Source of the DNA: Armatimonadota bacterium
GTDB taxonomy: Bacteria > Armatimonadota > Armatimonadia > Armatimonadales > Armatimonadaceae
Direction of reading: 5' to 3'
NCBI GenBank assembly: GCA_043754515.1
Contig: JAYUUO010000263.1
Coordinates: 1 to 24,854, forward strand
Length of the DNA stretch: 24,854 nucleotides
A program made the position numbers and the translations under genes. Shown one piece after another: positions 1-24,854 of the stretch. The notes under the pieces are model-generated. The model saw only the letters and a program-made list of their open reading frames with translations. It was not told where the DNA came from and did no database searches. The first letter of the stretch is position 1, and each line of letters opens with the position of its first letter.

Positions 1-62
1 CCCGGATGCGGCTCCCAATCCCAAAGGCGTTTAGCAAGAGCAAGCCGATCAGCACCGGTCAC
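1..62 (-). CDS. 5' fragment of a probable terminase large subunit (runs off the window)
   Basis: Not in the ORF track. GTG at 62 overlaps the TGA of 59..337 (GTGA) and reads MTGADRLALAKRLWDWEPHP(G). W-x-P-H-x-G is typical of the sequence just before the Q motif at TerL N-termini. Only about 20 codons are visible. Confidence 0.5.
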   Translation of the reverse strand, partial: MTGADRLALAKRLWDWEPHP

Positions 63-337
63 GCCTTCGGCGCGACCGCGCCAGACGCGGCCGGAACAAA
101 CGGGCCGCCCATTTTTCCTCGCGAGTGCAAGACCAGCGAAAGCAAATAATGCAAAGCATCCGCGATCGCCGCGTCGCGCTGGGTCTCCGGCAACATCCCA
201 ACAAGCTTGTCCAGCTCATCAACAATCAGCCGGTACCGCGCCGGGACATGAACACGGAATAAATCAGCCGCTGATTTTTCCAAATTGACCTGGGGAACCC
301 CCAGCTCGTCATGCAAAACCTTAGATACATCACTCAT
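59..337 (-). CDS. hypothetical protein, 92 aa (phage cluster)
   Basis: ATGA overlap with the upstream ORF (334-337) and GTGA overlap with the downstream ORF indicate translational coupling. No motif recognised. Confidence 0.7.
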   Translation of the reverse strand: MSDVSKVLHDELGVPQVNLEKSAADLFRVHVPARYRLIVDELDKLVGMLPETQRDAAIADALHYLLSLVLHSRGKMGGPFVPAASGAVAPKA

Positions 338-593
338 AATAAAGAACTCTCCAATAATTGATCACGAACCCGCCGCCGGTTCCCTTCATCGAGCAAGAAC
401 CGATCCCAGGCCTCCCGATCAACAATGTTCCCATCCTCATCGAGGAGCGAGCGGCGAAAGCAACGGCACCTCTCATGCACCGGCGGTATCGGCCCCTCGC
501 CCCCAAAAAAGAACGTCCCATCAAGCCCAGACAATAAGCACACGTGTGCATATTCAGGATAGCCACCCACAAATCAACCGGGAGCCGAGCCAC
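334..593 (-). pseudogene. MuF/SPP1 gp7-like head morphogenesis motif mini-gene split by a -1 frameshift
   Basis: Frame 330..593 reads WVAILNMHTCAYCLGL and frame 334..570 continues LDGTFFFGGEGPIPPVHERCRC. Joined, they give the MuF signature (ail D.rTC..C..LDG..f...PP.H..CRC). The junction is at about 520-530. Confidence 0.7.
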
Positions 594-617
594 CCGGCAA
601 AAGTTCCTTTCGCCTGT

Positions 618-1547
618 CTAAGACGAAGCCGACCCATCCGACTTGAAAGCGAAGTGCCACAACCCGTACCCCGCGTTGTGCCGCGCCCGAACCCCGTACA
701 AATAAACATCCCGCATGAAATCGTTCTCCGTCACCCCGTCGCTACCATCCAAAGCCTTCAATTCCGGCAAGATCCGTTGCTGAACAAAGAACGGCTTCAC
801 CGAATGCGAACAATCCAGCAAGTGCCACTCCGTCGCGCTCGCAAGCCGCGGAGAACTCACCACGCTCAGCGACTTAAACAGCGGGTTAGAAGCGTTGAGA
901 CCCGGCGAGCCAGCCCCACTGCCCTGATTCGGCGTGTAAGCCGAGTTAATCAGGATATTCGCCGCCCAATAGTTTTCGGGCGACACAAGCAAATGCGTCG
1001 GCTCCACCATCGCCGGATCACCGTTATCCATCGGCACCCGCATCATCCGCGAAATCGCCGACTGCAAGTTCGCCGCCGAAAGAACCCCCGTGCCCGCGTT
1101 GTTCACCGTCGCCCCGTTCACCTGGTGCGGCCCGTAAAACGGCACCCCATCATACGAAAGCCCCAGCGACCCGTTTCCGATCAGATCGAAAACCATCTTG
1201 TCGTAGTGCGCGTTCGCTTGTTCCGCCAGCTGCTCAATGCGCATCCGCACCGACCCCGTCTGATCGTCCTCCAGAACCTCCCGCTCGAAGCCGATCGTCG
1301 CTTCCCACTTCTTATTCTTCAGAGCGAAGCCGTACTCCCCCAGCCCCGATACCTTCCGCTCATCAATAAACTCCCGCATCACCGGCACCTGCGAGAGCCA
1401 GGCATACTCCTCCGTAGCAAGCGTCGAAGGCACCACCGAAGCGATCTGCTGGTACACCCCCGGCCGCAGTTTGAGCGAGCTTTCAAAGATCGAGAGCACG
1501 CCCGCGCTAAAGATCCGCACCATATCCCGAGTAACTGCAACAGCCAT
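618..1547 (-). CDS. Mu-like prophage major head (capsid) subunit, gpT family
   Basis: Motifs STLATEEYAWLSQVPVMREF, ALKNKKWEATIGFEREVLEDDQTG, PTHLLVSP, KPFFVQQR and YLYGVRARHNAGYGLW are characteristic of gpT. Purine-rich RBS (AAGGGGG) upstream. Confidence 0.93.
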   Translation of the reverse strand: MAVAVTRDMVRIFSAGVLSIFESSLKLRPGVYQQIASVVPSTLATEEYAWLSQVPVMREFIDERKVSGLGEYGFALKNKKWEATIGFEREVLEDDQTGSVRMRIEQLAEQANAHYDKMVFDLIGNGSLGLSYDGVPFYGPHQVNGATVNNAGTGVLSAANLQSAISRMMRVPMDNGDPAMVEPTHLLVSPENYWAANILINSAYTPNQGSGAGSPGLNASNPLFKSLSVVSSPRLASATEWHLLDCSHSVKPFFVQQRILPELKALDGSDGVTENDFMRDVYLYGVRARHNAGYGLWHFAFKSDGSASS

Positions 1548-1643
1548 TTTTCATTCCCCCTTCGGGCGAGGGGGCTACGCCCCCCGCCCCACGTAAATAA
1601 TTCCTGCCCGTCCTGTTCGTTAGAAACTTCGTTTCAACGGTTC

Positions 1644-1691
1644 CCCCTCCCTCAAGTCGGCAAAATGCTTTTGCCTGTATTGAGGGAGGGG
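1644..1691. repeat. long intergenic hairpin upstream of the capsid gene
   Basis: cccctccctcaa (1644-1655) pairs with ttgagggagggg (1680-1691), enclosing ggcaaaa-tgc-ttttgcc (1659-1675). Confidence 0.8.
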
Positions 1692-1732
1692 CACCCAGGG
1701 GGTACCCGGGGGAGGGAGTCCGACCAGCGGAG

Positions 1733-2707
1733 CTACCGCCCTTCGCCGAATCCCGAATTGTCATCGCCGCCGTAGCCACCGCCTCGCGCCGCGCCGAACC
1801 GATCCGCTTCCGACCGCCCATACAAGTCCGTCTGCGCCGCGTGAGACGCGCCCGACGTCACCCCAGGCGTCACCGACACACCCGCCGTCGGATGCACGAG
1901 CGTCACGCCCGCCGGAAGCCCGAGCCAAACACTTAAGCCCACTTCATCGCCGACGAGCAAGCCCCGGTCGGTAAAGTCCTTCACCACCCGCCGCCGTGCG
2001 TCAAGCTCCCCCGACGAAAGCGACAGCGCGACCGGAGCCGCGCCGATCAGCCCGAGCAAAACCCGCGACTCCCCGATAGAAATAATCCCCGCCGACAACT
2101 GCGCCAGCACCGCTTCGCTTTTAAGCTTCAGCGCGTCCGCAACCAGACGGCCACGCTCATCGCCGACACGCCCCGTAACAGCGGCCACGTTAGCCGAATC
2201 CACGGCAATCTTCGACGTCTGCGCAGCCACATGCGACGCATCCGCCCCGAGCTTCGCCACGCTCGCCGCGCCCGCCACCGGAATCAGAGTCGTTTCCGCC
2301 GTGATCTTCGCACTTTCCGCCGTCAAATGAACAACCGTCGCCGCGTCCTTCGCCGTGCCCGGAGCCAGAATCAGATACGGTCCCAGCTCCTCCTCGGCGG
2401 CTTGCCGAAGTCGAAGCGAATAATCACGCGGCGGATCTTTAATCACGATCCCGCTATCCGAGAAGCCCGCCAAACTCCCATCACGCGCCCGCATCTCAAG
2501 CACTTCGGCGGCGATCAGCTTAGCAACACCACGCCTTAGCAGCGGCCCGAGAGCCGCCGTCGCCAGCGCGGACGGCAGAAGCCTCGACTCCTGCGCCCCC
2601 TGCTCATAACTTTTCACCGCCGCAACATCCGCCGCCGCAACCGTATCCGCCGCCGCAAGCCGCGACAACGTCAAAACCTCAAGATCCGTAATCACAAGCA
2701 CACTCAT
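1733..2707 (-). CDS. phage head-associated protein: gp36/connector-like N-terminus, Ala-rich heptads, portal-tail-like C-terminal helices
   Basis: Start abuts the SGNH stop (TAA ATG). The helical N-terminal ~115 aa ends RQAAEEELGPYL, like head-tail connectors. Later motifs AGIISIGESRVLLGL and DRGLL...LGLP resemble portal C-termini. The ORF is solid; the product call is tentative. Confidence 0.5.
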   Translation of the reverse strand: MSVLVITDLEVLTLSRLAAADTVAAADVAAVKSYEQGAQESRLLPSALATAALGPLLRRGVAKLIAAEVLEMRARDGSLAGFSDSGIVIKDPPRDYSLRLRQAAEEELGPYLILAPGTAKDAATVVHLTAESAKITAETTLIPVAGAASVAKLGADASHVAAQTSKIAVDSANVAAVTGRVGDERGRLVADALKLKSEAVLAQLSAGIISIGESRVLLGLIGAAPVALSLSSGELDARRRVVKDFTDRGLLVGDEVGLSVWLGLPAGVTLVHPTAGVSVTPGVTSGASHAAQTDLYGRSEADRFGAARGGGYGGDDNSGFGEGR

Positions 2708-4021
2708 TTAGTGGCTCCCGAAATCTTCCAGCGGGAAGCCCTTCTTCGGCCCGCTCCGCACAAGCCCCAGATCCTCCAGCGGAAAACCCTTCTGAGTCGC
2801 CCCCGCCCGCTCCACCGACGCCACCGCCGCCGCCGGGTCTCCCGGCAACGCCCCCGGCGCCGGAACGGGCGCGTTCCCCACGCCCCGCCCGCCCGGCGGC
2901 ACGTCCCGATTCTCCGCCACCCGCTTCGAGCGCGGCTTCTCCGAATCCAGCATCTCAAGCGGCTGATTCTGCGTATCCGGCTCCGTGATCCGCATCAAAG
3001 GCAACGGGTTCCCGAACGCCGGAAGTGCCGACAAAAGCGCGGAACCCCACGCGTTCCCCACCACAACCGCGCCCGCCCCGTTCGGATGCAATCCATCATC
3101 CGAATACTCCGGGTGAGCCGACACAACACCCGGAAGACTGATATCCCCCACGCACACGACGCCCGAAAGAGACAACACAGAGCGCGTCCTGGCACTCGTC
3201 ACCCGCGGCGGAACCGACCCATACAGCACCACCAGCCCCGGCGAGCGCACATCAAAGAACGGCGAGATCCCCGGCAAAAGCCGCGAAAGAAACAAAGGCG
3301 AGAAAGGCGCGTTGAGCGAGATCCGCGTCACGAGCGGGCACTGGAGTGCCACCGCGTCACAGATCAATTGCAAGTTCGACAAATACAAAGACGACAACGC
3401 CTGCGCCGGACCCGTCTTCGAATCGTTCGTCCCCAGACAAATACAAACAAGCGTCACGCCCGCCGCGTTAAAGGCCGCGATCGCGCCCTGCAAAAGACTC
3501 ACGCCCCCGCCGCCGTCCTCGCCGCCCTGCGCGACGGTAGGCAACCAGCTCGTACTCGTGCGGCCCGAGGCACCCCGGTTCACCACCGCGCACACCAGGC
3601 CCGAAAGAGTCGTAACCCGCGAAAGCACAGCCGCGCCCACGGACGCGAGTTGCGTGATCGAATCGCCGATCAGCCCCACGGTAAGACCCGCCACCGGTGC
3701 CGTACCGACGAAAGCCGTGCCCAGCGTGTGCGCCGGGGTGCCCGTGTTGGCGCACGGGGTCCCGTCGGCGTTATTCGTCGGCACCGCCGAAAGTGAACAC
3801 AGATACTGGTTCGTGAAGCCGTCCACCGCGGTGGAGGCACTCACGTTGCCCACCGTGTAGTCGCCCGCCCGCCACGCGTTCGGCCCCGTCGCGCCCGAGC
3901 CACCGCCCGTGATATGGATGATGTCGCCGACCACCGAGGTCAGCGGCGTCACCGGGTCGAACACCCAGGACTGTGCCGAAGACCACGACCGTAAGTTAGA
4001 GTAAGTGGTATAGGTAGGCAT
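2708..4021 (-). CDS. SGNH/GDSL hydrolase with Thr/Gly-rich N-terminal domain and low-complexity C-terminal tail
   Basis: All four catalytic blocks are present: IGDSIT, NRGASG, LGTND and DGLHPN. The start is moved to ATG 4021 (MPTYTTY), 4 nt after the upstream stop. Confidence 0.88.
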   Translation of the reverse strand: MPTYTTYSNLRSWSSAQSWVFDPVTPLTSVVGDIIHITGGGSGATGPNAWRAGDYTVGNVSASTAVDGFTNQYLCSLSAVPTNNADGTPCANTGTPAHTLGTAFVGTAPVAGLTVGLIGDSITQLASVGAAVLSRVTTLSGLVCAVVNRGASGRTSTSWLPTVAQGGEDGGGGVSLLQGAIAAFNAAGVTLVCICLGTNDSKTGPAQALSSLYLSNLQLICDAVALQCPLVTRISLNAPFSPLFLSRLLPGISPFFDVRSPGLVVLYGSVPPRVTSARTRSVLSLSGVVCVGDISLPGVVSAHPEYSDDGLHPNGAGAVVVGNAWGSALLSALPAFGNPLPLMRITEPDTQNQPLEMLDSEKPRSKRVAENRDVPPGGRGVGNAPVPAPGALPGDPAAAVASVERAGATQKGFPLEDLGLVRSGPKKGFPLEDFGSH

Positions 4022-4025
4022 AGAT

Positions 4026-4451
4026 CTACCCCCCCGCGCGGTTGATCCGCACCCGGACCTGCCCGCCCACCACCAGCGCGACGATATCGCCCACATACAC
4101 CTTATTCGTCGAAGCCGCGAAAAGGCAAACCGTGTTATCGTCGAAGGCGTATGCCTTCTTACCGATCACCGCCTGAGAAGCCGCCACGCCCGAAAGCCCA
4201 TAGATCATCGAGCCAACCTTAGTCACACGCAAGCCTAAGCCCCCGTCCGCGCCGGTCCGATTGTCACCACCCTCGAAAGCCACGCCCGCGAAGGTGACGG
4301 CGGCGAGGTCGCCCGCCTTCACCAGAAAGCCCGACGCGTCATCCACCGCCACCAGCGCACCCTTATAGATCAGGGTCGCCGCCTTCATATTGTAGCCGAC
4401 AAGCTCGGCGGGCTTATCATCCGCGTCATAAGAACCAGTCAAGTTAGCCAT
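4026..4451 (-). CDS. capsid cement/decoration-like protein (DUF2190-like, Mu-like heads)
   Basis: 141 aa with AATLIYKGALVAVD..GFLVKA, FAGVA, IGKKAYAFDDNTV and VGDIV motifs. It follows the protease, as in Mu-like head modules. GGAGA RBS. Confidence 0.75.
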   Translation of the reverse strand: MANLTGSYDADDKPAELVGYNMKAATLIYKGALVAVDDASGFLVKAGDLAAVTFAGVAFEGGDNRTGADGGLGLRVTKVGSMIYGLSGVAASQAVIGKKAYAFDDNTVCLFAASTNKVYVGDIVALVVGGQVRVRINRAGG

Positions 4452-4535
4452 AATATCAATTCTCCCGAATAGGTCAGAACTCGTTTCGACCGAACCGATG
4501 GAGCACGTCCGTAAACACTACGCCGGAACAAGTGC

Positions 4536-5324
4536 CTAATCCATCGCGACGATTCGCGCCGCCAGTTCTTTAGGGTTAAGCCCGAGACGCATCGCCATCG
4601 CGACGATCTCCGGGTCAACCCGCTCGGCAGTGTCGCGAGGATCCGTACCCGCCCCCGCGCCGGGATGAGAGAACTGCGACGGGATCACCCCGCCGCGCGG
4701 TTGCACAACCGGCATCACATCCAGGAAAGTGATCATGTCAGCGGCCGCCGAACCGCACGAACCGTCGGCGAAGTTCACCGTCCCCGCCGCCGATAGGAGC
4801 CGCGACGCAGGCCCGATCATCGCGGGTGTCAGCTTCCCCTCGTGACTGAACCGCGCCACCGCCTCGTCAATGCTCACCGCCTCGCCGCGAAATTGAACCT
4901 GTCCCCCCGTTAAAAATCCGGTGCCGGGAACGCGCGGCGTCGCCGTCACCGCGACATGATCCAGCACGTAACCGCCGTCCTCATGCGCCTGGAATGCGAC
5001 CGAAAACTTGCCCGCCTCCCGCGCCCGGATGTGCTGGCGGATGCCGACCGAAAACGCAATCGCGCCGTACAACCGACCGCCTTTATGGAACAGCGCGACC
5101 ACCTCGCCGAGCGGGTCGAGCGGCCCATCATGGTGCTCGGTGTTGACCACCACCGTATGATGCCCGCCCGCGAACCGTGCGACGACCTGATCCAAATCGT
5201 CCGGCGTGATCGTCACCCCTTTATCGGGGTACTCACCCGCCTCAAAAAGGCAGACTGGCACCGGGTCATCGGTGATCGTCGCCCCGAACAGGAGCGGCGA
5301 AGGGGGAGATAGGAATAAGAGCAT
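4536..5324 (-). CDS. Mu-like prohead protease/scaffold (gpI family)
   Basis: FEAGEYPDKGVTITPDDLDQVV, VNTEH, GRLYG, KFS and LDHVAVTATPRVPG form the protease part. GKLTPA and the C-terminal AMRLGLNPKEL are typical of the scaffold tail. Confidence 0.85.
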   Translation of the reverse strand: MLLFLSPPSPLLFGATITDDPVPVCLFEAGEYPDKGVTITPDDLDQVVARFAGGHHTVVVNTEHHDGPLDPLGEVVALFHKGGRLYGAIAFSVGIRQHIRAREAGKFSVAFQAHEDGGYVLDHVAVTATPRVPGTGFLTGGQVQFRGEAVSIDEAVARFSHEGKLTPAMIGPASRLLSAAGTVNFADGSCGSAAADMITFLDVMPVVQPRGGVIPSQFSHPGAGAGTDPRDTAERVDPEIVAMAMRLGLNPKELAARIVAMD

Positions 5325-5470
5325 AGAAAAATCCTTTGATCAATCACTTCAGGAGAGGCACCGTCGAAAAATGTCTGCGCCACATCGTCCCCGTCCGAAG
5401 GGCGTCCGGCGACTTCTTTCACCAGGGCTTGCCGCGCTCCGTGCCCCGAAGGGTCGCGCCGGAGCAAGCA

Positions 5471-5758
5471 TCACGCGGCGGGCATGTTCCTCGTCGCGTC
5501 AGCCGCGACCGGGAGCGAGCGGAGCGGGGACGAGTCCGGCGCGCTGATCGCCCCGGAATTCACCGCGCTCTCCAGCGCGAAGTGGATCTGCTTACGCGCC
5601 GCCTCCCGCGCTTCCCGTTTGGCACGTAGCGCGACAACGAGCGACGCCAATGCCATCAAAATCGCCGGACACTGGTCCAGGGCTTTCCCCATCAGTGCCG
5701 TCCAGTTCTCACTCGAAATGAGTACCGCGAGCACGGGAGATTGGGTAACTTGTTCCAC
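5471..5758 (-). CDS. small membrane protein, 95 aa (holin-like topology possible)
   Basis: GTG at 5758 follows a GAGGTG RBS. The hydrophobic segment PAILMALASLVVAL is followed by basic RAKREAREAARK. It is the first gene after the cluster promoter. Confidence 0.55.
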   Translation of the reverse strand: MEQVTQSPVLAVLISSENWTALMGKALDQCPAILMALASLVVALRAKREAREAARKQIHFALESAVNSGAISAPDSSPLRSLPVAADATRNMPAA

Positions 5759-5855
5759 GGTCCACCTCGCCCTTTCCGCAACGCCGACTGCCCCTACAAT
5801 TCGAGGAGTCGCTACCCTGGAAAGCAGAGGGGCTAGCCGCGACGATGACAGGCAC

Positions 5856-5897
5856 AATATAACACACGGGATCGGCCAGGGTAAACAAAAAGTAAAC
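5856..5897 (-). promoter_or_regulatory. promoter of the head-gene cluster (extended -10 plus upstream conserved box)
   Basis: Minus strand: GTTTACTTTTTGTT, then TTTACC-18-TATATT with TG at the extended -10 position. gtaaaca occurs twice 11 bp apart (5881, 5892). Confidence 0.65.
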
Positions 5898-6375
5898 AGT
5901 TTAGACCCGCCGCGTACGCCGAGGGTGGGGGCACGTGCCAATAACGGAGAATGGGGAACCGGGAGCCGATGCGAGGGACCGGTGGAACACAAGGCACCCA
6001 GAAAAAACAAAAACGACGGTCGCACCCGCTGATCGGGTCGCCGTCGTGTCCTGTGGAAGCCGGTGGTACCAGCCTACAAACCGTATTCGTTGCTTTCGGA
6101 GAACTTTCCGCTACTCGTTTCGCTCTCCGAATCGAGTACGTATATATAATACCACGATCCGCGAACGCGCCGCCACATGAAATCATACGAAGGGTTGTCC
6201 TTTAAAGGCCCGTATCCTGTCGTTACTCAACATGAATCGCATGAATCGTACACCATAACAGGATATATCCACCTTATATCATTGAGATATGTCTGATAAA
6301 CGTATCGCTAAAAAGGAGCGGCGGGCAACGCCGCGCACGCCCCCGGCGGAAGCGATAAACTGTCGTCACCATTCA

Positions 6376-9300
6376 ATGATGAAACCATCACTCCTTCTCG
6401 CGCTGATCCTCCCAGCCATGTTTCTACCATCGCTCCGTTCCGGCGCGCCCGCGCCGCCCGCCTCTAGTGCCCCCCCCGCCAGCGCGCCCGCGCTAACGCC
6501 GGTGCCGATGCCCACACCCTCGCCGCCCTCCGAGCTGCCCACCCTGCGCCGGTCCCCGCTGTCCTTCGTGGGGCGAGTCGGTGCCGTTTCCGTGTTCAGC
6601 CGCGAGATCAACCGCGTCACCGATATGGCGCGGGGCCGCGACGCGGTCTGGCTTGGTACCCGCCTCGGCGTCAAGCGCATAGACAACATCCCCGGCAACG
6701 GGGAGTCTTACGGCGCGACGCACGTCTACGGCGCGGGCGATGGCTTGCCGTGGGGCGTGGCGCAGTGCATCGCCACCGACGACGAGGGCGACCGCGCGGT
6801 CACTATAGTCGAGGTGGCGGGCTATCCCGACAAACTCCCCTACGCGCTCTGCCTGTACCACCCCGAGACCGACCGCTGGCAGGTGATCGCGCGGCTCCCC
6901 GGAAACCGTTCCGGCCGCTCGCTAGACAGTTCCGGCTGGCAACCCGGTTTTTTTGAACGCGAGCTACCCCCCTACTACGTCGCGATTGACGGGAAGTACG
7001 TGTCGCTCATGGTGTCCACTGTTGTCGGACGGGAGCCGCTCCTGTCGCGCTACGACAAGTTCACCGGCGCGCCCGCCGCGCCGATCACGGCGCCGATACT
7101 CGCGGACGGTGACGCGCCGTCGCTGACCATCCGCGCAACCGCCCGCGATAGAGATACGATCTATCTAGCGACGGAGCGCGGTCTATTCACGGTGGACACG
7201 GGCGCGGGGACCGTGGCACGATACTTCCCCGGCATGTACGTGGGCGGTGTCGGTGTCGCCCCACCCGGAAGTGAGGCCGAGGACACGCTCTGGTTCACCG
7301 CCGCGCCCCGCATGCCGGTCGCGGGCGGCGACGATCCAGGGAGCTACGGGTTCCTCCGCTCGTTCTCGCTGATCACGAAGCGGGACGGGGGCGTTCGCGT
7401 CTCGCTGAAAGCAGAGGGCGGGCAGAGCGAACTACGCGTCGGCGAGGACGGATTGCCCTACCTGGTGCAACGCGGTCAATTCGCCCGCTACGAGCCGAAG
7501 GGTAAGATCTGGCGGCACTTCGGGACACTCCCGCTCACGCCCCCGATGTTCGGCAGTAATCATCAACCCGCGTACACAACCGCGATACCGGGGCGGGGCG
7601 ACGTGCCGGACTCGGTCGCCGCCGTCCGCGCCTATGCGCGGAAGGATTTCGCGATGGACGACGAGGAGCGACTGCGTTGGACGCGGGAGCGGTTCCGCCA
7701 CTGGGTGTCCCCCGATGTCCGCGCGGCGGTCGCCGCGACCGGTGTTCGTGAGGGAGCGGCGACCGGTACCAGTTTTGCGGTCAGCGCGAGCGGGGCGGCT
7801 ACCGAGTCGGTCGCGACATCGAGAGAGCGGGGCGAACTGAACCGCCTCCCCGCAACGCGGTATAATGGGTCGAGCAATAAAACGCCGGATCCGTTCATCC
7901 CGCGCCGCGAGTGGAGCACCGGCAATTGGGGGGTGCCCCTCCCCCGGCTACTCAAGTGGGATACGGCGCGGGAGACTGCGGGGGACTTCGGCCCGGTTAT
8001 GACGTTCGCGGATCGCTTCCGCGACGAGACAATTAGCAACGCCGACCTGATGCGGGCGAACAAAGCCTTAATCAGGCTCAGGGCGAAGCCGCGCCCCGCG
8101 CCATACGTCGCGATCCCGCTCAACTTGCCCCCACTCCGCCGCGCCCCACCCCGCGTGACCGGCCTGAGCAGAGGGTACGGGAACGGCTCGGACGAGGTGA
8201 TTCTGGAAACGTCGCGCGGACCGCTCTGGCTGTTCAGCGTGGGGGGCGACGGGGAGGCGGAAGTAGTTTGGTTGTCGCAAGCCGAGAAGAAACAGCGCGA
8301 AGCGGAAGCGGCGAACACCCCCGCGCGGTCCCTTGATGCGCCGCCACCCGCCGACGCCCCCGGAATGCCGCGTGACCCCGCCTCCACAACACCGCTGATC
8401 ACCCGTGCGCTGGGAGATCCCGGAGGAGGCCATACCTACTACCTGGTCGCGGGATCGCCGCGACTATGGCTCTATAACGCCTCCAAACCCGGCTGGGAGC
8501 CGAAAGCCGCGCTCCCCGCTTCTGTCCAGCAGTTCGTTGGCGGGGACGGGAAACGGCTCAACGATCCGCTAACCGCGATTCTCGGCAACGGCTTGCTTGT
8601 TGTTAGCACGGACGGCGTGTGGAAGTACGACCAGTACAGGGACGCGGGACAGGGCAGGTGGCTCGCGGTGTCGCTCCCGCCCAAGTTCGCCCCGGCGGAT
8701 GCGTACACAGGCAGCGTGGTCGCCCCGAGCGATCTCGAAACAGTGAGCGTGGTCGCGGAACCGGGGAGCGTTTTGATCGCCGGGCGGGGCAGACAACAGA
8801 GCGACTCGCCATTCCTGATCCGCTGGGACAAGAAGACGGGGCGAAGTACGCTTCTCGCGGACGGCAGGAACGGACTTCCGTTCCTGCACGGCAACGCACC
8901 GCTCCTGTTCGGCGATGGCGAAGCGGCCTGGATCGCGCAACAGCCGAGAGGGGACGAGCCGGGCGGGGCGTTCCGCTGGGACGCGCGAGCGAAGCGGTTC
9001 ACCCCGATCACGGACGAAACGGTGCTCGCTATGGAGGCCGACAACCACGCGACCCACGACGTGACGGACAAACGCGCCACCCGCGACGTGTTTCTGCTGA
9101 CCCGGAGCGCGATTCTGCGCTGGCACCGCGCGACGGGCCGCGTGACGCGGTTTCCGCTACCGATCCCGAACAGCGCGCGGCTCGTGACACAAACCCCGGC
9201 GACCCTCTATGTACTAGCGGGGGACATTGTATTCGGCTGGGACAAGGGCATGGAGCGGTGGCAACGGCTCGCCGCCGTGCCGCGCACGGGGGATTACGCG

Positions 9301-9387
9301 CGGCTAACGGTCGTCCCGACCGCGGCCGGAGGGCGGGCGTTGTGGGTGTCGGGGGATTCGGGCGCGGCACGCGTCGGGTTGCCATGA
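6376..9387 (+). CDS. large secreted beta-propeller repeat protein (~1000 aa)
   Basis: The likely start MMKPSLLLALILPAMFLP is a signal peptide followed by a Pro-rich linker. Blade-like repeats include VWLGTRLGVKRID, YGAGDGLP, IYLATERGLFTVD and LVVSTDGVWKYD. No kinase or transmembrane output domain seen. Confidence 0.7.
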   Translation: MMKPSLLLALILPAMFLPSLRSGAPAPPASSAPPASAPALTPVPMPTPSPPSELPTLRRSPLSFVGRVGAVSVFSREINRVTDMARGRDAVWLGTRLGVKRIDNIPGNGESYGATHVYGAGDGLPWGVAQCIATDDEGDRAVTIVEVAGYPDKLPYALCLYHPETDRWQVIARLPGNRSGRSLDSSGWQPGFFERELPPYYVAIDGKYVSLMVSTVVGREPLLSRYDKFTGAPAAPITAPILADGDAPSLTIRATARDRDTIYLATERGLFTVDTGAGTVARYFPGMYVGGVGVAPPGSEAEDTLWFTAAPRMPVAGGDDPGSYGFLRSFSLITKRDGGVRVSLKAEGGQSELRVGEDGLPYLVQRGQFARYEPKGKIWRHFGTLPLTPPMFGSNHQPAYTTAIPGRGDVPDSVAAVRAYARKDFAMDDEERLRWTRERFRHWVSPDVRAAVAATGVREGAATGTSFAVSASGAATESVATSRERGELNRLPATRYNGSSNKTPDPFIPRREWSTGNWGVPLPRLLKWDTARETAGDFGPVMTFADRFRDETISNADLMRANKALIRLRAKPRPAPYVAIPLNLPPLRRAPPRVTGLSRGYGNGSDEVILETSRGPLWLFSVGGDGEAEVVWLSQAEKKQREAEAANTPARSLDAPPPADAPGMPRDPASTTPLITRALGDPGGGHTYYLVAGSPRLWLYNASKPGWEPKAALPASVQQFVGGDGKRLNDPLTAILGNGLLVVSTDGVWKYDQYRDAGQGRWLAVSLPPKFAPADAYTGSVVAPSDLETVSVVAEPGSVLIAGRGRQQSDSPFLIRWDKKTGRSTLLADGRNGLPFLHGNAPLLFGDGEAAWIAQQPRGDEPGGAFRWDARAKRFTPITDETVLAMEADNHATHDVTDKRATRDVFLLTRSAILRWHRATGRVTRFPLPIPNSARLVTQTPATLYVLAGDIVFGWDKGMERWQRLAAVPRTGDYARLTVVPTAAGGRALWVSGDSGAARVGLP

Positions 9388-9420
9388 AGCGTTGGTAGGG
9401 TGTCGGGGGCGGGCACCCCA

Positions 9421-9458
9421 CTCGTCCGGCCTCCCGCCGCGCCCGGAGGCCGGACGAG
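9421..9458. terminator. perfect 14-bp hairpin after the propeller gene (terminator or REP-like)
   Basis: ctcgtccggcctcc pairs with ggaggccggacgag around a 10-nt loop. There is no U-tract. Confidence 0.5.
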
Positions 9459-9505
9459 CGAGGCGATACCTCCCCCCTCCGACGCCCCGCGTCACTCCCG
9501 CGCCT

Positions 9506-9535
9506 TTGCCGCGCCGCGCCCGAAACGGTTATAAT
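9506..9535 (+). promoter_or_regulatory. sigma70-type promoter of plsY
   Basis: TTGCCG-18-TATAAT. The ATG is 9 nt after the -10 and there is no SD. Confidence 0.7.
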
Positions 9536-9544
9536 CACTGTTAT

Positions 9545-10294
9545 ATGCCTAGCCCGATACTCTCCTTCCTGTTCTGCCTCGCCGCCTTCCTCTGCGGCGC
9601 GGTGCCGTTCGGGTTCCTGGCGGGGCGGCGGCAGGGGATTGACCTGCGCGAACACGGGTCGAAGAACATCGGCGCGACCAACACGCTCCGTGTCCTCGGT
9701 AAAAAAGCGGGAATCACGGTGCTGATCCTGGACGCCGTGAAGGGGCTGATCCCAGTCCTTGCCGCGACCTACCTGTTCCACCCGTTCGGGACCGAGGGCG
9801 CGGCGGCGGACCCGTGGCGCGTCGCGGTCGGGCTGTCCGCCGTGCTCGGGCACATCTACTCGCCGTTCGTCCGCTTCAAAGGCGGCAAAGGCGTCGCGAC
9901 AACTCTCGGCGTGCTGATCGGACTACAGCCGGTTATCGCGCTGTCGTGCTTCGCCGTGTTTTTCGTCACGGTGTGGGCGACGCGCTACGTCTCGCTCGGC
10001 TCGATCCTGGGCGCGGTCATGGAGGTCGCGCTGTTCTGGCTCCTACCGCACCGGGGCTACGCGCTCCCGATATTCGGGACGCTGGTCGCGCTGTTCGTGA
10101 TCGCCCGGCACCGGGCCAATATCGGGCGGTTGCTGGCGGGGACGGAGAGCAAGTGGGGCGAGGGGGCGGCGGCGACAGAAGGGAGCGCGGGGACGGCGAA
10201 TGTGAGTGAGGCGGGCATTGCAGGCGTTGTGGGTGATGATGTTGTGGGGGTTGGCCGGGGAGAGGCGGTTTCGGGAGGGGGACACCCGCGGTAG
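9545..10294 (+). CDS. plsY: glycerol-3-phosphate acyltransferase PlsY
   Basis: Motifs GAVPFG, DLREHGSKNIGATN, DAVKG, GHIYSPFVRFKGGKGVAT, TRYVSLGS and RHRANIGRLLAGTE. Start reassigned to ATG 9545. Confidence 0.97.
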   Translation: MPSPILSFLFCLAAFLCGAVPFGFLAGRRQGIDLREHGSKNIGATNTLRVLGKKAGITVLILDAVKGLIPVLAATYLFHPFGTEGAAADPWRVAVGLSAVLGHIYSPFVRFKGGKGVATTLGVLIGLQPVIALSCFAVFFVTVWATRYVSLGSILGAVMEVALFWLLPHRGYALPIFGTLVALFVIARHRANIGRLLAGTESKWGEGAAATEGSAGTANVSEAGIAGVVGDDVVGVGRGEAVSGGGHPR

Positions 10295-10434
10295 TATGCG
10301 CGGGGCTTGTGTGTCGTCGCGGGGCTTGTTCGTGGTCGGCGCGGGGCACGCTCGACAGACCCGCGCCCCGCGCACGCTCGACAGACACCCACCCACGCCC
10401 CGCGACGACTACGAACAAGCCCCGCGCCCACTAC
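10291..10434. repeat. REP/REPIN-like palindromic element between convergent genes
   Basis: The ends GTAGtatgcgcggggcttgt and acaagccccgcgcccaCTAC are inverted. The internal 15-bp direct repeat gcacgctcgacagac occurs at 10346 and 10372. Confidence 0.75.
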
Positions 10435-10501
10435 AGACCCACGCGCTAGCGCCCATCCCGCCGCCACTCACGCCCCCCGACCGCTCCCCAAATTCACCCC
10501 C

Positions 10502-11764
10502 TCATTCCCACGGCACAACCTTTCCCCGATTCTGCTTCTGCCAGAACCGCCGCGCCTGATCCCGCAGCACGTCCGAGGCGGGGTCGGGCGCGTACCCGGA
10601 GCCGTTCTTTATCGCCGCGAACGCCTCGCGCAACAACGCCCGCGCCTCGCCCTCCGGGACGCCGGGTAGCCAGTCGGCGGGAATGGGTAGTTTCGGCGTC
10701 GCCGGGGCCTGGCGTTTGAGCGACTTGTTCGCCGCCGCACCCTCGCGCTCGCCGTGCCGCTCCGCCGTGCCGATTTCACAGAGGTACCAGCCGGGAAACG
10801 ACCACGTACCCGTGCCGATATTTCGGGCGATCGAGATAGCGTAACCCGCGCCACCGTTCAAGCCCTTGGCGAGTCGCCGGAGGGTGTAGCGGCACGCGTC
10901 CTCCAGGGCGGCGGGCGCGATTTCGGCCCTGTACCGACTTACAGACTCCTCGGTGATTCCGCATTGGCGCATCAAAACAACAACCGGCGGCTCCGCGGTA
11001 GCGGTAGCCGGGAGCAGGCCAACTGTTTCCCGATGTTTCTTCTCCTCCGTATCTACCGTAGATAGTGGATAGACCCGTGCCGGTACCCCCGCGACGACCC
11101 CTGCGATAACCCCCGCGATAGTAGGAACGGCTTCCGGCCCGGTTGACGCGCCCGACACGGTGCCGGCGGGCACGGCGTGGTAGCCGGTGCCGACCACGCC
11201 CGCCGCGCCGCGCCCGGTGCCGCTCGCCGGACTACGCCTGTTGCTCGTGACACGGGTGCCATCGCCCGCGACCGCGCCGGATGCCGCGCCGCCGTTCCCG
11301 TCCGCGCCCGCATCCGCGAGGAGCGGCCTGGTAAACGGGGTCTTGGGGCGCGGGGACGCGGCGAAGCGGGGCGGGGCGACCGGCATCAGCGGGCGGATCA
11401 GGAGACGAACCCCCTCGTCGAGCTGGGTCTCGATCCACCCGGCTTCGCGCAACTGCCGCACCCACTCGTACACGGTGCGCACGGAACGGCCCGACTGCGC
11501 CGCATACCATTTGCAGAACGCGAACGCGTAGCCGCGCGGCTCGCCGGTCAGCGGGTCCTCCTTACAGGCGAGGCGGCAGACGAGCCGGTAAAAGATCACG
11601 GCGGGGCCACACGGCACGCGGACGGCTGGTTTCCGTGGCGGCGTTGTCACGGCGGCGTTATCGGGCGTCCTGATAAACACAGGCGGCCCCGACGTCTCGC
11701 GCGGCGACGCCGAACCCGCGCGCGGCTCTAACAAATCGGTCGGGTGCGGTCGGGGTGTGGGCAT
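10502..11764 (-). CDS. winged-HTH protein resembling phage/plasmid replication initiators
   Basis: HTH_36-like segment GYAFAFCKWYAAQSGRSVRTVYEWVRQLREAGWIE, then a low-complexity linker and a helical C-terminal domain with NGGAGYAISIARN. GGAGA upstream; the exact start is uncertain. Confidence 0.7.
   Translation of the reverse strand: MPTPRPHPTDLLEPRAGSASPRETSGPPVFIRTPDNAAVTTPPRKPAVRVPCGPAVIFYRLVCRLACKEDPLTGEPRGYAFAFCKWYAAQSGRSVRTVYEWVRQLREAGWIETQLDEGVRLLIRPLMPVAPPRFAASPRPKTPFTRPLLADAGADGNGGAASGAVAGDGTRVTSNRRSPASGTGRGAAGVVGTGYHAVPAGTVSGASTGPEAVPTIAGVIAGVVAGVPARVYPLSTVDTEEKKHRETVGLLPATATAEPPVVVLMRQCGITEESVSRYRAEIAPAALEDACRYTLRRLAKGLNGGAGYAISIARNIGTGTWSFPGWYLCEIGTAERHGEREGAAANKSLKRQAPATPKLPIPADWLPGVPEGEARALLREAFAAIKNGSGYAPDPASDVLRDQARRFWQKQNRGKVVPWE
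11085..11120. repeat. three tandem 12-bp repeats (iteron-like) inside the initiator-like gene
   Basis: acccccgcgacg / acccctgcgata / acccccgcgata, next to the inverted repeat tatctac-c-gtagata (11050-11064). Confidence 0.7.
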
Positions 11765-11882
11765 CGGGTCGGGGGTTCTCCGGCGGCGGGTTTTGACCCG
11801 TCAGGAGGGGCAGAATGATGGCGCGCCGCGCCGCTACGCGCGCGGGGCGGCGAACAACCGTTTGCCTTCGCCGCCCCCTTGT

Positions 11883-11925
11883 AATGTAACACACGCCGGG
11901 CATGTCGGGCGAACAAAAAGTAAAC
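11883..11925 (-). promoter_or_regulatory. promoter of the initiator-like gene, same architecture as 5856-5897
   Basis: Minus strand: GTTTACTTTTTGTT-N16-CGTGTGTTACATT, which contains the extended -10 TGnTACATT. Confidence 0.65.
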
Positions 11926-11943
11926 TATTCGCCGGTCAGGGGA

Positions 11944-11983
11944 GGGGCATCCCCGTGCCCCGCGCCCGGCACGGGGATGCCCC
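11944..11983 (-). terminator. perfect 16-bp hairpin downstream of the CRTAC1-like gene
   Basis: ggggcatccccgtgcc pairs with ggcacggggatgcccc around an 8-nt loop. The U-tract is poor. Confidence 0.55.
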
Positions 11984-12019
11984 GCTTCCCCACCCGCCCT
12001 CATCGGCGCGCTGAAAACC

Positions 12020-13390
12020 TTACGGGTGCGCCACCCGCAACGTCTGCCGCGACGCCGGACGCTCCACCACCGCCACCGCGCCGCCCGGAAATACCACCGT
12101 CACCGACTCGACCTCCGTCTCCGCCCCGAGACCGAAGTGCGCGACCGGCTCCATCTGGCACAGGTAGCCCGAACCCGCGTCAATCGCGCGGCGCTGGACC
12201 CGGGCACGCGTCGTCAGCGTCACCACCGCCCCGCGTGCCGGTGCCCCGAACCGCGTGAGCGGGAGCACGCGAAGCCAGGCATTCCCCGCGCCGCCGTCCG
12301 CGCGGTACAGCGCGAGAGGGCGCGCCCCCTGCTCCCCGCGCGACACCAATAGCTCCAGCCGCCCGTCCCCATCAATGTCGCAAACCGCCGCGCCCGTGCC
12401 CGGCTCCACCGCCTCCTCCGCGTCCCCAATCGGCACGCGCTCCCAGCCGTTCCCACGCCACGCGAACAGCCGGTTGCGCTCGCCGATGTTGTTGAAGAAA
12501 ATCTCCTCGTACCCATCGTTATCGAAATCCGCGCAGATCACCGTGCGGACCGAACTCGGGCGCGCCATCTCCGGCGGCGCGGCGTCCATGAACCCGCCGA
12601 GTAACGTCTGCAAAAACAGGCGGTGTTCCCCCTGCCAGTTTCCCACGCACAGGTCAAACTTGCCGTTATGGTCCGCATCGAAAACCGCGATCCCGCGCCC
12701 GTTCTCGGACGCGTCGCATAAGCCTAGTTCGGCGGCATGATCCGTGTACGTCCCGTCGCCATTATTCACGAACAGGAAATTAGCCCCGCCTTCGTTCGCC
12801 GCGAATATATCCATGCGGCCCGGCGGCGACACCAGCGGTAGCGACACCAGTGCCCGCCCGCCCGTCACCTTCGCGATCCCCGCGTCCCGCGCCTCGTCGT
12901 GCAGTTCGCCGCCGCCGTTCGTCTCGTACAGGCGGAACGGCCCGCCGTAGTTCGCGACCACGAAGCCGTACCGCCCCGAACCGAACCGATCCGTCACGCA
13001 AACCGAGCGGCCCGCCACCAGGTTAACGTTGTCGTAGTTCGCGGGCAACTGGAACAGGTCCGACCACGCGCCGTCCCGGAACGCGAACAGGTTGTCCCCG
13101 AACCGCTTCACGCCCCGGAACGTGTCCGTGTTCAGGACGTATATCTCCTCGCGCCCATCCCCGTCTATATCGCCCGCCCCGACCCCGATAGCCCGCCGAT
13201 CCGACGCTGCTAGTACCGGGTCGAACCAATCAATCAGGTTCGCGCCGTCCCAGGCGAGGACGCGGTTGGGGAAGCCGAACCCGGCGACGAAGAACTCGAA
13301 GCGCCCGTCGCCGTTCACATCGGCTACGGCGATCCCGTAGCCGAGCATGGGTGGGTTATAAACGAGCCGCTCGCTGATGTCGGTGAACAT
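12020..13390 (-). CDS. CRTAC1-family protein (FG-GAP/VCBS propeller plus ASPIC/UnbV domain)
   Basis: Five Dx(D/N)xxG Ca-binding blades (DVNGDG, DIDGDG, DADHNG, DFDNDG, DIDGDG) and the C-terminal GSGYLCQMEPVAHFGLG. Likely start MFTDISERL at 13390, 9 nt after TACACT. Confidence 0.92.
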   Translation of the reverse strand: MFTDISERLVYNPPMLGYGIAVADVNGDGRFEFFVAGFGFPNRVLAWDGANLIDWFDPVLAASDRRAIGVGAGDIDGDGREEIYVLNTDTFRGVKRFGDNLFAFRDGAWSDLFQLPANYDNVNLVAGRSVCVTDRFGSGRYGFVVANYGGPFRLYETNGGGELHDEARDAGIAKVTGGRALVSLPLVSPPGRMDIFAANEGGANFLFVNNGDGTYTDHAAELGLCDASENGRGIAVFDADHNGKFDLCVGNWQGEHRLFLQTLLGGFMDAAPPEMARPSSVRTVICADFDNDGYEEIFFNNIGERNRLFAWRGNGWERVPIGDAEEAVEPGTGAAVCDIDGDGRLELLVSRGEQGARPLALYRADGGAGNAWLRVLPLTRFGAPARGAVVTLTTRARVQRRAIDAGSGYLCQMEPVAHFGLGAETEVESVTVVFPGGAVAVVERPASRQTLRVAHP

Positions 13391-13674
13391 ATTGCGCACA
13401 GTGTACCCCGTAGGCGGGAAGTTGCGCGGGGTCGCCGTGACGGGAAGTCGGGCGATCACATCCTACGTCACGTCGCCAACACGTTGCTAACACGACGTAT
13501 ATGCGCGGGTGGTCACCCCGACCGACCGAACGGGGGCGATCCGGCGAACGGAACCGGCCGCACTCACCAAACAAGCGCGACCCGAAGGGTCTACAGCCGA
13601 AGGCTTCCTGTTCGCGAGCCGCGAACGGGAACAATTCATTGTCCGCCCGCCCCACCCGCACACCACCCCCCGCC

Positions 13675-15027
13675 CTAGTTCAAAACCTCTTCCGGCGTCA
13701 AACGCAGCTCGCCCTCGTTGCTCGCATATTCGAGCAGTCCCGCGAACCGCCCCCAGTTGACCGCCGTCTCGAACTGCGCCTTCGCCTCGTCCGCGCTGTA
13801 GCTCTCGTCCAGAATATCCAGGATGAAATCCTCTTTCACCGGCTTGCCACTCGCCGCCACCAGTGCCTCGTGCATCGTGCGCACCATCGGCGCGTGCAAT
13901 AGCACCTGCTGGCGGAAAATGTCCTTCTCCTCCTCGACGCCGCCGTTCACGAACACCTGGCCGATGTCGGTCAGCGTCGCGTCGCCCTGTTGTACCACCG
14001 CGAACCCGAGTAGCACGGCGGCGTCCAGTGTCGGGAGCAGGTCGTCGGCGTCAATGCGCAACCGCTCCGAGATCACGGCGACGTCTTGCGGGCCACCGTA
14101 ATCCTGGATCAGTTCCAGCAGACCGCTGATGCCGCCCGGACGCGCGTGCGGGAGCGGCACCATTCCGGTGACTTTCTGGTTGCGCGCGGACGCCGTGATC
14201 GGCGCGACTTTGGTATCCGGGTTGGTCATCAGCGTGTAAACGTGGTCGGCAATCGCCTTAAACTCGGGCGTCCCGCGCTGGCGGGGGCGCGGCAGTTCAA
14301 CCGTGATCTCGGCGCGCACCCGTCCCGGATTCGATGACAGGATGATCACGCGGTCGGCGAGCAGAATCGCCTCCTCGATATTATGCGTGACGAGCAACAC
14401 GCTTTCGGCGGGGAATGTCCCCGCCTCCCACAAGTCCGCGATCTCACCGCGCAGGTTCTCCGCCGTCAAAACGTCGAGCGCGCTGAACGGTTCGTCGAGC
14501 AGGAGCAGTTTCGGGCGCACCACGAAGGCGCGCGCGAACCCGACGCGCTGTTGCATCCCGCCCGACAGCTCGCGCGGGTAGGCACTCTCGAACCCGTCCA
14601 GGCCGACCATCTTGAGCGCGACTTCGGCGCGGGAGCGGGTCTCCTCCGACGACAGGTGTTGCGATTCGAGGCCGATCAGCACGTTGTCCAGCACCGAGAG
14701 CCAGGGCAGGAGCGCGAACGACTGGAATACCATCGCCACGTCGCCGTTCGGCCCGCTCACGCGCTTGCCGGAGCTGTAGATCGTGCCGCTGGACGGCTCG
14801 ATCAGGCCCGCGACCGAGCGCAGGATGGTGGATTTGCCGCAACCGCTCCGCCCGAGTAGCCCGACGATTTCGCGCGGCTGGATGGTGAGCGAAATGCCGT
14901 CGAGCACTGTAAACGACCCGCCCGAATCCGGGCGCGGGTAGGACTTCGTGATACCGTCAATCTGGCACAGCGGCACCGCGCCGGGGAAGGCGGGTACGGT
15001 CGGCACCGTTCGGTTTAGTAGTGTCAT
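13675..15027 (-). CDS. nitrate/sulfonate/bicarbonate-type ABC ATPase with C-terminal AAA-associated domain
   Basis: Walker A GRSGCGKST, signature LSGGMQQR, Walker B LLLLDEPFSALD and H-loop VTHNIEEA. A ~170-aa C-terminal extension ends AVNWGRFAGLLEY. AAGGA RBS. Confidence 0.93.
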   Translation of the reverse strand: MTLLNRTVPTVPAFPGAVPLCQIDGITKSYPRPDSGGSFTVLDGISLTIQPREIVGLLGRSGCGKSTILRSVAGLIEPSSGTIYSSGKRVSGPNGDVAMVFQSFALLPWLSVLDNVLIGLESQHLSSEETRSRAEVALKMVGLDGFESAYPRELSGGMQQRVGFARAFVVRPKLLLLDEPFSALDVLTAENLRGEIADLWEAGTFPAESVLLVTHNIEEAILLADRVIILSSNPGRVRAEITVELPRPRQRGTPEFKAIADHVYTLMTNPDTKVAPITASARNQKVTGMVPLPHARPGGISGLLELIQDYGGPQDVAVISERLRIDADDLLPTLDAAVLLGFAVVQQGDATLTDIGQVFVNGGVEEEKDIFRQQVLLHAPMVRTMHEALVAASGKPVKEDFILDILDESYSADEAKAQFETAVNWGRFAGLLEYASNEGELRLTPEEVLN

Positions 15028-15061
15028 TGTAGTTTTCCTTTTCTGCTTTCGCTTCCGTTTG

Positions 15062-16867
15062 CTAGCCGAGCCGGTAGCGGGTTTCCGCCAGGCGATAGAG
15101 TCTGCGCCACACCAGTCGGTTAACGATCACGACGAAGAAACACATCAAAAACACGCCGAGCACGATGCGGGGCCAGTCGCCCTTCGTCGTGGCGTCGGCG
15201 ACGTAGGCACCGAGTCCGCGCGCGACCAGCGTCTGATCCCCCCATTTAACGACCTCGGACAGGATGCTCGCGTTCCACGCCCCGCCCGACGCCGTGATCG
15301 CCCCCGTGACGAGCGACGGGAAAATCGCGGGCAGGATCAGGTGACGCCAGAGCGGCACGCCTTTCAAGCGCATATTGCGTGCCATCTCCCGCAGGTCATT
15401 CGGCACCGCCATCGCGCCCGCGATCACGTTGAACAGGATGTACCACTGCGTCCCGAGCGCCATCAGAAGGATACTGCCCCAGTTGATCGGGAAGCCCGTG
15501 CGCAGGAACACGATGGTCGCCGCCGGGAAGACGAAGTTCGCCGGGAACGACGCCATCACCTGGATCACCGGTTGCATGATCCGGGCGAGGCGCGGGTTGA
15601 ACCCGATCGCGACCCCGATCGGCGTCCATACTATCGTCGCGAGCACAATCAGCAGCGCGACTCGCATCAGCGTCAGAACGCCCAGCCCGAAGGCTTTGAC
15701 TATCTCGCCGGGGGGCACTTCCGACGTCACGAACCGCGCCCCGAAATAGAGCGCGGTAACCAGGAAAGCGGCCAGGGCTATCGCGAACAGGACGTCGCCG
15801 CTCACGCCCAGAACCGCCGACGGGCGGACCGCCTTGACGACGGTGGGCGTGACGGATGCCGGACGCGGCGCGGGAATCAGTGCCACTATCCGGTCGCGGG
15901 CGCGGCGCAACACGCCGCCGATCACGAGCGCGATATGCGCGTCACGGATCAGGTCTAGCACCCACGACTGCGCGTGCTCGCCCGACGCGCTGCGATCCAT
16001 GCGAAACTTCTCCGACCAGGCGACGAGCGGTTTCCAGAACAACTGATCGGTGACGACGATCACCAGCACCATGGTCAAGACAGCCCAGAGTAGCGCGGGG
16101 ACGTTTTTCGCTTCCACGGCTTTTGCGACGTAGGAGCCGATGCCGGGTAGCGTGTAGTCTTTCTTCAGCACCGTGATCGCCTCGCTCGCGGCGAGAAAGA
16201 ACCAGCCACCGCCGAAACTCATCATGCCGTTCCAGACCAGCCCGATCATGGACGCGGGCACCTCGACGGCGATGAACCGACGCCATTTCGAGAAGCGGAA
16301 GACGGACGCCGCCTCGGAAAGTTCGTTCGGCAGGGTGGAAAGCGAGTTATAGAACGAGAACGTCATGTTCCATGCCTGGCCCGTGAAGATGGCGAAGATG
16401 CTCGCGCACTCCAGCCCGAACAGGCTGCCGGGGAACAGGGCGATGAACCCGGTCACGGAGACGGACAGGAACGCCAGCACCGGGATGGATTGCAGGATGT
16501 CGAGGAGCGGCACGAGGACGCGCTCGGCGTAGTGGTTCCGCGCCGCCACGTAGCCATACGGGAGCGTGAACAGGATCGAAAGCACCAGGCCCAGGAACAT
16601 GCGCAAGGTCGAGCGGGCGGCGTAATAGGGCAGGTTACGTGGGTCGAGGCTGATGGTCGGCGAGATAGAGGGCGGGTTGAAGGCGACGAAAAACCCCTGC
16701 CCGATCCGCGCCACGCCGTAGATGAGCAGGAACAACCCGAGCAGAAACGCGACGTCGGCAAGCCCGCGCCCGACGCCCGATTTCGTTCGCGCGTCGCCGA
16801 CCGGGGCGGGCGCGATCTCGCCGCGCCGGAGCGCGATCCAGTTGGAGAACTGTGGTAGTCGAATCAT
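15062..16867 (-). CDS. ABC transporter permease with two fused TM domains (NitT/TauT type)
   Basis: Two EAA-type loops (ELSEAASVFRFS, DLREMARNMRLKG) plus PLLDILQSIPVL and GGAWNASILSE. Start MIRLPQF at 16867 after an AGTAGGA RBS. Confidence 0.92.
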   Translation of the reverse strand: MIRLPQFSNWIALRRGEIAPAPVGDARTKSGVGRGLADVAFLLGLFLLIYGVARIGQGFFVAFNPPSISPTISLDPRNLPYYAARSTLRMFLGLVLSILFTLPYGYVAARNHYAERVLVPLLDILQSIPVLAFLSVSVTGFIALFPGSLFGLECASIFAIFTGQAWNMTFSFYNSLSTLPNELSEAASVFRFSKWRRFIAVEVPASMIGLVWNGMMSFGGGWFFLAASEAITVLKKDYTLPGIGSYVAKAVEAKNVPALLWAVLTMVLVIVVTDQLFWKPLVAWSEKFRMDRSASGEHAQSWVLDLIRDAHIALVIGGVLRRARDRIVALIPAPRPASVTPTVVKAVRPSAVLGVSGDVLFAIALAAFLVTALYFGARFVTSEVPPGEIVKAFGLGVLTLMRVALLIVLATIVWTPIGVAIGFNPRLARIMQPVIQVMASFPANFVFPAATIVFLRTGFPINWGSILLMALGTQWYILFNVIAGAMAVPNDLREMARNMRLKGVPLWRHLILPAIFPSLVTGAITASGGAWNASILSEVVKWGDQTLVARGLGAYVADATTKGDWPRIVLGVFLMCFFVVIVNRLVWRRLYRLAETRYRLG

Positions 16868-17220
16868 TGCTTTTCCTACTCTTTCGACGCGTCGCGACAG
16901 GCCCCGCGGTAACACGACTTCGCGCGCGAAAGGCATGAGGACGTGACGCGTGGCGATGGCAGGTCGCCGCGAAACTAGAGCAAGAAGTAGGGAGACTTAT
17001 CGGGCGCGGCGGAAGCGAACAGCGGTTCTGCCGCGATTCCCGCTAAACGAAGGAAAGGGGCGAGACGCGCGGCTCACGCCGCCGCCGCCGACTGTCGCAC
17101 TCTTGTCGCGGCGACTGCTCGTACTATGACTTGAACCGTTGGACATGATTTTTTTGTGTTCCACCACCCAAACGTAAACTCGTGCCCGTCGCACGGTTCG
17201 TGACCGGTTAGAACCCCGGT

Positions 17221-17250
17221 AGTCTATCGCCGCCCGCCCGTTTTTGTCAA
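17221..17250 (-). promoter_or_regulatory. sigma70-type promoter for the ABC operon
   Basis: TTGACA-18-TAGACT on the minus strand, implying a leader of about 350 nt. Confidence 0.7.
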
Positions 17251-17365
17251 GGGGAGTTTTTGTCAGGGCGATTCGCGGGTAGTGGGGACGTGAACGTTCG
17301 TGGTAAGAAGGGTGGGATGTGCCCCTGGTGGAGCCCTCGCAGGGGAGCGAGGGGCAGGTCCGGTT

Positions 17366-17414
17366 GTCGGGGCGCGGGTGTGTCGTCGGGGCGCGGGCGT
17401 GTCGTCGTGGGGCG
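17366..17414. repeat. 19-bp tandem repeat (2 copies plus a partial) downstream of the RT
   Basis: gtcggggcgcgggtgtgtc / gtcggggcgcgggcgtgtc / gtcgtggggcg. It shares gtgtcgtcg(c/t)ggggc with the 10291 element. Confidence 0.7.
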
Positions 17415-17468
17415 TTCCGTCGAGCGTACCCCACAGCGAACGCCCTGAACTGACCTACCAAAAAGTCA

Positions 17469-18881
17469 CTACCCCACGACAACCACGCGCCCGATCCAAG
17501 CGTGCCGCTCCCGGATCGCCGTAGCCTGTTCCGGGTTTACCATATGTACGAACGATAGGTAGCCCGCCGCGTACGCGTGCGCGTCCTTGCCGAGTGTCGC
17601 CGACACCGCCTCCGCCCCCTTCGTCTTCACCTGATGCAGGAACGCGCGGAAGCGGCGCAGGTCCACCCGCGAGACGCGCGGCGTGCCCGTATTCGTCACG
17701 ACCCCCGTCACGCTCTGCCGGTGGTGCGGGCGCAAGACAACCGTTTTTTCCTCGTTTACCGTGAAGCCCGACTCGGTCAGAATCATGCGCGCCGCCCGTA
17801 GTAGCGCGCCGACCGCCGCGTTCGGCTCCGCGTGCGAGAACACCAGGTCGTCGGCGTAGCGCGTGTAGGTAAACCCCGCCGCGTCGCACAGCCCGGTTAG
17901 CCGCGCGTCTAAACGGCGACACAAAACATTCGTCAGCGCGGGCGACGTACACGCACCTTGCGGCAGACACCGCTCGCCGACTGCGACGAATCGCTTCTCG
18001 CCGCCGTCCAGCGTGATCGCGGCGCGGGGTGCCTCGGTGCAAAGCAGCGCGAACAGCGTCGCGACGCCCGGATTGTAGCCGAAACTCTCGAACAGCCGCT
18101 TCACGCGCTTAAACGACACCGACGGGAAGAAATCCTTCAGGTCGAGCCGTATCACGACCGACTTGCCCGCGTGCTGGGCGGCATTATCGCGGATGTTCAG
18201 ATCAGGGCGGAACGCCATCGCCGCCGCATGCACCGGTAGCGGCTCCAGAATCTGCTTCAGTACGTAACTCTGCGCGGTCCGCAATCGTGCCTTTGGCGAC
18301 GAGATGACGCGCACCCCGCCGCGCTTCTTCGGGATCGTGAAGCGCGAGTAGTGGTCACGCATCACGGAGCCCCGGTGGTAGGTCAGGAACGCCAGGTCGC
18401 CGGTGCCGATCCCGATGGCCCGCGCGACGTCCGCCGCCGTGACCAATTCTGGCAGACCGCCCGCCGCGACTTTCGCCGGGTCGCCGCCCGCGTATTGCAG
18501 GCCCTCCGACACGCCGCGCCCCAGGAACGGCAACGTTTCTTTGCGCCAGAGCGTGTCACCCGCCTTGTGCTCCGCGCGCCGCTTCTCGTTCTCCGCGACC
18601 TTCACGACGCGGGCCGCGCGTACCCGCTCGATCCGCTTGCGCCGTATCTCGCCGATCAGGGCGGGGATATTGCCGGTCTGCCCTATTTCGGCCTCGATGC
18701 CGTTCAGTTCCGAGCGGAGCGCGGCAAGTTCCGCGTACAAAGGGCGCAGTGCCGCTTCCGCCTCCGCGCTTCTCGTGGCGACCTCCGCCGACGGCGGCCA
18801 GTAGCCGAGGCGCGTCATCTCCTCGCGCGTGAACGCCGACTTGCCGACCTCTTTCAACCGTTCGCGTTGCTCGCGATTCAT
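17469..18881 (-). CDS. retron reverse transcriptase with ~150-aa helical N-terminal extension
   Basis: RT core motifs [35 protein letters not shown] and YTRYADDL. Retron-specific NAxxH (NAAQH) and VTG (QSVTGVVTN) are present. ATGA overlap with the upstream gene. Confidence 0.95.
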
Positions 18882-20884
18882 ACCGTCTTTCCTTCCCGCA
18901 TATCCTGGAACTGTTGCTCGGTCAGGACTTTGACCCCTAGCTGCTTCGCCTTGTCGAGTTTCGACCCCGCTTTATCGCCCGCGACCAGATACGACGTGGT
19001 CTTGCTCACGCTCCCCGACGCCTTACCGCCGCCCTGCTCGACGATAGCCTCCGCCTGCTCGCGCGTGAAGAGCGTGAGCGCGCCGGTGAACACAAACGTC
19101 AGGTCTTTGAGCGGCGTCGGGTTCAGCACCGCCCCGCCTCCCGTGCCGCCGCCCGCGCTTTTCACCGTTACGTCCTTCGTGCTCTGCGACGCGGCGAGCG
19201 CGGCGGTCGCCAGTATATGGGGGCACGGACCCTGCCGCAACTTCTCGCGCCGGTAGAACGAGCAGTCGCACGACGCGAAGCACACCCGCCCGTCGCCGTC
19301 GAGATCCAGCACGACGTTGAATTTTCGCTCACGCTTCGACTCGCCGCCGCGCACCGACGCGCGGAACCGCTCGATTGACGGGTCGGCGTTCGCCATCCCG
19401 AATGTGCTTTCCTCGTCCTCGTCCTCGCCCGGCTTTTTGAACACCACGCCGCCCGAACCCGCGATGCGCCGCGCCAGGTTCATCCGCGCGTCGCTCTCGT
19501 CCTCCGGCACGGGGAATGGGAGCAGTTGCCGCCAGCGGTACACGCCGTCCGCCAGGTCGTACATTGCCATCCCTTGCCGACACAGCCGTTGTAGTGCCGA
19601 CGCGGCGGAGTCCTGGGACAGGTCGGAAATACTTGCAAGTTCGGCGGGCGACAACCGGAGCCGCTTTTCTAGCAGTTGCGACGCCTGCGCGACATCGCCG
19701 TCCGTGACCGCTTTGGTCGCCGCGAGCAGGTCGAAGCGTGCCGAACGCGACCAGTCATTCTTCGTCCAGCCTGAAATCCCCATGTCGAACCGGTGCCCCT
19801 GCTGAAACACGGTCCAGTACGACGGCATACCGCTCCCGAGTAGCCGCGCCTCGATTTTGTCCGCGTACGGCAACATATCCTCCAGCGTGAGCAACCGTCG
19901 TCGCCCCCAGATACGGATCTCGCCGGTGAAATCACCCTCGAAGACGTGCGTCGGCTCGCTAATGACGACGTTCCACGGCTCGATCACGATGTTCGGTTTC
20001 TTGCCCGGTTCCAGCACGAACTTGAGCGAGCGCGGCCCCTTGTTCTCGCGGCGGCGGCGTAGTGCCGACAGTACTTCGGCGAGGGTGGACGCCGACAGGG
20101 TGACGTTCGTGCCGGGGAATGTCGCCGCCGACTGCACCTGCAAAAAGCCGCGCACCCAGGTCGGCGGCAGATCAATCTTCTTTTCCAGCCGGTCACCCGC
20201 GCCGGTCGCGACCGATACGCCGCCCGAGTTGACGGATAGAAAAGCGGGACGGTACGACCGAACGCGCCGAATCTCGTTCGCCAGCGCGCGGGAGTAGTCC
20301 ACATTCGTGGTCCCGCATACCGTGGTGCCGAACGTATCGAGCTGATCCATCGGCACCGTTACCCGCCCGTAGCTCGACTCGTCCACCGAGAACACCTCGA
20401 ACACCACGCAGTCGGGGTGGACACTGACCACCGGGTCCAGGATCATCCACGCTTCCCGGTCGTTGTCCCACAGCCACTCGTAATACTTCGCCCGCGCGGT
20501 GTAAAACTCGCCGCCCTGGAGCGACGATTCCAGCGGTGCGGTCTGTTTAGAAAGCTCGGAGAGACGCCCCTTAATCGCCTTCCTACGGTCGTCCAAGCCC
20601 GGCAGACGGCGCAACTGCGTGCCCATCTCAGCGTCCAACTCTTCCAAATACCGCGCCTGCACCCACTTCTGGTAGGCGGTGTAATCCTTCTGCTTCTGCC
20701 GCAGGTCGCTCGAAACCACCGCGTAGAGCGCGAGCATCACCCGCGCGTAACCCAGGCTGTTCTTCACCTGCGCGTCGAGCGAAACGCCGGGGCGCGACAA
20801 TTCGGCGGAAATGGAAAGACGCAGATCACCGTTCGGCGAGATCGTCGCCGTGCTCGGCTTCGCGTAACTCTGTGTAATATCCAT
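18878..20884 (-). CDS. retron-associated SWIM zinc-finger protein with C-terminal BRCT domain
   Basis: Motifs [43 protein letters not shown] and [11 protein letters not shown] CxC-x12-CxH at 19217-19270. LigA/RFC1-type BRCT (FVFTGAL...[33 protein letters not shown]). Start MDITQSY after AAGGAG. Confidence 0.9.
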
Positions 20885-20912
20885 GGTGTTTTTTCTCCTT
20901 ATATATATGGGA

Positions 20913-23900
20913 CTAAACGCCGACAACTCCCTCCAGGACAACCCCCTCGATCACTTCGCCGCGTGACACGCGGCGCGCCAGTTCGCCCAGTGCCCATTCC
21001 GCGTCGCGCGGCGTGCGCGCCCGCGCCAGCGTCAACAGCGTCGCGACGTCCAGGCTCCCCTCGCCCGTCTGCCGCGCCTTGATCCGTTCTTTCGCGACGC
21101 GGGCACGGTTGGTGGCGCGGAGCACTTCGGCGTCGAAACGCGGCGTCGTCTCCGGGCGCGGCGCGCTATTCTCGCCCGGCCGCACGGCGTCGCCGAGTTG
21201 CGCGGCGACGAACGCCTGCATCTCCGGCGCGGGGTTCTCGAATAGCGCGGACAACACCCGTTCGCGGGGCAGGGTCGCGGCACGATCCGTGACGTATGCG
21301 ATGCCAAGGGCGCGGACGTCGGCGAACGGGCTGTCGCACAGCGCGAGCGCGTAGTCCGTTTCCCGCTCCCCGCCCGTCGGCTCCGCGTCGAAGAACGACT
21401 TTCCGACCGCCATGCTCGGCGGTAGCGCGGACTCCAGCAGCCGGAGCGCGAACGGCATGCTCATCCCGAGTTCGGTGACGCGGACGAGCGACGGTGTCCG
21501 CACCTCGGGGAGCGGGTGCGTCGCGCCCTCGTAGAGTAACGACGAATCGCGGGTTAGTCGCGCCATGTGATGCGTCACCCACGCGCCGAGTAACGCCCCG
21601 AACTCCGGCGCACGGATCGCCAGCACCCGCTCGTCGTCCACGAGCAGTAGCGTTTCCGCGACTTCCGGGTCACCGAGAAGTCGCGCTTCGAGCCGGTTCG
21701 TGGCGTCGTCTGCCACCGCGCTCTCGGCGGCGAGCCATATCTCGCGCGTGCCGACGCCGCTAGATAGTTGCCGCAACCAGACCGGGCGGAGCAGGCGGTA
21801 ATGTTCGTCCGGCGACGCCGCGATCAGCGCGAGCACCACCGACGCGGGCGCGGACGCGGCTACCGAAACGAACGCTTCGGGGGAGAGCAGACCGACCAGG
21901 AACGGGCGGCTCGCGACATGCGCCGCGAGTTCCGGCGCACCGATCCCGGCGCGTTCCAGCAAACCCAGCGCGTCCGCCGAACCCATCGCGGATGTGAGCG
22001 CGTCCGTCACCACGGGGCTTGCAAGCAGTTCGTCCCACAGTGGCTTGAGCACGTCGCCGCCGGTCACGCTCGCCGCTAGCATCCGCCAGCCGCCCAGCCG
22101 CACGAAGGCGTCGGAATGGTACACCAGTTGCCTCGCGGCCTGGCGATCCAGCGCGACGGAGCGCATGGCGGTGCCCAGCGCGGCCAGCACCGGCTCGCTT
22201 CGCGCCACGTCGCCGAGTCGCGATAATTGCGTCAGCCACGCGAGCAGATTCTCCGGTGCCGCCCGCCCCGCGCCCACCACGATGACCGACTCCAGTTCCG
22301 CCCGCCCGGACGCCAGAAACGGCGCGACCAGCGGCAGCAAGGTGTCGGGACGCGGGGCGATAGCCCACGAGAAGTAGCGGGCGAGTAGCATCGCACTATC
22401 GGTCTGCCGCCGCGACATCGCCAGCCGCGCCGAATCGGCCGGCTTGATCAGTTCCGCGAGGCGCAGGGCAAACTCAAGTGCCCAGCCTTGTTTGGTCGCC
22501 CAGCGCGGTGCCTGCTCCCGCGCCAAAGCCCCGCGCACCGACGCGTTCGCCCGGTAGAAGACGTCGGCGGCGAGCGTATTAGTAACCGATTCGCCCGCCA
22601 GTAGCCGCGCCGCGATGAGGCGCACCGCGAGCGCGATCAACAGCGGCTCGGCGGACGCGACCCACGCCGCGAGCACGGCGTCGGCGATCGGGGGCAGGGG
22701 TTGCCGGTTCGTACGCAGTACCCGCGCCGCGAACGCCTGCACCGGCAACGTGGTGCCGGGCGCGGTCAGTAGCCGCGCCAGCAGATCGGGCCGCGCGTTC
22801 CACGCGTCGGGAAATCGCTCCTCGCGCGTGCGCAGGGCGAGTTTCGGCGGCGGCTTCGGGCCGGGTATATACCGCCCGCGCCCGTGCCGCGTTTGCAGCA
22901 ACCGTTGCCCGCCGCCGAACAGCGTGTCAATCGTCGCCCAGTGCTGCGCCGGGTCGAGCGTTCCGGCCTTCACCGCCAGCAACATCTCGGTCGCGACCTC
23001 GGCGTAGCGCGGCGCGTCGGACTTCGCCAACTTGCGCAACACGCGCCGCCCGCGCCGCTTCATGTAGCCGATCGTGTCGCCGCTCGGCGGTGCCCCGACC
23101 CGGGTGGGCGTCTGAGGAACGGCGAGGGAAAGGATCGCGACGCCGCTGTACGGGCTTAGAATGTATGCCACGTCGCCCGCGATGTGCATCTCCGTCGTGC
23201 CCTGGAACGCGCCCCCGCTCGCGATGAGTACCGGCGCGGCAGGGTCCTGTATATCCAGTATGTGGAGCGCGCCGTTCTGATCCCACGCATACAGGTAGCG
23301 ACCGTCCGGCGGTAACACCATGCCGACTATCTTGCCGAGCGCGGCGAACCCGGCGCGGCGCGGGTTCCAGGGGTCGCTCAGATCCACCACCTGAACCCCT
23401 GACTCGTCGGCATTGGCGGACACGATTCCGGCGTAGACGAACTGCCCGCGCATCACCACGCACACCGGATAGGGCAGATCAAGGCCCCCGACCTGACGCA
23501 GTTTCGTGGAGTCGGAAATATCTAATATGCGCACGCCGCCGCTCTGCGGCAGACGGTTCGACGCGGAGCCGGCCGGAGTAACCGTGACGACCGCGAGATT
23601 TCCCCCGGTTGCGACGTTTCCCGGCGAGGCCGAGCGGTAAGCAGATGTCGGCGATTTGAATACCATTCCGCCCGCGAGCGTCAGCGCGTCTGGATCGCGC
23701 AGGTCAATGACGCGGAGCGCGGTGCCCGACTGTCCCGGCGTTTCCGCATACAACAGGTACGAGGCCGCGTCGGCGTCGCTGATCGCGGGCATGGTAGGCT
23801 TCCCGAGAGCGAGTTTGCCGCGTAGCCGGGGGCGAGCCGGGTCGGATATGTCCACGAGTTGCAACACGCCATCGGAACTGCTGTTCATAAACAGACACAG

Positions 23901-24368
23901 GAGCGATCCGCGCCGGGTCGCCGTTATCAGCGCACCGAAGGTGCCGGGCATGGCGAGCGTCGCCACGCGGAGCGGTTTGAGCGGGTTCGCCGGGTTGCGC
24001 GTGTACACACCGAGCGTCTTTTCGTTCCAGTTGTAGCCGTAAGCCAGAAACAGGTAGTCGCCCCTCACCGCGAGGCTATTCGCGTATTCGCGTATGCCCC
24101 AGTTCACGCGCGGGTTCCGGTCGCCGAGTGTAATCGGGGCGTCGTCCATGCGGGCGAGTAGCGTGCCGAGGAGCGCGGAGTCCGACCCCGTACTCACCAC
24201 ATCCGCCTCCGCAACCTTGTAAAGTGCCTTAAAGCGGTCCCACGTCCCGTAGGTCAGTGACGCTTCGCGGGCGAACGTGAGTAGCGTCTCCCGATCGGCG
24301 GCCGATTCGGGGGGATAAGGTAGGTCTCGCGGCAACGAAGCCGCGAGGACGACACCGGCGTCCGGCAT
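20913..24368 (-). CDS. retron-associated ARM/HEAT-like helical protein with inserted LVIVD-type beta-propeller (1151 aa)
   Basis: Start MPDAGVV after AGGAGA. Propeller repeats [44 protein letters not shown] and [12 protein letters not shown]. The Leu/Ala-rich helical C-terminal two-thirds has HEAT-like ATHPLPEVR and [13 protein letters not shown]. Confidence 0.82.
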
Positions 24369-24395
24369 GGAAAACAGTCTCCTCGCAATCAGCAA

Positions 24396-24678
24396 AAAAA
24401 GCGTTACCAGAAACACGAACAACCGGATACCGTGGACGGCTACTAACCGGGGAGGACCGGCGATGTCCACTGTAAGCCCGCCCTGCACTAGGGGATACTA
24501 TAGGGCGGTGGGCGCAGCCCCCTCAGCGCTGACGGATAGTACCCCCTAGTGCGGGGCGGGCTGAGTCGAGACGGCGTCCGGTGATGTAAAGCTGGCTTTA
24601 CGGCTATCGCGGCGAAACGCCGCGGATAATGCTAACGATCCCGGTATTCGGTTGTTCTTGCTTCGGGTAACTGTTTTT
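24396..24678 (-). ncRNA. retron msr-msd ncRNA
   Basis: Inverted arms 24396-24432 and 24642-24678 are complementary at 31 of 37 positions. An imperfect inner extension (24434-24442 with 24633-24641) ends at UUA-G-C, giving candidate branch G 24632. Two short msr hairpins (24608-24624, 24586-24601) and a 27-bp msd stem (24475-24501 with 24536-24562, 25/27) lie inside. Confidence 0.88.
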
Positions 24679-24707
24679 AGTGTAGCAGAAACGGAACAAA
24701 AAAACAA
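24679..24707 (-). promoter_or_regulatory. promoter of the retron operon
   Basis: TTGTTT-17-TACACT with extended -10 (TGcTACACT). The predicted +1 at about 24672 coincides with the start of the well-paired part of the arm (GUUACC). Confidence 0.7.
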
Positions 24708-24781
24708 AACTTTTCCACTTTTTTTGCCGCGCCTCTGCCCGAATCCGCCACGTAAACCCGAATCTTGAGTTGAGGTTGGTC

Positions 24782-24835
24782 GGTCGTCCTGATGTAAAAT
24801 GAAGTCGCCAAACTCTACCTTTACACAGGACGACC
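24782..24835. repeat. 16-bp bulged hairpin with 21-nt loop
   Basis: ggtcgtcctg-a-tgtaaa pairs with tttaca-caggacgacc. Confidence 0.75.
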
Positions 24836-24854
24836 TTCCCTGATTGGTATACCG

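What the first reader, a model, noticed from the sequence alone, without database searches (positions are those of the whole stretch)
24396..24678. msr-msd ncRNA located 5.5 kb upstream of its RT, readable base by base
Seen, minus strand 5' to 3': a long arm of about 45 nt including its inner extension; UUAGC with an unpaired G at 24632; hairpin CGCGGCG-UUU-CGCCGCG; hairpin GUAAAG-CCAG-CUUUAC; a 27-bp stem; then the complementary arm. Knowledge: branch Gs follow the a1/a2 stem, in the UUAGC context in Ec86. Inference: the msDNA is roughly 130-140 nt, equal to plus-strand ~24443-24580. ORF callers would hide the ncRNA by extending the ARM ORF to 24488.
Basis: partly seen in the sequence, partly recalled or inferred. 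Interest (0 to 1): 0.8.

Follow-up and report, generated by a model that had tools for sequence, protein, structure and literature searches.

The report
Retron template RNA far from enzyme
This is the template RNA gene of a known class of bacterial reverse-transcriptase system (a type XIII retron); in this lineage it sits beside a partner gene instead of beside the enzyme, occurs in extra copies in some relatives, and has a fast-changing but perfectly paired DNA stem.

Summary
It is the msr-msd RNA of a type XIII retron (ncRNA, ARM/propeller, SWIM-BRCT, RT) in an Armatimonadota-like genome. In 25 homologues 97.8% of cells pair and 30 of 49 pairs change on both sides. The msr hairpins tolerate G-U (42 G-U, 2 A-C), while the msd part tolerates A-C (4 G-U, 28 A-C), as expected if it works as the complementary DNA. 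Predicted branch G24632; msDNA about 137-142 nt, starting at 24444. The gap is the rule here: 31 of 31 same-contig loci in the phylum have 4.9-8.2 kb. msDNA, transcript ends and function are not shown. The scan had already noted this layout, tandem RNAs and the clamp fold in other genomes.

The parts
24679..24707 (-). Putative sigma70-type promoter (TTGTTT-17-TACACT with TG before the -10 box); predicted start near A24672
   Evidence: Sequence. The strict scanner finds none here. A TTG-N16-18-xAxxxT site lies at the 5' end in 13 of 31 copies, against 1.9% of random genome windows. Inferred.
24633..24678 (-). 5' arm (a2) of the terminal duplex
   Evidence: arms re-pair in all 25 homologues with unrelated sequences
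24632..24632 (-). Predicted branching G (GTTA[G]C), unpaired, opposite G24443
   Evidence: Context GTTA[G]C in 23 of 25 aligned copies, GCTA[G]C and GTCA[G]C in one each; the 4 pairs before it are standard pairs in 100 of 100 cells. The motif was used as the anchor. TAGC context per PMC6868368 section 6.
24607..24625 (-). msr hairpin A (8-bp stem, 3-nt loop), likely RT recognition hairpin
   Evidence: 99% of cells paired, 3 of 8 pairs change on both sides. PMC6868368 gives an 8-bp stem with a 3-nt loop for the Ec86 recognition element; the role here is inferred.
24586..24601 (-). msr hairpin B (6 bp, variable 4-nt loop); probable stop for reverse transcription
   Evidence: 95.3% paired, 1 of 6 pairs changes on both sides; stop position inferred
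24444..24585 (-). msd: template of an msDNA of about 137-142 nt (equal to the + strand), with basal ACCGG/CCGGT stem, internal loops, long stem and conserved loop
   Evidence: DNA fold z = -5.0; upper-bound length 142-147 nt in 25 of 25; G-U versus A-C asymmetry
24475..24562 (-). Long msd stem (27 bp) around a 34-nt loop; sequence hypervariable among homologues, pairing near perfect
   Evidence: 640 Watson-Crick of 645 in-register cells; 26 of 27 pairs with changes on both sides; divergence
24396..24442 (-). 3' arm (a1), followed by a T run (24400-24394) that may attenuate read-through
   Evidence: A T-rich tail was found in 9 of 31 copies against 5% background, with noisy arm ends.
20913..24368 (-). 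Type XIII partner 1: helical N-terminus, inserted LVIVD beta-propeller (about 95-414), HEAT/ARM solenoid (430-1135); 1151 aa
   Evidence: PADLOC, Pfam, model pLDDT 86.8; only generic propeller+solenoid matches
18878..20884 (-). Type XIII partner 2: PCNA-like clamp fold (34-374), winged helix, SWIM (CxCx12CxH), BRCT; 668 aa from ATG 20884
   Evidence: SWIM_XIII 2.2e-166; VIA Z 18.6, rmsd 2.8 over 232 residues to archaeal PCNA; Foldseek; DEDE pattern in 33 of 35 homologues
17469..18881 (-). Retron reverse transcriptase, type XIII, 470 aa with N-terminal extension; start overlaps the SWIM stop (ATGA)
   Evidence: RT_XIII best of 69 PADLOC families; NAAQH 233, YADD 342, VTG 391

Best explanation
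24678-24396 is the msr-msd gene of a type XIII retron and heads a four-part unit: ncRNA, ARM/propeller, clamp-SWIM-BRCT, RT. SHOWN by comparison: the fold, its conservation, the branch-G context, the fixed msd length and the link to type XIII genes. INFERRED: a promoter at 24707-24679 gives an RNA of about 280 nt; part of the transcription reads through into the three genes. The RT, made from the far end of the operon, finds the RNA by diffusion (in trans), binds hairpin A, primes from the 2'-OH of G24632, copies from A24444 to about 24580-24585, and leaves a branched RNA-DNA with a blunt 27-bp DNA hairpin. The partners read the shape and length of that hairpin rather than a fixed sequence; the clamp-fold SWIM protein is the likely binder, since a hairpin has a free end that a ring could slide onto without a loader (about 0.35). 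The complex most likely acts as an msDNA-gated sensor, as in other retrons (about 0.5; untested for type XIII in what I read).
For: Fold z = -8.1. Covariation: 97.8% of 1217 cells paired, 30 of 49 pairs and 319 cells with two-sided change, 0 of 500 shuffles, slid controls 33-47%; RNAalifold recovers the same helices. Strand test: msr 42 G-U / 2 A-C, msd 4 G-U / 28 A-C; without the one outer column 4 / 8. Co-occurrence: 18 of 19 genomes with the RNA have RT_XIII, out of 151 searched; the exception has ARM and SWIM on broken contigs. RNA directly before ARM, 4.9-8.2 kb from the RT, in 31 of 31 same-contig loci (compiled). RNA+ARM unlinked from SWIM+RT in G005, G010, G016. Clamp fold.
Against: No msDNA, 5' end or mutant data. 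The one RNA-run contig identical to the locus (24194-24449, depth about 6) may be DNA carry-over. No Rfam family matches, and the published type XIII covariance models could not be run. The sequences are related and the structure was drawn from them, which inflates pair counts. Most of the A-C signal comes from one column (20 of 28). The RT stop site is not fixed by any data here. A shared fold shows no function, and ring formation was not tested. 2 of the 23 RT_XIII-positive genomes gave no convincing RNA hit (G104, G106), and the model found none near the cyanobacterial, archaeal or Bacteroidota RTs.
Confidence: 0.9

Rival explanations
1. The structure is a cis-regulatory leader (attenuator or riboswitch-like) of the ARM gene and not an RT template.
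For: It stays with the ARM gene when the system splits; a T run follows the 3' arm; an RNA-run contig spans the arm and the ARM start.
Against: Stand-alone copies have no ARM gene downstream (0 hits in 9 loci, 0.5-6.3 kb held). In two planctomycete loci the homologous RNA lies between SWIM and RT. The msd part avoids G-U. Anatomy matches msr-msd (PMC6868368 section 6). A secondary attenuator role is not excluded.
Confidence: 0.05
2. It is an msr-msd, but the variable stem is only a neutral spacer: free sequence plus template-switch repair of a long palindrome gives fast, self-compensating change, and the extra copies are passive duplications.
For: Stem identity (86 of 181 positions over 8 pairs) is below but not far below RT fourfold-site identity (54-75%), and one pair goes the other way. 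Stems match nothing in viral contigs (one 20-mer tested). In another retron the stem sequence can be replaced without losing a trigger interaction (PMC12746101 passages). Two G006 copies are truncated.
Against: A tandem pair in L006 differs at 18 of 36 stem positions but at only about 5 of 290 elsewhere, promoter included (counted by eye). Stems are enriched in TAG/GTA words (ACTA 33 against 4.5 expected) and in internal dyads (26 of 51 against 13.1 +/- 2.8). Most extra copies are intact, several with promoter-like sites.
Confidence: 0.45
3. A host repeat or retroposed relic that happens to lie before the operon.
For: Dispersed copies exist in relatives; repeated msr-msd copies without a nearby RT are reported for Retron-Nex1 (PMC6868368 passage).
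Against: Single copy in this genome; fixed position before ARM across several families; the presence of the RNA tracks RT_XIII; promoter-like sites upstream of the copies cannot come from reverse transcripts.
Confidence: 0.03

Closest known systems
Type XIII retrons (RT clade 10; Retron-Mxa1/Mx162, Mxa2/Mx65, Sau1/Sa163, Nex2/Ne144; Mestre et al. 2020, PMC7736814)
   Same: RT_XIII with N-terminal extension; SWIM/DEDE/winged-helix partner preceded by a WGR/HEAT-ARM gene; msr-msd with terminal arms, short msr hairpins and a long msd stem; msDNA size close to the 144 in the name Ne144.
   Different: The RNA heads the unit, two genes away from the RT, and follows the ARM gene when the unit splits. 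BRCT and propeller domains are added. Tandem and stand-alone copies occur. The passages read describe the SWIM protein as possibly transposase-derived, whereas its model here has a PCNA fold. Figure 5 and the supplement, which may show RNA positions, could not be seen.
Retron-Nex1 (Ne160) repeats of Nannocystis exedens (Lampson and Rice 1997, seen only as cited in PMC6868368)
   Same: Several msr-msd copies with no RT within a kilobase; a distant RT was proposed.
   Different: Here the RT is identified and the copies are mostly full length, with promoter-like sites and different stems, which points to DNA-level duplication rather than retroposition.
   Same: TAGC branch context at the end of the a1/a2 stem; 8-bp/3-nt msr hairpin; best PDB sequence match of the RT.
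   Different: Different clade and partners; arms of about 45 nt; longer msDNA.

Membership tests
Retron (general) | Retron-type RT with NAxxH, YADD, VTG | tested here: met
   NAAQH 233, YADD 342, VTG 391 (NAxxH and VTG motif names recalled); best PDB matches are retron RTs
Retron (general) | ncRNA with complementary 5' and 3' ends | tested here: met
Retron (general) | Unpaired priming G in (T)AGC at the inner end of the stem | tested here: met
   G24632; 25 of 25 aligned copies; criterion from PMC6868368 section 6
Retron (general) | 1-3 short msr hairpins and one long msd stem (about 10-50 bp) | tested here: met
   8-bp and 6-bp hairpins and a 27-bp stem, with covariation
Retron (general) | ncRNA and RT in one transcriptional cassette | tested here: inconclusive
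   Co-directional, gaps under 30 nt and an ATGA overlap; no transcript spanning them was seen; unlinked in three relatives
Retron (general) | ncRNA immediately upstream of the RT (typical, not defining: 'frequently' in 10.1101/2024.01.25.577267) | tested here: not met
   5.5 kb away; nothing nearer
Retron (general) | Makes 2'-5' branched msDNA | not testable with these tools
   Indirect only: strand asymmetry, constant length
Type XIII | RT of clade 10 | tested here: met
   RT_XIII 481.7 bits, next best 292.8; profile score, no tree built
Type XIII | Partner with DEDE motif, winged helix and CxCx12CxH SWIM | tested here: met
Type XIII | WGR-like / HEAT-ARM accessory gene before the SWIM gene | tested here: met
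Type XIII | Match to published ncRNA models XIIIA/B/C | not testable with these tools
   Models named in PMC13712802 but not held; Rfam has no match
Anti-phage retron | Protection against phage that depends on RT, msDNA and effector | not testable with these tools
   No data

The most novel reading that the evidence does not exclude
Type XIII retrons of this lineage use a small repertoire of template genes served in trans by one RT. Each makes an msDNA with the same frame and length but a different, actively diversified stem (often a spaced palindrome rich in TAG/GTA), which is threaded by a PCNA-like SWIM-BRCT ring and acts as a set of distinct baits for foreign DNA-binding or DNA-modifying proteins.
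Probability: 0.22. Interest if true: 0.8.

Novelty: new variant of a known kind. Interest (0 to 1): 0.5.

Why it matters
Type XIII contains the first retrons ever found, yet I found no mechanism for it in the papers searched. (1) It gives exact, testable coordinates for a template RNA that searches confined to the few hundred bases before the RT would miss and that ORF callers overwrite. (2) Natural splits and stand-alone copies argue that the RT works in trans and that the RNA is tied to the ARM gene. (3) A fixed-length, freely variable, perfectly paired stem next to a clamp-fold partner suggests what the msDNA is for, and marks a natural insertion site for retron-based editing. The identification itself is a correct but expected member of a classified family.

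Tried and rejected
Rfam: two chance hits below threshold, none on the RNA. Strict promoter scan: 0 sites. Second copy in this genome: none by pattern, covariance model or nhmmer. Phage-borne copies or a captured-spacer origin of the stem: no exact match in viral contigs for one consensus motif and one stem 20-mer; narrow tests. Expression: one of the four runs laid was RNA; it gave one identical contig (24194-24449) and one diverged piece on msr (24560-24630); contigs cannot show strand or ends and DNA may be present, so this is not counted as evidence. Palindromic 4- and 6-mers in stems exceed mononucleotide shuffles but hardly dinucleotide ones (20 of 300 and 67 of 300), so a restriction-site bait idea is not supported. 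The window's own stem arm has no stronger dyad than its shuffles. Terminator role of the T run: only 9 of 31 copies. Fold search of the ARM protein: generic matches, TM about 0.2. A trimer prediction of the clamp domain was not obtained, so ring formation is open. Literature searches returned no paper describing this layout, stem hypervariability, a PARP-linked or a clamp-fold type XIII partner; the library lacks most subscription papers and the Mestre supplement was unreadable. The match at the end of G016 C646 is a perfect fold-back and was treated as an assembly artefact.

Full report
OBSERVATION. The terminal duplex ends with GTTA paired to TAGC, leaving G24632 unpaired opposite G24443. 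The ORF scan runs the next gene up to GTG 24488; a GGAG site and homologue starts favour ATG 24368 (a start of the expected form was found in 17 of 19 loci).

CONTEXT. Downstream on the same strand lie an 1151-aa gene (WGR_XIII and HEAT-ARM_XIII hits, LVIVD repeats), a 668-aa SWIM_XIII gene with a BRCT domain, and a 470-aa RT whose best of 69 PADLOC families is RT_XIII. The RT start overlaps the SWIM stop, so there is no room for an RNA there, and an unfiltered model search of 16000-24300 gives at most 9.4 bits. The closest RT relatives in named records are Armatimonadota. This is the type XIII set of Mestre et al. (PMC7736814; I saw the abstract, passages and sections 12, 16, 17; the supplement was unreadable).

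HOMOLOGUES AND COVARIATION. The DNA matched 17 of 41 related genomes. Of 28 matching stretches extracted, 25 full-length ones were aligned; three partial ones were left out. On the structure drawn from the fold, 97.8% of 1217 cells pair, 30 of 49 pairs change on both sides, no shuffle of 500 reaches these values and slid controls pair 33-47% (the count of further pair types was not above shuffles, 102 of 500). RNAalifold gives the same helices. The sequences are related, so these are not probabilities. A strand test separates the halves: the msr hairpins have 42 G-U and 2 A-C cells, the msd helices 4 G-U and 28 A-C, of which 20 are one column. A-C in RNA is T-G in the complementary DNA. The window's single stem G-U is a Watson-Crick pair in contigs of two of the three DNA runs laid (24495 A to G). 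The span from the base after the opposite G to hairpin B is 142-147 nt in all 25.

POSITION. In 151 genomes of the phylum the model hit 19 and RT_XIII 23; 18 have both. The RNA-only genome has its operon broken by contig ends. Of the five RT-only genomes, three showed a full or contig-end match on refetching and two did not. In all 31 loci of the phylum with RNA and RT on one contig the gap is 4.9-8.2 kb, median 5.56 kb (a hand compilation that includes three partial matches at contig ends). Outside the phylum, L006 (Hazenella) has two tandem RNAs 4.6 kb upstream, while two planctomycete loci (L016, L019) have the RNA between SWIM and RT; the other non-Armatimonadota RT loci gave no hit. Both layouts therefore exist within type XIII.

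SPLITS AND EXTRA COPIES. In G005, G010 and G016 the RNA stays before the ARM gene while SWIM and RT lie on another contig; in G005 both halves are mid-contig with unrelated neighbours. Tandem pairs occur in G019, G043, G083, G118, G163 and L006. Nine further copies in five genomes (G004, G006, G011, G014, G016) have no ARM hit in the 0.5-6.3 kb held downstream (one is cut by a contig start); the neighbours that could be named are ordinary metabolic or transport genes. All dispersed copies come from fragmented assemblies, so the genome they belong to is less certain than their local context. The window's genome has one copy. Repeated msr-msd without a nearby RT is reported for Retron-Nex1 (PMC6868368, passages and section 6; the original paper not seen).

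THE STEM. In four pairs the flanking core is 98-100% identical while about half of the stem differs, mirrored on both arms (23 pairs compared, chosen as close relatives or paralogues). Ungapped stem identity is below RT fourfold-site identity in 7 of 8 pairs. In the L006 tandem, 18 of 36 stem positions differ against about 5 of 290 elsewhere. Stems are rich in ACTA/CTAC/GGTA words, and 26 of 51 arms hold an internal dyad of 5 bp or more against 13.1 +/- 2.8 in dinucleotide shuffles; this is a tendency, absent in the window's own arm. Relaxed sequence plus palindrome repair, or diversifying selection, could each explain this; the data do not separate them.

PARTNERS. The model of the SWIM protein (pLDDT 74.8) matches PCNA-type clamps over residues 34-374 (Z 18.6, rmsd 2.8, 232 residues), followed by a winged helix and a BRCT domain whose best match is the DNA-binding BRCT of RFC p140. 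The ARM protein is a propeller inserted into a helical solenoid with only generic matches. Neither shows function.

MECHANISM. Shown: anatomy, conservation, linkage. Inferred from retron biochemistry (PMC6868368 section 6): priming at G24632, copying of 24444 to about 24580-24585, RNase H removal of the template, and a short 3' hybrid. Inferred from the splits: action in trans. Speculative: the clamp binds the blunt hairpin by shape, and the complex is an msDNA-gated sensor; methylation of msDNA motifs triggers other retrons (PMC12548924, passages), while stem sequence was dispensable for a helicase trigger in another (PMC12746101, passages).

NOVELTY. Type XIII and models of its RNA are published (PMC7736814; PMC13712802, passages and section 8, which searched 10 kb around each RT and so may already have hit such RNAs). 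PMC8867640 (passages) had nothing on this. My nine searches found no description of the head-of-operon layout, the splits, or the variable stem. The scan itself had noted the same four-part layout in another Armatimonadota genome, tandem RNAs in a cyanobacterium and a clamp-fold partner. Verdict: real, correctly identified, a new variant of a known kind; interest 0.5.

Noticed in passing
L064:5158-15134, L066:5135-14201, L068, L074 (family f5): A second type XIII system with the order ncRNA (longer stem, 38-47 bp), a ~435-aa gene, a ~1280-aa gene, SWIM without BRCT-length tail, RT. The ~435-aa protein of L066 has WGR, PARP_reg and PARP domains. No paper was found for retron + PARP + WGR.
   Followed up: partly
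L047:1990-2169 and L085:30-212 (G006): Two truncated copies keep promoter, msr and the left stem arm, then continue with the same unrelated 3' sequence ending in a terminator-like hairpin; real partial copies or mis-joins.
   Followed up: no
L083:5694-5815 (G010): Operon-linked copy whose msd stem is reduced to about 7 bp; deletion or assembly collapse.
   Followed up: no
L055, L058, L057, L038, L039, L040, L050, L051: An extra hairpin of about 20 nt is inserted between the branch G and hairpin A in several genera.
   Followed up: partly
L049, L007, L052, L075, L076, L081, L084: Contigs often end inside or beside this RNA gene, so metagenome assemblies probably under-count it.
   Followed up: no
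window:618-5324 (-): Phage-like cluster with a Mu-type gpT major capsid gene (618-1547), a probable head protease/scaffold and a GDSL-like gene; probably a prophage remnant unrelated to the retron.
   Followed up: no
window:10502-11764 (-): 420-aa ORF with a weak HTH hit, resembling a replication-initiator-type protein (impression only).
   Followed up: no
L057:9102-9821 (G019): The SWIM gene is in two frames (frameshift near residue 230-240).
   Followed up: no
L089:6455-7028: An intact RNA is followed by only a short match to the ARM N-terminus, with no SWIM or RT hit in 7 kb.
   Followed up: no
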